64,000 nucleotides of DNA from Pseudomonadota bacterium (lineage in GTDB: Bacteria; Bdellovibrionota_B; Oligoflexia; Oligoflexales; CAIYRB01): positions 1 to 64,000 of the forward strand of contig JANOTL010000169.1 of NCBI GenBank assembly GCA_031416315.1, in the 5' to 3' direction. Below are positions 1-64,000 of this stretch, one piece after another. The position numbers were made by a program, and so were the translations under genes. The notes beneath the pieces are model-generated. The model was not told the origin of the DNA and searched no databases. It saw nothing but the letters and a program-made list of their open reading frames with translations. Position 1 is the stretch's first letter; every line of letters starts with the position of its first letter.

Positions 1-1132
1 GCCCGAGGCCTACGAGAAGGCGACCGCCTACACGACGGACCCGACGAACCCGGGCCTCTACAACGGGCCCTTCGCCGTCAAAGAGATCAAGCTCGGCAGC
101 CACATCGTCCTCGAGAAAAATGCCAAGTTCGGCGGCCAAGCGGCGGCGATCGACAAGGTCATCGTCAAGTACATCCCGAACACGCAGACGCTCGAGGCGA
201 ACCTGATGTCGGGGACGATCGACCTCGTCAATGAAATCGGCATGTCGCTCGACCAGGCTCTGGCCTTTGAGAAAAGGATTCAGAAGGACCCGGCTTTGAA
301 AGCGAAGTTCAAGGTCCTTTACAACGACGGCTTGATCTACGAGCACGTCGACTTCAACCTCGACAACCCGATCCTGGCCGACGTCAACGTCAGGAAGGCG
401 ATGATCCACGCGATCGACCGCGACCGCCTGACTCAAGCGCTCTTCGAGGGCAAGCAGAAGAAGGCGATCTCGAACATCCATCCTCGCGACGTCTATTACA
501 CCGAGGACCTGGTGAAGTACGAGTACAGCGTCGAGAAGGCGAAGGGCCTCCTCGAGAAAGCCGGCTGGAAGCTCGGCGCCGCTGGCATCTACGAGAAGGA
601 CGGCAAAAGGCTCGCGCTGACGATCATGACGACCGCGCAGAACAAGACGCGCGAGCTCGTGGAAGTGTTCCTTCAGGGCGAGCTGAAGAAGATCGGCGTC
701 GAGCTGGCGATCCAGAACGAGCCGGCCCGCGTCTTCTTCGGCGAGACGATGAAGCACCGGAAGTTCCCGGGTCTCGCGATGTACGCCTGGACCTCGGCGC
801 CGGACGCGCCGCCGCGCACGACGCTCTGGTCGAACGAGATCCCGACGGAGAAGAACGGCTGGGCCGGCCAGAATTATCCGGGCTGGAAGAACGCGAAAGC
901 TGACGAGATCCTGGTCAACATCTACAAAGAGTTCGACCTGGCGCAGCGTCAGAAGATGATGGTCGAGCTGCAGAAGCTCTACACCGACGAAGCGCCGGTC
1001 ATCCCGCTCTACATGCGCTCGGAGATCGTGGTCGTCCCGACTGCGCTGAAGAACTTCCGCATGTCCGGTCACCAGTATTACTCGACCCTCGAGATCGAGA
1101 CCTGGAAGCTCGACTCGGCGCCGGCACACTGA
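1..1132 (+). CDS. Peptide/nickel ABC transporter substrate-binding protein (5'-truncated by window edge)
   Basis: Frame is open from position 2 (PEAYEKATAYTTDPTNPGLYNGPF...). SBP family 5 motifs FNLDNPILADVNVRKAMIHAIDR and APVIPLY. Followed by two permeases. Confidence 0.93.
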   Translation, partial: PEAYEKATAYTTDPTNPGLYNGPFAVKEIKLGSHIVLEKNAKFGGQAAAIDKVIVKYIPNTQTLEANLMSGTIDLVNEIGMSLDQALAFEKRIQKDPALKAKFKVLYNDGLIYEHVDFNLDNPILADVNVRKAMIHAIDRDRLTQALFEGKQKKAISNIHPRDVYYTEDLVKYEYSVEKAKGLLEKAGWKLGAAGIYEKDGKRLALTIMTTAQNKTRELVEVFLQGELKKIGVELAIQNEPARVFFGETMKHRKFPGLAMYAWTSAPDAPPRTTLWSNEIPTEKNGWAGQNYPGWKNAKADEILVNIYKEFDLAQRQKMMVELQKLYTDEAPVIPLYMRSEIVVVPTALKNFRMSGHQYYSTLEIETWKLDSAPAH

Positions 1133-1158
1133 TTTCCCAGATTTCTTAGGGGCTAGCC

Positions 1159-2133
1159 ATGGGCTCGTTCATCGTCCGCCGTCTGATCCAAACCCTTCTG
1201 GTCACCTTGGCGCTGTCGTTCGTGAGCTACTCGCTCATGGGCCTCATGCCGGGGGACCCGCTCGACATCGCCTGCCAGGCGAATCCGCACTGCACGCCGG
1301 AGAACCTGGTGACGATGAAAAAGACCTTGGGGCTCGATCAGCCGGTATACGTGCGCTACGGCAAATGGCTCGCCGGCATCGCCCAAGGGGATCTGGGGTA
1401 CTCGCGCACCTACCGGTTGCCGGTGACCCAGATCCTCGGGCCTCGCCTCGTCAACACCTTGTTTTTGAGCGGGACCTCGCTCCTTCTTTCGCTCGTGATC
1501 GCCATCCCGCTCGGCGTGTTCACGAGCCTGCGTCCGAACTCGAAGTTCGACTATTCGCTCAACATGTTCGCGTTCGCCGGGATCTCGATCCCGGCCTTCT
1601 GGCTCGGCCTGATGCTGATCATCGTGTTCGCGGTGAAGCTCAACTGGTTGCCGGCGGGGGGCACCGAGACCGTGGGCCTCGACGCCGAGATGGGCCTTTT
1701 CGAGGCGGCGTTCGACCGCTTGAAGTATCTGATCTTGCCGGTGACCAGCCTCTCCTTGCTGACGATCGCGTTCTGGGTGCGCTACACCCGGGCGAAGATG
1801 ATCGAGACCATGCGGCACGACTACGTGCGCACGGCCCGGGCGAAGGGGCTCAGCGAGCAGCGCGTGATTTACATGCACGGGCTGAGAAACGCCCTGATCC
1901 CAGTCGTGACCGTGGTGGCGCTCGGAATCTCGGGGATCTTTTCCGGCGCGGTGATCACCGAGACGGTGTTCGCGTATCAGGGCGCGGGAAAGCTCATTTT
2001 CGACTCGATCCTGGCCAACGACTACAACGTGGCGATGTGTAGCTTCATCATCACGAGTTTTCTGGTGTTGTTCATGAACTTGATTGCGGACGTGGCGTAC
2101 GCCTACCTCGACCCGCGCATCTCTTACGCTTGA
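1159..2133 (+). CDS. Peptide ABC transporter permease (OppB/DppB type)
   Basis: MPGDP, GLDQPVYVRY, GDLGYS, DYVRTARAKGL EAA loop, AYLDPRI. Confidence 0.95.
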   Translation: MGSFIVRRLIQTLLVTLALSFVSYSLMGLMPGDPLDIACQANPHCTPENLVTMKKTLGLDQPVYVRYGKWLAGIAQGDLGYSRTYRLPVTQILGPRLVNTLFLSGTSLLLSLVIAIPLGVFTSLRPNSKFDYSLNMFAFAGISIPAFWLGLMLIIVFAVKLNWLPAGGTETVGLDAEMGLFEAAFDRLKYLILPVTSLSLLTIAFWVRYTRAKMIETMRHDYVRTARAKGLSEQRVIYMHGLRNALIPVVTVVALGISGIFSGAVITETVFAYQGAGKLIFDSILANDYNVAMCSFIITSFLVLFMNLIADVAYAYLDPRISYA

Positions 2134-2143
2134 AGGGGGGACG

Positions 2144-3109
2144 ATGAGCTCCAATGCCACCTTGGCGGTCGCCGCCCACGCCGTCTCTCCGGTTGAAGCG
2201 AAGGACCCGCGCGCCAAATCGATGGTCCGGATCGCTTTCGAGCAGCTCCTCGAGCACCGCATCGCCGTGCTCAGCCTCGGCGTGATCGCGCTTTTTTGCG
2301 GCATCGCCGTGTTCGCCGACGTCATCGCCTGGGCGATGAATCTCGACCCGAACGCGCAGGACATCCTGAACCGCTACGGCGAGTTCTCGCGGGAGCACTG
2401 GCTGGGGACGGACGAGGCCGGACGGGACGTCCTGATCCGTCTCGTTTACGGAACGCGCGTCTCACTTGCAGTGGCGTTGCTCACGACCGTCAGTGCGACG
2501 ATCATCGGCATCACGGTCGGTTCGGTCGCGGGCTACTTCGGCGGCTTCATCGACACCGTGCTCATGCGCGTCACCGACTCATTGCTGGCTTTGCCCACGA
2601 TTCCGGTCCTGATCATCATGGCGAGCATTGATTTCACCAAGATCCCATGGCTCGGCGGGGTCGTGCCGTCCGACATGGTGAGCATCGTCAAGATGGTGCT
2701 CGTCCTGATGGTGTTCTCGTGGATGACGCAGGCGCGGCTCGTGCGTGGCGAGGTCCTGGCCAACAAGGATCTGGAGTTCGTGCTCGCGGCGCGCACCTCG
2801 GGTCTCAGCTCGGGCGCGATCATCTTGAAGGAGCTCTTGCCAAACGTGCTGTCGCCCGTGATCGTGTCGGTGACCTTGAGCGTCGGCTCGGCGATCCTTT
2901 ACGAGGCGGCGTTGAGCTTCCTCGGCTTAGGGATTCAGCCGCCGACGCCGTCTTGGGGCAACATGCTGAATAACGCGCAGGAACTCATCTACTCGGCGCC
3001 TTGGCTGGCCGTGATCCCCGGCATTTTGATATTGATCGTCGTGATGGCGTTCAATTTCTTGGGGGACGGGTTGCAGGATGCTTTGGATCCCAAGGCGATC
3101 AAGAGGTAG
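2144..3109 (+). CDS. Peptide ABC transporter permease (OppC/DppC type)
   Basis: HWLGTDEAGRD, EAALSFLGLGIQPPTPSWG, GDGLQDALDP. ATG at 2144 follows a GAAGGGGGG RBS. Confidence 0.95.
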   Translation: MSSNATLAVAAHAVSPVEAKDPRAKSMVRIAFEQLLEHRIAVLSLGVIALFCGIAVFADVIAWAMNLDPNAQDILNRYGEFSREHWLGTDEAGRDVLIRLVYGTRVSLAVALLTTVSATIIGITVGSVAGYFGGFIDTVLMRVTDSLLALPTIPVLIIMASIDFTKIPWLGGVVPSDMVSIVKMVLVLMVFSWMTQARLVRGEVLANKDLEFVLAARTSGLSSGAIILKELLPNVLSPVIVSVTLSVGSAILYEAALSFLGLGIQPPTPSWGNMLNNAQELIYSAPWLAVIPGILILIVVMAFNFLGDGLQDALDPKAIKR

Positions 3110-3117
3110 AGACGCGG

Positions 3118-3750
3118 TTAAAGCGGCGGACGGGCGAAGAGCTGGGTGGCGAAGTACTTCCCGGTCGCCTCGTCCTTATAGACGCCGACGCCGATGTACT
3201 CGTAGGCGCCCATCATGTTTTTGTAGTGACCCGGGCTCTTGAACCAGCCGTCGACGATGCCGACGGCGATGTCCTCGGGGCTGGCGCCGGGGAGACGGGC
3301 CACGCCGACGTTCTCGGCGCCAAGCTCGGGCTCGCCGTCATTGCCGAACTCCTTTTCGTATTGCTCGATGCGGGCGTCCGGGAAGCCGTCGTGGCTGATC
3401 TTGTCGACTTTCGCCTGCCCCTCGGACCAGCCGCGAGCCGCGAGATGCCAGCCGGCGTGGTGCTTGAGCGCGGCTTTGCCCTCGCTCTTGCGTTTGACGT
3501 TGGTGAGCTCGAACATGCGTAGAGCGATCTTGCAGCTCTCGTCTTCGGCGGGGTCCTGCTTATAGCAGCCGGTCTCAGCCGCGAGCAGCGTGTTCTCGGT
3601 CCGCGTGACCGGCCGGTTCGGGTCGCGGACCCGGACGGTCTTCACGTCGCCGGCGTCGGAGCCTCCGCCGTCGGGCGCCTCCTGCGACCCGCAGCTGGAG
3701 GCCAGGGCGAGGACATATATGGATAGGAAGAGAGGGTGAAGGCGTCGCAT
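3118..3750 (-). CDS. CAP/SCP domain lipoprotein
   Basis: Lipobox ASSC; GAENV, WFKSPGHYKNM, IGVGV, YFATQLF. Confidence 0.9.
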   Translation of the reverse strand: MRRLHPLFLSIYVLALASSCGSQEAPDGGGSDAGDVKTVRVRDPNRPVTRTENTLLAAETGCYKQDPAEDESCKIALRMFELTNVKRKSEGKAALKHHAGWHLAARGWSEGQAKVDKISHDGFPDARIEQYEKEFGNDGEPELGAENVGVARLPGASPEDIAVGIVDGWFKSPGHYKNMMGAYEYIGVGVYKDEATGKYFATQLFARPPL

Positions 3751-3969
3751 GCGCAGTGCTCACTAGCTAGGCGGTGTCACTTCCCTAGGCGCCTCCGGAG
3801 CTTTTCGGTCGTTCCAGGAGGAGCCTCAGTCTTGAGTTGTATCTATTTGATATTACGCAATAATTTCTGATTTTTGGCGAACGCCGAAAGTCAAGCGGCG
3901 CGTGGCTCCGCCCTTGCACAAAGTCGCTCGGGACCGTGGAACCTGGATTCAAACCGTGGGTGGAAGCTG

Positions 3970-5238
3970 ATGAAAACCAAATTCATGACCAAAGCCAGTG
4001 CCGTCGCCGTGAGCGTCATGCTCGCCTCTGGTTGCGGCGACATCGTGATCAAAGTGCAGAAGAAGCCGAAGAACGTCGACACCAGCGCGGTGAAGAACTT
4101 CAACGAGCTGAACCTGACCGGATCGCAAGACTTCCTGAAAGACATGGACAATCTGAAGGTCATCGCGGTCGACATCCTGATCAAAGAGATGAATCGCCGC
4201 GACTACCGCGCGATGCTCCGCAAAGCGGTCCGCGACTACAAGGCCCACATCGTCGCCAAGGCGACCGGACCCATCTCGATCGACGACTCGTTCTACACCG
4301 ACGTATCCAAGCAATGTCGCGGCAAGGGCCTCGACTTCAACATGGACGAAGCCAACGGCTTTCTCGGCATGATCCTCAAGACGGCCGTCCTCTCGAAGCT
4401 CTCCGAAGTGTCCGCCACCAAGCTGAACCCGGGCCTGACCAAAGAAGTCCAAGCCATCGGCCAGCTGATCATGAAAGAGCTCGGTCTCGTCGTCGAAGGC
4501 GGCGTGGACGTGGAAAAGGGCGAAGGCTCGACCATCACCAAAGGCGAAGTGACGATCTCCCTCACCCCGATCGAGGGCGAAGAGATCGACGACATGACGA
4601 AAAAAGCGGACGCCAGCGAGAAGCTCAAGCTCTCCTTCGTCCGTGACTTGGGCGACGACTACGTCGGCAGCTTCGACGCGAAGATCGCGCTCGAGCACAT
4701 GAAAGCGGACGAGTCGATGGAGACCCTCTCGGCCGAGCTGCGCGTCAAGCGCGAAGCGGTCGGCACGGGCCTCTTCAAGCACGGTCTCGATTTCAACCTG
4801 GGCACCGAAGGCCAAGCGGCGCACTACGCCCGTTCGATGACCTTCGAGCAGATGGACGGCGACAAGAAGAAGATCAAGGTCGTCGACACGATCAACCCGA
4901 ACACGGACAAGTCCGAAGCGTACACGACGCTTATCGACATAAAGGCCGGCACGCAGTGCAAGCTCACCCTCGACGACGGCAAAGGCGCCGGCGAAGATCC
5001 GAAGGACGACGGCAAGGGCGACGAAGGCGGCTTCATCCCGGGCAACGGCTCGGACGACGGTAAAGGCTCTGATGTTGGCTCGGGTAGCGAGACCGGCTCG
5101 GGCAGCGAGACCGGATCCGGAAGCGAGCCCGGCAAAGACGACGATTCCGACAAAGGCTCGGACGACGGTAAAGGCTCGACCCCCGGCCAAAACCCTGGTC
5201 AGACGCCCGGCCAAACGCCGTACCAGTCCAAGCCGTAA
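3970..5238 (+). CDS. Hypothetical lipoprotein with low-complexity C-terminal tail
   Basis: Lipobox ASGC after MKTKFMTK; strong GC3 coding bias; tail has GSGSET repeats, GSDDGKGS x2 and PGQT-type repeats. Confidence 0.85.
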   Translation: MKTKFMTKASAVAVSVMLASGCGDIVIKVQKKPKNVDTSAVKNFNELNLTGSQDFLKDMDNLKVIAVDILIKEMNRRDYRAMLRKAVRDYKAHIVAKATGPISIDDSFYTDVSKQCRGKGLDFNMDEANGFLGMILKTAVLSKLSEVSATKLNPGLTKEVQAIGQLIMKELGLVVEGGVDVEKGEGSTITKGEVTISLTPIEGEEIDDMTKKADASEKLKLSFVRDLGDDYVGSFDAKIALEHMKADESMETLSAELRVKREAVGTGLFKHGLDFNLGTEGQAAHYARSMTFEQMDGDKKKIKVVDTINPNTDKSEAYTTLIDIKAGTQCKLTLDDGKGAGEDPKDDGKGDEGGFIPGNGSDDGKGSDVGSGSETGSGSETGSGSEPGKDDDSDKGSDDGKGSTPGQNPGQTPGQTPYQSKP

Positions 5239-5261
5239 CCGGCCCTGACTCCCAAACACTC

Positions 5262-5293
5262 AAAAGAGCACGACCATAGGGTCGTGCTCTTTG
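5262..5293 (+). terminator. Intrinsic terminator hairpin
   Basis: AAAGAGCACGACC-ATAG-GGTCGTGCTCTTT, about 25 bp after the stop codon. Confidence 0.8.
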
Positions 5294-5534
5294 CCATTTC
5301 GCTCGTCAGCATCGTGTTCCACTACAACCGGCCGTCGATGAAGTTCGTGTCCGACTCCATGGAGCTCGACGTCCGCCCTCAATTCTATGCTGAACTATTA
5401 CTTTTTAACTCATAATTTTAACGATTTCATTATAATATATAATATTTTATTGAAATCTATCGTTTCCTGGCTTAGTTTGGGTCAGCCGCGCGCTGCCGCT
5501 GTCCCTGTCATGCTTGCTGCCTAGGAGGTCGAAA

Positions 5535-5615
5535 ATGCTACGAACCGCGTTCTTTGCCATGATCGTGATGCTTGAGCTCATTGCCTGCGGGAAGATCCCG
5601 CTGCCGAGTCCCTGA
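5535..5615 (+). CDS. Putative 26-aa small lipopeptide MLRTAFFAMIVMLELIACGKIPLPSP
   Basis: AGGAGG RBS at 5523-5528, hydrophobic core with LIAC-G lipobox-like site, AT-rich upstream region, hairpin downstream; below the ORF-track length cutoff. Confidence 0.5.
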   Translation: MLRTAFFAMIVMLELIACGKIPLPSP

Positions 5616-5642
5616 GCTAACCGCTGCCTTGTGATGCCAAGT

Positions 5643-5674
5643 AAAAGCCCTCGCTCCAAGGAGCGAGGGCATTT
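5643..5674. terminator. Bidirectional terminator hairpin
   Basis: AAAA-GCCCTCGCTCC-AA-GGAGCGAGGGC-ATTT between convergent ORFs. Confidence 0.75.
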
Positions 5675-5701
5675 CGACGTCTCATCCAGGGCCTCGGGGC
5701 C

Positions 5702-8488
5702 TCACTCGGTCGCGGGCGCGTCCGACGACGTCGAGGACGACGCAGCAGCGGCGGCTTCGGCATCGCGTGCGCGCTGGGCCTCGGCTTCGGCGGCGGCGGC
5801 GGCATCGGCTTCCTGCTGCTGCGAAGCGGCGGCGGCGGCATCGGCTTCCTGCTGTTGCGAAGCGGCGGCGGCCGCATCGGCTTCCTGCTGTTGCGAAGCA
5901 GCGGCGGCCGCATCGGCCTCCTGCTGACGCGAAGCGGCGGCGGCCGCATCGGCTTGCGACGTATCAGGAGCCGCCGGATCGGTTCGCGGCGTGTCAGTGC
6001 CCAAGGTCTGTTCCGCTTGCTGACTGATCGGGGTGTCGTTCGACGAAATGAGCGACGTCGACTCCAGCGCGATGGCCTCGGTTCCGGTCGGAGTCGGACG
6101 CTCCGTCTCTTCAGGCTTGGCGGGCGGGTTGCCTTGGAGGCCTTCCATCGCCGCGGCCGGCGTATCGGCCGGCTTGTCCGTCTTCGGGGCGTCCTCTGGC
6201 TTCGGCCCCTCTTCTGGCTTCGGCGCATCCGCTGTTTTCGGTGCGTCTCCCTCTTTCTTCTCACCTTCTTTGGGCTCTTCGGCTTTGGACTTCTCGATGG
6301 TCTCGACGCCGCTCTTCAACTTTTCGTACCCTTTCTCGAGGGTCTTGTAGTTCTTCGTCGCGTCCTTCAGCGCCGAGAAGTCGCTGGTGCCCGGTGGCTG
6401 CAGCTTCACGTCTTTGATCGCGCCGATGACGCCCCGCTTCGCCGCATCCTTAACGTCATCGATCTTGTCGCCGACGTATTTCTCCGCCTGCTTGATGGGG
6501 TTCACGTCGTCGATCTTGTCCTTGATCGCGCCGAGCTGCTTGCCGACGCCGGTCTGGGCGAATTCTTTCTTGCCTTGCGCGACGAGAGCGTCCTGCACGT
6601 TGGAGATCGCGTCGCCGCCGGTCTTGTATTGCGCCTGGATCGCCTTGTCTTGTTGCTCTTTGTCGCCGGTCGCAAAGTCTTTGACGTTCTTGCCGGTCTG
6701 GTAGAGCGTCCCGACGACGGGGGCGTCGGAGAGCAGCTTGTCGGCGCGGTTGCCTAGCGCCGTCGTATCACCGGTCAAGACCTCGCCGCCGAACTTGCCG
6801 ACCTCTGAGACCGTGTCGGTGACGCCCTTGATTTTTTCTTCCGCGGCCTTTTTCAGGGTCGCGGACGGGTCGACCGCCAGGTCTTTGGCGAATTGGATTT
6901 GCTCGCCGGTCTTCTTGCCGATTTTGTCGATGGCGTCGGTCGTATTCTTGCCGAAGGCGCCGAGCGTGCCGCCGATACCGTCGCCCAAGCCCTCGCCGAA
7001 GGCTTTGCCTTGCTCGCCAGCGACATACTCACCCGCTTTGCCGAGCGCCCTTCCGGACGCGTCGCCGTAGATCTTGGCTTGCTCTTGGACGCCCTTCGCC
7101 AGCTCTTTGTTAGGATCGAACGTGTCGACCTTGATGTCCTGCTTCGCGAACTGACGGTCGTTCTCGGTCTTCGCGGCGGCACCGGCCTTGACTTCTTCCT
7201 CCTCGACCTTGCGGAGCTCGGAGAGGAGCGCCTGCTCCCTGAATCTGGTGCTGTTGAGCACCGCCCGCGCCGTCTCCATCTCCGACTTCTTCGTCCCCCA
7301 AACGTCAGTGTAAGAGTCGTTATAGTTCGACGCTTTTTGCTGCGCTTGCTCAGCGGCCTCGCGCGTGACGTTGGAGTGTTCGCGGATTTGCTGCTCGAGC
7401 TCTTTCTTGCGATCACCGACGGTCTTGTCGAGCCCTAGGCCTTGGTCTTCGTCTTCGTCTTCGCCGCTGAGGCCAAGCCCATTGCCCGAAGACGCGGAAC
7501 TGACGCCGCCGCGATAGTTCACCGCGGGAAGGGTGCGCGCGTAGCCTTCCATGTGCGCTTCCACCAGACGGAAGGTCGAGTAAGTGCGCGGGAAGAAGTG
7601 CTCCATGACTTTACGCGTGTCGGTCAGGTATGCGAACAGCGGCGCATCGGAAGGCTGCTTGATGCGCTTTGCGGTCTTCGTCTCAAAGAACGCGTCGCCG
7701 CCGGTACGGCAGTAGTAGGAGTCGAATGCCTCGCCGACGACGAAATTCATGAAGTTGTAAACGGCTTCGGGAGATGCCTTCGCTCCGGTCAGCGGGTTCG
7801 CAGCGTTCGCGGCCAAGTTCCTGCGCACGATGCCGTCGATACCGGCGCCGAGGAGACCTTCTTGCGCCTTCAAATTGAAGACCTGCGACGACGCGACGTC
7901 GGTCAAAAAGGCCTTGGTCAGCTCGACTTTGAGGAGGGAGAAACCTGGATCTTTGGCGAAGACGTCGGCGATGAGGTAGCCCATGGTCCGCACCGTGCCG
8001 TGGCGAATCGTCTCGGCGTCGGGGTTCGAGACGAGAGTGAGGCCTTCGAAGCCCTTTTCCATCGTCGTCGTCCCGGAGCCGAACGGAATGTTGACGAGGC
8101 AGGAGGCGAAGACGGGCGACTTGCCTTTGAAGCGTACGGCGCCGTTGAAGTTGCAATACTGCGCGGCGTTCGGCGTGATCAAGACCTTACCGTTACGCGC
8201 CTGGAAGATCTTGATCGCGGCGTCGGGAACGGCGGAGAGCGCGAGGATCAGCTCGGCGCTCAGCTTTTTGGCAAGGGCCACGTCCGTGACGTCGACGAAT
8301 GCCGCGACCTTGTTGCGTGGATCGCGCTTGTCAAGCTGGTCGGCCGGCGCCGAGCAAGCGTTCACCCTGACGTCCTCGTTCAAGGCGAAGTTTTCCAAGG
8401 TCTTCAACTTCGATGCGGCCTTCGGCTTGCAGGCACTGAGCGACACCATCCCGATCACGAGGGTGGTGAAGACGCGAAATAAACGCAT
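5702..8488 (-). CDS. Large lipoprotein: ATLF/LFn-like N-terminal domain, helical Gly/Lys/Asp-rich region and repetitive tail
   Basis: Lipobox LSAC; N-terminal domain aligns with 23284-24111 (EAFDSYYC vs EAQDSYYC); C-terminal EADAAAAASQQQ repeats. Confidence 0.85.
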   Translation of the reverse strand: MRLFRVFTTLVIGMVSLSACKPKAASKLKTLENFALNEDVRVNACSAPADQLDKRDPRNKVAAFVDVTDVALAKKLSAELILALSAVPDAAIKIFQARNGKVLITPNAAQYCNFNGAVRFKGKSPVFASCLVNIPFGSGTTTMEKGFEGLTLVSNPDAETIRHGTVRTMGYLIADVFAKDPGFSLLKVELTKAFLTDVASSQVFNLKAQEGLLGAGIDGIVRRNLAANAANPLTGAKASPEAVYNFMNFVVGEAFDSYYCRTGGDAFFETKTAKRIKQPSDAPLFAYLTDTRKVMEHFFPRTYSTFRLVEAHMEGYARTLPAVNYRGGVSSASSGNGLGLSGEDEDEDQGLGLDKTVGDRKKELEQQIREHSNVTREAAEQAQQKASNYNDSYTDVWGTKKSEMETARAVLNSTRFREQALLSELRKVEEEEVKAGAAAKTENDRQFAKQDIKVDTFDPNKELAKGVQEQAKIYGDASGRALGKAGEYVAGEQGKAFGEGLGDGIGGTLGAFGKNTTDAIDKIGKKTGEQIQFAKDLAVDPSATLKKAAEEKIKGVTDTVSEVGKFGGEVLTGDTTALGNRADKLLSDAPVVGTLYQTGKNVKDFATGDKEQQDKAIQAQYKTGGDAISNVQDALVAQGKKEFAQTGVGKQLGAIKDKIDDVNPIKQAEKYVGDKIDDVKDAAKRGVIGAIKDVKLQPPGTSDFSALKDATKNYKTLEKGYEKLKSGVETIEKSKAEEPKEGEKKEGDAPKTADAPKPEEGPKPEDAPKTDKPADTPAAAMEGLQGNPPAKPEETERPTPTGTEAIALESTSLISSNDTPISQQAEQTLGTDTPRTDPAAPDTSQADAAAAASRQQEADAAAAASQQQEADAAAAASQQQEADAAAAASQQQEADAAAAAEAEAQRARDAEAAAAASSSTSSDAPATE
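5790..5958 (-). repeat. 36-bp coding tandem repeat (~4.5 copies, EADAAAAASQQQ)
   Basis: GCGGCGGCGGCxGCATCGGCTTCCTGCTGxTGCGAA repeated head to tail with no spacers. Confidence 0.9.
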
Positions 8489-8600
8489 GTCGGGCCTCGT
8501 ACTTGAGAATAGGGAGATACCTACTTCTCGTCACAAGCGCCTCGGAGCATGAGCGCAAAATTTCGTGTCTTTATGCCAAAAAATTTCAGCTAGTTGCAAC

Positions 8601-9506
8601 TCACTGGGCGACCTTCGACCGGATGATCGTCAGGTCCCGCCCGAAGAGGAGCGGCCCGAGGAAGCCGTGATTCCCCGTCGCGTTCAGCGCGTGCAGATGC
8701 GGGTAAAGGATCGGCTTTGCCTTGTGTCCGACCGCGACCCCCGCGGCGGAGAGCATCTTTGCGTCGTTGGCTCCGTCGCCGACCGCGCAGGCCTCCCGCG
8801 GCGAGATGCCCAGGGAGGCGCAGGTCTCGTTTAGGAACTTCAGCTTGGCGTCGGCGTCGATGATCTCGCCCGTCACCTTGCCCGTGAGCTTGCCGCCCTC
8901 CACCTCGAGCGTGCACGCCTTGATTGCGTTGAAGCCGACCTTGCGCTGAATCGGCTCTGCGAGCTGCACGAAGCCGCCGGAGACCATGAAGCAGGGAATC
9001 CTGATCTCGCGGCAAAAGGCCGTGAACGGCTGGATGCCGCGGTTTAAGGTGAGGCGCTCAGAGACCTCGGCGAAGACCGACTCCGGCAGGCCCTTAAGAG
9101 TCGCGACCCTTTTCTTCAAGGCTTCGCGGAAGTCGAGCTCGCCGGCCATGGCGCGCTCGGTGATCTTCGACACTTCCTCCGCTTTGCCGGCGACGCGAGC
9201 CAGCTCGACCAAAGACTCCTCGACGATCACCGTCGCGTCCATGTCGAAGAAGACCGCCTTCACGCGCGGTACGAAAGAATAGCCAACGGTGGCGCCGGCG
9301 CGAAAAGCCCGGCCGAAGCCGGCGGCTAAGTCCGTCACCGAAAGGGGCGAGACGTCCTTGACCTCGGCAAAGCCGAAAGTCCCCGTGCCGATCGGCGCAA
9401 AGGGCTCGTAGTCCGAAAGTGAAAAGGGCGCCGGCATCAGGGCCGCCAGGCGCACCGTCTTCGGAAGGGGGTGCGGCACCCACGGTCCAGGTGTGTCTTT
9501 GTCCAC
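8601..9506 (-). CDS. serB: Phosphoserine phosphatase (HAD)
   Basis: FDMDATV, ITERAMAGELDF, VSGGF, VGDGANDAKML. Confidence 0.92.
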   Translation of the reverse strand: MDKDTPGPWVPHPLPKTVRLAALMPAPFSLSDYEPFAPIGTGTFGFAEVKDVSPLSVTDLAAGFGRAFRAGATVGYSFVPRVKAVFFDMDATVIVEESLVELARVAGKAEEVSKITERAMAGELDFREALKKRVATLKGLPESVFAEVSERLTLNRGIQPFTAFCREIRIPCFMVSGGFVQLAEPIQRKVGFNAIKACTLEVEGGKLTGKVTGEIIDADAKLKFLNETCASLGISPREACAVGDGANDAKMLSAAGVAVGHKAKPILYPHLHALNATGNHGFLGPLLFGRDLTIIRSKVAQ

Positions 9507-9513
9507 GAAACGC

Positions 9514-10023
9514 TCAGGCGGAGAGATTCAGATACGGGAGCCAGTCGTGCGCCGCTTCGCGATTCTCGTCGTCGATCAACTCGCGCCAGGCGGGCCGGCG
9601 TGGCGGCTTCAATAGAACCATGCCCGTGTCGTCGAGCGAGCGCGAGCCTTTCTTACGATTGCAGGTGTGGCAAGCGGCCACGACGTTCGTCCAGAGCGTC
9701 TTGCCGCCGCGGGCACGAGGGACGACGTGGTCGATGGTGATGGCGCCGGGACGGCATTTCACGCCGCAGTACTGACACTGATAGCCGTCACGGAGGAGCA
9801 CGTTCTTGCGAGTGCAGCGGACGAAGCCGAAACGGCTCACGACGCGCACGTAGCGCAGGAGTCTGACGACGCTCGGCAGCTGGACGGAGGTCGAGATGGA
9901 GCGGACGGCGGTCGCATACTCCGCGACGACTTCGGCTTTGTCCGCGAAGACCAGACACAAGGCCCGCTGCCAGCTAATGAGCTGCATCGGCTCAAATCCG
10001 GAGTTTAGAACCAGGGTGCGCAT
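9514..10023 (-). CDS. HNH endonuclease family protein
   Basis: TLVLNSGFEP, LLRDGYQCQYCG, TIDHVVPRARGG, WTNVVAACHTCNRKKG. Confidence 0.92.
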   Translation of the reverse strand: MRTLVLNSGFEPMQLISWQRALCLVFADKAEVVAEYATAVRSISTSVQLPSVVRLLRYVRVVSRFGFVRCTRKNVLLRDGYQCQYCGVKCRPGAITIDHVVPRARGGKTLWTNVVAACHTCNRKKGSRSLDDTGMVLLKPPRRPAWRELIDDENREAAHDWLPYLNLSA

Positions 10024-10131
10024 GATGTACCTTCTCTTCATTCTACATCAATTTTCGAGTGCTCCCAAACTGCCGCATCCACCGATGCGGTCCGCGCGCT
10101 TTCTCTCGCGCACGGGCGTATTGGGCCCCGC

Positions 10132-11283
10132 CTACATTTTGGCGCTGACCGTCGCGAAGATCTCCCTCCCCGTCGCTTCGTATTGCGCACCACGCAGCAT
10201 GGCGTCGGGAAATCCGTGCGCCCGCGTGAAATAGCCCGCGCCGCCGTCGATCTGGACGCCTTGATTCAGGAAGCGGAGGCTGGCTCGGATGCGATTCGTC
10301 TTCACGACCTCGTTCTTATGGTCGTTGTCTTGCCGCACGTTGATTCGATTGTAGCGCGCCAGATCCCGAAAATTGAACTCCGCAGTTTCCTGGCCGACGG
10401 CGACCCGTACCGCTGCCTGCTTCGTGAGCTCGTAGTCGCCGCCGAGCATGAGAAGCTGGCGGGGGAGGACGTATTGCTCCGGATCGAGGCCGAACAGGGA
10501 GATCTCGGTCTGGTCGTCGGAAGCGGTGGTGCCGTCGGCGAGCTCGTCCAGCTCGTTGATCCAGCGTTTGTAGCTGCCCCCGACGACGATCTGCTTCTTG
10601 ACGCGGTAGTGGCCGTCCGCGACGATCTGGCCGCGCTCGACGACGATGCGCTCTTCGCCGTCCACGTCGGTCTTGCCGCGGAGCGGCGGAAAATACGCAT
10701 ACGCCAGGCCGCCGCGATCTTTCATCTTGAAGGCGAGGCCGGCGCCGTAGCCGACGAGCGTCGTCCGGTAACGCGTGATCATGCCGCTCCGGAGGAAGGG
10801 GTCCCCGTAGAGCGCGACGTCGCGGTACAGGTAGCGGATCGCGATGCCGGCGTGGAACATGTCCGTCAGCTCGACGTTGATCTTCACCTGGGAATGCTGG
10901 ATTTTCGAGGTCTCGATCTTCGGGTCGCGGTTGCGCTCCGGCAGGTCGGTCTCGACCTTGTGAAACTGGGTCTGATGCGAGATGCCGATCAGGGCGCCCG
11001 CGCCGAGGTCGCCGATAGCGCTCGCAGCGAGGAAGTCGTCGTTGACCGTGCTCTCGATCACTTCGCCGCCCGTCTCCGACTGGTCGAGCTTGGTGACGCG
11101 CGAGTGGCGCAGGAGGATGCCGCCGGCCTGGCTCTTTCCAGCCTGGAGGTTCGCCGGGTTCAAGAGAAAGAGGTGGGTCGCCGCGCCGTCGGTCGGATAT
11201 TGAAGATAATCCTCGATGATGTCGGCTTTGGCGGTGGATGCCGTCATGGCGAGCGCCAGGAGCATCTTGCTCGAGAGCGTCAT
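10132..11283 (-). CDS. Predicted outer-membrane beta-barrel protein
   Basis: Sec signal (AKA-DI), NPA motif near the N-terminus as in FadL/TbuX-like barrels, many amphipathic Gly/aromatic strands; starts 3 bp after the upstream stop. Confidence 0.65.
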   Translation of the reverse strand: MTLSSKMLLALAMTASTAKADIIEDYLQYPTDGAATHLFLLNPANLQAGKSQAGGILLRHSRVTKLDQSETGGEVIESTVNDDFLAASAIGDLGAGALIGISHQTQFHKVETDLPERNRDPKIETSKIQHSQVKINVELTDMFHAGIAIRYLYRDVALYGDPFLRSGMITRYRTTLVGYGAGLAFKMKDRGGLAYAYFPPLRGKTDVDGEERIVVERGQIVADGHYRVKKQIVVGGSYKRWINELDELADGTTASDDQTEISLFGLDPEQYVLPRQLLMLGGDYELTKQAAVRVAVGQETAEFNFRDLARYNRINVRQDNDHKNEVVKTNRIRASLRFLNQGVQIDGGAGYFTRAHGFPDAMLRGAQYEATGREIFATVSAKM

Positions 11284-11285
11284 AT

Positions 11286-12650
11286 TTAGGTGGACCTCAG
11301 CCGTGTCATGGCTGGGATCGCTTCCAGGTACGGTCGGAACTGCCCGTAAGCAGCGCCTAATGTGAGCGCAAGAACCGCGCCGCCGACGTGGGTGGGGTTG
11401 AGCTGGATGCCGCGCGTCGTATCGGTCGTCTCCAAGCCCGTGTCGGGGTCGATCAACTCGGCCGCCTGGAGGTCCGCGTCGCGGGTCGCGCCGACCGCGC
11501 GGCCGCCGTCGAGGCCGCCGCCGATGATGAGCGCGCCGCCGACCGGCCAATGGTCTCTGCCGTTGCCGCCGTTGACCCGAGGCGTGCGGCCGAAATCGGA
11601 GTGCATGACGATGAGGGTTTGGTCGAGCTTGCCTGAAAGGCGGAGGCCTTCGACGAGGCGCGAGACCATGAAGTCGACGCGCGCGAGGAGGGTTGTGAGC
11701 GCCGTGGTCTGGTTCTGGTGCGTGTCGAAGCCGCCAATGCCTAGGTTCACGCAGGTGCAAATACCGTTGTTAATCAGCTTCAGAGCGAGCGCGACCGAGT
11801 CGGAGCCGCCGCCGCCCATTCCGGCAGGCGCGCCGCTTTGGAAGAGGGCGCGGTCGGCGTTGGTGAGCGCGAGCTTCTCGCCGACGTTGGTCGCGAACTG
11901 GCCACGGACCTTGTCGTTGGCAGCCGCAAGGGCTTTGACCCGGTCGTTGTCGCCGGTTTCGGCGCGTAGGCGCTCGACCGAGGCGTTGAGATAGTCGAGG
12001 ACCGCCATCTTGCGCTCGAGCGCGTCGGCGTCGGTCGGGTACATCGAGCGGTAAAGGTCGAGGTTGCCGGCCCGCACGACCGAGACCGGCTTCAGGAGGC
12101 CGCGGTCGGTCTGCGGCTCGGTGCCGCCGTTCAGCTGGATGATCGGGATCGTGGCCTCGCTCTCGGAGGCGACGATCGAGGGGACCGAAGCGGCGTTGAC
12201 GCGGCCGGCGTTCGAGAGGATGCCGGTGTCGCAGTACACCTGACCCGCGGTGTGCGAGGTCGTGCCCATCGACAGGCCGCGGACGACGAGGAGGTCCTTG
12301 CCAAGCGCAGCGATCCCAGGAAGGAAGCGGCCGATGCGCGCGCCGTCGGTGGCTCCCGCGACGGGATGCGCCAGGCCGAAATCATAGGAGACGTCGACGC
12401 CGGCGGTGGAATTCACTTTCGGATCCGTCACTTCCAGGATGTCCCAGCCGCCGTTCATTGAGATCCAAATGAGGTTCCGGGCCGGCAGGTAGGAGGTCGC
12501 CGTTTGGGCGCGGGCCCGGCCGGAGAAGAGCAAGTTGCCGAGCGTCGCGTAAGCCGTGAGGCTAACGCCCCCGGCGAGCAGCGTGCGTCGCGAGATCTCC
12601 TCGACCTCGCTCGGATGCGCGATGTGGACGTTCGACGGCTTCTTGGTCAC
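11286..12650 (-). CDS. Tat-exported DUF1501 family protein (alkaline phosphatase-like fold)
   Basis: SRRTLL Tat motif; NGGWD, GGFDTHQNQ, SDFGRTPRVNGGNGRDHWP; GTG start overlaps the upstream TGA. Confidence 0.88.
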   Translation of the reverse strand: MTKKPSNVHIAHPSEVEEISRRTLLAGGVSLTAYATLGNLLFSGRARAQTATSYLPARNLIWISMNGGWDILEVTDPKVNSTAGVDVSYDFGLAHPVAGATDGARIGRFLPGIAALGKDLLVVRGLSMGTTSHTAGQVYCDTGILSNAGRVNAASVPSIVASESEATIPIIQLNGGTEPQTDRGLLKPVSVVRAGNLDLYRSMYPTDADALERKMAVLDYLNASVERLRAETGDNDRVKALAAANDKVRGQFATNVGEKLALTNADRALFQSGAPAGMGGGGSDSVALALKLINNGICTCVNLGIGGFDTHQNQTTALTTLLARVDFMVSRLVEGLRLSGKLDQTLIVMHSDFGRTPRVNGGNGRDHWPVGGALIIGGGLDGGRAVGATRDADLQAAELIDPDTGLETTDTTRGIQLNPTHVGGAVLALTLGAAYGQFRPYLEAIPAMTRLRST

Positions 12651-14314
12651 GGAGGCGCCTCCAACCAGCACCGCACGGTCTCTTTGAAGTCGAAGATCGC
12701 GCCGATGCGCGGCGGGCCGGCCTGACCGGGGGGCATGCTGCCGCTCGACATGATGTTCACCGCCGCACGGCCAGCGGAGCGCCACTGCGCCTCCGTCGTG
12801 AGATCGACGCGCGTGCTCGATCCGGCGCTGTGGCAGTTGGTGCAAAGCCCAAGTTGCGGCGCGATATTGGCGGCGAAGGTCGGGGCCGGATCCGGGCAGG
12901 GCTGCTCGGCGTTGCCGCCGGGCGCTTCGCCGAGCGGCGGCTGCTCCAGCGGATCGGTGACGACGGCATCGATGCGCGTGCCCTCGATGTAGGCGGGGTG
13001 CGTGGCGACGGCGTAGACCAACTCTTTGAAGCTGTAGTTCGTCGTGATGAAGTAGTTGGTGAGCACGGCCCGGAGGTCGGCTTCGTCGGCGAAGAAGCCG
13101 CGGCCCATCAGCCATTCCCAGACGTGCTCGACGGTACACGTCGAGAAGGCGTTGTCGTTACGGATGATGTCCGCGAGGTCCGAGAGGTACGAGCCGGCGT
13201 GACCGCCGAAGCTTGTCGCGACCGTGCCGCGGTTGCCGCGGTAGAGGTCCCCGCCCTCGCCCCACGCGTTGAAGAAGTCGGCGAGTGGGTCCAGGGTCGC
13301 GTGGCAGCCGGAGCAGCCCGGAGTGGTGCGGAGGTTCCCCGGATCCTGGGGGAAAACGCGCGGCAGCTCGGAGGTGAACTTGCGGCAGAGGAGGCGCTCG
13401 TAAAGTTGGTTGGCGCGGGTCCGGTTTTTCTCGTAGCGGCGGAGCCAGCCGAAAGTCGTGAGGACGCCCGCCTGCTCGTAGGTGTTGCCCGTGTAAACGA
13501 GGCGGAACTTCGTGTCGGTGAGGCTGATGTTGTTGATCGTGTCGAGCAGCTCTTTCGGGATCGAGAGCTTGTCCAAGTCGAAGTGGTGCGACTGCCGGTA
13601 GAAGTGCGAAATGGCGCCGTCGACCGCGGTGAGGCCGGGCTCCAGGATTTTGGTGTAGGGATAGTTGGAGACGACGACCGCCGTCGCCAGGCCGGCGGAC
13701 TGCTTCGAGAGGGACTTCACGACGGAAAAGCGCGAATCGAAGATCTCGGTGGCGCCGAGCTCGGCGTTGCGCGCCTCGTTCGGGTCGCGGTACTCGATGA
13801 AGCAGCGCGAGAGGTCGGAGCCGCAGGCGCGCACGACCGAAGGGCAGACCCAGGCGACGATGCCCGGGTACCAGAAGACGGTGACGGCCTGCTCCCAGGA
13901 TTGCGGGCAGCTGCCGGTCTTCGAGCCCTCGTCGAGGGAGGACCAGTAGCAGCGGAAGCGGCGGGCGGCGTCGTCGTCATGGCTGCAGGTGATCTGCGCG
14001 AACTTCTCCGACTTGCCGTCGATGTCGTCTCGTTGCAGCTCGGTCAGGTAGTCCATCTGCAGGCCGGTGCCGAAGAGCTTCTCGTGATAGCGCAAGGTGG
14101 CGTCGTAAAAGTTCTCACTCTCGACGAAATTGCGGACGGCCGTCTTGTAGGTCACGTCCGAGGAGGCGAAGATCGCGAACTGCTCGTCGGTCGGCGTCGT
14201 CGCGTTGAGAAGATACTGCGAGCGCTTTAGGGCGCGCTCGTAGTTGGCGTCGGCGAAAGCAGGGGTCGACTTCAGCGTGATGACGAAGGCGACGGCGAGG
14301 ATGAGACGCATCAT
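12647..14314 (-). CDS. Secreted diheme c-type cytochrome, DUF1585/DUF1588-like
   Basis: Signal peptide (AFA-DA); NRTRAN..LLC, CSGCHATLDPLA, C-terminal CTNCH...MPP; ATGA overlap with the upstream gene. Confidence 0.8.
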   Translation of the reverse strand: MMRLILAVAFVITLKSTPAFADANYERALKRSQYLLNATTPTDEQFAIFASSDVTYKTAVRNFVESENFYDATLRYHEKLFGTGLQMDYLTELQRDDIDGKSEKFAQITCSHDDDAARRFRCYWSSLDEGSKTGSCPQSWEQAVTVFWYPGIVAWVCPSVVRACGSDLSRCFIEYRDPNEARNAELGATEIFDSRFSVVKSLSKQSAGLATAVVVSNYPYTKILEPGLTAVDGAISHFYRQSHHFDLDKLSIPKELLDTINNISLTDTKFRLVYTGNTYEQAGVLTTFGWLRRYEKNRTRANQLYERLLCRKFTSELPRVFPQDPGNLRTTPGCSGCHATLDPLADFFNAWGEGGDLYRGNRGTVATSFGGHAGSYLSDLADIIRNDNAFSTCTVEHVWEWLMGRGFFADEADLRAVLTNYFITTNYSFKELVYAVATHPAYIEGTRIDAVVTDPLEQPPLGEAPGGNAEQPCPDPAPTFAANIAPQLGLCTNCHSAGSSTRVDLTTEAQWRSAGRAAVNIMSSGSMPPGQAGPPRIGAIFDFKETVRCWLEAPP

Positions 14315-15027
14315 AGGTAGAGCGCCTCCGCGTCCAGAGCCAGGGTCGCGCAAACGGGAACGTATTTTGCGTAGGGGTCGGCCCCCCACCATTGCTCGCG
14401 GATCGCGGCCTCTTCGCCGTCCATGATGATCGCCAAGCCGGAGATCGCCGCGGGGTCGATTTTCGCGGTCGGCTTGCCGATGAAGCGCTGCGCGAGCCAG
14501 CCGATGTTCTCTATCTCTTGATTTGCCGCGAAGGGCAGGATCGTCTTCCAGCCCTCGTGCTCGACCGCGTTCGGCGCGACCAAGCCGCGGCACACTTCCT
14601 CCGCCACTTTGAACACGGCGAGGAGCGAGGTCGCGTCGTAGGTGTCCTGGGGCTGCTTGGCGAAGTCCTCGGTCGCGCCGCCGAGGAGAAGGCGGAACTG
14701 CTCGACTTGGCCGATCTGCCGCGCGATGGTCACGCCTTCGTCGCGGTACTGGCGCAGCATGCGCCGGACGTAGAGATCGGGATCGGGGCGGATGGCGGCG
14801 GGCGCGTGCGTGCTGGCGACGGCATAGACTGCGCTCAGCGCCGCGTCGTCGACGGCGCCGGCCTTCGCGCCGATGGAGCGGCCGATGACGGCGCCGTTGA
14901 AGGCGCCCTCGCTGCCGCCGCCGCCGCTCTTGTCGTCGTCGTTCTTGAAGAAGGTGTAGACGTAGCAGCCGCTGGCGAGAGGCATCAGCAGGAAGGTCAC
15001 GAGGATCATTCGAAAATGTCGAGCCAT
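14311..15027 (-). CDS. Hypothetical lipoprotein (partner of the cytochrome/DUF1501 module)
   Basis: Lipobox ASGC; translationally coupled to the downstream gene. Confidence 0.8.
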   Translation of the reverse strand: MARHFRMILVTFLLMPLASGCYVYTFFKNDDDKSGGGGSEGAFNGAVIGRSIGAKAGAVDDAALSAVYAVASTHAPAAIRPDPDLYVRRMLRQYRDEGVTIARQIGQVEQFRLLLGGATEDFAKQPQDTYDATSLLAVFKVAEEVCRGLVAPNAVEHEGWKTILPFAANQEIENIGWLAQRFIGKPTAKIDPAAISGLAIIMDGEEAAIREQWWGADPYAKYVPVCATLALDAEALYL

Positions 15028-15098
15028 GGCCGCATACTCCCGTCCTCAGGTTCGGCCTGCGGCGGCCAAACTTGAGAAATCGGCATCAAGATTCTGAT

Positions 15099-16157
15099 TT
15101 ATAAGGGAAAAACGAAGCCCGAAGTGATGGCGAAGGCGGCAAGCTCGTGCTCGGCGTTGAACTCGGGCAAGCTTTGGCCGTCCTTGCCGTAAGCGCCGAT
15201 GACGCCGACGAAGGCATGTTCGTCGAGGCCGCCGATGCAGAAGAGAGCCTTCACCGAGCTCACGGGCATCGAGTCGAAGGTGACGAAGGCGTTGCTCGAG
15301 TAGCTGAGCGTCTTATGCATGGCGGAGAGCTTCAGCCCGATCGGACCGAAGGGACGAAAGGCGCCGACGCGCGCCTCAAAGTAGTCGGAGTAAAGGGTCG
15401 TACCGGCCTCGTCCTTCGGGCCTTTGCCGCGCGCCTGGATGAAGGCAAGCTCGAAGTCGAAGGTCGAGGCGAGGGCCGCGAACTCGCCGGTGATGCCGAT
15501 CCGCGGCGGAATGAAGACCGTGTCCTCGCCGGAAAGGGTGGAGCCGTCGCTCGCCGTCTTCTCGAAATGGCGGTCCGACTCGACGCCAAAGACGTAGTAG
15601 AAGCCGCCGGTCCAAGGGCCGGCGCGGCGCACTACGCCGATACGCTTCACCAGGACCTGCGAGGAGTCGTAGGTCGTGTCGGAGGAGGTCGACGGTGCGA
15701 CGACGGTCTCTCTGTGCTTCGGGAGGATTTGGTACATCGCGCCGGCGTAAAGCTCGAGGCCCTTGTTCGTGATGAAGGTCGCGTCGAGGGACGGCGAGAT
15801 CGCGGTCGGCGTGTCCTCGACGACGGCGCGCGGAGCCTCGTCCTCCGCTTGTTTCCGCTTCGAGTACTCGGCTTTGACGTTGGCGCGCACGCCGTAGCGC
15901 TTTTGGATGGCGAGGTCGCCGCCGAAATTGACGAACGCTTCGAGGCGGCGGTCGTACTTCGTGCTGTCGGGCGGGCTCGAAGTCACCTTGGCGTCGACGA
16001 CGCCCAAGTCCAGACGGCTCCAGACGTTCGATTGTCGGCGAAAATTCTGCGCCATGACGCCGGGCGAATGGTCGTCCTGCACCGGAAACGCGAGCGCCGG
16101 CACGGCGACGTTAGCGGCGCATGCGAAGGCGAGCAGAGTTGTCCAAAGTCTCGACAC
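15099..16157 (-). CDS. Predicted outer-membrane beta-barrel protein
   Basis: Signal peptide (ALA-FP), alternating hydrophobic strands, C-terminal GFVFPL. Confidence 0.65.
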   Translation of the reverse strand: MSRLWTTLLAFACAANVAVPALAFPVQDDHSPGVMAQNFRRQSNVWSRLDLGVVDAKVTSSPPDSTKYDRRLEAFVNFGGDLAIQKRYGVRANVKAEYSKRKQAEDEAPRAVVEDTPTAISPSLDATFITNKGLELYAGAMYQILPKHRETVVAPSTSSDTTYDSSQVLVKRIGVVRRAGPWTGGFYYVFGVESDRHFEKTASDGSTLSGEDTVFIPPRIGITGEFAALASTFDFELAFIQARGKGPKDEAGTTLYSDYFEARVGAFRPFGPIGLKLSAMHKTLSYSSNAFVTFDSMPVSSVKALFCIGGLDEHAFVGVIGAYGKDGQSLPEFNAEHELAAFAITSGFVFPL

Positions 16158-16298
16158 GAGTCTTCCGTTTCCCCCGATCCCGCTATCGGTGGCTCCCCTC
16201 GCCGCCTTGACTCAAGGCGCGCTTTCCCCTGCCGATGACCAGGCATAGAACTCGGTCGACCTCGGCCCCATGCGATTGGTTTTTGGGAGTAGGCAAAC

Positions 16299-17225
16299 AT
16301 GGCGCGACTTGCGGCCAAAATTCTCGCGTTGGCGATCCTGATCGGGATGGCAGCCTGCACGCGCACGCAGAACAAGCCGGTCGAGATGGTGTGCAAGCCC
16401 GGTGAGGCCAAGGACGCGGCGGGCAAGTGCGCGGTCAGGCCGGCGGGCTCGATCGGCGCGGTGCCTTCGGCCGGCGTCTCACCGGGGGGATCGACCTCCG
16501 TGACGACGCCCGAGTTCGCGGGCGGCGCCCCGACGGGCGCGACGGTCGGCGCGAGCGGGGCAAGCGCTCCCCCTTCGGACATGAGTGGCTTGCCGTCGGA
16601 CGTGCTTCAGCAAGAAGGCGACGGGCCGATGAGCTCGGGCGCAGGCGCCGGCGGCGCTTCGGGACCGAGCGGACCTTCCGGAGGCTCGGTCCCGAGCGGA
16701 CTGCCCGGGGCGACCGGCGTGAGCGGAACGACGGGGGCCACGGGGATGGGCGGGGTCACCGGAGCGACGGCTCCTACGAGCCCCTCGGAAGGCCTCAGCG
16801 GGACGAGCGGAATCACGGGGACCTCCGGGGCCTCCGGCATGACTGGAGCGCCTCAGAACCCGGATGCCGCTGCCAACCAGGTGGACAGCAAGCCTCCGGT
16901 CTTCCCGACGGACGCTCCGGTACGCGCCGACCAGGGCGCGCCTTGGGTGGTCGCGAAGCTGGTCATCGGTTCGCAGGGCGAGCACCTGATCCGCCTCGCA
17001 TTCTCGCACGTCGAGGAGCTGAGCGAGGTGGAGTACTCGGCCGAGAAGAAACCACTGACCGGAAGAGGCACGAGCTTCAACGACGGCTCGCTCGTGGTCG
17101 ACACGTTCGCCATGCCGGTTACGGTCACCTTCCGCTTCAACAAGCAGAGCTGCAAGCTCGGTCCGATCGGCGCGACGCGGATGGGCGAAACCGGCAAGCC
17201 CGAGTGCCAAGGAGAAAAGCCGTGA
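16299..17225 (+). CDS. Lipoprotein with G-x-S/T collagen-like linker
   Basis: Lipobox MAAC; GATGVSGTTGATG and GTSGITGTSGASG triplets. Confidence 0.8.
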   Translation: MARLAAKILALAILIGMAACTRTQNKPVEMVCKPGEAKDAAGKCAVRPAGSIGAVPSAGVSPGGSTSVTTPEFAGGAPTGATVGASGASAPPSDMSGLPSDVLQQEGDGPMSSGAGAGGASGPSGPSGGSVPSGLPGATGVSGTTGATGMGGVTGATAPTSPSEGLSGTSGITGTSGASGMTGAPQNPDAAANQVDSKPPVFPTDAPVRADQGAPWVVAKLVIGSQGEHLIRLAFSHVEELSEVEYSAEKKPLTGRGTSFNDGSLVVDTFAMPVTVTFRFNKQSCKLGPIGATRMGETGKPECQGEKP

Positions 17226-18169
17226 GTCGTCCGACGCTCCTTCTCCTGCTCCTCGTGCTCGTGGCCTGCCGCCCGGCACGGCCTGCGAGTGACGCCAGCA
17301 GTCTGCGCGACAACGCGACGGTAGGCGTCGTCAGCGGCACGCAGACCGTCACCGTGTCGCACGACGGCGCGAGGTACACTTTCAAGCCGGACCGCACGGA
17401 CCTTCGGCTCGTCGAGCTGCGCGACCTCAGCCTCTTCGGCGCGAAAAAGGGGAAAATCGCCAACCTCAAGGCGAAGTCCTGGATCACGGTACCGGCCGCC
17501 AGCTTCGGCCTCGAGGTGGTCTTCGCGCCCGACGTCGTTTGCAAGAGCATTCCGGCGAACACCGCGGTCGGCGTGGCTCTCAAGGGACAGATCGCCGTCA
17601 ACTGCGTGTCGGTCGCCGACCAGACGCGGGAGCTTAAGGATGTCTGCCGCGAGCTTTCGGCCGACACCACCGTCGCGAGCTTCGACGACATGCGCGACTA
17701 TTGCACCTGCTGGAAGCGGCGGGCCACGGAGCTGAAGTACGTCGACTCCCTCGGCCAGAAGAACCTCTTCCGCGCCGAGTGCAAAAACGTCGGCTCGAAG
17801 GACATCCTGAAGGGCATCTGCGGCGACATCCGCGACAGGTTCTGCAAGACCTGCAAGCTGGAAGATTTGGCGTGCGAGTGCCCGAAGGGCGCCACCCTCA
17901 CCTACTCTCAATACCTCAACGACCCAGAGCAGTTTCGCACGGCTTGCATGGACGGCGTGACGCCACCCTCGAACGGGGCCGAGGCGCAGCAGTTCGACCG
18001 CTTCCGCAGCTTCTGCAACCGCGCTGGCGGTAGCTTCCTCGAAGGGGCGAAGTTGGCGAGCGGGAGACCGGAGTGCGAATGTCGCGGGACGCGGCGGTAC
18101 GTCTTGGACGACTACGAGTATTACAAGGATCGTGAAGAAACGTTTCGAAGCCTTTGCCTCAGCGACTGA
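17222..18169 (+). CDS. Cys-rich lipoprotein with three 4-Cys repeats
   Basis: GTG overlaps the upstream TGA; lipobox LVAC; three C...CxC...F-x3-C units. Confidence 0.8.
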   Translation: MSRPTLLLLLLVLVACRPARPASDASSLRDNATVGVVSGTQTVTVSHDGARYTFKPDRTDLRLVELRDLSLFGAKKGKIANLKAKSWITVPAASFGLEVVFAPDVVCKSIPANTAVGVALKGQIAVNCVSVADQTRELKDVCRELSADTTVASFDDMRDYCTCWKRRATELKYVDSLGQKNLFRAECKNVGSKDILKGICGDIRDRFCKTCKLEDLACECPKGATLTYSQYLNDPEQFRTACMDGVTPPSNGAEAQQFDRFRSFCNRAGGSFLEGAKLASGRPECECRGTRRYVLDDYEYYKDREETFRSLCLSD

Positions 18170-18198
18170 AGGCGGCGACTTCGAGTAAGATCATAGCG

Positions 18199-18732
18199 AT
18201 GACCGCCGACTCCGCAAACCCTGCCCCATCCCTGTCCTCGACGGTCCGCCGCGCGCGGCCCGAGGACGCAGCCGGCATCGCTAGAGTGCACGTCGCGGCT
18301 TGGCGCGAGACCTACGCGGGCATCGTGCCACAAAGCTTTCTCGATCAGCTCGATGTGGCGAAACGCGTGCCGATCTGGGAGCGCGCGACACGCTTCGAGG
18401 TACCGCAAGTGCACGTGGCCGTCGCGGACGGCGAGGTCGTCGGCTTCGCCGACGGCGGCCCGACGCGCTCGCCGGAGCTTGCTTTCGGCGCCGAGGTCTA
18501 TGCGATCTACTTGATGCGAGCGCAACAAGGGCATGGGCTCGGGCGCGCGCTCTTCGACGCCGTTCGGCGCGATCAGCGCGAGGCCGGACGAAAGGGCCTG
18601 ATGCTCTGGGTCCTAGAGCAGAACCGTACTCTCGGTTTCTACCAGCGCCTCGGCGGCGTCACCGTCGGACGCAAGACGATCGAGATCGGTGGGGCGGCGC
18701 TCGAGGAGCTCGCGCTCGGCTGGAAGATTTAA
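18199..18732 (+). CDS. GNAT family N-acetyltransferase
   Basis: IARVHVAAWRETY, QGHGLGRAL, LWVLEQN..GFYQRLGG. Confidence 0.9.
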   Translation: MTADSANPAPSLSSTVRRARPEDAAGIARVHVAAWRETYAGIVPQSFLDQLDVAKRVPIWERATRFEVPQVHVAVADGEVVGFADGGPTRSPELAFGAEVYAIYLMRAQQGHGLGRALFDAVRRDQREAGRKGLMLWVLEQNRTLGFYQRLGGVTVGRKTIEIGGAALEELALGWKI

Positions 18733-18819
18733 TGGCGTCCCCATTCACTTCACTTGGATGCGCCCGTGTGCGTACTGATCGCGCCGCCGGAATCCCGACA
18801 ACGGCCACGGTCGCGGCCT

Positions 18820-20466
18820 TTAGGCCAGCACCTCGAAATCGTGCCCCATGAACACGAGAGAGGCCTTGCCCTTGTATGTGTCGCGATTCGCCGAGACGAC
18901 GAAGGCCGCGCGTTTGGCGCCCGCGAGCTCGCGGTGAACGTCGTTGAAGAACATCACCTTCTGCGAGGCCCCGGCAGCGCCGCGGATCATGACGCAGGTG
19001 TGGCGCGGCTCGCCGGTCGACTTGTCGTTGTAGAACTCGACGCGGGAGAGGTCGACCTCCAGCTTGAAGCGCGGCTCCTCGAAGCCATGGCCGAAAGGCT
19101 TCATCGCGTCCAGCTGGTCGGTCAAGGTCAGCGTCGCAAGCGATGCGTCGAGCGTGCAGTCGTAGTCGATGCGGCTGACCCAGAGTTCCGGACGCGTGGC
19201 TTTGAGCTCTTCGGCGTGAAGCATGATCGCGGCGCGGATCTCCGCCTCGCGCCCTTCGGGGAAGCTGAAGCCGCCGGCCGCGCGATGGCCGCCGAACTTG
19301 GTGAACAGGGTCTTGGCCGCGCCCATCGCTTGGGTGACGTCGAAGCCGGGGATCGAGCGCGCTGAGCCTCTGCAGACGCCGTCTTTCCGCTGGAAGAGCC
19401 ACACCGGCCGCCAGAACTCCTCGGCGATCTTGCTCGCGGCGATGCAGACGAAGCCGGGGTGCCAGTCGCCGCCGAGGAAGAGGACCGGCGCGTCACCGGC
19501 TGCGGCCGCCTGGATGCTCGCTTCTTCGACGATCCCACGCTGGATCTTCCGGCGCTTCTCGTTGCACTCGTCCATGAAGGCGATGAGCGGCTCGGGATCC
19601 TCGTCGACGAAAGCCTTCACGACGAGGTCGGCGTGCTCGAGGCGACCCACCGCGTTGATGCGCGGCCCGAGGCGGAAGCCGACGTCCTTCTCGTCGACGC
19701 CCTTCACGGTGCGCGAGGCTTCCATCAGGCGCTTTAGCACCGGGCGCGTGGAGCGCCCGAGCGCGGCGACGCCCATCTTCGCTAGGCGATGGTTGACGCC
19801 GTTCAAAGGCACGACGTCGCAAATCGTCGCCATGCCGACGAGCGCGAGGACGTCAGTCCAAGTCGCGGCTGCGTCCCGCGGCGGAAAGCGCTCGGCGAGC
19901 TTGCGTAAGAGGACGAAAGTGATGCCGGCGCCGCAGAGCTCCTGATAAATGGCGTCAGGATGCAGCTTCGGATTGAGGATCAGGCAGTCGGGCATCTTCT
20001 CCGGCTGGATCACGTGGTGGTCGGTGCACACGAACTCGACCCCGCGCTCCTTGCAGTAAGAGGCCTCGGCGTTGGCGGTGATGCCCGTATCCATGGTGAT
20101 GATGAGCTCGGCCTTCTCGTCGTCAATGAGATGCGCGATCGCCTGGAGGTTCAGGCCGTAGCCTTCCTTGAAGCGGCATGGGATGTAGTGCGTGTAGTTG
20201 TGGTAACCGATCGACTGCAGGTACCAGATCCAGGAGACGCAGCTCATGGTGCCGTCGACGTCGTAGTCGGCGTAAAGCGCGATCCGTTTACCCTTGGCGA
20301 TCGCGTCGCCGACGGCCGCGATCACCTTGGTCAGCCCGTGGTCGCCGTAGGTCAGGCTCTCCAGCGGCGTGAACTGCCGGTTTTCGCGCAGAATTTCCGC
20401 CAAGCTCGCGTATTGATCCGGCGCCTCCGCGGACAAAGCCCGCCATGTCTCATACTTACGTCCCAC
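18820..20466 (-). CDS. recJ: Single-stranded-DNA exonuclease RecJ (DHH/DHHA1)
   Basis: DYDVDG, TDHH, GPRINAVGRL, GSARS, FGGHRAAGG, PFGHGFEEP; start codon uncertain. Confidence 0.92.
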   Translation of the reverse strand: MGRKYETWRALSAEAPDQYASLAEILRENRQFTPLESLTYGDHGLTKVIAAVGDAIAKGKRIALYADYDVDGTMSCVSWIWYLQSIGYHNYTHYIPCRFKEGYGLNLQAIAHLIDDEKAELIITMDTGITANAEASYCKERGVEFVCTDHHVIQPEKMPDCLILNPKLHPDAIYQELCGAGITFVLLRKLAERFPPRDAAATWTDVLALVGMATICDVVPLNGVNHRLAKMGVAALGRSTRPVLKRLMEASRTVKGVDEKDVGFRLGPRINAVGRLEHADLVVKAFVDEDPEPLIAFMDECNEKRRKIQRGIVEEASIQAAAAGDAPVLFLGGDWHPGFVCIAASKIAEEFWRPVWLFQRKDGVCRGSARSIPGFDVTQAMGAAKTLFTKFGGHRAAGGFSFPEGREAEIRAAIMLHAEELKATRPELWVSRIDYDCTLDASLATLTLTDQLDAMKPFGHGFEEPRFKLEVDLSRVEFYNDKSTGEPRHTCVMIRGAAGASQKVMFFNDVHRELAGAKRAAFVVSANRDTYKGKASLVFMGHDFEVLA

Positions 20467-20557
20467 GTGCGGGCCCCCTTCGGCGCTTGGCGAGGATCTC
20501 CCGCCAAGGTAAAACCTCATCCGACATTCAGCAAACCATTTGAGGAGGAGAGCCGAC

Positions 20558-20974
20558 ATGAGCCAAGCCCCGCTCACGCAACCGCTCGCTCGGTACTCGC
20601 ACGTCCGCCAGGTCGGTGAGATCGTCTACGTCGCCGGCCAAGGCTGTCGCGACGCGAAGACCGACAAGTACGCCGGTCTCACCTTGGCACCCGATGGCTC
20701 CATCCTCGCTTACGACATCGCCGAGCAGACGATCGGCGTTTTGAACAACGTCGAAGGCGCGCTGAAGTCTCTGGGGCTCGACCGTCGCGCCCTCGTCGAC
20801 ATCAACGTCTTTCTCACCGACATGCGCGATTTCCCGGCGATGAACAAGGTCTGGAACGACTTCTTCCGGGATGTCGAGCCGCCGCCGACGCGCACGACCG
20901 TGGCCGTGTCGAAGCTTCCGGGCCACAACTTCGTCGAGATGAAGGCGGTGGCCGAAGCGCGGCGCAAGGGATGA
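20558..20974 (+). CDS. amnD: RidA family protein, probable 2-aminomuconate deaminase
   Basis: YVAGQG, FLTDMRDF..MNKVWNDFF, PTRTTVAV; operonic with a semialdehyde dehydrogenase near amnBA. Confidence 0.75.
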   Translation: MSQAPLTQPLARYSHVRQVGEIVYVAGQGCRDAKTDKYAGLTLAPDGSILAYDIAEQTIGVLNNVEGALKSLGLDRRALVDINVFLTDMRDFPAMNKVWNDFFRDVEPPPTRTTVAVSKLPGHNFVEMKAVAEARRKG

Positions 20975-22407
20975 GCCACTACATCGACGGCCGTTACGTC
21001 GCATCGGAGGGCGGGAAAACCTTCACGACGATGAATCCGGCGACGGACGAGGCCTTGGCCGAGTTGGCGCGGGGCACGGCGGCCGACGTCGACCGCGCCG
21101 TGAAAGCTGGCGCCCTTGCAATGCAGGGGCCGTGGGGCCGCACATCCGCCGGCGAGCGCGCGCGCGTCCTGCGCCGCGTCGCCGATCTCATCGACCAGCA
21201 GAGGCACGAGCTCGCGCGCCTCGAGAGCCAGGACACGGGCAAGCCGATCTCCGAGACGGTGACCGGGGACATCGCCCGCGCCGCGCACAATTTCCGCTTT
21301 TTCTCGGAGATCGCGGCGCACCGCGAGCTCCCGAGCTACGTCGGCGACGACGGCAGCCTGCATACGACGCATGCCGAGCCGCTCGGAGTCGTCGGTCTCA
21401 TCACGCCGTGGAATCTGCCGCTCTACCTCGCCACCTGGAAGCTCGCGCCGGCGCTCGCGGCCGGCAACGCCGTGGTGCTGAAGCCGGCGGAGCTGACGCC
21501 CCTAACGGCCGGGGCGCTCGGGCCGCTCCTGGCCGAGGCCGGCGTCCCCCCAGGTGTTTTCAACGTCGTGCAGGGCTTCGGCCCGGGCGAAGCGGGCGAA
21601 GCTCTGGTGACGCACCCCGACGTCAAGGCGATCTCGTTCACCGGCGAGACGCGCACGGGCGAGGCGATCATGCGCGCCGCGGCGCCCAGCCTGAAAAAGC
21701 TGTCGTTCGAGCTCGGCGGCAAGGGCGCCTCCGTGATCTTCGCCGACGCCGATCTGGACCGCGCCGCGGAGACGGCGACCCGCGCCGCGTTCCGGAACCA
21801 AGGACAGATCTGCCTCGCAGGCAGCCGGCTTTTGGTCGAGGAGTCGGCCTACGAGGCCGTGCTCCAGCGCGTGCTCGCGCACGTGGCCAAGATCAAAGTC
21901 GGCGATCCGCTCGATGAAAAGACGACGATGGGATCGCTCATCGGCAAAGAGCATCGCGAGAAGGTGATGAGCTTCGTCGAGCGCGCCCGCACCCAGGGCG
22001 AAGGTAAAATCGTCGCGGGCGGTCGCATTCCTCCGAGCCAAGCGCGCGGCGCATTTTACGAGCCGACGGTGATCACCGGCGTCTCCCAGCGTTCGGCGCT
22101 GGTCCAGGAGGAGATCTTCGGTCCGGTCCTGACGGTGCAGACCTTCAAGACGCAGGAAGAGGCGATGGCGCTGCTGAACGACACGCCGTACGGTCTCTCC
22201 TGCTCGATCTGGACGAAGGACCTGGCGCGGGCGCAGTGGGCTGCGCGCCAAGCCCGCATGGGCCTGGTTTGGATCAACAGCTGGTTTCTCCGAGATCTGC
22301 ATGCGGCCTTCGGCGGCATGAAACGCAGCGGCGTCGGGCGCGAGGGCGGCCGCCTCAGCCTCGAATTCTTCTCCGAGCTCAAAACGGTGACGTTTCCGGG
22401 AGGGTGA
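20971..22407 (+). CDS. amnC: 2-aminomuconic/2-hydroxymuconic semialdehyde dehydrogenase
   Basis: DIARAAHNFRFF, TPWNLPLYLATWKLAP, SFELGGK, NQGQICL, WINSWFLRDL (family 8 ALDH features). Confidence 0.82.
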   Translation: MSHYIDGRYVASEGGKTFTTMNPATDEALAELARGTAADVDRAVKAGALAMQGPWGRTSAGERARVLRRVADLIDQQRHELARLESQDTGKPISETVTGDIARAAHNFRFFSEIAAHRELPSYVGDDGSLHTTHAEPLGVVGLITPWNLPLYLATWKLAPALAAGNAVVLKPAELTPLTAGALGPLLAEAGVPPGVFNVVQGFGPGEAGEALVTHPDVKAISFTGETRTGEAIMRAAAPSLKKLSFELGGKGASVIFADADLDRAAETATRAAFRNQGQICLAGSRLLVEESAYEAVLQRVLAHVAKIKVGDPLDEKTTMGSLIGKEHREKVMSFVERARTQGEGKIVAGGRIPPSQARGAFYEPTVITGVSQRSALVQEEIFGPVLTVQTFKTQEEAMALLNDTPYGLSCSIWTKDLARAQWAARQARMGLVWINSWFLRDLHAAFGGMKRSGVGREGGRLSLEFFSELKTVTFPGG

Positions 22408-22408
22408 C

Positions 22409-23197
22409 ATGGACCTCGGACTGAAGAATAAGCGAGCGCTGGTCACGGCCGGATCGAAGGGCCTCGGCGCCGCGGTGGCCGAGGCTTTGGCGGCGGAAGG
22501 CGCGTCGCTGGTGATCGGCGCGCGCCACGAAGCCGAGCTGCGCGCGACGGCCGACCGGATCAAGGCGAAGCACCGCGTTCCCGTGCACGCGCTCACCGTC
22601 GACCTGGCGAATCCGGAGGCGGCCTCTTCCTTCGCGCGCGAGGCCGAGCGCCTCCTCGGGGGCGTCGACGTCCTGATCAACAACGTCGGCGGCCCCGCGC
22701 CCTCGAGCGCGCAGGAGACCGAGCTCTCCGCCTGGCAAAAGGGCTTCGAGCAGGTCTTTCTCAGCGTGGTCGCCGTCACCCGGCACCTGACGCCGGCGAT
22801 GAAGGAGCGGCGTTTCGGCCGCATCGTGACGATCACCTCGACGAGCGTCGTCGAGCCGATCGAGCATCTCGTCGTGTCGACGGCGATGCGCTCGGCGGTC
22901 ACGGGCTACCTTCGCACGCTCGCGACCGAGCTGGCCCCGCACGGGATCACGGTGAACACGGTGATGCCCGGCGTCCTGCATACGGGTCGCATCGAAGATC
23001 TTCGGCGGGCGAAGGCGGCGCGCGAGAGCTCGACCTTGGAGATCGAGATGGCGAAGACGGCGAAGGCGATCCCGGCGGGGCGGATCGGGAAGCCGGAGGA
23101 GTTGGCGGCGTTCGTGGCGTTTTTGGCGTCGGAGCAGGCTGGGTACATGACGGGGTTGAACGTGGCGGTGGATGGGGGGGCGCGGCGGGGGTTTTAG
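22409..23197 (+). CDS. SDR family oxidoreductase
   Basis: TAGSKGLG, NNVGGP, VDGG; S-x3-R in place of YxxxK. Confidence 0.9.
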   Translation: MDLGLKNKRALVTAGSKGLGAAVAEALAAEGASLVIGARHEAELRATADRIKAKHRVPVHALTVDLANPEAASSFAREAERLLGGVDVLINNVGGPAPSSAQETELSAWQKGFEQVFLSVVAVTRHLTPAMKERRFGRIVTITSTSVVEPIEHLVVSTAMRSAVTGYLRTLATELAPHGITVNTVMPGVLHTGRIEDLRRAKAARESSTLEIEMAKTAKAIPAGRIGKPEELAAFVAFLASEQAGYMTGLNVAVDGGARRGF

Positions 23198-23202
23198 GGC
23201 CT

Positions 23203-23272
23203 TTCACCGAAGAGAACGCCGAGGACGCAGAGGGGCTTTTTAAATGCCCGCTGCGTCCTCTGCGGTAAAAAA
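23203..23272. repeat. REP-like palindrome built from 9-nt units
   Basis: ACCGAAGAG-AACGCCGAG-GACGCAGAG ... CTGCGTC-CTCTGCGGT between convergent genes. Confidence 0.55.
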
Positions 23273-23283
23273 ACTTCCGACCG

Positions 23284-24111
23284 TCACCGCGCCCCGAAAA
23301 GGCTCATCGGCGACTGCGGATCCCCGCCATCGGCGAACACCGCCCACGTCGCCTCGAACTTCGACCGGAAGACGTCCCGCGACGCCTTCGAGCAGTAGTA
23401 GCTGTCCTGCGCTTCGGCGAGCACGACGTTGCCGAAGGCGACGGCGTCCTTGTCGCGGAGCTTCACGAACTTCTCGCGCGTGTCGGCGGGAGCGCCCTTC
23501 AGGTCTTCGAGGAACGCCTCGCCGAGCCGTGTGCGCGCGGCGATGACGGCGGAGGCGGCGTTCTTCCATTCGGGGGAGTTGAATGGCGCAGGTGCCTGCG
23601 CATTTTGCAGCCGCGGCAGCAGGAACTCGGTGAAAAAGTACGAGCCGAGACGCACGAGGCTCGTGCGGATGACCGCGACGTCCGCCTCGATCAGGAGCTC
23701 CGGCGGCTCGCCCCCGGTCTGGCGCCAGCAGGCGCGCGTCGGCTCGGCGCTCACGTTGAGCGCCTTTTCCTCGGCCGTGAACGGCGTGCCCTCGCACGCT
23801 TTGACGCCATCGGGGACGAGGATGATGCGGGCGCGAACGCCGGCCATGAGCTGAGCGACCGCCGCAGGTAGCGCCGCGGCCGTGGACATCAGCTCGGCCG
23901 TGAGCGGCGCGTCCTTCGGCTCGATCAGGGCCTGAAGCGGCTTCGCATAGTCCGGGATGGTCGTCGAGCCGCACACGTACTCGGTCTTCGCGCCCGTGAG
24001 GCCGTCGAGGCTCCTCACTTTGGCGGTCTCTTGCGCGGGGCCATCGTTCTGCGGCTTGCATGCGAGCGTCGTCGCGACCAGGGCTGCGCTCAACAAGATG
24101 TGGTTTTTCAC
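23284..24111 (-). CDS. Lipoprotein, standalone ATLF/LFn-like domain (paralog of the 5702-8488 N-terminus)
   Basis: Lipobox TLAC; five colinear blocks shared with 5702-8488. Confidence 0.82.
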   Translation of the reverse strand: MKNHILLSAALVATTLACKPQNDGPAQETAKVRSLDGLTGAKTEYVCGSTTIPDYAKPLQALIEPKDAPLTAELMSTAAALPAAVAQLMAGVRARIILVPDGVKACEGTPFTAEEKALNVSAEPTRACWRQTGGEPPELLIEADVAVIRTSLVRLGSYFFTEFLLPRLQNAQAPAPFNSPEWKNAASAVIAARTRLGEAFLEDLKGAPADTREKFVKLRDKDAVAFGNVVLAEAQDSYYCSKASRDVFRSKFEATWAVFADGGDPQSPMSLFGAR

Positions 24112-24734
24112 GGCTCGTCTCCATCATCGTTTCCGGCTGGCGGCTTCGGCACGGGCGGCGCCGAGGGTTTCGGGCCGGAAGGCACGCCGCCGCCGCCGCC
24201 GCCGCCGCCGAGGCTGCCGAGGAGCGGGCCGATCAAGCTCGTGAGGCCGCCGAGGCCACCGCCGCCACCGCCGCCCAAAAGCGGGCCGATCAAGCTCGTG
24301 AGGCCGCCGAGGCCGCCGCCACCGCCGCCCAGAAGCGGGCCGATGAGCCCGCCCAAAGCGCCGAGGCCGCCACCGCCGCCGCCGGGGCCGGCGGGCGGGC
24401 CCGGGATGGGACCGATCGGAATCGTGGGGAGCGCGGGTAAGGTCGAAGACGAGCCATCGGAGCTCGTGCTGCCTCCGGAGGTCGAGCCTTTAGTCGTCGT
24501 GCCGCCCTCGGAAGTGGTGCCTTCGGTCGTCGTGCCACTGCTGGACGTTGTGCTGTTGTCGCTGGTGCCGCCGGACGACGACGACGACGACGAGGTCGTC
24601 GTCGTCGAGGTCGTCGCTTTCCTGGCCGCGACCGGCGGCGCTTTCGGCGGCGCCGAGTTGCAGCTGACAAGCGAAGACATCAGGAGAATGCCTACGTGCG
24701 CGATGGCACCGCGAAGCCGTACGAGACGACGCAT
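24108..24734 (-). CDS. Low-complexity lipoprotein with Ser/Thr stalk and GGGGGLGGLTSLIGPLLG repeats
   Basis: Lipobox LVSC; stop codon overlaps the start of 23284-24111. Confidence 0.65.
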   Translation of the reverse strand: MRRLVRLRGAIAHVGILLMSSLVSCNSAPPKAPPVAARKATTSTTTTSSSSSSSGGTSDNSTTSSSGTTTEGTTSEGGTTTKGSTSGGSTSSDGSSSTLPALPTIPIGPIPGPPAGPGGGGGGLGALGGLIGPLLGGGGGGLGGLTSLIGPLLGGGGGGGLGGLTSLIGPLLGSLGGGGGGGGVPSGPKPSAPPVPKPPAGNDDGDEP

Positions 24735-24830
24735 AGGGCCTCTTCTATCGAGCGGATTGGGTATGAGAAGCTTATCGGCGATCTGGAGATTTTACCTTAG
24801 ATCCGCCGATAATGCTTACATCCCCGCCCT

Positions 24831-26565
<1,735 letters not shown>

Positions 26566-26609
26566 TCATTAGTTCTGACTACTACCGGAGCCAAGCTGTG
26601 CTGGGAAGG

Positions 26610-27038
26610 TTATTGCGGAACGACGTCGTACTTGTCGTTGCCCTTGAACGTCTTACCGTCCCAGGTGATGGAGGCTGCCGTGCCATCTTCCAGCTGCGTC
26701 GAGATGGTCATCGGGACCGTGCCGGCGCCGCCGCTCGGGACCGTGCCGGTCGGCGCGATGGCGCCCGTGGGCGCGACGTCACCGGTCGGGCCGGTCGGGC
26801 CGCCGCTGGTGTCGATCTCGCCGGAAGGCGGCACGATCGTGCCCGAGCCCGGCGTCGGTCCGGCCGGAGCGATCGGTCCGGAGGGCGCGACCGGGCCAGA
26901 GGGCGCGATTGGACCGCTGGTTCCAAGCGCGCCCGGCTGCTGGATCGCGCGGCGCTCACGCCGAGCACAGCTCGCAGAATGCAGCACGACTGCGGCGACG
27001 AGGCCGAGCTGGGCGAGACCAAAAAGGCGGTGACGCAT
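26610..27038 (-). CDS. Small lipoprotein with GPIAPS/GPTG repeats
   Basis: Lipobox SASC; SGPIAP-SGPVAP-SGPIAP repeats. Confidence 0.65.
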   Translation of the reverse strand: MRHRLFGLAQLGLVAAVVLHSASCARRERRAIQQPGALGTSGPIAPSGPVAPSGPIAPAGPTPGSGTIVPPSGEIDTSGGPTGPTGDVAPTGAIAPTGTVPSGGAGTVPMTISTQLEDGTAASITWDGKTFKGNDKYDVVPQ

Positions 27039-27238
27039 CGTGAGTTCCTCCGGGCGCTGGTTTCTTATCGTCAGAACCGTTCAAGAATTGTACCCCTGAC
27101 TTGAATATAGGCATCTTCTTTGAAATTAGAATGTTACGGGCGCAAGCCAGTGCCGCGATCCGCCTAAGGATTGGTCGCCGCCCAGAATACCTGCTAAAAG
27201 TCGCAGCTTCCTTCGCCCCTCTCCGTAGGAGCCGCCGC

Positions 27239-27934
27239 GTGCACCGCCAAAGCCTTCTCACGCTACTCGACGTCTACGAAAGGACCTGGATTGAAGGTGC
27301 GGGTGCGGCTCGACCGCATGCTGCCCGGGATGCGGCTGAAGAGCGGGCGATCGTCGCGGAGTTCCGCCGCTTCGTGCGCGAGGAGCACGAGTGCTTCGAG
27401 CGTCATTTGGCCGTAGGCCACGTGACGGGCTCGGCGCTCGTGGTAAGCCCCGGCCTCGATAACGTCCTTCTGACTCTCCACGCGAAGCTCGGGAAGTGGC
27501 TGCAGCTCGGCGGGCACGCGGACGGCGAGGCCGAGGTGCACGACGTGGCGCGCCGCGAGGTCCAGGAGGAGTCGGGCCTCGGCGACCTCGACTTTCTTGC
27601 CTACGAGCCCGCGCTCGGCGCGACGCGACCCGGCGGCGCTCCCCTCCCCTTCGACTTCGATCGCCACGCCATCCCGCCACGGAAGTCGGATCCCGAGCAC
27701 TATCATTACGATGTGCGCTACCTCGTGGTCGCCGACCCGCACGAGCCCCTGGCGATCACCGACGAGTCGACCGATCTGCGCTGGTTCCCCCTGGCCGAAG
27801 CCCGCGCCCTGACCGAAGAGCGCAGCATGATCCGGCAGTTCGATAAGCTCGCCTGGCTCGGGACGCGCCTCGAACTTCGGGCCTCGCCGTTGACACGGCC
27901 CGGCGCGGACTTAAGCTGCGAGGCAGGAGGCTGA
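27239..27934 (+). CDS. NUDIX hydrolase
   Basis: GHVTGSALV, WLQLGGHADG, ARREVQEESGL, HYHYDVRY; GTG start after AGGAG. Confidence 0.9.
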   Translation: MHRQSLLTLLDVYERTWIEGAGAARPHAARDAAEERAIVAEFRRFVREEHECFERHLAVGHVTGSALVVSPGLDNVLLTLHAKLGKWLQLGGHADGEAEVHDVARREVQEESGLGDLDFLAYEPALGATRPGGAPLPFDFDRHAIPPRKSDPEHYHYDVRYLVVADPHEPLAITDESTDLRWFPLAEARALTEERSMIRQFDKLAWLGTRLELRASPLTRPGADLSCEAGG

Positions 27935-27937
27935 GCC

Positions 27938-28879
27938 GTGGCTGATTACTACAAAACGCTGGGCGTCGAAAAAGGCGCCACCGACGATGTGATCAAAAAG
28001 GCTTACCGCAAGCTGGCATTGAAGTTTCACCCCGACCGCAACAAAGGGGATCCGAAAGCGGAGGAACGCTTCAAGGAGATCAGCGAGGCGTACGCCGTCT
28101 TGTCGGATTCGGACAAGAAAAAGCAGTACGACAATTTCGGCGATCAGAAGTTTCACCAGCAGTACTCGCAGGAGGACATCTTCCGCGGCGCGGACTTTTC
28201 GTCGATCTTCCGCGAGTTCAACCTCGGCGGCTTCGACCTCGGCTCGATCTTCGGCGGACGCGGCGGCGGCGCCGGCGGCGCCGGCGGCTTCGAGGCCTTC
28301 GGCGGCATGGGTGGCCGGGGCGCCGGCGCGGCTGAGGCGCGGCGCGGCGCGATGAAGGGCCAGGACGTCGAGTATCCGCTGACGATCGGCTTCGAGGAAG
28401 CCTTCCGCGGCTCCGAGCGCCAACTGTCCTTCCGCTTGGAGGACGGCACCTCGCGCAGCCTGAAGGTGAAGGTGCCGAAAGGCGCGCGCGACGGCGCCAA
28501 GCTGCGCATCGCCGGGAAAGGCGCGGACAGCCCTTACGGCGGCGACGCCGGGGATCTCTACGTCGTGCTCACCGTCGCCGCGCACCCGCGCTTCACGCGC
28601 TCCGGCGACGACCTCGAGGCGTCACTGCCCCTGAAGCTCTCCGACGCCTTGCTCGGCGCGACTGCCGAGGTCGAGACGCTCGACGGCGTCAAGAAAGTGA
28701 AGATCCCGGCCTTGATGAAGCCAGGGAAAAAGATTCGGCTCAAGGGCTTAGGCTGCTGGGTCGCGCGCTCCGAGACCGAGCGCGGCGACTTTTACGTCGT
28801 GGTAGACTATCTCCTGCCGGAGACGCTCACCGCGGCGCAGAAATCCGCCGTCGAGGCCTTGCGAGATGCTGATTTGTAG
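27938..28879 (+). CDS. cbpA: DnaJ-class chaperone without zinc finger (CbpA-like)
   Basis: J domain with HPD, G/F region, DnaJ C-terminal domain, no CxxCxGxG repeats. Confidence 0.85.
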
Positions 28880-30173
28880 CCTTTTCCTCGCGGCTTCGAC
28901 CTTGGCCCCGCAGTCGGGCTTTCCGGTGAGCGTGCCGCTCCTCGACCTGCCTTACAACACCGAGGCGGCGTCGCAACCGTCGATGCCGCAGGCCCTGGCT
29001 CTGAGCGCCAGCTTCTACGAGGGCTCGCACTGGCTCCTCGGGCGCTTCCTCACGCCGCGTCAGGGCGGATGGAAGGGCTTTGGGCATCGGATGGCTTACT
29101 TCGGCATCGACATGGTGCTCGCCTATCTGCCGCTGGGCGATGCGTGGGCGCATGAAGAGTTCCATCGCGCGGTGATGGGCCATCGCGGCATCGAGTCGCA
29201 CAACGCGGTCTACGACTTGGACATCGGCGCCGCCACCATCCCGGTCGATCGCGTCCGGGACGCGGACCTCGTGCGGCTGAAGCGCGAGCACCCCGCCGAT
29301 ATGGTGCGGCTGCCCGCCGCCGGGATCGAGGGCCAGCTCCTGCTCACGCGCGAGTTGGAGAAGCGCACGTTTTTCGCGGCGCCGCGCGCCGATCTCCCGT
29401 ACCACGAGATCGCGATCGCCTTCGCCTACTTCAATACCTATGCGTACGTCTCGTCGGGCGCGACGAAAGACGCCGATACGCTGACCGACGAGTTGAACGC
29501 GATCGAGAAGGACGTGCCCTCGCGGGACTTCGTCGGCCACGACTTCACCAGTTGGGCCTACGACCTCTTCCGCCCCGACGAGCCGTACGAGGCGCGCGGC
29601 GTCCACCCCACCGGCGTGGGCCTCGACCGCTACCGCAAGAATCAGGACCTCACCCGAGCCGAGTCGCGCTACCTCGGCTTCATGGGCAAGCTCATGCTGC
29701 TGAACCTGGTCGACTCGTCCCTCTTCCGGCCGGAGGGCCTGGAAATCGAGGGCGGACGGGCCGCCTTCCACCTGAAGCAGTTTTTGACCTCGTTCGGCTA
29801 CGCGACCGACCTCGGGTTCTTCGTCGACGCCTACGGCTGGCCCTTCACCCTTACTCTCACGCGCTATCGCAACGAGACGCTGTCGATGCCGGGCCTCGCG
29901 CTCGAGCTCGTCGAGCTGCCGCTCGCTGGCGTGCCGTTCGTGCGCGCCGTGAGCGTCAAGGCGAGCGGCTGGCTCCAGCCGGAGCGCCAGCGTTTTCGCG
30001 ACCGCAACGCGCAACGCGGCGCCGCTGGCGGCGCGACGCTCTTTTTGCCGTTCGGCGAGCGGCGCGACCTTTTCGTCGCCGCGGAGCTGAAGACGGCCGG
30101 CTGGGTGCCGGGGAACCCGAGCCTGGATCGTGCCGAAAGTATGCAAGTCGGCGTGTCCATTTGGCTCTTTTGA
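28866..30173 (+). CDS. Hypothetical exported protein with HEXXH motif and beta-rich C-terminus
   Basis: AHEEFHRAV; amphipathic strands at the C-terminus ending VGVSIWLF. Confidence 0.7.
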
Positions 30174-30251
30174 GCTAAAGCGATCTTGCTTAACGCGCCG
30201 GCGCGTTCCTGCCGATGGGACGGGCAAGCCCCGCCTCGAAAGGTCATCACC

Positions 30252-31964
30252 ATGAGACGTATCGTGCAGCGCACGCTATTCGTGTCGGCGTTCTTCCTCG
30301 TGGCCGTCGGCTGCAAGCAGCAGCAAGCGTCCGTGATCAAAGAAGACGCAGCGGCGCCCGGCGTCGCGGGTGACGACGGGCTGGCGGCATTGGTCGCCGA
30401 GCAAATCAAGAAAGAGCCGCACACCGAGGGCGGCGACACCTTCGCCGACGGCACTCCGGTGACCGCAGCCGAGGTCGAGGGCAGCGGCAGCATGGGCCTG
30501 AAGCTCAGCGACGAAGATCCCGCCCAGCGCGGCGACAGGTCCGACGGTGGCCAGACCGAAGGCGACAAAGGCAACGGCGACACGTCGGGCAAAGGCGACG
30601 GCGACGAAGGCGGACCGGTGTGGACCGCCGAACTGGTCGACGCCGTGACCGCTGAGATCGGCGGCGGCGCGGGCGCCAACCTCTCTGAAGGCGGAGGGCC
30701 GACGCTGTCGGACTCCGCGATCGCGGCCGAGGTCGGCGCCGAACGCTCTCAGGTCTACAAGGAGATCGAGGCACAGATCGAGGAGCTGAAGCGGGAGGCC
30801 GAAGGCGGCGGCAATTCCGGCGACAAAGGCGGCGACAAGACGCCGGACGAGAAGACTGCGCCTGGCGACAAGACGGCCGAAACCGACCGCGGCGGCCTCC
30901 TTCTGAACGACAGCGCGGAGATCACCCGCATCCGCGGCGAGATCGCCCGCATGGAAGAGTCCCTGCGCCGCCTCCGCCTCGCCGTGTCGTCGGTCGAGGC
31001 TCGCTCGAACCTCGTGCGCCCGCTGCGCGCGCAGCCGGACCAGATCCCCTGCGTCTTCGAGGGCGGCATCTTACGTAACGGTAAGTGCGTCTGCAGGGGC
31101 TGGGGACGCGACCTCGACAAATATGAGTTCTCGCCGCCGGCCTCCCGCCGCGTTACCTCCGACCGCGTCGGGGCCCTCCGCGCCGCGGCCGCGACCCGCC
31201 TCTGCCCGAACGTCGAGACCCGCTATTGCCACGGCTGGGCGACGCGCAGCGGGGAGTGCGGCGTGTTCGGCAAGGCCGCCGACTTTGCGCAGGGCCCGAT
31301 CGTCAAGGGCGCGAAGGTCGGCGAAGCGCAGTGCTATCGCAGCTACACGAAGATTATCAAGGACAGCAAAGACAAGATCTTCGGCAGCCCGGGCAACTGC
31401 GGCGAGCAGATCGCCTTCATGAACATGGAGTCGAACAAGGTCGAAATCTGGAAATACAACACGTCGACCGGCGACTACACCACGCAGGGCGACAGCAACG
31501 TGCGTCCGACCAACGGCGGCAACGGCCCGGCGGGCGCGGCCCTGCCGAATTCGGTCGCCGAGCTGAAGACGCTCTGCGACGGCGTCCGTGTCGGCTCGAC
31601 GAGCGCTGCCTGGATCGACGCCTCCGCGTCCTGCCGCTGCGGCAGCCGCACTCTGGATCAGAACGAGGTGCTCGCCAGCGAGACCCGCGAGACCTTCACG
31701 CGCATCTGCAAATCAACGATGGGAGGCGGCTCCGTCGCCCCGACCGGCGCGTCGACCTCGACGGCGTTTCAAACCGCTCAGCCTGCCATTCGCCGCAGCT
31801 GCAGCTGCCACGAGGCCAACCAGAACCCGAAGTTCGTCGCCAACGAGGCGGTCTTCAACTCGAACAAAGCCCGCATTCGGGCGCGGACCGACGACGGCAC
31901 GATGCCGCCGCAGGGGCGCGTGGACGATGCGACGTACCGCATCATCATGAACGCGACCCGCTGA
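30252..31964 (+). CDS. Cys-rich lipoprotein with C-terminal cytochrome c-like domain (CxCH)
   Basis: Lipobox AVGC; acidic linker, coiled coil, 4-Cys repeat, RSCSCH...GTMPP. Confidence 0.8.
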   Translation: MRRIVQRTLFVSAFFLVAVGCKQQQASVIKEDAAAPGVAGDDGLAALVAEQIKKEPHTEGGDTFADGTPVTAAEVEGSGSMGLKLSDEDPAQRGDRSDGGQTEGDKGNGDTSGKGDGDEGGPVWTAELVDAVTAEIGGGAGANLSEGGGPTLSDSAIAAEVGAERSQVYKEIEAQIEELKREAEGGGNSGDKGGDKTPDEKTAPGDKTAETDRGGLLLNDSAEITRIRGEIARMEESLRRLRLAVSSVEARSNLVRPLRAQPDQIPCVFEGGILRNGKCVCRGWGRDLDKYEFSPPASRRVTSDRVGALRAAAATRLCPNVETRYCHGWATRSGECGVFGKAADFAQGPIVKGAKVGEAQCYRSYTKIIKDSKDKIFGSPGNCGEQIAFMNMESNKVEIWKYNTSTGDYTTQGDSNVRPTNGGNGPAGAALPNSVAELKTLCDGVRVGSTSAAWIDASASCRCGSRTLDQNEVLASETRETFTRICKSTMGGGSVAPTGASTSTAFQTAQPAIRRSCSCHEANQNPKFVANEAVFNSNKARIRARTDDGTMPPQGRVDDATYRIIMNATR

Positions 31965-31975
31965 TCGGCTCGCGG

Positions 31976-32836
31976 TCAGTTGGTGCCAGCTTTAAATTGG
32001 TGCAGCTTCATCCAGACGCTGCCGATCTTGATCTCGCCCTGCACCTGGACCAGTTGCTTCTCCGGGGTGCCGGTCGCGATCCAAGCGTAGACCTCGCCCT
32101 TCTGTTGCAGGTCTTTTCCGATGAAGGTCTGCAGCTTCAATTTGACCGTGTCGAACGTTCCGGCCGGGACCGTCACCTTCTCCATTGCGACCGGCTCGGC
32201 CTCGAGCCACCAGTTCTTCTCGCTGGTGTAAACCGGCGCGCGCTCCTTCACGCCCATCTTGTAGGCGCGGTCTCTCAGGCTGAAGACGACGCCCAGGGAG
32301 TCCATGGCGCCGTAGGCAAGGTCGAAGTCCTTTTCCTCGACTTTGACGCCCGGCTTCTCCGTCTTCTCGTGGACCCTGCACTTGTCGTGGTCGAAATCGA
32401 GCCACTTTTTCTGCTGGAAGGGCTTGGAGAAGAGCTTGCCCTCGTCCTGCTCCATGTAGAACTTCGAGATGCCGCCGTCCCAGGGGCGGGAGATCGCCTC
32501 GACCTCCTCCTTGGCGACGAAGACGGCTTTGAACCAGTCGCCGGTCGAGGCCGAGAGGTGGAAGACCCGGTGCCAGTTGTCACGCCACTTCTGCGGCTTT
32601 CTGACCTCGAGGGTGCCGTAGCCCGCCTTCAGGCCGGCCCAGGAGATCTCGAAGGTCGACGACTCCCCGGCCTTGTAGGGGGAGGCTTTGTAGGTGTCCG
32701 CCCGGTCCATCTTCGGGACTTTCGGCAAGGGCGAGGGGCACACGACCTTGATGTCCTCGGCCTGGACCGCGGCTCCGCCAAAGCCTAGAGCTGCAATGGT
32801 TAGAAGCAGATGGCCGGCTTCGCGAAAGAGGTGCAT
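31976..32836 (-). CDS. DUF3108 family exported protein
   Basis: GESSTFEISWAGLKAG, EKVTVPAGTFDTVKL, IKIGSV. Confidence 0.8.
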   Translation of the reverse strand: MHLFREAGHLLLTIAALGFGGAAVQAEDIKVVCPSPLPKVPKMDRADTYKASPYKAGESSTFEISWAGLKAGYGTLEVRKPQKWRDNWHRVFHLSASTGDWFKAVFVAKEEVEAISRPWDGGISKFYMEQDEGKLFSKPFQQKKWLDFDHDKCRVHEKTEKPGVKVEEKDFDLAYGAMDSLGVVFSLRDRAYKMGVKERAPVYTSEKNWWLEAEPVAMEKVTVPAGTFDTVKLKLQTFIGKDLQQKGEVYAWIATGTPEKQLVQVQGEIKIGSVWMKLHQFKAGTN

Positions 32837-32966
32837 GCAGGGACGCTCCGGGGGTCAATCTCGTTGACTTGAAGGAAGCCTCGTGTTAACGAATTTTCCT
32901 CTTTTAACACCATTGTAGCTTCGTTGTCCTCGGTTGGGCAAAAAAGCTCGGGTTTGAGACTCACAC

Positions 32967-34733
32967 ATGCAATTGCAAGACACCAAAGTAGCGGGCCTCG
33001 GTTCGGTCAAGTGGGAAGACGAGGACTCCGACTTCAGCTTCGAAGAGAAAGCTGGAGAAGAGTTCGCGGCGATGCTCGAAGGCGCCCCCGGCGGCGGCAC
33101 GAACATCCGCGAGGGCACGATCGTCAAAGGTCGCGTCGTCCGTCTCACTGACGACATGGTCATCGTCGACATCGGTCACAAGTCCGAAGGCGAAGTGCCG
33201 ATCGGCGAGTTCATGACCCCCGAAGGCCTGAAAGTGGCCATCGGCGACGACATCGAAGTCTACCTCGACACCTTCGAGGACAACGACGGCGAATTGGTGC
33301 TCTCCCGCGAGCGCGCCGAGATGCTCCGCGCTTGGGACCGCATCTCCGATGCTTACGAAAAAGACGAGACGGTCGAAGGCACGATCATGGCCCGCGTCAA
33401 AGGCGGCCTCTCCGTCGACATCGGCGTCAAAGCCTTCCTCCCTGGCTCGCAGGTCGATCTCCGCCCCGTCAGGAACCTGGACAAGCTGATCGGCAACAAG
33501 CTCCAATTCAAGATCATCAAGTTCAACAAGAAGCGCGGCAACATCGTCCTCAGCCGCAGGATCCTCCTCGAGCGTGACCGCGAGAAGCTGCGCGCATCGA
33601 CCTTGGAGAACCTCAAGGAAGGCTCCACCCTCCGCGGCATCGTCAAGAACATCACCGACTACGGTGCGTTCATCGACTTGGGCGGCATCGACGGCCTCCT
33701 CCACATCACCGACATGTCCTGGGGCCGCATCAACCATCCGAGCCAGCTCTTCGAAGTCGGCCAGGAAGTGGACGTCAAGGTCCTCAGCTACGACGAGCAG
33801 CGTCAACGCGTCTCGCTCGGCTTCAAGCAGCTCCAGCAAGACCCGTGGCTCGCCGCCGGCGAGCGCTACCCGGTCCAGACCCGCACCAAGGGCAAGGTCG
33901 TCAGCCTCACCGACTACGGCGCCTTCGTCGAGCTCGAGAACGGCATCGAAGGCCTCATCCACGTCAGCGAGATGTCGTGGTCGAAGCGCGTCCGCCATCC
34001 GTCGAAGATCGTGCAGGTCGGTGAAGAAGTCGAAGTGGTCGTCCTGGCCCTCGACCTCGAGAATCGGCGCATCAGCCTCGGCATGAAGCAGATCGAGCCG
34101 AACCCGTGGGAGCTCGTCAAAGAGAAGTACCAGGTCGGCGACATCATCCGCGGCAAGATCCGAAACATCACCGACTTCGGCATCTTCGTCGGCATCGAAG
34201 ACGGCATCGACGGCTTGATCCACATCTCCGACATCTCCTGGACCGAGCGCATCCGTCACCCCGGCGACCTCTTCAAGAAGGGCGACGAGGTCGAGGCGAA
34301 AGTTCTCCAGATCGACGTCGAAGGCGAGAAGTTCTCCCTCGGCATCAAGCAGCTCGGCGAAGACCCGTTCTACAAGGTCGCCACCGAGTTCCGTCCGGGC
34401 ACGAAGGGCAAAGGCAAGGTCACGAAGCTCACCGACTTCGGCGCCTTCGTCGAGCTCGCCCCGGGCATCGAAGGCATGATCCACGTCTCCGAGCTGGCTG
34501 ACGAGCAAGTCAACAAGCCCGCCGACATCGTCAAAGAAGGCGACGAGGTCGACTTCGTCGTCCTCGCCACCGACGCGGACGAGCGCAAGTTCTCGCTGTC
34601 CCGCAAAGCGTTCCTCCGTGGCCTCCAGGGCGACGCGCTGCGCGAGTACATCGGCACGGTCGCCGAGCCGAAGACGGGCCTCGCCGACGCCTTTGCCAAG
34701 GCGCAGAAGAAGACGACGAAAGACGAAGAGTGA
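32967..34733 (+). CDS. rpsA: 30S ribosomal protein S1
   Basis: Six S1 repeats ([31 protein letters not shown], etc.). Confidence 0.98.
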
Positions 34734-34759
34734 TCCCAATCTTATCCTGAGCTCCTAGC

Positions 34760-34792
34760 GACGACCGGCCCTCGGGCCGGTCGTTTGCTTTG
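34760..34792 (+). terminator. rpsA intrinsic terminator
   Basis: ACGACCGGCCC-TC-GGGCCGGTCGT followed by TTGCTTT. Confidence 0.8.
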
Positions 34793-34809
34793 CAGAGGAC
34801 ACCCGCCCC

Positions 34810-35112
34810 ATGCGCCACGCCGCCAACCTGATCAAGAACACCCTCCACAACCACGTCGCCGGCGCCTTCGCCTACTTCGCCGTCAAAAACCAGTAGCGCG
34901 TCGCGGTCGGGCTCAACCCGTTCTTCGAGCACGTGTCCTTGCCCATCTATCTCTGGATGCTCGCGTCGTTCCTCTTCGGCTCGATGTTCACCGGCGTCAT
35001 CCTCGGTCTCGAGATCTTCCAGAAATCGCGCACCATCCGGACCTTGCGCCGCGAGCAGCCGGCGCGCGCCACCCCGCCCCCGATCACCATCCCACCGGTA
35101 AAACCAACGTGA
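34810..35112 (+). pseudogene. lapA: LapA (DUF1049)-like membrane protein interrupted by an in-frame TAG at 34894-34896
   Basis: FAYFAVKNQ*RVAVGLNPFFEHVSLPIYLWMLASFLFG...SRTIRTLRRE; lies downstream of rpsA; its TGA overlaps the rsmB GTG. Confidence 0.65.
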
Positions 35113-36482
35113 CCCAGTCGTGCTCCCCCGCCCGTGAAGTTGCCTACGACGCCTACGCCCTCGTCATGGACAAAGGCGCGAACCCCGACGAGACCGTGGA
35201 CCTGCTCGCCGCCAAGATGGCGAAGCCCTTGAAGCGGCTCGACCGCAACTTCATCAAAGAGATGCTCTACGGCTCCTTGCGCTGGCACGCCAAGATCTTC
35301 TGGATCTTGCAGAACACGTCCAAGCGCGATTTGGCCGGCACCTCGCCGGAGATCAGGGCCGCGCTCGTCCTCGGCACGTATCAGATCTTCTACATGGACC
35401 GTGTGCCGGATCGCGCTGCGGTCAACGAGAGCGTCGAGTACGTGCGCAAGAAAGGCCAGGCCAACGCCGTCTCGTTCGTGAACGGCATCCTGCGCCAGAT
35501 CGCGCGTCGCGCCGAGTATTTCGCCAAGCCGGACAAGAAGCTGAAGCCGGTCGACTACCTCGCGCTGCAGTTCTCGCATCCGCACTGGCTCGTCGAGCGC
35601 TGGCACGAGCATTTCAAGTTCGACCGCCTGGAGAAGATGCTCGCGGCGAACAACCAGCCGCCGCCATGGTTCACGCGCATCAATCTGCTGAAGACGGCTC
35701 CGACCGACATGCATCTCTTTCAGACGCGCCTCTTGAAAGACGAGCGCGCGCACACGGAAAGACGGCCCCTGCGCTCTTCCCTGATCTTCAAGGAGGCGCC
35801 GTCGGTCGAGCCCGAGTCCCTCTTCGCCCAGGGCTTTTACACGATCCAAGACGAAGCCTCGCAGCTCATCGGGCACCTGGTCGACCCGCAGGAAGGTCAC
35901 GTCATCTACGACGCCTGCGCCGGCCCGGGCGGCAAGCTCTCACACATGTACGAGCTCGCCGGCGGCAAGGCGCTGATCACGGCCATCGAAAAGCACCCCG
36001 ACCAGTACGTGAAGATGCGCGAGACCATGGCGCGCCTTGGGCACGAGGTCGGCGTGACCTGGGTCGACGGCGACTTCCTCGCCTTCAAGCCGGAGGCGAA
36101 GGCCGACCGGATCCTGCTGGACGCGCCCTGCAGCGGGCTCGGCGTGCTACGGCGCCACCCGGAAGGCAAATGGCACAAGAAGGCCGAGCTGATCCGCCAC
36201 ATGGCGACGCAGCAGCGCGAGCTGATCGAACACGCGCTCACCCTCCTGAAGAAGGGCGGCGAGCTCATCTACTCGGTGTGCTCCTTTGAGCCGGAGGAGA
36301 CCGAGAAGCACCTGATTTGGATCGAAGAAAAATTCGGTGATAGAATCGAGCTCGTATCCCCCGTTCAGCGGCTTCCCGACTACTACAAGCGCTACGTTAC
36401 GCGCGAGAACGTGATGTTGATCTATGCCGGCAACCAGGACGAGCTCGACGGCTTTGGGGCATTCATCCTGAGGGCCAAGTGA
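35109..36482 (+). CDS. rsmB: 16S rRNA m5C967 methyltransferase RsmB/Sun (NusB-like N-terminal domain)
   Basis: AAVNESVE, FVNGILR, SHPHWL, IQDEAS, DACAGPGGK, LLDAPCSGLG, YSVCS. Confidence 0.93.
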   Translation: MTQSCSPAREVAYDAYALVMDKGANPDETVDLLAAKMAKPLKRLDRNFIKEMLYGSLRWHAKIFWILQNTSKRDLAGTSPEIRAALVLGTYQIFYMDRVPDRAAVNESVEYVRKKGQANAVSFVNGILRQIARRAEYFAKPDKKLKPVDYLALQFSHPHWLVERWHEHFKFDRLEKMLAANNQPPPWFTRINLLKTAPTDMHLFQTRLLKDERAHTERRPLRSSLIFKEAPSVEPESLFAQGFYTIQDEASQLIGHLVDPQEGHVIYDACAGPGGKLSHMYELAGGKALITAIEKHPDQYVKMRETMARLGHEVGVTWVDGDFLAFKPEAKADRILLDAPCSGLGVLRRHPEGKWHKKAELIRHMATQQRELIEHALTLLKKGGELIYSVCSFEPEETEKHLIWIEEKFGDRIELVSPVQRLPDYYKRYVTRENVMLIYAGNQDELDGFGAFILRAK

Positions 36483-37264
36483 ATTTGCGCAGCCTGGCGT
36501 TCGCAGCGTGTGTCGCGAGCGTGGGGAGCGTTGCGTCCGCTCAGGCGACGCCGCCTCTGGCGAATCCGGACCGAGCCGGCGATCTGAAGCCGGCGCCGGA
36601 CGCGCTCGAGACGCCGAGCGCCTCGGCGGCGCTACCTGCGGCTGCAGGTAAGCGAAATTACGGGTCTTTCTCCGAGTTGCGCGCCGAGGTCCTAGACCTG
36701 ATCTCGGCGTCGACGAAGCGCGTTTGGCTGGTGACGGACTATCTGACCGACGGCGAGACCGTGTCGGCGCTCTATGTCGCGCAGTACCGGAAGCTCGACG
36801 TAAAGGTCCTTCTCGGTCGAGCGCGCGCGAACCACTACATGTCGCGCTTGAGCTATCTGAAGAATCAAAACATCCCCGTCTTCCTTAGGCCCGAGACGGC
36901 CTTGAAGACGGCGGGTCCGACAGCGCTCCTTGTCGACGGCACCTTGGCCTTGATCGACGGCGAGCTCGACTTCTTGGCGAAGGCGAAGAGGTTCAGCCTG
37001 AGCTATGCGAGCCCGGCCGAGACGACGAGCTTCGAGTCGACTTTCGCCGTGGCCCTGAACCTGAAGATCCAGGCGGTGCCGCAGAAGATGCCTTTGGTCG
37101 GGCGCCCGAACCCGAAGGGCACGACCTTCGTCGCGCCGAAAACGCCCAACTACTCAGGGATCGACCAGACCGGTAGCTACAACTACGAGAAGAAGCCCGA
37201 GCCGCGTCCGAGCGGCGTTCCCGACAAGCTGCCCAAGACCACGAAGTGGCAGCAAAAAAAATAG
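36479..37264 (+). CDS. Exported PLD-like domain protein lacking the HKD motif
   Basis: LISASTKRVWLVTDYLTD...ALYVAQYRKLDVKVLL pattern; signal peptide. Confidence 0.55.
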   Translation: MNLRSLAFAACVASVGSVASAQATPPLANPDRAGDLKPAPDALETPSASAALPAAAGKRNYGSFSELRAEVLDLISASTKRVWLVTDYLTDGETVSALYVAQYRKLDVKVLLGRARANHYMSRLSYLKNQNIPVFLRPETALKTAGPTALLVDGTLALIDGELDFLAKAKRFSLSYASPAETTSFESTFAVALNLKIQAVPQKMPLVGRPNPKGTTFVAPKTPNYSGIDQTGSYNYEKKPEPRPSGVPDKLPKTTKWQQKK

Positions 37265-37301
37265 CGTATACTTGGTTGCACGAGGCAAGACGGAGGCGGT
37301 G

Positions 37302-37901
37302 ATGAAGCAGCGGACGTTCCCCTGGGCGCTCGTGATGTGCGCGTTGGTCCTGACGGGTTGTACGAGCATGTGCGGCACGAGCCGTGGCAGCTTGACCCCA
37401 GAGCAAGTCGTCGAGGGCTATCTCGACACGGCGCTCAACATGAAAGAAGTGAACGAGCGCGACAAGCTGATCGAGTACACGACCGGCAACTTGCGCGCGG
37501 CGATCGAGAGCGCGCCGGCCGAGACGATCAAGACGGCTTACGTCGACCGTAAGTACAAGATCCTGAACTATTCGGTCGTCGAGCGGCGCGACCGCACGCC
37601 GCGGGAAACGGAGATCACGTTCCAGCTCACGTACAACGACCTCGGTGCCGACGCGCAGGCGGCGGCCTCGAAGGACGCACCCAAGGTGACGACGGAGAAC
37701 ACGGTCTCGGTCGTGCGCGAGAAGGGCGCATGGCTGATCAAGGACGTCATGGGCAACAAGACGGCGATCGACTTCCCGGTCTCCGAAGACTCGAAGATCA
37801 CGGCGAAGCCGGGGCCGGGCATAGACGAGCCGAGCGAGACGCCGCCGGCGGCGCCGGAAGATGGCGCCGCGCCGGAAGACGACGCCGCCGCAGGCGGCTG
37901 A
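37302..37901 (+). CDS. Hypothetical lipoprotein (NTF2-like)
   Basis: Lipobox LTGC; TPEQVVEGYL...VVREKGAWLIKDV. Confidence 0.75.
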   Translation: MKQRTFPWALVMCALVLTGCTSMCGTSRGSLTPEQVVEGYLDTALNMKEVNERDKLIEYTTGNLRAAIESAPAETIKTAYVDRKYKILNYSVVERRDRTPRETEITFQLTYNDLGADAQAAASKDAPKVTTENTVSVVREKGAWLIKDVMGNKTAIDFPVSEDSKITAKPGPGIDEPSETPPAAPEDGAAPEDDAAAGG

Positions 37902-37907
37902 GTCCTC

Positions 37908-37980
37908 CCTCCGCTCTTCCGCTCCTCCGAGTCTGCACGGACCGGCCTTGCCGACCACGGAGGAGCGGAGGAACGGAAAA
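37908..37980. repeat. REP-like inverted repeat with 9-nt periodicity / bidirectional terminator
   Basis: CTCCGCTCTTCCGCTCCTCCG ... CGGAGGAGCGGAGGAACGGA between convergent genes. Confidence 0.55.
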
Positions 37981-37981
37981 G

Positions 37982-39868
37982 TCAGAGACGCATCCTGCGC
38001 TGCATGAGCAGCGGGACGGCTAGTACGAGCAAGAGCGCGACCGGCAGACCGGAGGTCGCCGCTTCCGGGACCTCGCCGGCGACGCCGCAAGCGCTCTTCT
38101 TCTTTTCGTCCTTGGACGCGGCAGGGGGCGGCGTCGGCAGCTTCGGCTCTTGGACGGGCGCCTGCGGCTCCGTCGGCAAAGTCGGCGGACCGGACTTGCC
38201 GCCACCGGCCAAGGGCGGGAGCGCGCTGGTCGCATCGTTCGGCACGTCAGCGATCAGATCGTCCCAACCGCGGCCCTCCATCGCGCGACGGAACGCGGGC
38301 GCATGCACGCCGCCGAAGAGCTCGCGCTCGGCAAACAAGAGCGCCAGCATGAGGTCGCGAAAGCCGCTGTCCGCCTTGAACAGCTGCGTCGCGCGTAAGG
38401 TGATGCGCGCCACGTCCTGCAGTGGGACCTCGTGCAGGCGTGCCACGTCGTAGAGGAGACCGGAGATGAGCTGACCGTGCTTGTGCGAATAGCAGCCCGG
38501 GTTCGAGAACGCGGCGTTCCAGCTCGGGTCGTTGCGCTTGAACGCGATCGAAGCGTTGCGGAGGCACTGCGAGCGCATCGCACAGATCGAGCTGCCGTCG
38601 GGGCAAATGGTCGGCCCGAGGCAAGGGTCGGCGTTCGCCGCGGCGACGAAGAAGTCGGCCAAGCCCTCGTGGATGACCAAGGTCTCGATGCAACGGCGCA
38701 GCTCGGTCAGCGTGGTCGACACCACTTGATGGCCGAACTCGTGCTTGATTGCGTCGGCGTCGACCGCGAGATTCTGCAAGACGCGGCCGTCGCCCTTCTC
38801 CAGGTCGATGGAACCGGTCAGGCCGTCTTTGCCATAGTAGGGGAAGTACTGCGGTCCGCCCGGGGCCGACTCGGCGCCGTACCAGTTGATCCGCAGGCGC
38901 TGCCCTTGCGGCCACTCGTAACCGAGGCCTTCGAAGTAGTCGACATGCCGTTGGACGTGCGCGTACGCAGACGCTTGTTGAAACGCATCGTCAGTCTCGG
39001 GAAAATCAAAGTCGTGATTGGCTGCCTTTGCCGGCTCGTCGTGGACCGCCGTCAGAAAAATGCGCTCGCCGGCAAGGGTGCCGGTCCCGTCCAATCCGGG
39101 GAGCGGGATCCGCACGCGCGCACCGTCCTTGGCGTGGCGCTCGTAGACGTGCGCACTGCCGTCGATGGCGAGGGAGCGCTCGGCGCGATCGAAGACGGTG
39201 GCCTCGTCGGCCACGCTCGCCCAGCGGCCTTTGGGGGCTTCGAGCGTGAAGGACCACGCGGCATGCAGCGCGGCATCGTGGATCGCGTAGCAGCGCGAGG
39301 CGGACACGACGGCGATGTCCTCCAAATGATCGGCCTCGTTCTGGGCGATCTCGACGCGAGCCGCGAGCTCGGCCTCGTCACGCGCCGGCCAGGCATCGGC
39401 GCCGACGGGAGCGCCCGCCGAGACGGTGGGCAAGGCGCCAAAGATCGCGAAGGTGCCGTCGGCGGCGCGGTGGGCGCGGACGTGGAAACCGCAGACGGGG
39501 ACGTCGCCGAGGACGACGGCGAAGCCTAGCGTCTCGGTGCCGAGCGTGGCGCCGAGGGCGGTGGACACCGGGACGGCGCCGGCTTCGGGGGCGAGGCGCA
39601 GGAGCGGATGCGCAAGGCGCTCGCGGCCGGCGCGCTTCACCGCGGTCGAGAAATCAACGACGCCGCTTTCAATCAAGCGGAGGCCGGCGCTCGTGCCCGT
39701 CTGCGGCGCGAAGCGGCCGAGCGCGTGCTCGGTCCACTCGAGGCGCAACGCAAGTGGTGCTGCCTGAAGCCAAGTCGCGGGGGACGACCAAGACTCGCTC
39801 ACGGCCGACGCGGGGGATGCGGCGGCGAGCGCAACGACGATGCCGAGCGGAAGATGGTGCTTTTCCAT
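37982..39868 (-). CDS. Secreted M4/M36-type zinc metalloprotease with C-terminal sorting-like tail
   Basis: DAIKHEFGH, IHEGLADFF, HKHGQLISG; propeptide; tail KKKSACG...TM...RRMR. Confidence 0.85.
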   Translation of the reverse strand: MEKHHLPLGIVVALAAASPASAVSESWSSPATWLQAAPLALRLEWTEHALGRFAPQTGTSAGLRLIESGVVDFSTAVKRAGRERLAHPLLRLAPEAGAVPVSTALGATLGTETLGFAVVLGDVPVCGFHVRAHRAADGTFAIFGALPTVSAGAPVGADAWPARDEAELAARVEIAQNEADHLEDIAVVSASRCYAIHDAALHAAWSFTLEAPKGRWASVADEATVFDRAERSLAIDGSAHVYERHAKDGARVRIPLPGLDGTGTLAGERIFLTAVHDEPAKAANHDFDFPETDDAFQQASAYAHVQRHVDYFEGLGYEWPQGQRLRINWYGAESAPGGPQYFPYYGKDGLTGSIDLEKGDGRVLQNLAVDADAIKHEFGHQVVSTTLTELRRCIETLVIHEGLADFFVAAANADPCLGPTICPDGSSICAMRSQCLRNASIAFKRNDPSWNAAFSNPGCYSHKHGQLISGLLYDVARLHEVPLQDVARITLRATQLFKADSGFRDLMLALLFAERELFGGVHAPAFRRAMEGRGWDDLIADVPNDATSALPPLAGGGKSGPPTLPTEPQAPVQEPKLPTPPPAASKDEKKKSACGVAGEVPEAATSGLPVALLLVLAVPLLMQRRMRL

Positions 39869-39906
39869 CCCTTCGGCTCGGTCGTTCGCGCCCTCAGCTT
39901 AAGGCC

Positions 39907-40722
39907 TTAGGCGGATTTCCTGTCTCGATTCGGGCGCTTATCGACCGGATGCTGCAGCTCCGGACCGAACTTCGAGACGACGTAGGTGCCGCTGCGCGGG
40001 TCGGTGTCGAGTTGGATCAGGTTCAGCTCGCGTGCCTCCTCGAGGAGCTCGCTGAAGCTGCGGAAGCCGAAGTAGGTCTCGTTGAACGCGGGACGGATGC
40101 GCTGCATCGTGTCCTTGATCATCGAGGACCAGAGGATGTCTTTCTTCTCGCGGCGCAGCGCCATGAGGGCGTCGAAGAGGAGCTGGTAGGCCTTGCGCTT
40201 GCCGCTTTCGACCTTGGCTAGGAGGTTCGCCGGGATGTGCCCGGCGCCCTCGGTCTTCAGGTCTTCGTAGTAGATGAATTCGTCGCAGTTATCGCGCAAG
40301 AGGTTCGACGTCGAGTCGACCATGCCGATGCCGACGACGTGCTTCCCGAGCTCTTTCAGCTTGGAGACGAGCGGCGAGAAGTCGCTGTCGCCGGAGACGA
40401 TCACGAAGGTCGTGATGTGCTCCTTCGAGTAAGCGAGGTCCATCGCGTCGACGCAGAGGTGCATGTCGGCCGAGTTTTTCCCGGCGGCGCCGCGCTTGGG
40501 GATCTCGACCATCTCGATCGCCGCTTCGTGCAGGGCGCTGGTGTAGTTGCCGAAGCGGCTCCAGTCGCAGTAGGCCTTCTTCGCGACGACCTTGCCCTTC
40601 TCGAGAAGGCGCTTCAGCACCGGCTTGATCTCGAAGCGGTCGTCTCGGCCCTGAAAGCCCAGAGCCAGGTTCTCGAAGTCGATGAAGACCGCGATCGATC
40701 TCTGATCTTTAGGTGCTGCCAT
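39907..40722 (-). CDS. NYN (LabA/DUF88) domain protein with OST-HTH/LOTUS domain
   Basis: IAVFIDFEN, GKNSAD, VSGDSDFSPL, FNETYFGFRSFSELL. Confidence 0.92.
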   Translation of the reverse strand: MAAPKDQRSIAVFIDFENLALGFQGRDDRFEIKPVLKRLLEKGKVVAKKAYCDWSRFGNYTSALHEAAIEMVEIPKRGAAGKNSADMHLCVDAMDLAYSKEHITTFVIVSGDSDFSPLVSKLKELGKHVVGIGMVDSTSNLLRDNCDEFIYYEDLKTEGAGHIPANLLAKVESGKRKAYQLLFDALMALRREKKDILWSSMIKDTMQRIRPAFNETYFGFRSFSELLEEARELNLIQLDTDPRSGTYVVSKFGPELQHPVDKRPNRDRKSA

Positions 40723-40732
40723 GGGGAGACCC

Positions 40733-41986
40733 TCAGGAGGCTTTCTGGACTAAGATGCCGCCCAGGTACGTGACTTGGTGCATGGTGCCGAGGCCTTCCA
40801 CACGGGAGAAGCTGGGCTTTCTGCCGCGCTTCGACGAGCGGAACTGGGCGACGGCGTCGATCAGCTCGCGCGGCCTCGGCTGGCCCGGCTCGCGCGGCGT
40901 CTCGCGCTTCTCGTTCGGATGCGCGGCGGTGCGCAGCTGATCGAGGAGCTCACGGAACGGCTTCCTGATGTCCGGCTCCGCCATGATCGTGTCCATGATC
41001 TCGCGGCAAAAAGGCTCCGCGTCGAACTTCAGCATGGCCGTCAGGAACTCGCGGCCGAGTTGCTTGTGGTTCACGTCCGAGGCGACTTTGAGAAGTGCCG
41101 CGAGGTGCTGCATGAAGGTTTTGCGCGCCTCGACGAAGTCGCCTTCGATGACGTTCAGCTGGTCCGCAAAAGCCTGCACGAAGAGGGAGAACCGCTCCGG
41201 CTGCTTCAGCATGTAGTACTTGAAGGTCTCGTGCACGATCTTCTGGCTGTGACGGTCGGCCTCGAGGACGTACGGGAGGTTCTCGAGGAGGAACTGCAGG
41301 GCCACGCCTTCGCTGCGCTTTCTGAAGAGCAGGTTGAAGAGATGGTCGAGGACCGTATGGCCGAATCGGCTCATGATGCGGTTGAAGCAGAGGCGCGAGG
41401 CCGGGCCGCCGTGCTCGGTGACGCCAAAGTAGTGCAGAAGCGAGAGGCGAATGCAGCTGGAGTTGGTGTTCGAAACCGAGAGGAGATAGGTGGCGATGTG
41501 GTCGAGCAGCGCGATGCCGCGCGGGAACTCGCCAGGATACGCGTGCAGATACTCTTGGATCGAGATGCCGAGCTCGCAGATGAGCGCGACCGCCATCTCG
41601 AAAATGTCGCCATCGTGGCTATTCTCGGCGATCTCGCTGGTGAGCGCGATCTCTACGAGGGTCCAACAGGCGTTCTCGCACGAAGGCTGGCTGAACAGCT
41701 CCTCGAGGAAGGCATAGAGGAGCTTCTCGCTCGCGGCGTTCGCGAGCCAGATCATGACGCTCTCGACCAGGATCTCGGCTTGCAGCCGGTTCTGGCAACG
41801 CTCGCCCAAGCGGCTCGCGAAATGACGGACGATCTTCTCTTCGTCTTCCGGGGTGAAGGTGCGACGAAGCGTGCGCATGTCACGCCACTTCAGGAGGACG
41901 CCCAGGTCGACCAGCGCGACGGCTTGATCAACGGACCGGGTGCCCTTCCAACTCGTAGGGCTCTGTGTAGCGCCTAGCATTTGCAT
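40733..41986 (-). CDS. Hypothetical alpha-helical protein
   Basis: 417-aa ORF with host codon usage, adjacent to same-strand genes. Confidence 0.75.
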   Translation of the reverse strand: MQMLGATQSPTSWKGTRSVDQAVALVDLGVLLKWRDMRTLRRTFTPEDEEKIVRHFASRLGERCQNRLQAEILVESVMIWLANAASEKLLYAFLEELFSQPSCENACWTLVEIALTSEIAENSHDGDIFEMAVALICELGISIQEYLHAYPGEFPRGIALLDHIATYLLSVSNTNSSCIRLSLLHYFGVTEHGGPASRLCFNRIMSRFGHTVLDHLFNLLFRKRSEGVALQFLLENLPYVLEADRHSQKIVHETFKYYMLKQPERFSLFVQAFADQLNVIEGDFVEARKTFMQHLAALLKVASDVNHKQLGREFLTAMLKFDAEPFCREIMDTIMAEPDIRKPFRELLDQLRTAAHPNEKRETPREPGQPRPRELIDAVAQFRSSKRGRKPSFSRVEGLGTMHQVTYLGGILVQKAS

Positions 41987-41993
41987 CTAAGGA

Positions 41994-42599
41994 TTACCTC
42001 GCCGCTTTCTGCGGTTGGCGGTTTTGTTCGTCGACGGCCTTTTGGATCTCGCGCGACATGCCGTCGTCGAGGTCTTCGAAGCGCAGGCCGTAGCCCACCG
42101 GAAAACGCGGGTCGGAGTTGTAGCGCATGACTTGCGCGACGACGTTGAAAGGCTTCGTGAACGCGTCGGCGCGCACGGAGAGCTTCAGCCTTTCGCCGAC
42201 GGTGAAGAGCTGGTCCTTGGTCTCGACGAAAATCCCCGTGGAGGAGATGTTGACGCCGCCGCCAATGACGAGCTGGCCGTTGTTATGAACGATGACCCTG
42301 CCCTGAATCGTGGCGCGCGGCGCCGCCGCGCGACGCTCCGACTCCTTGACGGTGACGGGTGCGACGCCGCCAGGGGCGGTCGTTCCGGGGGCGGCGGGCG
42401 GCATGGTCGAGCGCTTGTTCTCGATGCCGAGCTCTTCCCAGCACTCCTCGATCGGACGCCAGTCCTTCCAACCGACCTTGAACAGGTAGGCATCTTGCGG
42501 GATCATTTTACTGTCCACCATCTGCGTGATCTGCGCGACGGCGAACGCTCCCAACGTTTGTCCGTTCTGGTGGACGTACCAGGTCTGCTCGGTACTCAT
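41994..42599 (-). CDS. GYF_2 (DUF4339)-PilZ domain protein
   Basis: WYVHQNGQTLGAF...GWKDWRPI; ERRAAPR and NISSTG c-di-GMP motifs, YGLRF. Confidence 0.85.
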   Translation of the reverse strand: MSTEQTWYVHQNGQTLGAFAVAQITQMVDSKMIPQDAYLFKVGWKDWRPIEECWEELGIENKRSTMPPAAPGTTAPGGVAPVTVKESERRAAAPRATIQGRVIVHNNGQLVIGGGVNISSTGIFVETKDQLFTVGERLKLSVRADAFTKPFNVVAQVMRYNSDPRFPVGYGLRFEDLDDGMSREIQKAVDEQNRQPQKAAR

Positions 42600-42761
42600 G
42601 ACAAGAAAGCCCCCTATTGTCCGCGCTTCTCAACACTTCCAGTGCATCCATTGGATCCAGTGTCTAGATCGGCCCGAAGTGAGAAGTGCTTTAGAAAACC
42701 GACAAATTAAAAATAATTTCCTGGTTCTTTCAGTTGGTTATAAGAACGAATGGAGTGAGCT

Positions 42762-43340
42762 ATGCCGGCACGCGTTTGGTGGCTGCGTTCGATTGGGGCC
42801 GCGGCGCTCGTCGTGGGGCTCTCGGCTACGGCGCTCGGTAAAGGCCTAGAAGTCCTGCCGATTGGCCAGGAGCCGTCGAAGGCCGACTGGCGTTACTTCT
42901 TGAAAGCGCCCGAAGGCGACCGCGAGAAGCTCTGGAAGTACCACCTGGCCGCCGGACGGACGCTCGCCAGCTGGTCCTGGGGCTGGCGGCTGGGCTGGGT
43001 GCGGGCCTGCGGCGAGAGCAAAGCGCGGTATTGTCGCACAGTGCTCGAGCAGGCCCTCGTCGACAAGGCCCTCGTGGTGCGCGCGGAGGCAGCGACGCGG
43101 CTCGGCCGCCTGTACGAAGGCACAGAGGACGCAAAGGTCGTCGCCATGCTCGCCGACGAGTACCGCGACGCACGCAACTTCCGCCGCGGCGCGCCGCTCT
43201 TCGTCACCGAGCGCCTCCTCTTCGCCTTGCAACAGGTCGGCGGCGAGCAAGCGCTCAAGGCAGGCGATCGCCTCGCGGCGAGCCACAAGCAGTCGAAGGC
43301 CTATTGGGCGAAGCTGAAGGCGGCTACGAGCCCCCGGTAG
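42762..43340 (+). CDS. Hypothetical exported HEAT-repeat-like protein
   Basis: Signal peptide; ALVDKALVVRAEAATRLG. Confidence 0.65.
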   Translation: MPARVWWLRSIGAAALVVGLSATALGKGLEVLPIGQEPSKADWRYFLKAPEGDREKLWKYHLAAGRTLASWSWGWRLGWVRACGESKARYCRTVLEQALVDKALVVRAEAATRLGRLYEGTEDAKVVAMLADEYRDARNFRRGAPLFVTERLLFALQQVGGEQALKAGDRLAASHKQSKAYWAKLKAATSPR

Positions 43341-44124
43341 GCGTCTGGGACTTGAAGCTCTTGCCGGGTGGCGGCGTCGAGAAGCGCGCGACGATCGCCT
43401 CGGGCACGAGGCGCGAAAGCTTGATGAGCCAGTAGAGGCGACGTGGGAAATTGAAGACCGCTGCGCCACGGGCGATGGCGCCGAGGATGCGCTCGGCGCC
43501 GCGGTCCGTCTCCATGAGAAAGGGCATCGGCATCTGGTTCTTCGCCGTGATCTCCGACTTGATGAAGCCAGGGCAGATCGTGGTGACGCCGATGCCACGA
43601 GAGCGGAGCTCCAGGCGGAGGCCTTCGAGCTGGGAGTTGACCGCGGCCTTCGACGCGCAATAGGCGTGCGTTTCGGGAAACGAGCGGTAGGCTGCGAGGC
43701 TCGAGATGCCGACAAGGCGGCCTCGTTGACGTTGGACCATGCCGGGAATGACGGCCTCGAACGCGTTGAGGACGCCGAAGACGTTCGTGCGATAGATCGC
43801 CTCGGCACGCGCGGCGTCCAACTTGTGGGCCCGGACCACGTCGGCGACGCCAGCGTTGGCGATCATCACGTCACAGGGGCCCAGAGCCTCCTCGAGGGCC
43901 TTGACGGCGCTGCGGAGGGCCTCGCGATCGACGACGTCGGCAGTCTGGCACGAGGCCTTGCCGCCGGCGGCTTCGATCTCCGCCTGGAGCGCCGCGATCT
44001 TGTCCGCGCGCCGTGCCACAAGGCCGACCTTCGCCCCCGCACGCGCGAGTTGGAGCGCCATGGCGCGCCCGATGCCGCTCGATGCGCCCGTGATGATGAC
44101 GACCTGGTTGGTAAAGCGATGCAT
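43324..44124 (-). CDS. SDR family oxidoreductase
   Basis: TGASSGIG, ANAG, YCASK, CPGFI. Confidence 0.93.
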   Translation of the reverse strand: MHRFTNQVVIITGASSGIGRAMALQLARAGAKVGLVARRADKIAALQAEIEAAGGKASCQTADVVDREALRSAVKALEEALGPCDVMIANAGVADVVRAHKLDAARAEAIYRTNVFGVLNAFEAVIPGMVQRQRGRLVGISSLAAYRSFPETHAYCASKAAVNSQLEGLRLELRSRGIGVTTICPGFIKSEITAKNQMPMPFLMETDRGAERILGAIARGAAVFNFPRRLYWLIKLSRLVPEAIVARFSTPPPGKSFKSQTPTGGS

Positions 44125-44221
44125 TTACCGGGCTCCCCGATGGGTAATGATGCGTATTTCCGGACCGCGCCGGAGACCCTACGCTGATAGGTACCGAAAA
44201 GATACACCGAGGAGCGCGCAC

Positions 44222-44881
44222 GTGAGTTCTGGAATCGTGATCGTCGATACGGACCGCGCGGCCTATGCGGGCTTGGTCGAGGCGCTCGAGCGCGGCGGCC
44301 GGACCGTGCGCTTCAGCGAGTTGGGCGAGGACGGCACGGCCGCGCTCGCCATCATCGATTTCGAGACGCGGGTGACCGAGCCGGCCATACCCTTTGTCGC
44401 CGTGGCGGCAAACGACAACGCGCAGGCGATCCGTGCAGCATTCGCTCGCGGCGCGTTGGACGTGTTCGTGAAGCCGTTTTCGGCGAACGAGGTGGCGTTC
44501 AAGCTCGAGCGCCTCTTGACCTCGCGCGCCGCGCTGACGACCTCGACGATCCTGCAGGTGCTGCCGCGCGGCGAGACCCCGACCAATCTCGTCGTCAACG
44601 ACGTAGCGCTGTCGATCGGCATCGGCGAGCGGACGCCCGTCGTTTTGACGCCACGCGAGTACCAGATCTTGCGGCTTCTTTACGATGCTCCGGGATACTC
44701 GGTGACCCGGCCTTCCGTGTTCGTCGCCGTTTGGTCGGGCGTCAAAGTCTGCCAGAAGGTGCTCGACGTGCACGTCTCGAAGCTCAGGAAGAAGCTAAAG
44801 CCGCTGGGCCTGACGATCACGTTCGTTCGCCCGAACAACTATGTCCTCGTGCTGGATCCCGCGGCTGCCGTCGCGGCTTGA
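44222..44881 (+). CDS. OmpR-type response regulator (short receiver + winged HTH)
   Basis: GALDVFVKPF; LTPREYQIL, VLDVHVSKLRKKL; GTG start. Confidence 0.8.
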   Translation: MSSGIVIVDTDRAAYAGLVEALERGGRTVRFSELGEDGTAALAIIDFETRVTEPAIPFVAVAANDNAQAIRAAFARGALDVFVKPFSANEVAFKLERLLTSRAALTTSTILQVLPRGETPTNLVVNDVALSIGIGERTPVVLTPREYQILRLLYDAPGYSVTRPSVFVAVWSGVKVCQKVLDVHVSKLRKKLKPLGLTITFVRPNNYVLVLDPAAAVAA

Positions 44882-44897
44882 TCTTTAGAGAGTCGCG

Positions 44898-45326
44898 ATG
44901 TTCAGCTTGGTCTATGCAAGCAAAGCCGCCGAAGCCGTGACCTTGGAAACCGCTCGGGCCATTTGGGAGACGGCGAGCCGAGAAAACCAGACGCTCGGGA
45001 TCTCCGGGGTCCTGTTCTTCAATGCTCATTATTTCATCCAATGCATCGAAGGGGATCGCGAGGTCGTCAACAAGCTCTACAACAAAATCAGCCGGGATCG
45101 TCGCCACCTCAATCCCGTGATCCTCAGCTACGGCCCGATCCCCGTGCGAAACTTCGCCGCCTGGGCGATGGGCCTCTTCACGTCGAAGCAAGTCAACCGC
45201 GTCGTTCTGCTCAAATATGGCCTGCCGGACGAGTTCGTGCCCTCCGCCTTGGACGGCGAAAGTTGCTTGGCGTTCTTGAAAGAGGCGTTCGAGCTGATCC
45301 CAACGAGCGTGGCGGCGGGGGCTTAG
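44898..45326 (+). CDS. BLUF blue-light sensor protein
   Basis: LVYAS, GISGVL, FIQCIEG, LYNKISRDRRH, RNFAAWAM. Confidence 0.93.
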   Translation: MFSLVYASKAAEAVTLETARAIWETASRENQTLGISGVLFFNAHYFIQCIEGDREVVNKLYNKISRDRRHLNPVILSYGPIPVRNFAAWAMGLFTSKQVNRVVLLKYGLPDEFVPSALDGESCLAFLKEAFELIPTSVAAGA

Positions 45327-45446
45327 GCAAATGGGAACTCTAAGCGCCCGTGAGATTCGGACGTGCTGGTCCGAGGCAACCCGCCGAAGAAACTGGAGGA
45401 ATTCCAGGTTCTGATCGCCGGTCAGCCGTGGTAATAGACGCTGTCC

Positions 45447-45523
45447 GATCCCATAGCTCAACTGGATAGAGCACTGGATTTCTAATCCAGCGGTTTCAGG
45501 TTCAAGCCCTGATGGGGTCGCCA
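45447..45523 (+). tRNA. tRNA-Arg (anticodon TCT)
   Basis: Acceptor GATCCCA/TGGGGTC, D arm TAGCTCAACTGGATAGAGC, anticodon arm CTGGA-TTTCTAA-TCCAG, T loop GGTTCAAGCC, encoded CCA. Confidence 0.96.
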
Positions 45524-45529
45524 CTCCCT

Positions 45530-48004
45530 CTAGCGCAGCTTCGCCGCGAGGAATTTTTCCGTGCGCACGGCCTTCTCGTGCGGGTCGACGAAGCTGAGCA
45601 GAGTTTCCAAGACTAGGGCCTGGTGGTTGAAGCGCTCCAGGTTGTGTCGCGGCGTCGCGTACTCTAGATAGCGGTTCGCGTCGGTGTTGAGGCGCGTGAC
45701 CGTCGCCGCCAGGCGCGTGACGTCGGCTTCGTCGAGGAGAAGGCTCTCGCTCAGATTCTCGAGGGTGACGCCGCGCAAGCGCTCGAGGACCCCGAGAAGG
45801 GACCTCATGCGCGGCTCGGCCGCGAGCTGTTTCTTAACGGCTGGCGTGATCGCGTGCGACGCCTCGCTCGCGATGATCAAGCCTTGCGAATTGAGCACCC
45901 AGAGCGTCGCCGTCGGAAACTCGGCGCGTACGGTGGCGAGCACGCTCGCGACTTCTTCCGGCGCCGCGTGATGAAACTGCACCCATTGCTGCAGCACGCC
46001 GCCGGGCGCCAGCCGCTGGCGTGCCATGCGGTAAAACTCGCGGGAGTAGAGGTTGGCGGCGCCGGCGAACCAGATCGAGGTGAGCTCGATCGAGATCACG
46101 TCGAAGCGCTGCTCGGTGCGCAAGAGGAAGTTGCGGCCGTCCTCCAGGTGGAACGCGACCTTCGGATCTTCCAGGACCTCACCGTTGATGTGGCCGAAGA
46201 ATTTGCGGGCGGCATGGCCCATGCCGGGGGAGATGTCGGCGATGTCGACGTGCGCGAAGCCGGCGGAGTTGAGCACATTGGCGCTTTGGCCGGTCCCGAG
46301 GCCGATGACGAGGGCGCGGTCGCGAGCGGCGACGAGAGCGGCAGGGACGAGGCCGAAAGCGATTTGATCGGGGACCTCGCCGCTGTCGTTGCCCTGGAAT
46401 TTCCCGTTCGTCAGGAGCGTGCGTGTCTCGACGCCGCGCTGCGTCTTCGTCGCAACCACCGTGGTGATGCCGCCGGCGGAGTCCTCGAACCAGCTAAGGA
46501 GGCGCGAGGCGCCCTTGAGGACGAAGGCCGGACGGAAGTAAACGTTGACGCCGGACGTCAGCGCCAGGCGGTCCCAACGCGGCGCGAAGATCGCCACCAA
46601 GACGAGGGCTACGCCGGCCGCAGCGAAGGCGGGCAAGAGCCAGCGCCGGACGGCGTCGCGACACGCGCGGCTCGCGAGGAGCGGCAAGGCAAGAAGGCCA
46701 GGCGCGACCGCTAGCGCCCGCAGGCTCGGCTCGGAGCCGACGACGGGCAGGAGAAAAAAGCCCGCGACGAGCGCGCCCAGGATGGAGCCGCCGGCGTTGA
46801 CGGCAGCGAGCACGCCGGCGGCGCGCGAAGCGTCGGCCGTCGGAAAGAGGCGCGATTTGAACAAGGACGGATAGATCAGGCCCAGGACGACGCTCGGCAC
46901 GAAGACGAGTCCCAAGGCGATCTGGAAACGGACGAGCTCGCCGCCCGCGAAGGTAACGGCGTCGGATCCGAGCGCGAGGAGCCATCGACCGGCCTGATCC
47001 CACAAGGTGCCAAACGCGAGCGTGACGGCGGAAGCCAAAGCGGCGAACGCCGGGAGCATCCAGGCGGGCTGCGCTTTCCTGCGCGGGGAGACCAGCGAGA
47101 CGAGGGCGCCGCCGGCGAAAAGCCCGAGAAGGACGAGCGTGAGCATCATCGCGAAGGCGTAGACGGACATGCCGAGCGTCGCCCCGATCAGATGAATCCA
47201 AAGGACCTCGAGGGCGAAGATGACGAAGCCGGAAATGATGGCCATCGTTGCGAGGAGAGAGAAGCCTTCGTGGGAGAAGAGGGTCGAGAGCGGGGCGTGC
47301 GGAGCGCGCGGGGCAGGCGTCGTCGCGGGTGCCCCTACTGCCGCCGTCACCGGTGACCCCGCCAAGCGCGCGAGGCCCAGCGCCGCTGCCACGACCATGG
47401 CTTGCATTCCAGCAACCGCCAACAGCGCGCCCGTCATCCCCAAGATCGGAAACGCGAAATAGGGCCCGACGAACGCCGCCGCGGCCGCGCCGAGCAAGTT
47501 GGCGGCGTAGATGCGCGCCATGGCAGTGCCGAGACGGTCCTTCGCGCCTTCGCCCCGCTTCGCGCCCAACTTTTCGAGGGCTGAGACCACCGCCGGATAC
47601 GTTGCGCCCATCGCCACCGTCGGCGGCAGGATCCAGAGCGCCGCGACGAAGATCCGGACGACGAAGACCGCGGCGCCATTCTCCCCCGCGAGCTGCACCA
47701 TCCAGGTCGAGGCGGCCTGCGTCTCGGCGAAGAAGACGCCGAGGAGGAGCGCCGCGACGCCGACGACGGCCTCCAGCGCCGCATACAAGGCGAGCGGGCT
47801 CCGGAATCTCCGCGCCAACCGCGCGTAAAAGAGACCACCCAGGCTCAGCCCGCCGAAGTATACGGCAAGGACGATTGCCCCTGCCTGCGTCGAAGAGCCG
47901 ACGACCGTCGAAAGCAGCTTCTCGAAGGCTTGCTCCACGATCAGAGCCGAGGCCCCAGTGACGACGAAGACGACGCCCAACGCCAGCGCGACGGCGGGAA
48001 CCAT
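45530..48004 (-). CDS. Fused MFS-like membrane domain / spermidine synthase-like methyltransferase
   Basis: About 13 TM helices, then LLTNGKFQG, ALVIGLGTGQS, EDGRNFL, ANLYSREFY, GGVLQQW. Confidence 0.9.
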   Translation of the reverse strand: MVPAVALALGVVFVVTGASALIVEQAFEKLLSTVVGSSTQAGAIVLAVYFGGLSLGGLFYARLARRFRSPLALYAALEAVVGVAALLLGVFFAETQAASTWMVQLAGENGAAVFVVRIFVAALWILPPTVAMGATYPAVVSALEKLGAKRGEGAKDRLGTAMARIYAANLLGAAAAAFVGPYFAFPILGMTGALLAVAGMQAMVVAAALGLARLAGSPVTAAVGAPATTPAPRAPHAPLSTLFSHEGFSLLATMAIISGFVIFALEVLWIHLIGATLGMSVYAFAMMLTLVLLGLFAGGALVSLVSPRRKAQPAWMLPAFAALASAVTLAFGTLWDQAGRWLLALGSDAVTFAGGELVRFQIALGLVFVPSVVLGLIYPSLFKSRLFPTADASRAAGVLAAVNAGGSILGALVAGFFLLPVVGSEPSLRALAVAPGLLALPLLASRACRDAVRRWLLPAFAAAGVALVLVAIFAPRWDRLALTSGVNVYFRPAFVLKGASRLLSWFEDSAGGITTVVATKTQRGVETRTLLTNGKFQGNDSGEVPDQIAFGLVPAALVAARDRALVIGLGTGQSANVLNSAGFAHVDIADISPGMGHAARKFFGHINGEVLEDPKVAFHLEDGRNFLLRTEQRFDVISIELTSIWFAGAANLYSREFYRMARQRLAPGGVLQQWVQFHHAAPEEVASVLATVRAEFPTATLWVLNSQGLIIASEASHAITPAVKKQLAAEPRMRSLLGVLERLRGVTLENLSESLLLDEADVTRLAATVTRLNTDANRYLEYATPRHNLERFNHQALVLETLLSFVDPHEKAVRTEKFLAAKLR

Positions 48005-48068
48005 GTGGGGCCTCCTGCAAGAGCCCCTCAGATTAGCAGATTTTGGCCGCGGAGAGGAACGAGGGACG

Positions 48069-49715
48069 TCAGCCGCGCTTCAACTTTATGAAGCGCCCCT
48101 GGTCGTCTGACAGAGCCGTGCGAGCCTGGACGCCGGCCTTTTCTTCCAGGAACTCGATGATGCCAAGACCGACGTCGCCCGTGGTGGGCTTGATGCCGTC
48201 CATCTTGCTGCCGTCCTTGCCGTAGACGTCGCCGTCGGTGAGCGCCTTGTGGTCGCCCGCGGCGGCGAGCTCGGGCCTCGTCGCGAAGTCGTCCGGCGCG
48301 GCGAAATGATCGTCGAGCCCGCCAGCGCCCTTCGGCCCCATGACCAGCGAGAAGGAGAGCGCGCTGTCGCCCATCCCGGTATCGCGCCCGCCTTCGGCGT
48401 GGACCCAGACGATGATCTTCCGCCCGTCGGCGATCTTCTTCGCCAAGATGTTGAGACCCATCGCCAACTGGCGCATGCCCTCGATGTAGGTCAACGCACG
48501 GATCTCGCCGCCGACCGGGATGTTGATGTTGTTGGTGGCGAAGTCGAGAGGTTGACCGTCGATATCGACCGTATTGAGGAAGAGCGAGTGGTTACGGACC
48601 GGCTTGCCCGGGAGCTCGAGGCTCCGCGCAACGTAAAGACATTGCGCGAGGAACTCGCTCTTTGCGCCGGTACCGGCGGCTGCGGTTCCGGACTGCTGGT
48701 TTCCGGCCGTAGCGACGATCGGCTGCGAGAAATCTTCGAGCGAGGCCGCGCCCTCGAGGTCGCCGAGCAAGTTGAGAAAGGCGGAGCGACTGTTGAGGAG
48801 CTCTTTGCGGAGCGCCGGCTCCTTCATGACCAGCTCGTCCATCTGATAGATCAAAGACTGCTCGATCGTTGTCCGGTCGACGTAACTCTTGCCGACGAAC
48901 TGGCGGATCTGGTTGACGTAGGCCTTGACCGGCCGGCTGTCGATCCGCGGCGACTCGGTCGCCGACTCGGTCAGCACGGCGTTCTTGTCGAGCGAGCCCT
49001 CGGCGCGGTCGTAGAAAGTCCCCATCATGAAGCAGCTGATGCCGAGCGGGCTGTAGATGAGCTGCTTTTCCGCGGCGAAGAGCGAGATATCGGCCAAGTC
49101 CTTACGGAGCTTGAAGCTGATCAGCGCGTGGTTTTTCGTCGCATCGTGCCGGTTCAGGCCGAGATAGGCTTGGAACGCCACCTTCCCGCCGACCTCCGGC
49201 TCAAGGAGGTTCTTGACGTCGCCAGCTCCAACGCCCTTCAAGTTCGCGCCGGCCGGCGCCTTGCCGTCGGCGGTGCCGTTGATCAACATGTTGCCGAACC
49301 AGTTGTTGAACTTGAGCTTGCCGCCGAAGCGCGGGTCGGCGCAGACGGTGTCTACGCCCAAGGTTTTGAGATCGGCCGCGGCGCCGACTTTCAATGAAGG
49401 CATCGTCGTGCCAGCGCGAAAGACGAGCGGCGTGTAGACGTGATTCACAACGCGGATGTCAACTAAGATCCACGGCTCGTCGTCGGCGGCCATGGCTTGC
49501 GCGACGGCCAACGTCGCCGGGCCGCCGTGCAGCACCTCGGACATCATGTGAAAAGCGTCGAGACGATCGCCCCTGACGGCGCCCGCCAGCTCGCTTGCCC
49601 ACGTTCCAAAGAGGGGGACGCCGCCGAGCTGCTCGAGGAGCGCCGCGGTGCCGATGCCGCCCGTGAGCACCTTCTTCAGGAGCTCGCGTCTATCGATAGG
49701 TCGCTTGGATCTCAT
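48069..49715 (-). CDS. Tat-exported divergent DUF1501-like protein
   Basis: DRRELL Tat motif; C-terminal IIVWVHAEGGRD and PTTGDVGLGIIEFL parallel LIVMHSDFGRT and NPTHVGGAVLAL of 11286-12650. Confidence 0.6.
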   Translation of the reverse strand: MRSKRPIDRRELLKKVLTGGIGTAALLEQLGGVPLFGTWASELAGAVRGDRLDAFHMMSEVLHGGPATLAVAQAMAADDEPWILVDIRVVNHVYTPLVFRAGTTMPSLKVGAAADLKTLGVDTVCADPRFGGKLKFNNWFGNMLINGTADGKAPAGANLKGVGAGDVKNLLEPEVGGKVAFQAYLGLNRHDATKNHALISFKLRKDLADISLFAAEKQLIYSPLGISCFMMGTFYDRAEGSLDKNAVLTESATESPRIDSRPVKAYVNQIRQFVGKSYVDRTTIEQSLIYQMDELVMKEPALRKELLNSRSAFLNLLGDLEGAASLEDFSQPIVATAGNQQSGTAAAGTGAKSEFLAQCLYVARSLELPGKPVRNHSLFLNTVDIDGQPLDFATNNINIPVGGEIRALTYIEGMRQLAMGLNILAKKIADGRKIIVWVHAEGGRDTGMGDSALSFSLVMGPKGAGGLDDHFAAPDDFATRPELAAAGDHKALTDGDVYGKDGSKMDGIKPTTGDVGLGIIEFLEEKAGVQARTALSDDQGRFIKLKRG

Positions 49716-49724
49716 ACCTGCTCC

Positions 49725-50609
49725 TCACCGTGCCGCCGCGAAGGCATAGGAAGCGATCATCGATGATATCGCGGTCCGCATGCCGCTCGGCCCTTTGCTG
49801 CAGAACGTGCTCATTCGCTTCGCCATGAAGTCGAACTCCTTCGTCTCGGGGTCGAGCGCCGGCAGGCAACGAACTAGTATACTGCGCGACTTTTTCTTCG
49901 TCGAGCAGTCGCATTCCTTTTTGTCGAGCGCGCAGTTGTGGCCGACGACGTTTGCGACCGTCTCGAGGGAGCGCAGGTAGGTGTCCGTGACGCTGTCGCC
50001 GGCGACCGTCGTGCGCGTCGCGTTCTTGAGGTCGACGAGGTTGCCGCGCTCGATCTCGATGATGTCGGTCCCGGCGTCGAGGGCCGCCTCGACCTGCGGC
50101 GTCGGAAGGAGAAAGGCGAACTTGTCGGATTCCTCCTGCGCCAAGGCGAAGGCGCCTAGGGGATCCAAGTCGTCTTTCGCGAGAGCCCGGGCATCGGCCT
50201 CGGCCTCGCCGAAGGTCCCATCCGCGAGGAGGGCCAGGCCGGCGGCTGGCGGCGTTCCCCCGGCCGGCTCTTGCTTCTGCAAAAGCATGTCCGCAGAGAT
50301 CAGGGTCATGCCCTTACCCATACATGCTTCAATCGAATTGCGCAGGAGGACGACGTCCTTCACTTGGAAGTTTGCCCCGGAGTTGTCGATGGACTTCGTT
50401 TTCGCGGCGTCGCCGTCGTCGTCGTGGATGCCGTCGCCGTCTTCGTCTTTGAAGCCTTTGTCCTTGCTGGTTATCTCCTTCGACTTCTTCGACTTCGTGC
50501 CGCCGAGCGAACCGAAGCCCGAGATCTTGTCGTCGGAGCACGCGCTAAAGGAGCTCGGCACGGCGAGCGCGAGGGCGAGGGCTAGATAAAGAGATTGTGC
50601 TCGTCTCAT
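49725..50609 (-). CDS. Hypothetical lipoprotein (distant paralog of 14311-15027)
   Basis: Lipobox FSAC; TDTYLRSLETVANVVGHNC vs YDATSLLAVFKVAEEVC. Confidence 0.7.
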   Translation of the reverse strand: MRRAQSLYLALALALAVPSSFSACSDDKISGFGSLGGTKSKKSKEITSKDKGFKDEDGDGIHDDDGDAAKTKSIDNSGANFQVKDVVLLRNSIEACMGKGMTLISADMLLQKQEPAGGTPPAAGLALLADGTFGEAEADARALAKDDLDPLGAFALAQEESDKFAFLLPTPQVEAALDAGTDIIEIERGNLVDLKNATRTTVAGDSVTDTYLRSLETVANVVGHNCALDKKECDCSTKKKSRSILVRCLPALDPETKEFDFMAKRMSTFCSKGPSGMRTAISSMIASYAFAAAR

Positions 50610-50630
50610 GGAGATCTCCTGTGCGTAGCT

Positions 50631-52580
50631 CTATCCGCCCGAGCGCGAGCAAGCGTACGTTTCCGAGGCGAAATAGGCCTGAAACAATGGCGCGAGCTTG
50701 CCTTCGCTCTCCTTGAAAGCGCGGTTGAACTTGATCATGATCTCTTCGCTGGTCGAATCGAGATTCGACAAGGCTCGTGGGATATGGCGCGCAAGCCCGC
50801 CGGCGAGGACCCTGCCGTCGTCGATCAGGTAGGCCGCGAGATCGCCGACTTCCTTCAAAACGAGGTCGGAGCCGTCGGCTTTACCGCCAGGGACGCAGCC
50901 CTTTTCCGTGTTGCTCATCCGGTCCGCGAAAATCTTCTTCAAGAACGCGAGGTCGATCGGAACTTCGTTCGCGCTGTCGCGCGGGCCCTTCGGCCGGTTC
51001 TTCAGGGTCGGGATCGTGGCGGCGGGAACAGCCCCGTCGTCCTCGATCTTGAGGCCTGAGACGCTGTCACTGTAGATGAGCCCCGCCGGGTTGAAGGGAC
51101 GAAAGAGGATCGAGCCCGCCGCCATCTGCCGGTCGATGTGGCAGCTCTGGCAAAGGTTCGCGAATCCGGGCACGGCCTTCGAGCCGAACGGGGCGACGCC
51201 GTCGCCCTTGACGTCGACGCGGACGTCCTCGGTCTTCAAGCAGTCCGGCAAAGCCTCGACGTCGGCGCCGCCGGGCTTGTCGGTCGCGTTGATGAACACG
51301 TCGCCTCGAACGATGAAGTGCATCAGCGCCGAGCGGCCGTAGTTGTTGTTGTTGACGATGAAGGAGGTCGGATTCGAGCGCAGGTAACCTATAGTGCCAA
51401 AGAACGTCCCGCGCGGCTTTTTCATGGTGCACTCGCCCCAGTCGCCCGAGGGCGAAGAGCAGCCGTAAAGCGGAGCGGTATTCTTCGTCACCATCACGAC
51501 GTCGGAAAGGAGGATGTCGTTATACGACTTGGTCTCCATTTCCTTCAGCAGCTTCTGGTAGAACTCCTGCTGGAGATCCGCGGCTTGCTCGGCTGATATC
51601 AAGAACTGCCCCGCCTCCTTCGGGTTCGGGTAAGCGCCGATGGCGTTCACCGAGGCGATCTTGTCCGCGAATTTCTTCAGGCCGACGGCCAAGAATTCCT
51701 TCTTCCACTTCTCGTCTTTGACGAGCCGCTCGGCGATTTTCTGCCGGTCTTCGCGCGAGACCGGCTCGTCGGGGCTCTCGATCAGCGCCATCTCGTCTTC
51801 GGTCGGATTGCGGCTGAAGGCGTCCTGCGTCAAGCGGGTGAGGTAAAGCCGACCGCTCGCCGGATTGTCGCACTTGAAGTTGATCTTGATGCTACCGGCG
51901 GCGGCGCCTTCGGACTTGCCGTTGCCGACGCCGAACTGGTCTTGGCCCTGCTGGGCGACGCCAGAAAGCTCGGTCTCGAACCATTTGACGAGCTGCTTCA
52001 ACTCATCGATTTTGGCGTCCTTCATCTTCAGCGTGCCGGGCGGCATCGGCTGCGGCTTCTGGCCGACGAGCTGCTTCGCGCCCTGAACGAGCGCCGCGTA
52101 GGCGCGCGGCGCGAGGGGGTCGTTCAAGAGCTTGTCTTTGGAAAAGTCCCTTGGATCGATGCTGTAAAAAGCCGCGAGGTCGCCCTTCGGGCTGTGACAA
52201 CCGCCGCAATCGGTCTTCAGCTTCTCGATCGCGTCGTCGTCCGACATCGGCTCGATGCCGGTGAGCCAGTTCTTGGCGGCGATGACGTCCTCGTCCTCGG
52301 CCTCGGCATTCTTATCGGTGACGTCCGGGGATCCCGAGTCATCGTCGTCGTCGCCCGTCTTCGGCGCGGCCTTGCAGTCGTCGCCCTTTGACGTTTTCAA
52401 TCGCAGCTTCTTGCCCGAGCCCGTACCGGACTTGGCGCAGTCCGCGGTGGTGTCGGCTTTTTTCCCCGTGCGCGACTTTGGAGCGCTGTCGCTGCAGCCC
52501 ACGCAAGCCACTACGAGCGCGACGCCGAGGGCGAGGCGGAAAGCGCCGGAGAGCAGACTGATTGGCTTTTCGGACTCCAA
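50631..52580 (-). CDS. Diheme c-type cytochrome lipoprotein, DUF1588-like
   Basis: Lipobox CVGC; CGGCH...QPMPP; GFANLCQSCH; TTG start uncertain. Confidence 0.75.
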   Translation of the reverse strand: MESEKPISLLSGAFRLALGVALVVACVGCSDSAPKSRTGKKADTTADCAKSGTGSGKKLRLKTSKGDDCKAAPKTGDDDDDSGSPDVTDKNAEAEDEDVIAAKNWLTGIEPMSDDDAIEKLKTDCGGCHSPKGDLAAFYSIDPRDFSKDKLLNDPLAPRAYAALVQGAKQLVGQKPQPMPPGTLKMKDAKIDELKQLVKWFETELSGVAQQGQDQFGVGNGKSEGAAAGSIKINFKCDNPASGRLYLTRLTQDAFSRNPTEDEMALIESPDEPVSREDRQKIAERLVKDEKWKKEFLAVGLKKFADKIASVNAIGAYPNPKEAGQFLISAEQAADLQQEFYQKLLKEMETKSYNDILLSDVVMVTKNTAPLYGCSSPSGDWGECTMKKPRGTFFGTIGYLRSNPTSFIVNNNNYGRSALMHFIVRGDVFINATDKPGGADVEALPDCLKTEDVRVDVKGDGVAPFGSKAVPGFANLCQSCHIDRQMAAGSILFRPFNPAGLIYSDSVSGLKIEDDGAVPAATIPTLKNRPKGPRDSANEVPIDLAFLKKIFADRMSNTEKGCVPGGKADGSDLVLKEVGDLAAYLIDDGRVLAGGLARHIPRALSNLDSTSEEIMIKFNRAFKESEGKLAPLFQAYFASETYACSRSGG

Positions 52581-52723
52581 GGGGCTCCCACCGGAATTCG
52601 GGCGCTGGCTCAATGCCTCGTTCGGGGTTTTTCGGCAAATTCCGTCAGGATCTTGAGGGATAGGCAAAAAACGCCACGAAAAGGGTGGATAAGCCCCACG
52701 CGTTGCGGATTCCCCCGAGGCCT

Positions 52724-53680
52724 TCAGGGGACGCCGTCGTCCTCGACGCCGCTGCCGGCGATCGCGGCGCCCCAAGTCGTCACCGCGCCCGCCGTCTTGA
52801 CCTCGACGTTGGCGAAAATGCCGAGGACGGCTTTGATCGGCAGAAGCTGCTGGTAGGTCGAAGACGGGATCGTGACCTTGTCGCCTGGCATGAGCACGCA
52901 GCGCAAAACCTTCATTCCGGCCGCCTTGCCGCCGAAAAAGCTGACGACGATGACGTTGTAATTCTGCGCACGTTTCAGGTCTTGGATCTTGAGATCGACT
53001 TTCGAGGCGGCCAGGTTGTTGTTGAGGTCTGCCGTGTCGAGCGAGGTTGTGAGGCTAAAATCGTAGGCTCCCGAGAGCTTCAAAGCCGATGCGGTCGGGA
53101 CGATCGGCGTCGCAATCGTGGCGACCGTGGCGCCGCCCTTCTTCACGGCGACGGTGGCGACGCCCTCGGCGTTGATGCCCCTTTGCGACTGCTGGCCGCG
53201 CTCTTCGCCGCGCGCGATGCCGTCTTCTGCCGGCAATTCTTCGCTCCAGGCGCCGCTCGCCGTGGCGCCGTCGGCGCCGCCGCCCGCGAACGCGGACGCG
53301 TCGGCGCAGCCCGCCGGTTGCGCTTTTGCGAGGAGCCCGCTGCCGGTCGTGGCGCTGATCTGCCGCCATTTGTAGTCGTCGGAGAGGCGCTTGTCGGGCT
53401 CGTTCACCCACTTGCGCATATTGATCACGCCGAACTCCGCGAGGGCCTCGACGCCGGCGCCGGCGGCCGCCCCGGGCGGCAAGTAGGGGCCGAATTCGAA
53501 TGGCTTCGAGGCCAGGCCGCCGAAGCCTTTGGCGGTCGATCCCGTCCCCGAGCCCCCGGCGCCGCCGGTGGCGGCGCCGCCCGATTTCCCGCGCTCCGCC
53601 TTTTCTTTCGTCTCCGAGCAGGCGCTCGCGAGAGCGACCATACAGAAGAAGAGAAACACGTTTCGAGCGGCGCAGACCAT
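52724..53680 (-). CDS. Hypothetical lipoprotein
   Basis: Lipobox ASAC, Gly-rich linker, beta-rich body. Confidence 0.7.
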   Translation of the reverse strand: MVCAARNVFLFFCMVALASACSETKEKAERGKSGGAATGGAGGSGTGSTAKGFGGLASKPFEFGPYLPPGAAAGAGVEALAEFGVINMRKWVNEPDKRLSDDYKWRQISATTGSGLLAKAQPAGCADASAFAGGGADGATASGAWSEELPAEDGIARGEERGQQSQRGINAEGVATVAVKKGGATVATIATPIVPTASALKLSGAYDFSLTTSLDTADLNNNLAASKVDLKIQDLKRAQNYNVIVVSFFGGKAAGMKVLRCVLMPGDKVTIPSSTYQQLLPIKAVLGIFANVEVKTAGAVTTWGAAIAGSGVEDDGVP

Positions 53681-53915
53681 CGATGCCTCCTGGTCACCCT
53701 GGGATCGGCATCCTGGCGACGAAGTTTAGCCGCGTTTCACCGCGTGGGGGCGCTTCTGCAAGTCGAGGCCGCGCCAGCTTTTTTCACGCAGCCGGCAAAA
53801 AGCCTAAAGTTCGCCCGCTTTGGGGCCGATTCGAAGTTCAACGGTCGGTTGGTGTCAGGTTTCCGGTCCCGCGCTGCTCCGCAGCGGACTACCTCCACGT
53901 CAGGAGACGAACGGT

Positions 53916-55232
53916 ATGGCGTCGAATCAAAGAGATCCTTTGCAGCCCCTCAACATTGAAACGCCCGAGACGCTCGGCGCGAGCGATGCGAAGGCTGCGA
54001 CGCCTACCGAGGGCCAACCCGCCTCGGTCAACCGCCGCAGCATGTTCGGCGTCGGCGCCGTCGGCATCGCGGCCCTGGTCGCGGCCGCCTGCGGCAGCGG
54101 GACGTTCTCGTCCGCCAGCGCGGGCAAGAAGAAGACGAACGCCAAGCCAAAGGCTGACGCGGGCGACGGTGATGACGACGACGACTCGGGGTCCACCTCG
54201 GGCGCCACCAAAGGCGGCACCAAAGGCGGCACCGGCACCGGCGGCGGCCCGCGCATCGACCCGACCACGGGCGAGCTTTACATCCCAGCCGGCGGCACGG
54301 AGACGGTTCCGGGCGGCGAGAAGGGCTTGAAAGAGTGCGTGCCGAAAGACGTCACGGTCGTCACCTGCGACCCGAAGACGGGCAAGCTCACGGCCTTGAA
54401 GCCAGGCGACACGACCGTCACGGTCACCCTGCCCGACGGCACGAAAAAAGAGATCCCGGTCAAGGTCTACGACCCGAAGAACCCGCCCAAGACTCTGCCC
54501 GCGCCGACCCCGGGCACGACTGACGACACCGGCGACGACGTCACGGGCGTCGTCGATGAAGAAGACAAGTGTACCGCCAACAACATGAACAAGCTCGACG
54601 TCGAGAGCATGGATGACATGCCGGCCGACATGGTGCCGAAGGTCGTCTTCTACGGGACGAAGCGGTCCGCTCTCGTCGCCATCCAGTTCTCGAGCCACGA
54701 TAAAGTGAAGCAGGTCATCATCTGCCGGGACGACGGCCAACTCCTCGCGCTGCACGGCATCACGGGCGCCGACGGCTCGAACCGCCCGATCGTCTGCGAC
54801 AACCTCTGGATCGGCGACAGCGCCAACATCAAGATCGTCGTCCAAAACGGCGACGAGCGTTGGAAGTCGACGCACGAAGTGAAGTGGTTCAAATCGTTCG
54901 GCGGCAAGACCGTCACCGACCTCACGGACGGGGCGAAGCCGGCGCTACAGGCGATCGCCGTGTTCGGCGAGAACGGCCCCACTTTCGGCGTCGACAACGA
55001 CACGCGCTATCCCGACGAGAACGACAACGCCGCCGACGACCGGCCGCTGATCACCGCGAAGACCGGCTCGAAGTGGGCAGTGCAAGCGGCCACGCTCAAC
55101 GGCGGCCAGTGCACCGACATCATGGGCAACCCCATCTCGATCGCCGACTCCGGCCTCCTGGAATACCAGGTGTTCTGCGTCTACGTGAACGACGGCGGCA
55201 ACCTTTTCCGCACCATCCTGCACGTCGGCTAA
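53916..55232 (+). CDS. Tat lipoprotein with Ig-like (Big_2) domain
   Basis: NRRSMFG...AAAC; VVTCDPKTGKLTALKPGDTTVTVT; AGGAG upstream. Confidence 0.75.
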   Translation: MASNQRDPLQPLNIETPETLGASDAKAATPTEGQPASVNRRSMFGVGAVGIAALVAAACGSGTFSSASAGKKKTNAKPKADAGDGDDDDDSGSTSGATKGGTKGGTGTGGGPRIDPTTGELYIPAGGTETVPGGEKGLKECVPKDVTVVTCDPKTGKLTALKPGDTTVTVTLPDGTKKEIPVKVYDPKNPPKTLPAPTPGTTDDTGDDVTGVVDEEDKCTANNMNKLDVESMDDMPADMVPKVVFYGTKRSALVAIQFSSHDKVKQVIICRDDGQLLALHGITGADGSNRPIVCDNLWIGDSANIKIVVQNGDERWKSTHEVKWFKSFGGKTVTDLTDGAKPALQAIAVFGENGPTFGVDNDTRYPDENDNAADDRPLITAKTGSKWAVQAATLNGGQCTDIMGNPISIADSGLLEYQVFCVYVNDGGNLFRTILHVG

Positions 55233-55283
55233 CGGAATCAGCTCAGCGCCTTAAATGTTCGGATTATTCTTGGGGAGTCCGAG

Positions 55284-56255
55284 ATGCCTTTTGCGACTAA
55301 AGATCAAGTGTTTCAAATGGACCGCCGCTCGCTCTTGAAATGGACCGGTGCCCTGGGCATCGGCGCCACGTTCGTGAGCCCGCATGAGCTTTTCGCCAAA
55401 GGTCTCTGCAAAGAGATCCTGATCGACAACGGCGACTTCACCGCGACGCAAGCCGGAGCCAAGCTCCAGTTCTGGATCGACGGCATCCTCTTCGGCTCGC
55501 GCACCAACCTCTCGGCGCGCGCCAACATCACCCTCTTCATGCCGTTGCAGCAGTCGGAAGATTCGTTTGTCGAGTCGGTTGTCCTTATGGACGCTGGCAA
55601 GAAGACCATCGGCGCACGTTTCTTCGACCACACGATGGCGATGTACAACGAAGGGTACGTCCCGTACGTGCGCTTCGAGAACGTCGAGCTCGACACGAAC
55701 AGCACTTACTACTGCGTCTACACCGTGAAAACCGGTAGCGACGTCAAGCTCTACACGGCGACCATCGATAAGCCGAAGCTCTCGGCCCTCAAAGAGGACT
55801 TCCTGCCGACCACGATCAAGAACGACTTTAAGACGTTCCTCGTCGGCAACAAGGCCAACCCGACGCCCGGCCTCTTCACGACGCAGTTCCAGTTCTACAC
55901 GAAGAACAGCCTCATCGCGCACTGCGCGCGCGGGAAGATGCAGTCGATCAGCTCCTCGAGCAAAGACTTCACCGTCAACATCGACTTCATGCACGGCGAC
56001 GCCGGCCCGACCCACTACATGCGCTACTTCCTCGTCATGGACCCTGTCGGTCGCATTCTCGGCGTGAAAAAACGCGAATCGCCGGCCGATCCGGGCGCCG
56101 GCTTCATGCCGGTGTCGCAGCTCGACGGGCCGACCAAAGACAAGTTCTCGATCGATCCCCTGCAAATCGCCGACATCCGCGACTGCCCGTACATCCAGTT
56201 CTTCACCGAGGACAGCTACGATGCCCTCGCGCGGAACATGATCCGGATCCGCTGA
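55284..56255 (+). CDS. Tat-exported hypothetical protein with His-containing beta-sandwich motifs
   Basis: DRRSLLKW; AHCARG, FMHGDAGPTHYMRYF. Confidence 0.75.
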   Translation: MPFATKDQVFQMDRRSLLKWTGALGIGATFVSPHELFAKGLCKEILIDNGDFTATQAGAKLQFWIDGILFGSRTNLSARANITLFMPLQQSEDSFVESVVLMDAGKKTIGARFFDHTMAMYNEGYVPYVRFENVELDTNSTYYCVYTVKTGSDVKLYTATIDKPKLSALKEDFLPTTIKNDFKTFLVGNKANPTPGLFTTQFQFYTKNSLIAHCARGKMQSISSSSKDFTVNIDFMHGDAGPTHYMRYFLVMDPVGRILGVKKRESPADPGAGFMPVSQLDGPTKDKFSIDPLQIADIRDCPYIQFFTEDSYDALARNMIRIR

Positions 56256-56287
56256 TCTAGTCCCGGTGTCTCGAAAACCCAAGATCG

Positions 56288-56324
56288 ACCCCTGCGTCCG
56301 GAAGGCCGCGGGGGTTTTCTCTTT
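56288..56324 (+). terminator. Intrinsic terminator
   Basis: ACCCCTGCG...CGCGGGGGT followed by TTTCTCTTTT. Confidence 0.65.
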
Positions 56325-56354
56325 TCGCCCCTTTCGCCGTGGTACACTCATGGG

Positions 56355-57152
56355 ATGGAATATCTCAGCTGGGATCTGAGCATTCTCTCGCGCGCCGTCG
56401 CGTACCCGAACCTCTCGGGCGCATCGACGCACGTCGGCCTATCGCAGCCGCAGCTCTCGCGCATCATCGCGAAGCTCGAGGACGAGACCGGCCTCACCCT
56501 CCTCGACCGCGAGACGCGCCGCAAGTCGTCGTGGACGCCGGCCGCCTACCGTTTAGCCGAGATCTACCAGCGGACCTACCAAAGCTTCCGCGCTGACGTC
56601 GCCGCCCTCGAAGGCTCCGCCTTCCCGGAGCACCTTCGGATCGGCACCCTGGAAGGACTCCTTCCCTTGGCCCTGCCCTTCGTTCACGCCCTTCTCGAGT
56701 CGAGCGAGGTCATGGTCTGCGACCTCATGGTGTTCGACACGAGCTACCTCGAAGAAAAATTCGCGAAGGACGAGCTCGACCTGATCCTCTCCGTCCGCGA
56801 GCCGGGTCGGAAAAAATTCAAGAACGTGAAGGCCTTGGGGTACCAGACCGAAGACCGCATCGGCGAGTCGAACGCGGCCTCCGTCCCAAAAGTCTACAGC
56901 TCCTTCGAATACGACTCGCAGCCGCACAAAGGAAAGCCCAAGGAGAAGGCCTTCGTCTCGAACTCTCTCGCAGTGCGGCGCGAGTGGCTCTCGCGCTACT
57001 CCGGCGAAGGCTCGATGCCTTCTCCCGTGCGCAGCAAGAAGACGGGCAAACAGGACGAGCTGACGGTGATCCTCCTAGCGCACGACCACCTGTCGCCGGC
57101 GGCGTGGCAGACCATCGCGAAGCTTGCATCGGCGGCGCGGGAAGACGACTAA
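56355..57152 (+). CDS. LysR family transcriptional regulator
   Basis: NLSGAS..VGLSQPQLSRIIAKLEDETGLTLLDR HTH; LRIGT. Confidence 0.88.
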   Translation: MEYLSWDLSILSRAVAYPNLSGASTHVGLSQPQLSRIIAKLEDETGLTLLDRETRRKSSWTPAAYRLAEIYQRTYQSFRADVAALEGSAFPEHLRIGTLEGLLPLALPFVHALLESSEVMVCDLMVFDTSYLEEKFAKDELDLILSVREPGRKKFKNVKALGYQTEDRIGESNAASVPKVYSSFEYDSQPHKGKPKEKAFVSNSLAVRREWLSRYSGEGSMPSPVRSKKTGKQDELTVILLAHDHLSPAAWQTIAKLASAAREDD

Positions 57153-57154
57153 GA

Positions 57155-57727
57155 CTACGCGCCGGCTTTGCACGGCTGCGAGGTCGGCGAATCGACGCCG
57201 AGTCCGTCGAGAATGCGGGTCTCGAGCTTGCAGCTCTTGAATCCCTCGCCCGGAACGAACATGCGGTTGCCCGTCATCTCGCGCCCGTAGATATGAAGCG
57301 ACACGGCGTAATCGCCGCTTGCGTGCTCGACTTTATGCACGTCGCGGTCGGGCGGCATGTTGGAGATCACTTCGCCGCTCTCACAGAGCTTGCTGTCGAG
57401 GGCGCTAGGATTGACCTCGCATTCACTGTAGTTGGTGATCCGCAGGGCGTTGCGGAGGACCGCCTCGACCCCCCAGGTGCCGTGGTCGTGGATCGCGGTG
57501 CCGTCACCAGGACCCCAGACCAAGACCATCACCACAAAACCGTAGTCGGCGTCCTTGTAACAAAGATACCTCCCGGGCTTCAGCCCGCCGCGACTGGCGC
57601 GGCCTTCGAGGCAGGCTTGGAGGCGCGGCACTGATTCCTGGACGAGGCCTTGGATCTCGGCGACCGCCTTCTGATCGACGGAGCCTCGGGCGATCACTCT
57701 CCTCAGGTCCTGAACCAACTCGCGCAC
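57155..57727 (-). CDS. Cysteine dioxygenase-family (thiol dioxygenase, cupin) protein
   Basis: VWGPGDGTAIHDHGTWG, DVHKVE, VSLHIYG. Confidence 0.85.
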   Translation of the reverse strand: MRELVQDLRRVIARGSVDQKAVAEIQGLVQESVPRLQACLEGRASRGGLKPGRYLCYKDADYGFVVMVLVWGPGDGTAIHDHGTWGVEAVLRNALRITNYSECEVNPSALDSKLCESGEVISNMPPDRDVHKVEHASGDYAVSLHIYGREMTGNRMFVPGEGFKSCKLETRILDGLGVDSPTSQPCKAGA

Positions 57728-57843
57728 TGGAGAGCCTCCGCAGCGGCAGATTCACCGCATCTTCATCTTCGGAATGCTAGCGGATTTTCCTTGAGGGCTT
57801 AAGTCGAAATTGCGCGGTGCCTTCTTTATCTTAATGAATTTAA

Positions 57844-59652
57844 TTATTTATCTCGGTCGGCGGCGACCGGGACCAGGGCGAATCGCACCACGTCCACGAG
57901 GCCGCGGTCGGAGATTTTGAGGCTCGGGATCACCGGGAGGGCCAGGAAGGACAGTTGCAGAAAGGGCTCCTCCAAAGTGCAGCCAATCGAAGTAGCCAGC
58001 GCTTTCAGCCGGTGCAGGGCTTCCGTCACGACGGCGGGGTCCGCGTCGGTCATCAGGCCGCCGATCGGCAGCGGCAGGCGCTCGACTGCGCCCGAGACGT
58101 CGCCCTCGACGACGACGATGCCGCCGTCGATGGCGAGCAGCTCGTTCACGGCGCGTGCCATCGCCGCCTCTGACGAGCCGACGACGATGACGTTATGCGA
58201 GTCGTGGTTGATGCTGGTCGCGATGGCGCCACGCTTCAGGCCGAAGCCCTGGACGAAGGCGGTGGCGCGGCGGCCGGTGCCGTGATGGCGTTCCAGGACC
58301 GCAATTTTCAGGACGTCCGCCGCCAAATCCGCCTGGAAGGCGCCGATGGCGACGGGGAGCTCCACGACCAGGGGTTGCGTCAGGATCTGGCGGGGGATGA
58401 CGCCGATCACGCGCGCGGGGGCGCGGTAGCGGGCGGTGCCGTCGAAGACCGTGAAATCTTCGGGGGTGACGGGGGCGAGATGGAGGTTCCGGGCGGCGCG
58501 GCCGCCGCGTTCGGCGCCGGTCCGCGCTTCGGCCACGGCCTGCAACTGCGCCGCGTCCACTAGGCGTCCGCTCTTCAGAACGCTCTCGACCGCAAGCCCG
58601 GACCGCCAGTCCTTGCCGTCTTTTGGCCGCACCAGGACCAGGTCCGCTTTGAACCCGGGCGCGACCGCGCCGCGGTCCTCGAGCCCGTAAATCCTGGCCG
58701 GGGCGAAGCTCGCGGCGCGGAAACAGTCCTCCGGACGGATGCCGGCGCGCAGCGCTTTGTCGATGATGCAGCTGATGTGGCCCTCGGCCGCGATGTCGGC
58801 CGGGTTGCGGTCGTCGCTGCAGTACGACAGAACGGCGGACGAATAGGCGTCGAGAAGCGGTAGCAGCTCGTCCGCGTCTTTCGCGCAGGAGCCCTCACGG
58901 ATCAAGACGTGGATCCCCTTCGTCAGCTTCTCGCGGGCCTCGGCGATCGAGGTCGACTCGTGGCAACTGTGGATGCCGGCAACGCCGTAGGCGTTCAGAT
59001 CCTTGCCGGTAAGCCCGGGACAATGCCCATCGCGGCGCAGGCCCTCGAAGTCGACGAGCTTTTGCATCACGTCCGGGTCGCCGCCAAGGAGCCCGGGGAA
59101 GTTCATCATCTCCGCCAGGCCGAGGACGCGCGGATGGTCGCGGAAGGGCCGTAAGGCCTCGGCCCCTAGCTCGGCCCCGCTGGTCTCCAGCGCCGCCGCC
59201 GGCGAGGTCGAGGGGACGCAGCTCGGCACCATCACGAACACGTCGAGGTCGAGCCCTTCGGAGCTCTCCAGGGCCCATTGGATGCCTTCGGCGCCGCGGA
59301 CGTTGGCGATTTCGTGCGGATCCCATACGATGGCGGTGGTGCCGTGCGGCAGGACCGCCTGCTGGAAGCGCACCGGCGTCATCAAGCTGGACTCGACGTG
59401 CACGTGCGCATCGATGAAGCCGGGCACTAGGTAGGCGCCCTTGGCATCCAAGGTCTTCACGCCCTCGTAGGGGTCGAGGACGCCGACGATCAGGCCGTCA
59501 TGGACGGCGACGTCACCGTCGCGGAAGGCGCCGGCGAAGACGTCGAGGAAGCGCGCGTTGCGGATGACGAGGTCCGGCAAGGTCCGCCCGCGCGCCGCGT
59601 CGATAGAGCGCTTCAGCCGGTCGGTCCCACCGTGGGCGGCCTTCGTCCTCAT
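57844..59652 (-). CDS. ade: Adenine deaminase
   Basis: PGFIDAHVHVESS, DPHEIANV, AEMMNFPG, DGHCP, IREGS, HDSHN, SFLALPVIP. Confidence 0.95.
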   Translation of the reverse strand: MRTKAAHGGTDRLKRSIDAARGRTLPDLVIRNARFLDVFAGAFRDGDVAVHDGLIVGVLDPYEGVKTLDAKGAYLVPGFIDAHVHVESSLMTPVRFQQAVLPHGTTAIVWDPHEIANVRGAEGIQWALESSEGLDLDVFVMVPSCVPSTSPAAALETSGAELGAEALRPFRDHPRVLGLAEMMNFPGLLGGDPDVMQKLVDFEGLRRDGHCPGLTGKDLNAYGVAGIHSCHESTSIAEAREKLTKGIHVLIREGSCAKDADELLPLLDAYSSAVLSYCSDDRNPADIAAEGHISCIIDKALRAGIRPEDCFRAASFAPARIYGLEDRGAVAPGFKADLVLVRPKDGKDWRSGLAVESVLKSGRLVDAAQLQAVAEARTGAERGGRAARNLHLAPVTPEDFTVFDGTARYRAPARVIGVIPRQILTQPLVVELPVAIGAFQADLAADVLKIAVLERHHGTGRRATAFVQGFGLKRGAIATSINHDSHNVIVVGSSEAAMARAVNELLAIDGGIVVVEGDVSGAVERLPLPIGGLMTDADPAVVTEALHRLKALATSIGCTLEEPFLQLSFLALPVIPSLKISDRGLVDVVRFALVPVAADRDK

Positions 59653-59716
59653 CTCTCGTTTCCTCCCGCGTGATCATGCACTAATATGTCCGTCCGCTCC
59701 AACGAGGTCCAGAGAC

Positions 59717-61255
59717 ATGTCCAAGCAGCAGCAGCAAGCGCCCAAGGAAAAAACCGCCATCACCCCGACCCGGGAGCAAGACTACCCGGAATGGTATCAG
59801 CAGGTGATCAAGGCCGCCGACATGGCCGAGAACTCGCCGGTGCGCGGCTGCATGGTGATCAAGCCGTGGGGCTACGGCATGTGGGAGAACATCCAGCGGT
59901 CGCTCGACAGGATGTTCAAGGACACCGGCCACGTGAACGCCTATTTCCCGCTCCTCATCCCGCTCTCCTTCTTAGAGAAGGAGGCCGAGCACGTCGAGGG
60001 CTTCGCCAAAGAGTGCGCGGTCGTCACCCACCACCGGCTCGAGCCGAACGGCAAGGGCGGCCTACGCCCGGCGGGCGAGCTCGACGAGCCGCTGATCATC
60101 CGCCCGACCTCGGAGACGATCATCGGCGCGAGCTACGCCAAATGGGTCCAGAGCTACCGCGACCTGCCGATCCTCATCAATCAATGGGCGAACGTCATGC
60201 GTTGGGAGATGCGGACGCGCCTCTTCCTGCGCACGGCGGAGTTCCTCTGGCAGGAAGGGCACACGGCCCACGCGACGGATGGCGAGGCGATGGTCGAGAC
60301 GCGCAAAATGCTCGACGTCTACGCCGACTTCGCCGAGAACTTCATGGCCATGCCGGTGATCAAAGGCGAGAAGACGCCGGACGAGCGCTTCCCGGGCGCG
60401 GTCAACACCTTCGCCATCGAGGCGATGATGCAGGACCGGAAGGCGCTGCAGGCGGGCACCTCGCACTTTCTCGGCCAGAACTTCGCCAAAGCGTCGGGGA
60501 TCAAGTTCCTGGACCAGGCAGGCGTCGAGCAGACCGCGTGGACGACCTCGTGGGGCGTGTCGACGCGGCTCATCGGCGGCCTGATCATGACGCACGCGGA
60601 CGACGACGGCATGGTGATCCCGCCGCGTCTCGCGCCCCAGCACGTGATCATCATCCCGATCTACCGGACCGACGAGGAGAAGGCGCAGGTCCTCCCCTTC
60701 TGCGAGGCCATCAAGAAAGAGCTCCTGGCGACGCCTTACAACTCCGGGCGCATTGAATGCGGCATCGACGACCGCGACATCCGCGGCGGCGAGAAGACCT
60801 GGCAGCACATCAAAAAAGGTGTGCCGATCCGCCTCGAGGTGGGCCCGCGCGACGTCGCCGCCGGCACCGTCTTCATGGGCCGCAGGGATCTTCCCGCGAA
60901 AGAAAAGAAGGGCGTGCCGCGCGACGAGTTCGTGCAGACGGCCGTCTCGATCCTGGACTCGATGCAGCAGGCGCTCTTCGACCGTGCGCTCAAGCACCGC
61001 GAGGCGAACACGGTGAAGATCGACAAGTGGGACGACTTCGTCGCCTACTTCACGCCGAAGAATGAAGGCAAGCCCGAGGCGCACGGCGGCTTCGCGCTCT
61101 GCCATTGGAGCGGCGGCCCCGACGTGCTCGAGAAGCTGAAGGACCTCAAGGTCACGGCGCGCTGCATCCCGCTCGACGGTCCCGAGGAGAAGGGTACCTG
61201 CCTCTTCTCCGGCCGCCCGAGCACGAAGCGCGTCATCTTCGCGAAGTCCTACTGA
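59717..61255 (+). CDS. proS: Proline--tRNA ligase (archaeal/eukaryotic-type family)
   Basis: EKEAEHVEGFAKE, RPTSET, RWEMRTRLFLRTAEFLWQEGH, QAGTSH, SWGVSTR, C-terminal FAKSY. Confidence 0.97.
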   Translation: MSKQQQQAPKEKTAITPTREQDYPEWYQQVIKAADMAENSPVRGCMVIKPWGYGMWENIQRSLDRMFKDTGHVNAYFPLLIPLSFLEKEAEHVEGFAKECAVVTHHRLEPNGKGGLRPAGELDEPLIIRPTSETIIGASYAKWVQSYRDLPILINQWANVMRWEMRTRLFLRTAEFLWQEGHTAHATDGEAMVETRKMLDVYADFAENFMAMPVIKGEKTPDERFPGAVNTFAIEAMMQDRKALQAGTSHFLGQNFAKASGIKFLDQAGVEQTAWTTSWGVSTRLIGGLIMTHADDDGMVIPPRLAPQHVIIIPIYRTDEEKAQVLPFCEAIKKELLATPYNSGRIECGIDDRDIRGGEKTWQHIKKGVPIRLEVGPRDVAAGTVFMGRRDLPAKEKKGVPRDEFVQTAVSILDSMQQALFDRALKHREANTVKIDKWDDFVAYFTPKNEGKPEAHGGFALCHWSGGPDVLEKLKDLKVTARCIPLDGPEEKGTCLFSGRPSTKRVIFAKSY

Positions 61256-61997
61256 CGACGACGGCGCAGGCCGTCGAGAGCAAAACGAGCAGGGCCGACA
61301 GCGCATAGAGCTCTCTCCCGAGTCCGAAGCGGATCCGGGAGTAGAGCTTCATCGGCAGCGTGTCGCCGCCGACGCCGGCCGTGAAGAAGCTGATCAGAAA
61401 ATCGTCGAAGGACAGCGTAAAGGCCATCAACGCGCCGGCGAGAATCCCGGGCAGGACGAGCGGCAGGAGAACGCGGCGGAACACGGCGAAACGGCCGGCG
61501 CCGAGGTCTCTTGCGGCGTCGATCAGCGCCGGATCCAGGCCGCGCAGGCTCGCGCGTACGGCGACCAGGACGTAGGACACGGAGAACGTGACGTGCGCGA
61601 GCACGATCGAATGCATGCCGAGCGTCATCCGCAAGGTCGCGAACCAGATCAAAGAAGCGATGCCCAAAACGAGCTCCGGCATCGCCAGCGGCAGGAGGCT
61701 CAGGACGTCGAGGATGCGGCGCCCGGGGAAGTGGCCGCGCTCGAGCGCGATGGCCCCCGAAGTCCCGAGAACCGTGGCGACGGCGCTCGCGAGCGCGGCG
61801 ATGACGAGACTCCGCTCCAGGGCTTCGAGCATCTGCGAGTCCTGCAAAAGCTTCGCGTACCATTCCAGCGTGAAACCCGTCTCGCGCGAGGCGAACGAGA
61901 GCGAGACGACGGTCAGGATCGGCGCATAAAGCAAGAGATAGGCGACCGCCGAGAGCGCGATGACGACCGAGCGCGAGCGTCTCGAGGCTCTACCCAC
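61233..61997 (-). CDS. potC: Polyamine ABC transporter permease
   Basis: LYAPI, AARDLGA, AFTLSFDDF, TLPMKLYS. Confidence 0.88.
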   Translation of the reverse strand: MGRASRRSRSVVIALSAVAYLLLYAPILTVVSLSFASRETGFTLEWYAKLLQDSQMLEALERSLVIAALASAVATVLGTSGAIALERGHFPGRRILDVLSLLPLAMPELVLGIASLIWFATLRMTLGMHSIVLAHVTFSVSYVLVAVRASLRGLDPALIDAARDLGAGRFAVFRRVLLPLVLPGILAGALMAFTLSFDDFLISFFTAGVGGDTLPMKLYSRIRFGLGRELYALSALLVLLSTACAVVVSRTSRR

Positions 61998-62814
61998 GGC
62001 TCGCCTCAGCCCGCTCGAGACGCTTTTGGCCCATGAAGCAGAAGGTCATCGTCACGACGAGGAGCATGACGAGGGCCGCGCCGAAAGGCCAGTCGCGCGC
62101 CTTTAGAAACTGCTCGGTGACGAGGTTGCCAAGAAGCATCGTGCGCGCGCCGCCCAAAAGGTCGGGTATCAGGAACTCGCCCAGGGCCGGCACGAAGACG
62201 AGGAGCGCGCCGGAGACGATGCCGACGCGGATCCCCGGGAGGATCACCCGCCACAGCGCCAGTCGGTCGGATGCCCCGAGATCCTTTGCAGCCTCCACCA
62301 GAGTAAAGTCGAAGCGCTCGAGCGCCACGTAGAGCGGCAGCACCATGAACGGCAGGTAGTTGGTGAGCATGCCGAGCCAGACGGCGCCGGCGGAATCCGA
62401 GTAGCTGACGCCGCCGGCGAGCGCTGCGACCGGCCCCTCGATCCCGAGCAGCACCTTGATCGCGTATGCGCGCACGACGAAGTTCGAGAGAAAGGGGGTC
62501 ATCAGCAAAGTCATCAACGGCGTCCGCCAACGTGCCGGCGCGCGGGCCAGGGCCAGCGCCAGGGGCAAGCCCAGGACGAAGACCGCCGCCGTGACGGAAA
62601 CGGCCATTTGCGCGCTCTTCCAGAAGATCCCGAGGTAAAGAGGGTCGAAGACCCGGGCGTAGTTGCCGAGCTGGAAGGAGACCTCGACCTGACCGTACGC
62701 GCCGCGGCGGAAGAAGCTGTAAGCGAAGACGACGGCGAGCGGAGCGGCGAGGAAGACGAGGAGCCAGAGGGAAAGGGGGACGGCAAGCCAGGCTCCGCGC
62801 GACCGCCCGCTCAC
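61990..62814 (-). CDS. potB: Polyamine ABC transporter permease
   Basis: YLPFMVLPLY, EAAKDLGA, FVPALGEF..PDLLGG, RDWPFGAA; GTG start overlaps the potA stop. Confidence 0.88.
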   Translation of the reverse strand: MSGRSRGAWLAVPLSLWLLVFLAAPLAVVFAYSFFRRGAYGQVEVSFQLGNYARVFDPLYLGIFWKSAQMAVSVTAAVFVLGLPLALALARAPARWRTPLMTLLMTPFLSNFVVRAYAIKVLLGIEGPVAALAGGVSYSDSAGAVWLGMLTNYLPFMVLPLYVALERFDFTLVEAAKDLGASDRLALWRVILPGIRVGIVSGALLVFVPALGEFLIPDLLGGARTMLLGNLVTEQFLKARDWPFGAALVMLLVVTMTFCFMGQKRLERAEASRG

Positions 62815-63890
62815 GCGCCCCTCGGCACGAGGCGCGCGTCGCGCGCCGCGAAAGCGAGGGTGACGGCGGCGCCCGGGACCGCCACGCTCCGATCGCAGCG
62901 CACGACGACCGCCGGCATGCCGGCCACGACCGGGGCGCACAGGAGCTCGTACTCGGCGCCCTTGAACAAAACATCGGTCAGTTTACCCTGGAAGACGAGG
63001 TCCCCGGGCTCGGGGACGAGCCGGAGGTGCTCGGGCCGCAGCACGACCTGCACGGCCGTTCCCGCCGGGAACTGCGCCGGCACCCTGGTCGGCACCTCCA
63101 GCACGCCGAGCGCCCCGCAGTCGACGGCTACCGTTTCTGGCGCAGACCCCGCCCCGCGCGAAGTCCCTGAAAAGGCGTTGGCGGTGCCGATGAAGCCCGC
63201 GACGAAGCTCGTCTCCGGCCACGAGTACACGGTCTCCGGCGCGCCGACCTGCTCGATCCGCCCGGCGTTCATCACGCAGATGCGGTCGGCGAGCGTCAGC
63301 GCTTCCTCTTGATCGTGCGTCACGAGGATGAAGGTGATGCCGAGCCGCCGTTGCAGGCGCTTCAACTCGACTTGCATCTTTTGCCGCAACTTCAGGTCCA
63401 GGGCCGCGAGCGGCTCGTCGAGGAGCAGGACGCGCGGCTGCATCACTAAGGCCCGCGCGATCGCGACCCTTTGCTGCTGCCCACCTGAGAGGCTCGAGAC
63501 CTTGCGCTTCTCGAAGCCGGAAAGCTCGACCAGCTCGAGCGCCTCGCTCGCCCGTCGGTGAATCTCCGCGCGCGCGAGCTTCTTCAGCTCGAGCCCGAAA
63601 GAGACGTTGCCGAGGACGTCGAGATGCGGAAAGAGCGCGTAGCGTTGGAAGATCATGTTACAGGCGCGGCGGTTCGGCGGCTCGTGGTCGATGCGGACGC
63701 CGCCGAGGCGGATCTCTCCCGCGTCGGGCGACTCGAAGCCTCCGAGAAGGCGAAGAAGCGTGGTCTTGCCGCAGCCGCTCGGGCCGAGCAGCGCCCACAG
63801 CTCGCCCTCGCCGATCGCCAGGTCCAAGGCCTCGACGGCGAAGAGACCTCCAAAGGACTTGCTGAGCCCGCAGATTTCGAGCATGGACAT
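62811..63890 (-). CDS. potA: Polyamine ABC transporter ATP-binding protein
   Basis: GPSGCGKT, LSGGQQQRVA, LLLDEP, VTHDQEEAL, TOBE-like C-terminus. Confidence 0.92.
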   Translation of the reverse strand: MSMLEICGLSKSFGGLFAVEALDLAIGEGELWALLGPSGCGKTTLLRLLGGFESPDAGEIRLGGVRIDHEPPNRRACNMIFQRYALFPHLDVLGNVSFGLELKKLARAEIHRRASEALELVELSGFEKRKVSSLSGGQQQRVAIARALVMQPRVLLLDEPLAALDLKLRQKMQVELKRLQRRLGITFILVTHDQEEALTLADRICVMNAGRIEQVGAPETVYSWPETSFVAGFIGTANAFSGTSRGAGSAPETVAVDCGALGVLEVPTRVPAQFPAGTAVQVVLRPEHLRLVPEPGDLVFQGKLTDVLFKGAEYELLCAPVVAGMPAVVVRCDRSVAVPGAAVTLAFAARDARLVPRGA

Positions 63891-63927
63891 AGGAGTCAGA
63901 TTCTACTGCAATCATGCGAGGCCGATC

Positions 63928-64000
63928 ATGTATTTCCGTCGCCGTTCGCTTTTCGCCGCCGCCTGCGCCTGCCTCGCCCTCGGCGGCTTCGCCTGCACCA
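63928..64000 (+). CDS. Start of a divergent lipoprotein (truncated; possibly the polyamine-binding protein)
   Basis: MYFRRRSLFAAACACLALGGFAC signal/lipobox at the window edge. Confidence 0.45.
   Translation, partial: MYFRRRSLFAAACACLALGGFACT

Follow-up and report, generated by a model that had tools for sequence, protein, structure and literature searches.

A large, apparently undescribed lipoprotein family on a disabled anthrax-lethal-factor-type protease fold, with toxin tips in some members

The window, a 64,000-nucleotide stretch of contig JANOTL010000169.1 whose proposed Bdellovibrionota/Oligoflexales lineage was borne out, contains two lipoprotein genes on its minus strand, to which all coordinates below refer. 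The first, P0001 (5702..8488), encodes a 928-aa long-class lipoprotein comprising a lipobox, a dead ATLF domain, a linker motif, a conserved helical tail and a low-complexity end. The signal peptide and lipobox are encoded at 8429..8488, with the lipobox residue, Cys20, being invariant in two family alignments, and are followed by an ATLF/PPEP-fold domain that lacks HExxH (residues ~28-315; 7544..8407), as delineated by a structure model. Within the domain, profile alignment places the sequence RTMGY (7976..7990) where active relatives have HExGH, the Arg being present in 148 of 154 family proteins, while the family signature block FVVGEAFDSYYC (7709..7744) has D conserved in 153, S in 152, C in 153 and E in 131 of the same 154 proteins. 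Two G-L-G-L linker motifs, identified by motif count in a region of low model pLDDT (residues 337-341 and 350-354; 7427..7480), mark the junction with a tail of ~350 residues (6389..7426) that is conserved in orthologues and consists of a charged segment, judged by eye to be coiled-coil-like, and then a Gly/Ala-rich region that contains a run of GxxxG. No Pfam or NCBIfam match was obtained for the tail, and its top Atlas score was only 0.77. Identity to the orthologues P0036, P0050 and P0054 is 50-78% in the domain and 38-62% over residues 300-600, falling to 0-30% past residue 700, where the protein ends in short repeats rich in Pro, Glu, Ala and Gln (5705..6286). P0001 is best read as a long member with a conserved cargo of non-enzymatic appearance.

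The second gene, P0002 (23284..24111), encodes a 275-aa short-class lipoprotein that, according to its structure model, comprises the dead ATLF domain only, with RLGSY (23638..23652) aligned by profile to the HExGH of active relatives. Immediately upstream lies a gene for a 208-aa partner lipoprotein (24108..24734), which has a Ser/Thr-rich tether and then three Gly-flanked amphipathic repeats (~24162-24446); there is a 4-base overlap between its stop codon and the GTG start of P0002. An amphipathic lipoprotein is encoded just upstream at 14 of 19 short-class loci, representing four families, as against none of 35 long-class loci. The short-class proteins form their own clade (SH-aLRT 99), and in four genomes the short module is the sole family match, cargo in cis being absent. 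The best reading of P0002 and its upstream gene is as a two-gene short module, the products of which may bind one another. By inspection, the partner helices resemble some long-member tails; a partner-helix profile matched 0 of 103 tails and none of the filtered genome ORFs, and missed the partner gene itself, so the search had no power.

Neither P0001 nor P0002 is assigned a name by Pfam or NCBIfam, a toxin domain is recognisable in neither by Pfam, NCBIfam or Atlas scans, and a search for phage matches returned none. A phmmer search of P0002 against the PDB gave one unrelated match only (E 0.26), and the Atlas scan gave the zincin Peptidase_Mx1 (0.93), which is taken as a lead only.

The preliminary description proposed that the two proteins share five colinear blocks, and all five are indeed present in the same order in both ORFs (7571-8254 in P0001; 23335-23895 in P0002). 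The local alignment score of 72 compares with a mean of 34.2 (SD 5.1, maximum 59) for 1000 shuffles; BLASTP taken by itself is weak (top HSP 12/26, E 5e-4), while jackhmmer seeded with the P0001 domain converges on seven ORFs of the genome that include both proteins. The conserved Cys residues were likewise confirmed, with a lipobox Cys at position 20 in P0001 and 18 in P0002 and four more at matching positions. Alignment with hhalign against 11 active relatives fixes the register (probability 97.5-98.5, E 1e-12 to 1e-14), such that RTMGY and RLGSY do fall on the site at which loss of HExxH had been proposed; the motif is found in none of 174 family domains.

Structural comparison supported the proposed zincin/ATLF fold with confidence. 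The model of the P0001 domain (pLDDT 85, pTM 0.84) matched Certhrax (Z 11.2), EF (10.4), LFn (10.4) and PPEP-2 (10.1), and that of P0002 (pLDDT 90, pTM 0.87) matched PPEP-2 (10.5), LFn (9.7), PPEP-3 (9.4), Certhrax (9.2) and EF (8.7). Superpositions on this group thus have Z of 9-11 over 158-202 residues, with other zincins at or below 5.6; the top scores outside the ATLF/MtfA group are 5.6 for P0001 and 5.5 for P0002. Foldseek places the same ATLF-fold proteins on top, with a best E of 2.7e-3 and no match reaching 0.001. The suggested likeness to LFn therefore stands by structure; by sequence it is not significant, the family profiles matching lethal-factor chains with E 0.94-1.1 (two of four matches) or 0.12-0.53 (six of six). 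Neither window protein matches the Pfam ATLF model PF07737 (cut-off 27.4 bits), although eight of 80 long relatives have sub-cut-off matches (E 6e-4 to 0.017) and one relative reached 27.6 bits.

The analysis did not uphold a particular link to LFn, since PPEP-2, LFn, EF and Certhrax are equal in Z and, as far as sequence comparison can tell, active PPEP-like lipoproteins from the same order, not LFn, are the nearest kin found of the dead family. One such relative, L029, matches PPEP-1 with E 1e-17, and the active PPEP-like proteins have an N-terminal S-x-x-K-x-L and a C-terminal YxC...FP.T signature in common with the dead family. The dead members form one clade in a 47-sequence subset (SH-aLRT 98), with support of just 0.70 in a larger FastTree run. 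Loss of activity apparently took place independently of that in LFn, EF and Certhrax, as we infer from trees and alignments that included no LF sequence. The family differs from PPEP-1, PPEP-2 and PPEP-3 and from the active Oligoflexales proteins, with which it shares the fold (PPEP-2 Z 10.1-10.5), in the loss of HExxH in all 174 domains, its variable C-terminal cargo and its multi-copy expansion.

Could the proteins nonetheless be true LFn equivalents, that is, A components which, like those of anthrax toxin and Certhrax, use a protective-antigen-like pore as their docking site? The LFn, EF and Certhrax domains (PF07737) are among the top structural matches (Z 8.7-11.2, rmsd 3.9-4.4 Å over 168-202 residues), they too lack HExxH and stand N-terminal to cargo, and the family shares with them the arrangement of a dead ATLF domain ahead of an enzyme, an ART included. 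However, identity is just 9-13%, and the family has a lipid anchor, four conserved Cys and helical insertions. The anchoring of P0001 and P0002 conflicts with the soluble, secreted nature of an A component, and the nearest kin found are local active proteases. The Binary_toxB model (PF03495), in a search whose controls gave no match either, matched in none of 41 genomes, and the two PA14 matches in the source genome, frames of 395 and 571 residues, look like lipoproteins in which the PA14 domain is terminal. LFn equivalence is accordingly considered most improbable.

Of 131 genomes examined in the phylum, 52 gave matches to the dead-ATLF family, with as many as 11 copies per genome and seven in the source genome; clustering at 50% identity yields 574 clusters. 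Among 154 family proteins, 137 have a Cys between positions 11 and 45. It is apparently a large and so far undescribed family, there being no description in the literature searched, although subscription papers and supplements, including those of PMC3482391, could still hold one.

In long members the domain is followed by a linker, G/S-[FL]-x-L, and then by variable cargo. The motif, which was defined from the same sequences in which it was counted, occurs in 47 of 81 long tails, whereas shuffled sequences gave a mean of 6.8 and at most 13. It is also enriched in other lipoproteins of the source genome (27 of 455 versus 5-9 expected) and not in its non-lipoproteins (45 of 3739 versus 44-48); an association with disorder-to-order boundaries in the other lipoproteins was not found (13 versus 12, p 0.27). 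The near-invariance of several polar residues (R in 148, D in 153, S in 152, E in 131 and H in 130 of 154 proteins) together with a conserved motif after the domain, reminiscent of the autoprocessing domains of polymorphic toxins in the accessible text of PMC3482391, could feasibly indicate a non-canonical enzyme, such as a self-processing protease that cuts the linker via the His, Arg, Glu, Asp and Ser. Yet the His is absent from P0002 and its closest relative, short members offer no linker to cut, the model of P0001 does not dock the linker confidently on the domain, and the motif is present in lipoproteins that have no such domain. An enzymatic role is judged improbable.

Three of 80 long proteins have tips over the Pfam cut-off, namely Ntox21 (E 3.5e-24), Tox-ART-HYD1 (5.3e-12) and RamC_N (1.7e-22), with sub-cut-off matches to TNT in two of 21 and to PT-TG in one of 21. 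In one subfamily, five members with a common domain and pre-toxin region diverge into Ntox21, TNT-like and unassigned tips. Between P0113 and P0155, the domain shows 23-42% identity and the tip 23%, as against 62-78% over residues 361-480, and from such values the pre-toxin region is read as a mosaic. Several unrelated toxin families thus follow this domain and linker, and do so in at least two branches of the tree. A constant N-terminal module with interchangeable toxin tips is accordingly seen in one subfamily, with unrelated tips elsewhere, and not in P0001 or P0002. The effector link suggested in the preliminary description therefore holds for relatives that have toxin tips and does not extend to the two window proteins; no toxin tip was recognisable by Pfam or NCBIfam in any of the seven source-genome copies.

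Most tails match nothing known, many being not toxins but Arg/Gly amphipathic peptides, Cys-rich ends, TSP3 repeats or CAP domains, and anchor-like C-terminal segments also occur as tails; glycine zippers are not enriched (25 of 103 versus 20.6). Related tails were found in every one of 30 pairs with domain identity of at least 42%, indicating that tip exchange is not general, and tails for the most part follow the descent of their subfamily. The inherited tails, the TSP3, CAP and anchor-like segments, the few enzymatic tips over cut-off and the short module that lacks cis cargo would fit a set of envelope or surface lipoprotein paralogues with roles in adhesion, scaffolding or partner recognition, in which the dead groove binds and toxin tips are occasional captures. 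The unrelated toxin families behind one domain and linker in several branches, and the mosaic pre-toxin region, argue against this explanation, which we consider rather unlikely.

With polymorphic toxin systems (PMC3482391, accessible text) the family shares a constant N-terminal module, a PT-TG-like pre-toxin region and exchangeable Ntox21, Tox-ART-HYD1 or TNT-like tips; it differs in that tips are in the minority and no cognate immunity gene was seen, and the ALF metallopeptidase described there is an active C-terminal toxin, not a dead N-terminal carrier. The immunity-gene survey covered loci with downstream DNA other than those of the Ntox21, ART and RamC_N members, and gave no convincing candidate downstream of seven distinct enzyme-tipped loci (L078/L094, L081, L082, L084, L044, L085 and L096). 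A doubtful 73-aa ORF lies downstream at L078, and a DUF1801 gene follows the tip gene at an eighth locus, L093. The SitA proteins of myxobacteria, a related ecological guild, are likewise lipoproteins whose C-terminal toxins are polymorphic; they differ in having cognate sitI immunity genes and TraA-dependent outer membrane exchange, as set out in the accessible part of PMC5562445, and Pfam scans of the family gave no match to DUF2380 or another SitA-type domain.

Searches for delivery machinery in the source genome (93% complete) gave no match to T6SS sheath (VipB) or phage-type sheath models, nor to a MACPF model, with controls that worked, and one MYXO-CTERM match on another contig; no delivery machine linked to family genes was found. 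P0001 and P0002 carry lipoprotein signals, unlike T6SS and eCIS effectors, which lack a Sec signal.

Sec-dependent export and lipidation at a lipobox Cys constitute an established pathway, and the lipoboxes of the family indicate that its members would follow it. The exported domain would be a Cys-stabilised, probably disulfide-bonded ATLF zincin without a canonical zinc site, presumably inactive. In long members, G/S-[FL]-x-L may be a hand-over or cleavage point ahead of a Gly/Ala-rich helical cargo, in some cases with an exchangeable toxin tip, that would enter a non-kin cell on contact, while short members, to judge from their gene coupling, could work in trans by binding the amphipathic-helix lipoprotein encoded upstream. 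We give about an even chance to this interpretation, in which the family would serve as a catalytically inactive carrier for effectors that are aimed at non-kin cells and delivered on contact via a putative route. Weighing against it are the mostly non-toxin tails, the absence of a recognisable toxin tip from the seven source-genome copies, the related tails of close pairs, the negative delivery-machine searches, the glycine-zipper and disorder-boundary results, the counting of the linker motif in the sequences that defined it, and the 0.70 tree support. Surface exposure, predation by the source organism and delivery are points that we infer. The interchangeable tips of relatives suggest a new route by which the little-studied Oligoflexia carry weapons to other cells. 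A more specific form, held tentatively, is a contact-dependent delivery system of the Oligoflexia's own, in which the dead ATLF domain would be a translocation adaptor recruited independently of anthrax toxin, the short operon the core, G/S-[FL]-x-L a tag for substrates or processing throughout the lineage, and the tips, with no immunity genes, weapons against prey, microalgae for example. Some Oligoflexales prey on eukaryotic microalgae, by an infection mechanism that is stated to be open in the accessible text of PMC12865303.

The domain occurs together with amphipathic helices, in cis in many tails or in trans via the partner gene, and the source genome also encodes an active paralogue with HELGH, which likewise carries the linker motif. 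Both observations could be accommodated if the domain had no role at the target and were instead a pro-domain or chaperone, shielding the helices on export and shed afterwards, for which a lipoprotein protoxin with a removable prodomain is a precedent (PMC8406203, accessible part), or else a decoy regulator of active PPEP-like paralogues. Genomes G021, G023 and G034 have six to eight dead copies each and no ATLF match, which argues against the decoy version, and the two versions together are regarded as quite improbable. The chaperone version overlaps with the carrier-module explanation.

As a marker domain, the dead-ATLF family lists candidate effectors class-wide, as N-terminal markers did for secretion systems. 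The data suggest that the conversion of an active PPEP-like protease to a dead enzyme carrier, known from anthrax toxins, happened twice, the second time in Gram-negative lipoproteins, and active relatives of these dead carriers persist in the same order. Both the linker motif and the two-gene short module lend themselves to direct tests. Elsewhere, the D2 domain of Leptospira LIC_20136 is similarly ATLF-like, has no catalytic residues and is proposed to bind protein (PMC12943098, accessible text); it belongs to a PilZ-type signalling protein of another phylum and, compared by structure alone, matches the family with a lower Z of 5.5-6.4.

Two lipoproteins encoded on the minus strand of the window, the 928-aa P0001 (5702-8488) and the 275-aa P0002 (23284-24111), were said in the preliminary description to share five colinear blocks, and all five were found with their order kept. 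BLASTP of one against the other returned a single short significant segment (E 5e-4), and the local alignment score of 72 exceeded those of all 1000 shuffled controls (mean 34.2, maximum 59). The accompanying proposal of an ATLF fold is supported by structural matches of both predicted models. The P0002 model (pLDDT 90) matched PPEP-2 (Z 10.5, rmsd 3.5, 158 residues), LFn (Z 9.7 and 9.6), PPEP-3 (9.4), Certhrax (9.2), EF (8.7), a Klebsiella metal-dependent hydrolase (8.1) and the LF catalytic fragment (7.7), with the next row at 5.5, while the model of P0001 residues 20-365 (pLDDT 85) matched Certhrax (Z 11.2), EF and LFn (10.4 each) and PPEP-2 (10.1), and no other zincin scored above 5.6. The Foldseek rows listed were LF and PPEP chains only, and none reached E 0.001; a 67-member profile gave six matches to PDB sequences, every one lethal factor (E 0.12-0.53). 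Pfam ATLF was matched by eight of 80 long members, all below cut-off. Judged from the predicted models, the family is ATLF by fold, though not by Pfam threshold.

An iterative search over the ORFs of the window's genome converged on seven paralogues. Each has a lipoprotein-type signal, then a motif resembling K-[ST]-L-[DE]-N, as well as four conserved cysteines and an E-A-x-D-S-Y-Y-C block. An 11-member profile matched 574 clusters (50% identity), 463 of them with E 1e-10 or lower; the top 150 were listed. Matches occurred in 24 of 41 relatives' genomes and, across the phylum, in 52 of 131 (at most 11 in any one genome; the weakest may be active relatives), including 11/11 of the window's family and 22/22 of another; several families in the 131-genome survey had none, nor did phage records. 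The family is real and apparently undescribed so far, no published account having been found in the literature searched, with supplements and subscription papers outside its scope.

HExxH was absent from all 174 distinct domains, and profile alignment against 11 active proteins (probability 97.5-98.5) placed R-x-F-G-Y on H-E-x-G-H, the position at which its loss had been proposed. By this motif, the family is not an active protease; that the domain is instead a non-canonical self-processing enzyme seems unlikely, and a discarded pro-domain or decoy slightly more so. A search with the ATLF model gave above-cut-off matches in 17 of 41 genomes, one of the proteins matching PPEP-1 at E 1e-17. Another of these matches, on a different contig of the window's genome, is L090 (G000:C131:5728-7149, plus strand; Pfam E 1.4e-9), a HELGH-bearing ATLF lipoprotein with a G-L-G-L-S linker as in the family, then an unassigned C-terminal domain; it is probably the active paralogue and may serve as a processing enzyme. 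Members lacking HExxH formed one clade relative to the active proteins (SH-aLRT 98 in a 47-sequence subset; 0.70 in FastTree with 185 sequences). We infer that the family arose from local active lipoprotein proteases, independently of LFn, the tree being built without an LF sequence. In polymorphic toxins the ALF metallopeptidase is counted among the active toxin domains (PMC3482391), a dead ATLF-like domain is described from Leptospira (PMC12943098), and PPEP homologues are placed in two Firmicutes orders (PMC8610288).

Tails of long members include Arg/Gly amphipathic repeats, Trp/Arg-rich peptides, Cys-rich ends, TSP3 repeats, CAP domains and long Gly/Ala-rich regions; that of P0001 is conserved, yet matches no known domain. 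A Pfam scan of 80 of 86 long proteins placed Ntox21, Tox-ART-HYD1 and RamC_N above cut-off at the C-terminal ends of three, and a second scan (21 proteins) gave TNT twice and PT-TG once, below cut-off. Other ends, matched weakly in scans, look ParB-like, HD-like or lipase-like by motif only. L093 (P0155), L043/L096 and L084 have toxin-like C-terminal domains in which His motifs are conserved; these gave no significant match in Pfam and are candidate new toxin families. In one subfamily the domain and a pre-toxin region are common and the tip switches after them, the pre-toxin region (62-78% conserved) exceeding domain and tip in conservation. In at least one subfamily the domain behaves like the fixed part of a polymorphic effector system. 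Tip switching as a general rule is argued against by the related tails in 30 of 30 pairs with domain identity of at least 42%, and an adhesion or scaffold family that captures toxins occasionally is a possible, if doubtful, explanation. The best reading, about as apt to prove right as wrong, is that the domain acts as a non-catalytic carrier whose cargo is delivered on contact to cells that are not kin. The export signal, the fold, the loss of HExxH, the enriched linker motif, the exchange of tips and the coupling of genes are what was observed of it.

No convincing immunity gene followed enzyme-tipped members at seven loci, which were other than those of the Ntox21, Tox-ART-HYD1 and RamC_N members; at an eighth, a DUF1801 gene comes next. 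In published work, Ntox21 and HYD1 are listed with cognate immunity proteins (PMC3482391), SitA lipoprotein toxins are accompanied by sitI genes (PMC5562445) and Oligoflexales are linked to algae (PMC12865303, PMC10701089). A standalone CAP-domain protein lies at window 3118-3750 (minus strand; E 6.7e-12), and CAP is also terminal in some family members, L091 (Pfam) and L053, L058 and L061 (by likeness). An HNH gene (9514-10041, minus) lies two genes upstream of P0001; in another genome a similar HNH-like gene directly follows the L061 member.

The window's genome gave no match to models of the T6SS sheath, the phage-type sheath or MACPF, with controls that worked, and Binary_toxB found nothing in 41 genomes in a search without a working control. 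A role of the family as component of a binary toxin with a PA partner is highly improbable. Four secretins were present; the locus of one, Tad/Flp pilus-like by inspection (G000:C121:96-7457, plus), is ~9 kb from a family paralogue, and the family's paralogues are otherwise scattered singletons. The gene that follows the paralogue near this locus encodes another C-K-P lipoprotein. Genome-wide, 43 of 647 lipoprotein candidates (raw count) start with C-[KR] and have S-x-x-[KR] within ~20 residues, possibly a signal for export or sorting. The carrier reading further presumes inactivity, surface exposure, cleavage, binding and delivery; release of a lipoprotein protoxin by proteolysis is described in PMC8406203.

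Tails of at least 60 residues were present in 81 of 137 anchorable proteins, and 47 of these carried G/S-[FLY]-x-L, a motif defined after inspection of the same sequences, within 130 residues of the domain (shuffles 6.8). A matrix built from 44 linkers, all from other genomes, matched 27 of 455 unrelated lipoproteins of the window's genome, chosen by a crude rule (shuffles 5-9), with no excess among its 3739 other proteins; the motif is possibly a lineage-wide tag. It did not mark disorder-to-order boundaries in unrelated lipoproteins. Unrelated G/S-[FL]-x-L lipoproteins are encoded at window 30186-31964 (plus), G000:C174:2162-4432, C121:27318-27929 and C1:1-2515, one of them carrying the motif three times.

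Short members clustered as a clade (66/70 in FastTree; SH-aLRT 99 in the 47-sequence subset). The start of P0002 shares four bases with the gene upstream, whose product is a 208-aa lipoprotein consisting of a Ser/Thr tether and three amphipathic repeats flanked by Gly. Such a partner adjoins 14 of 19 short-class loci (the fragment L042 omitted; many from one genus, four families covered) and lies one gene further up at one; its presence is doubtful at another, and three loci lack it, as do all 35 long-class loci. The two-gene short module interrupts an aromatic-ring catabolic cluster at window 20528-26544, where an aldehyde dehydrogenase, an SDR and two LigB-type dioxygenase subunits lie on either side. 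At L042:6765-8742 a member is split into three fragments that lie in different frames, and L099 and L107 contain apparent tandem paralogues. Immediately upstream of the short member, L008 and L011 have a gene for a His-rich membrane protein that looks fatty-acid hydroxylase/sterol desaturase-like by motif; in L008 it separates the member from its partner.
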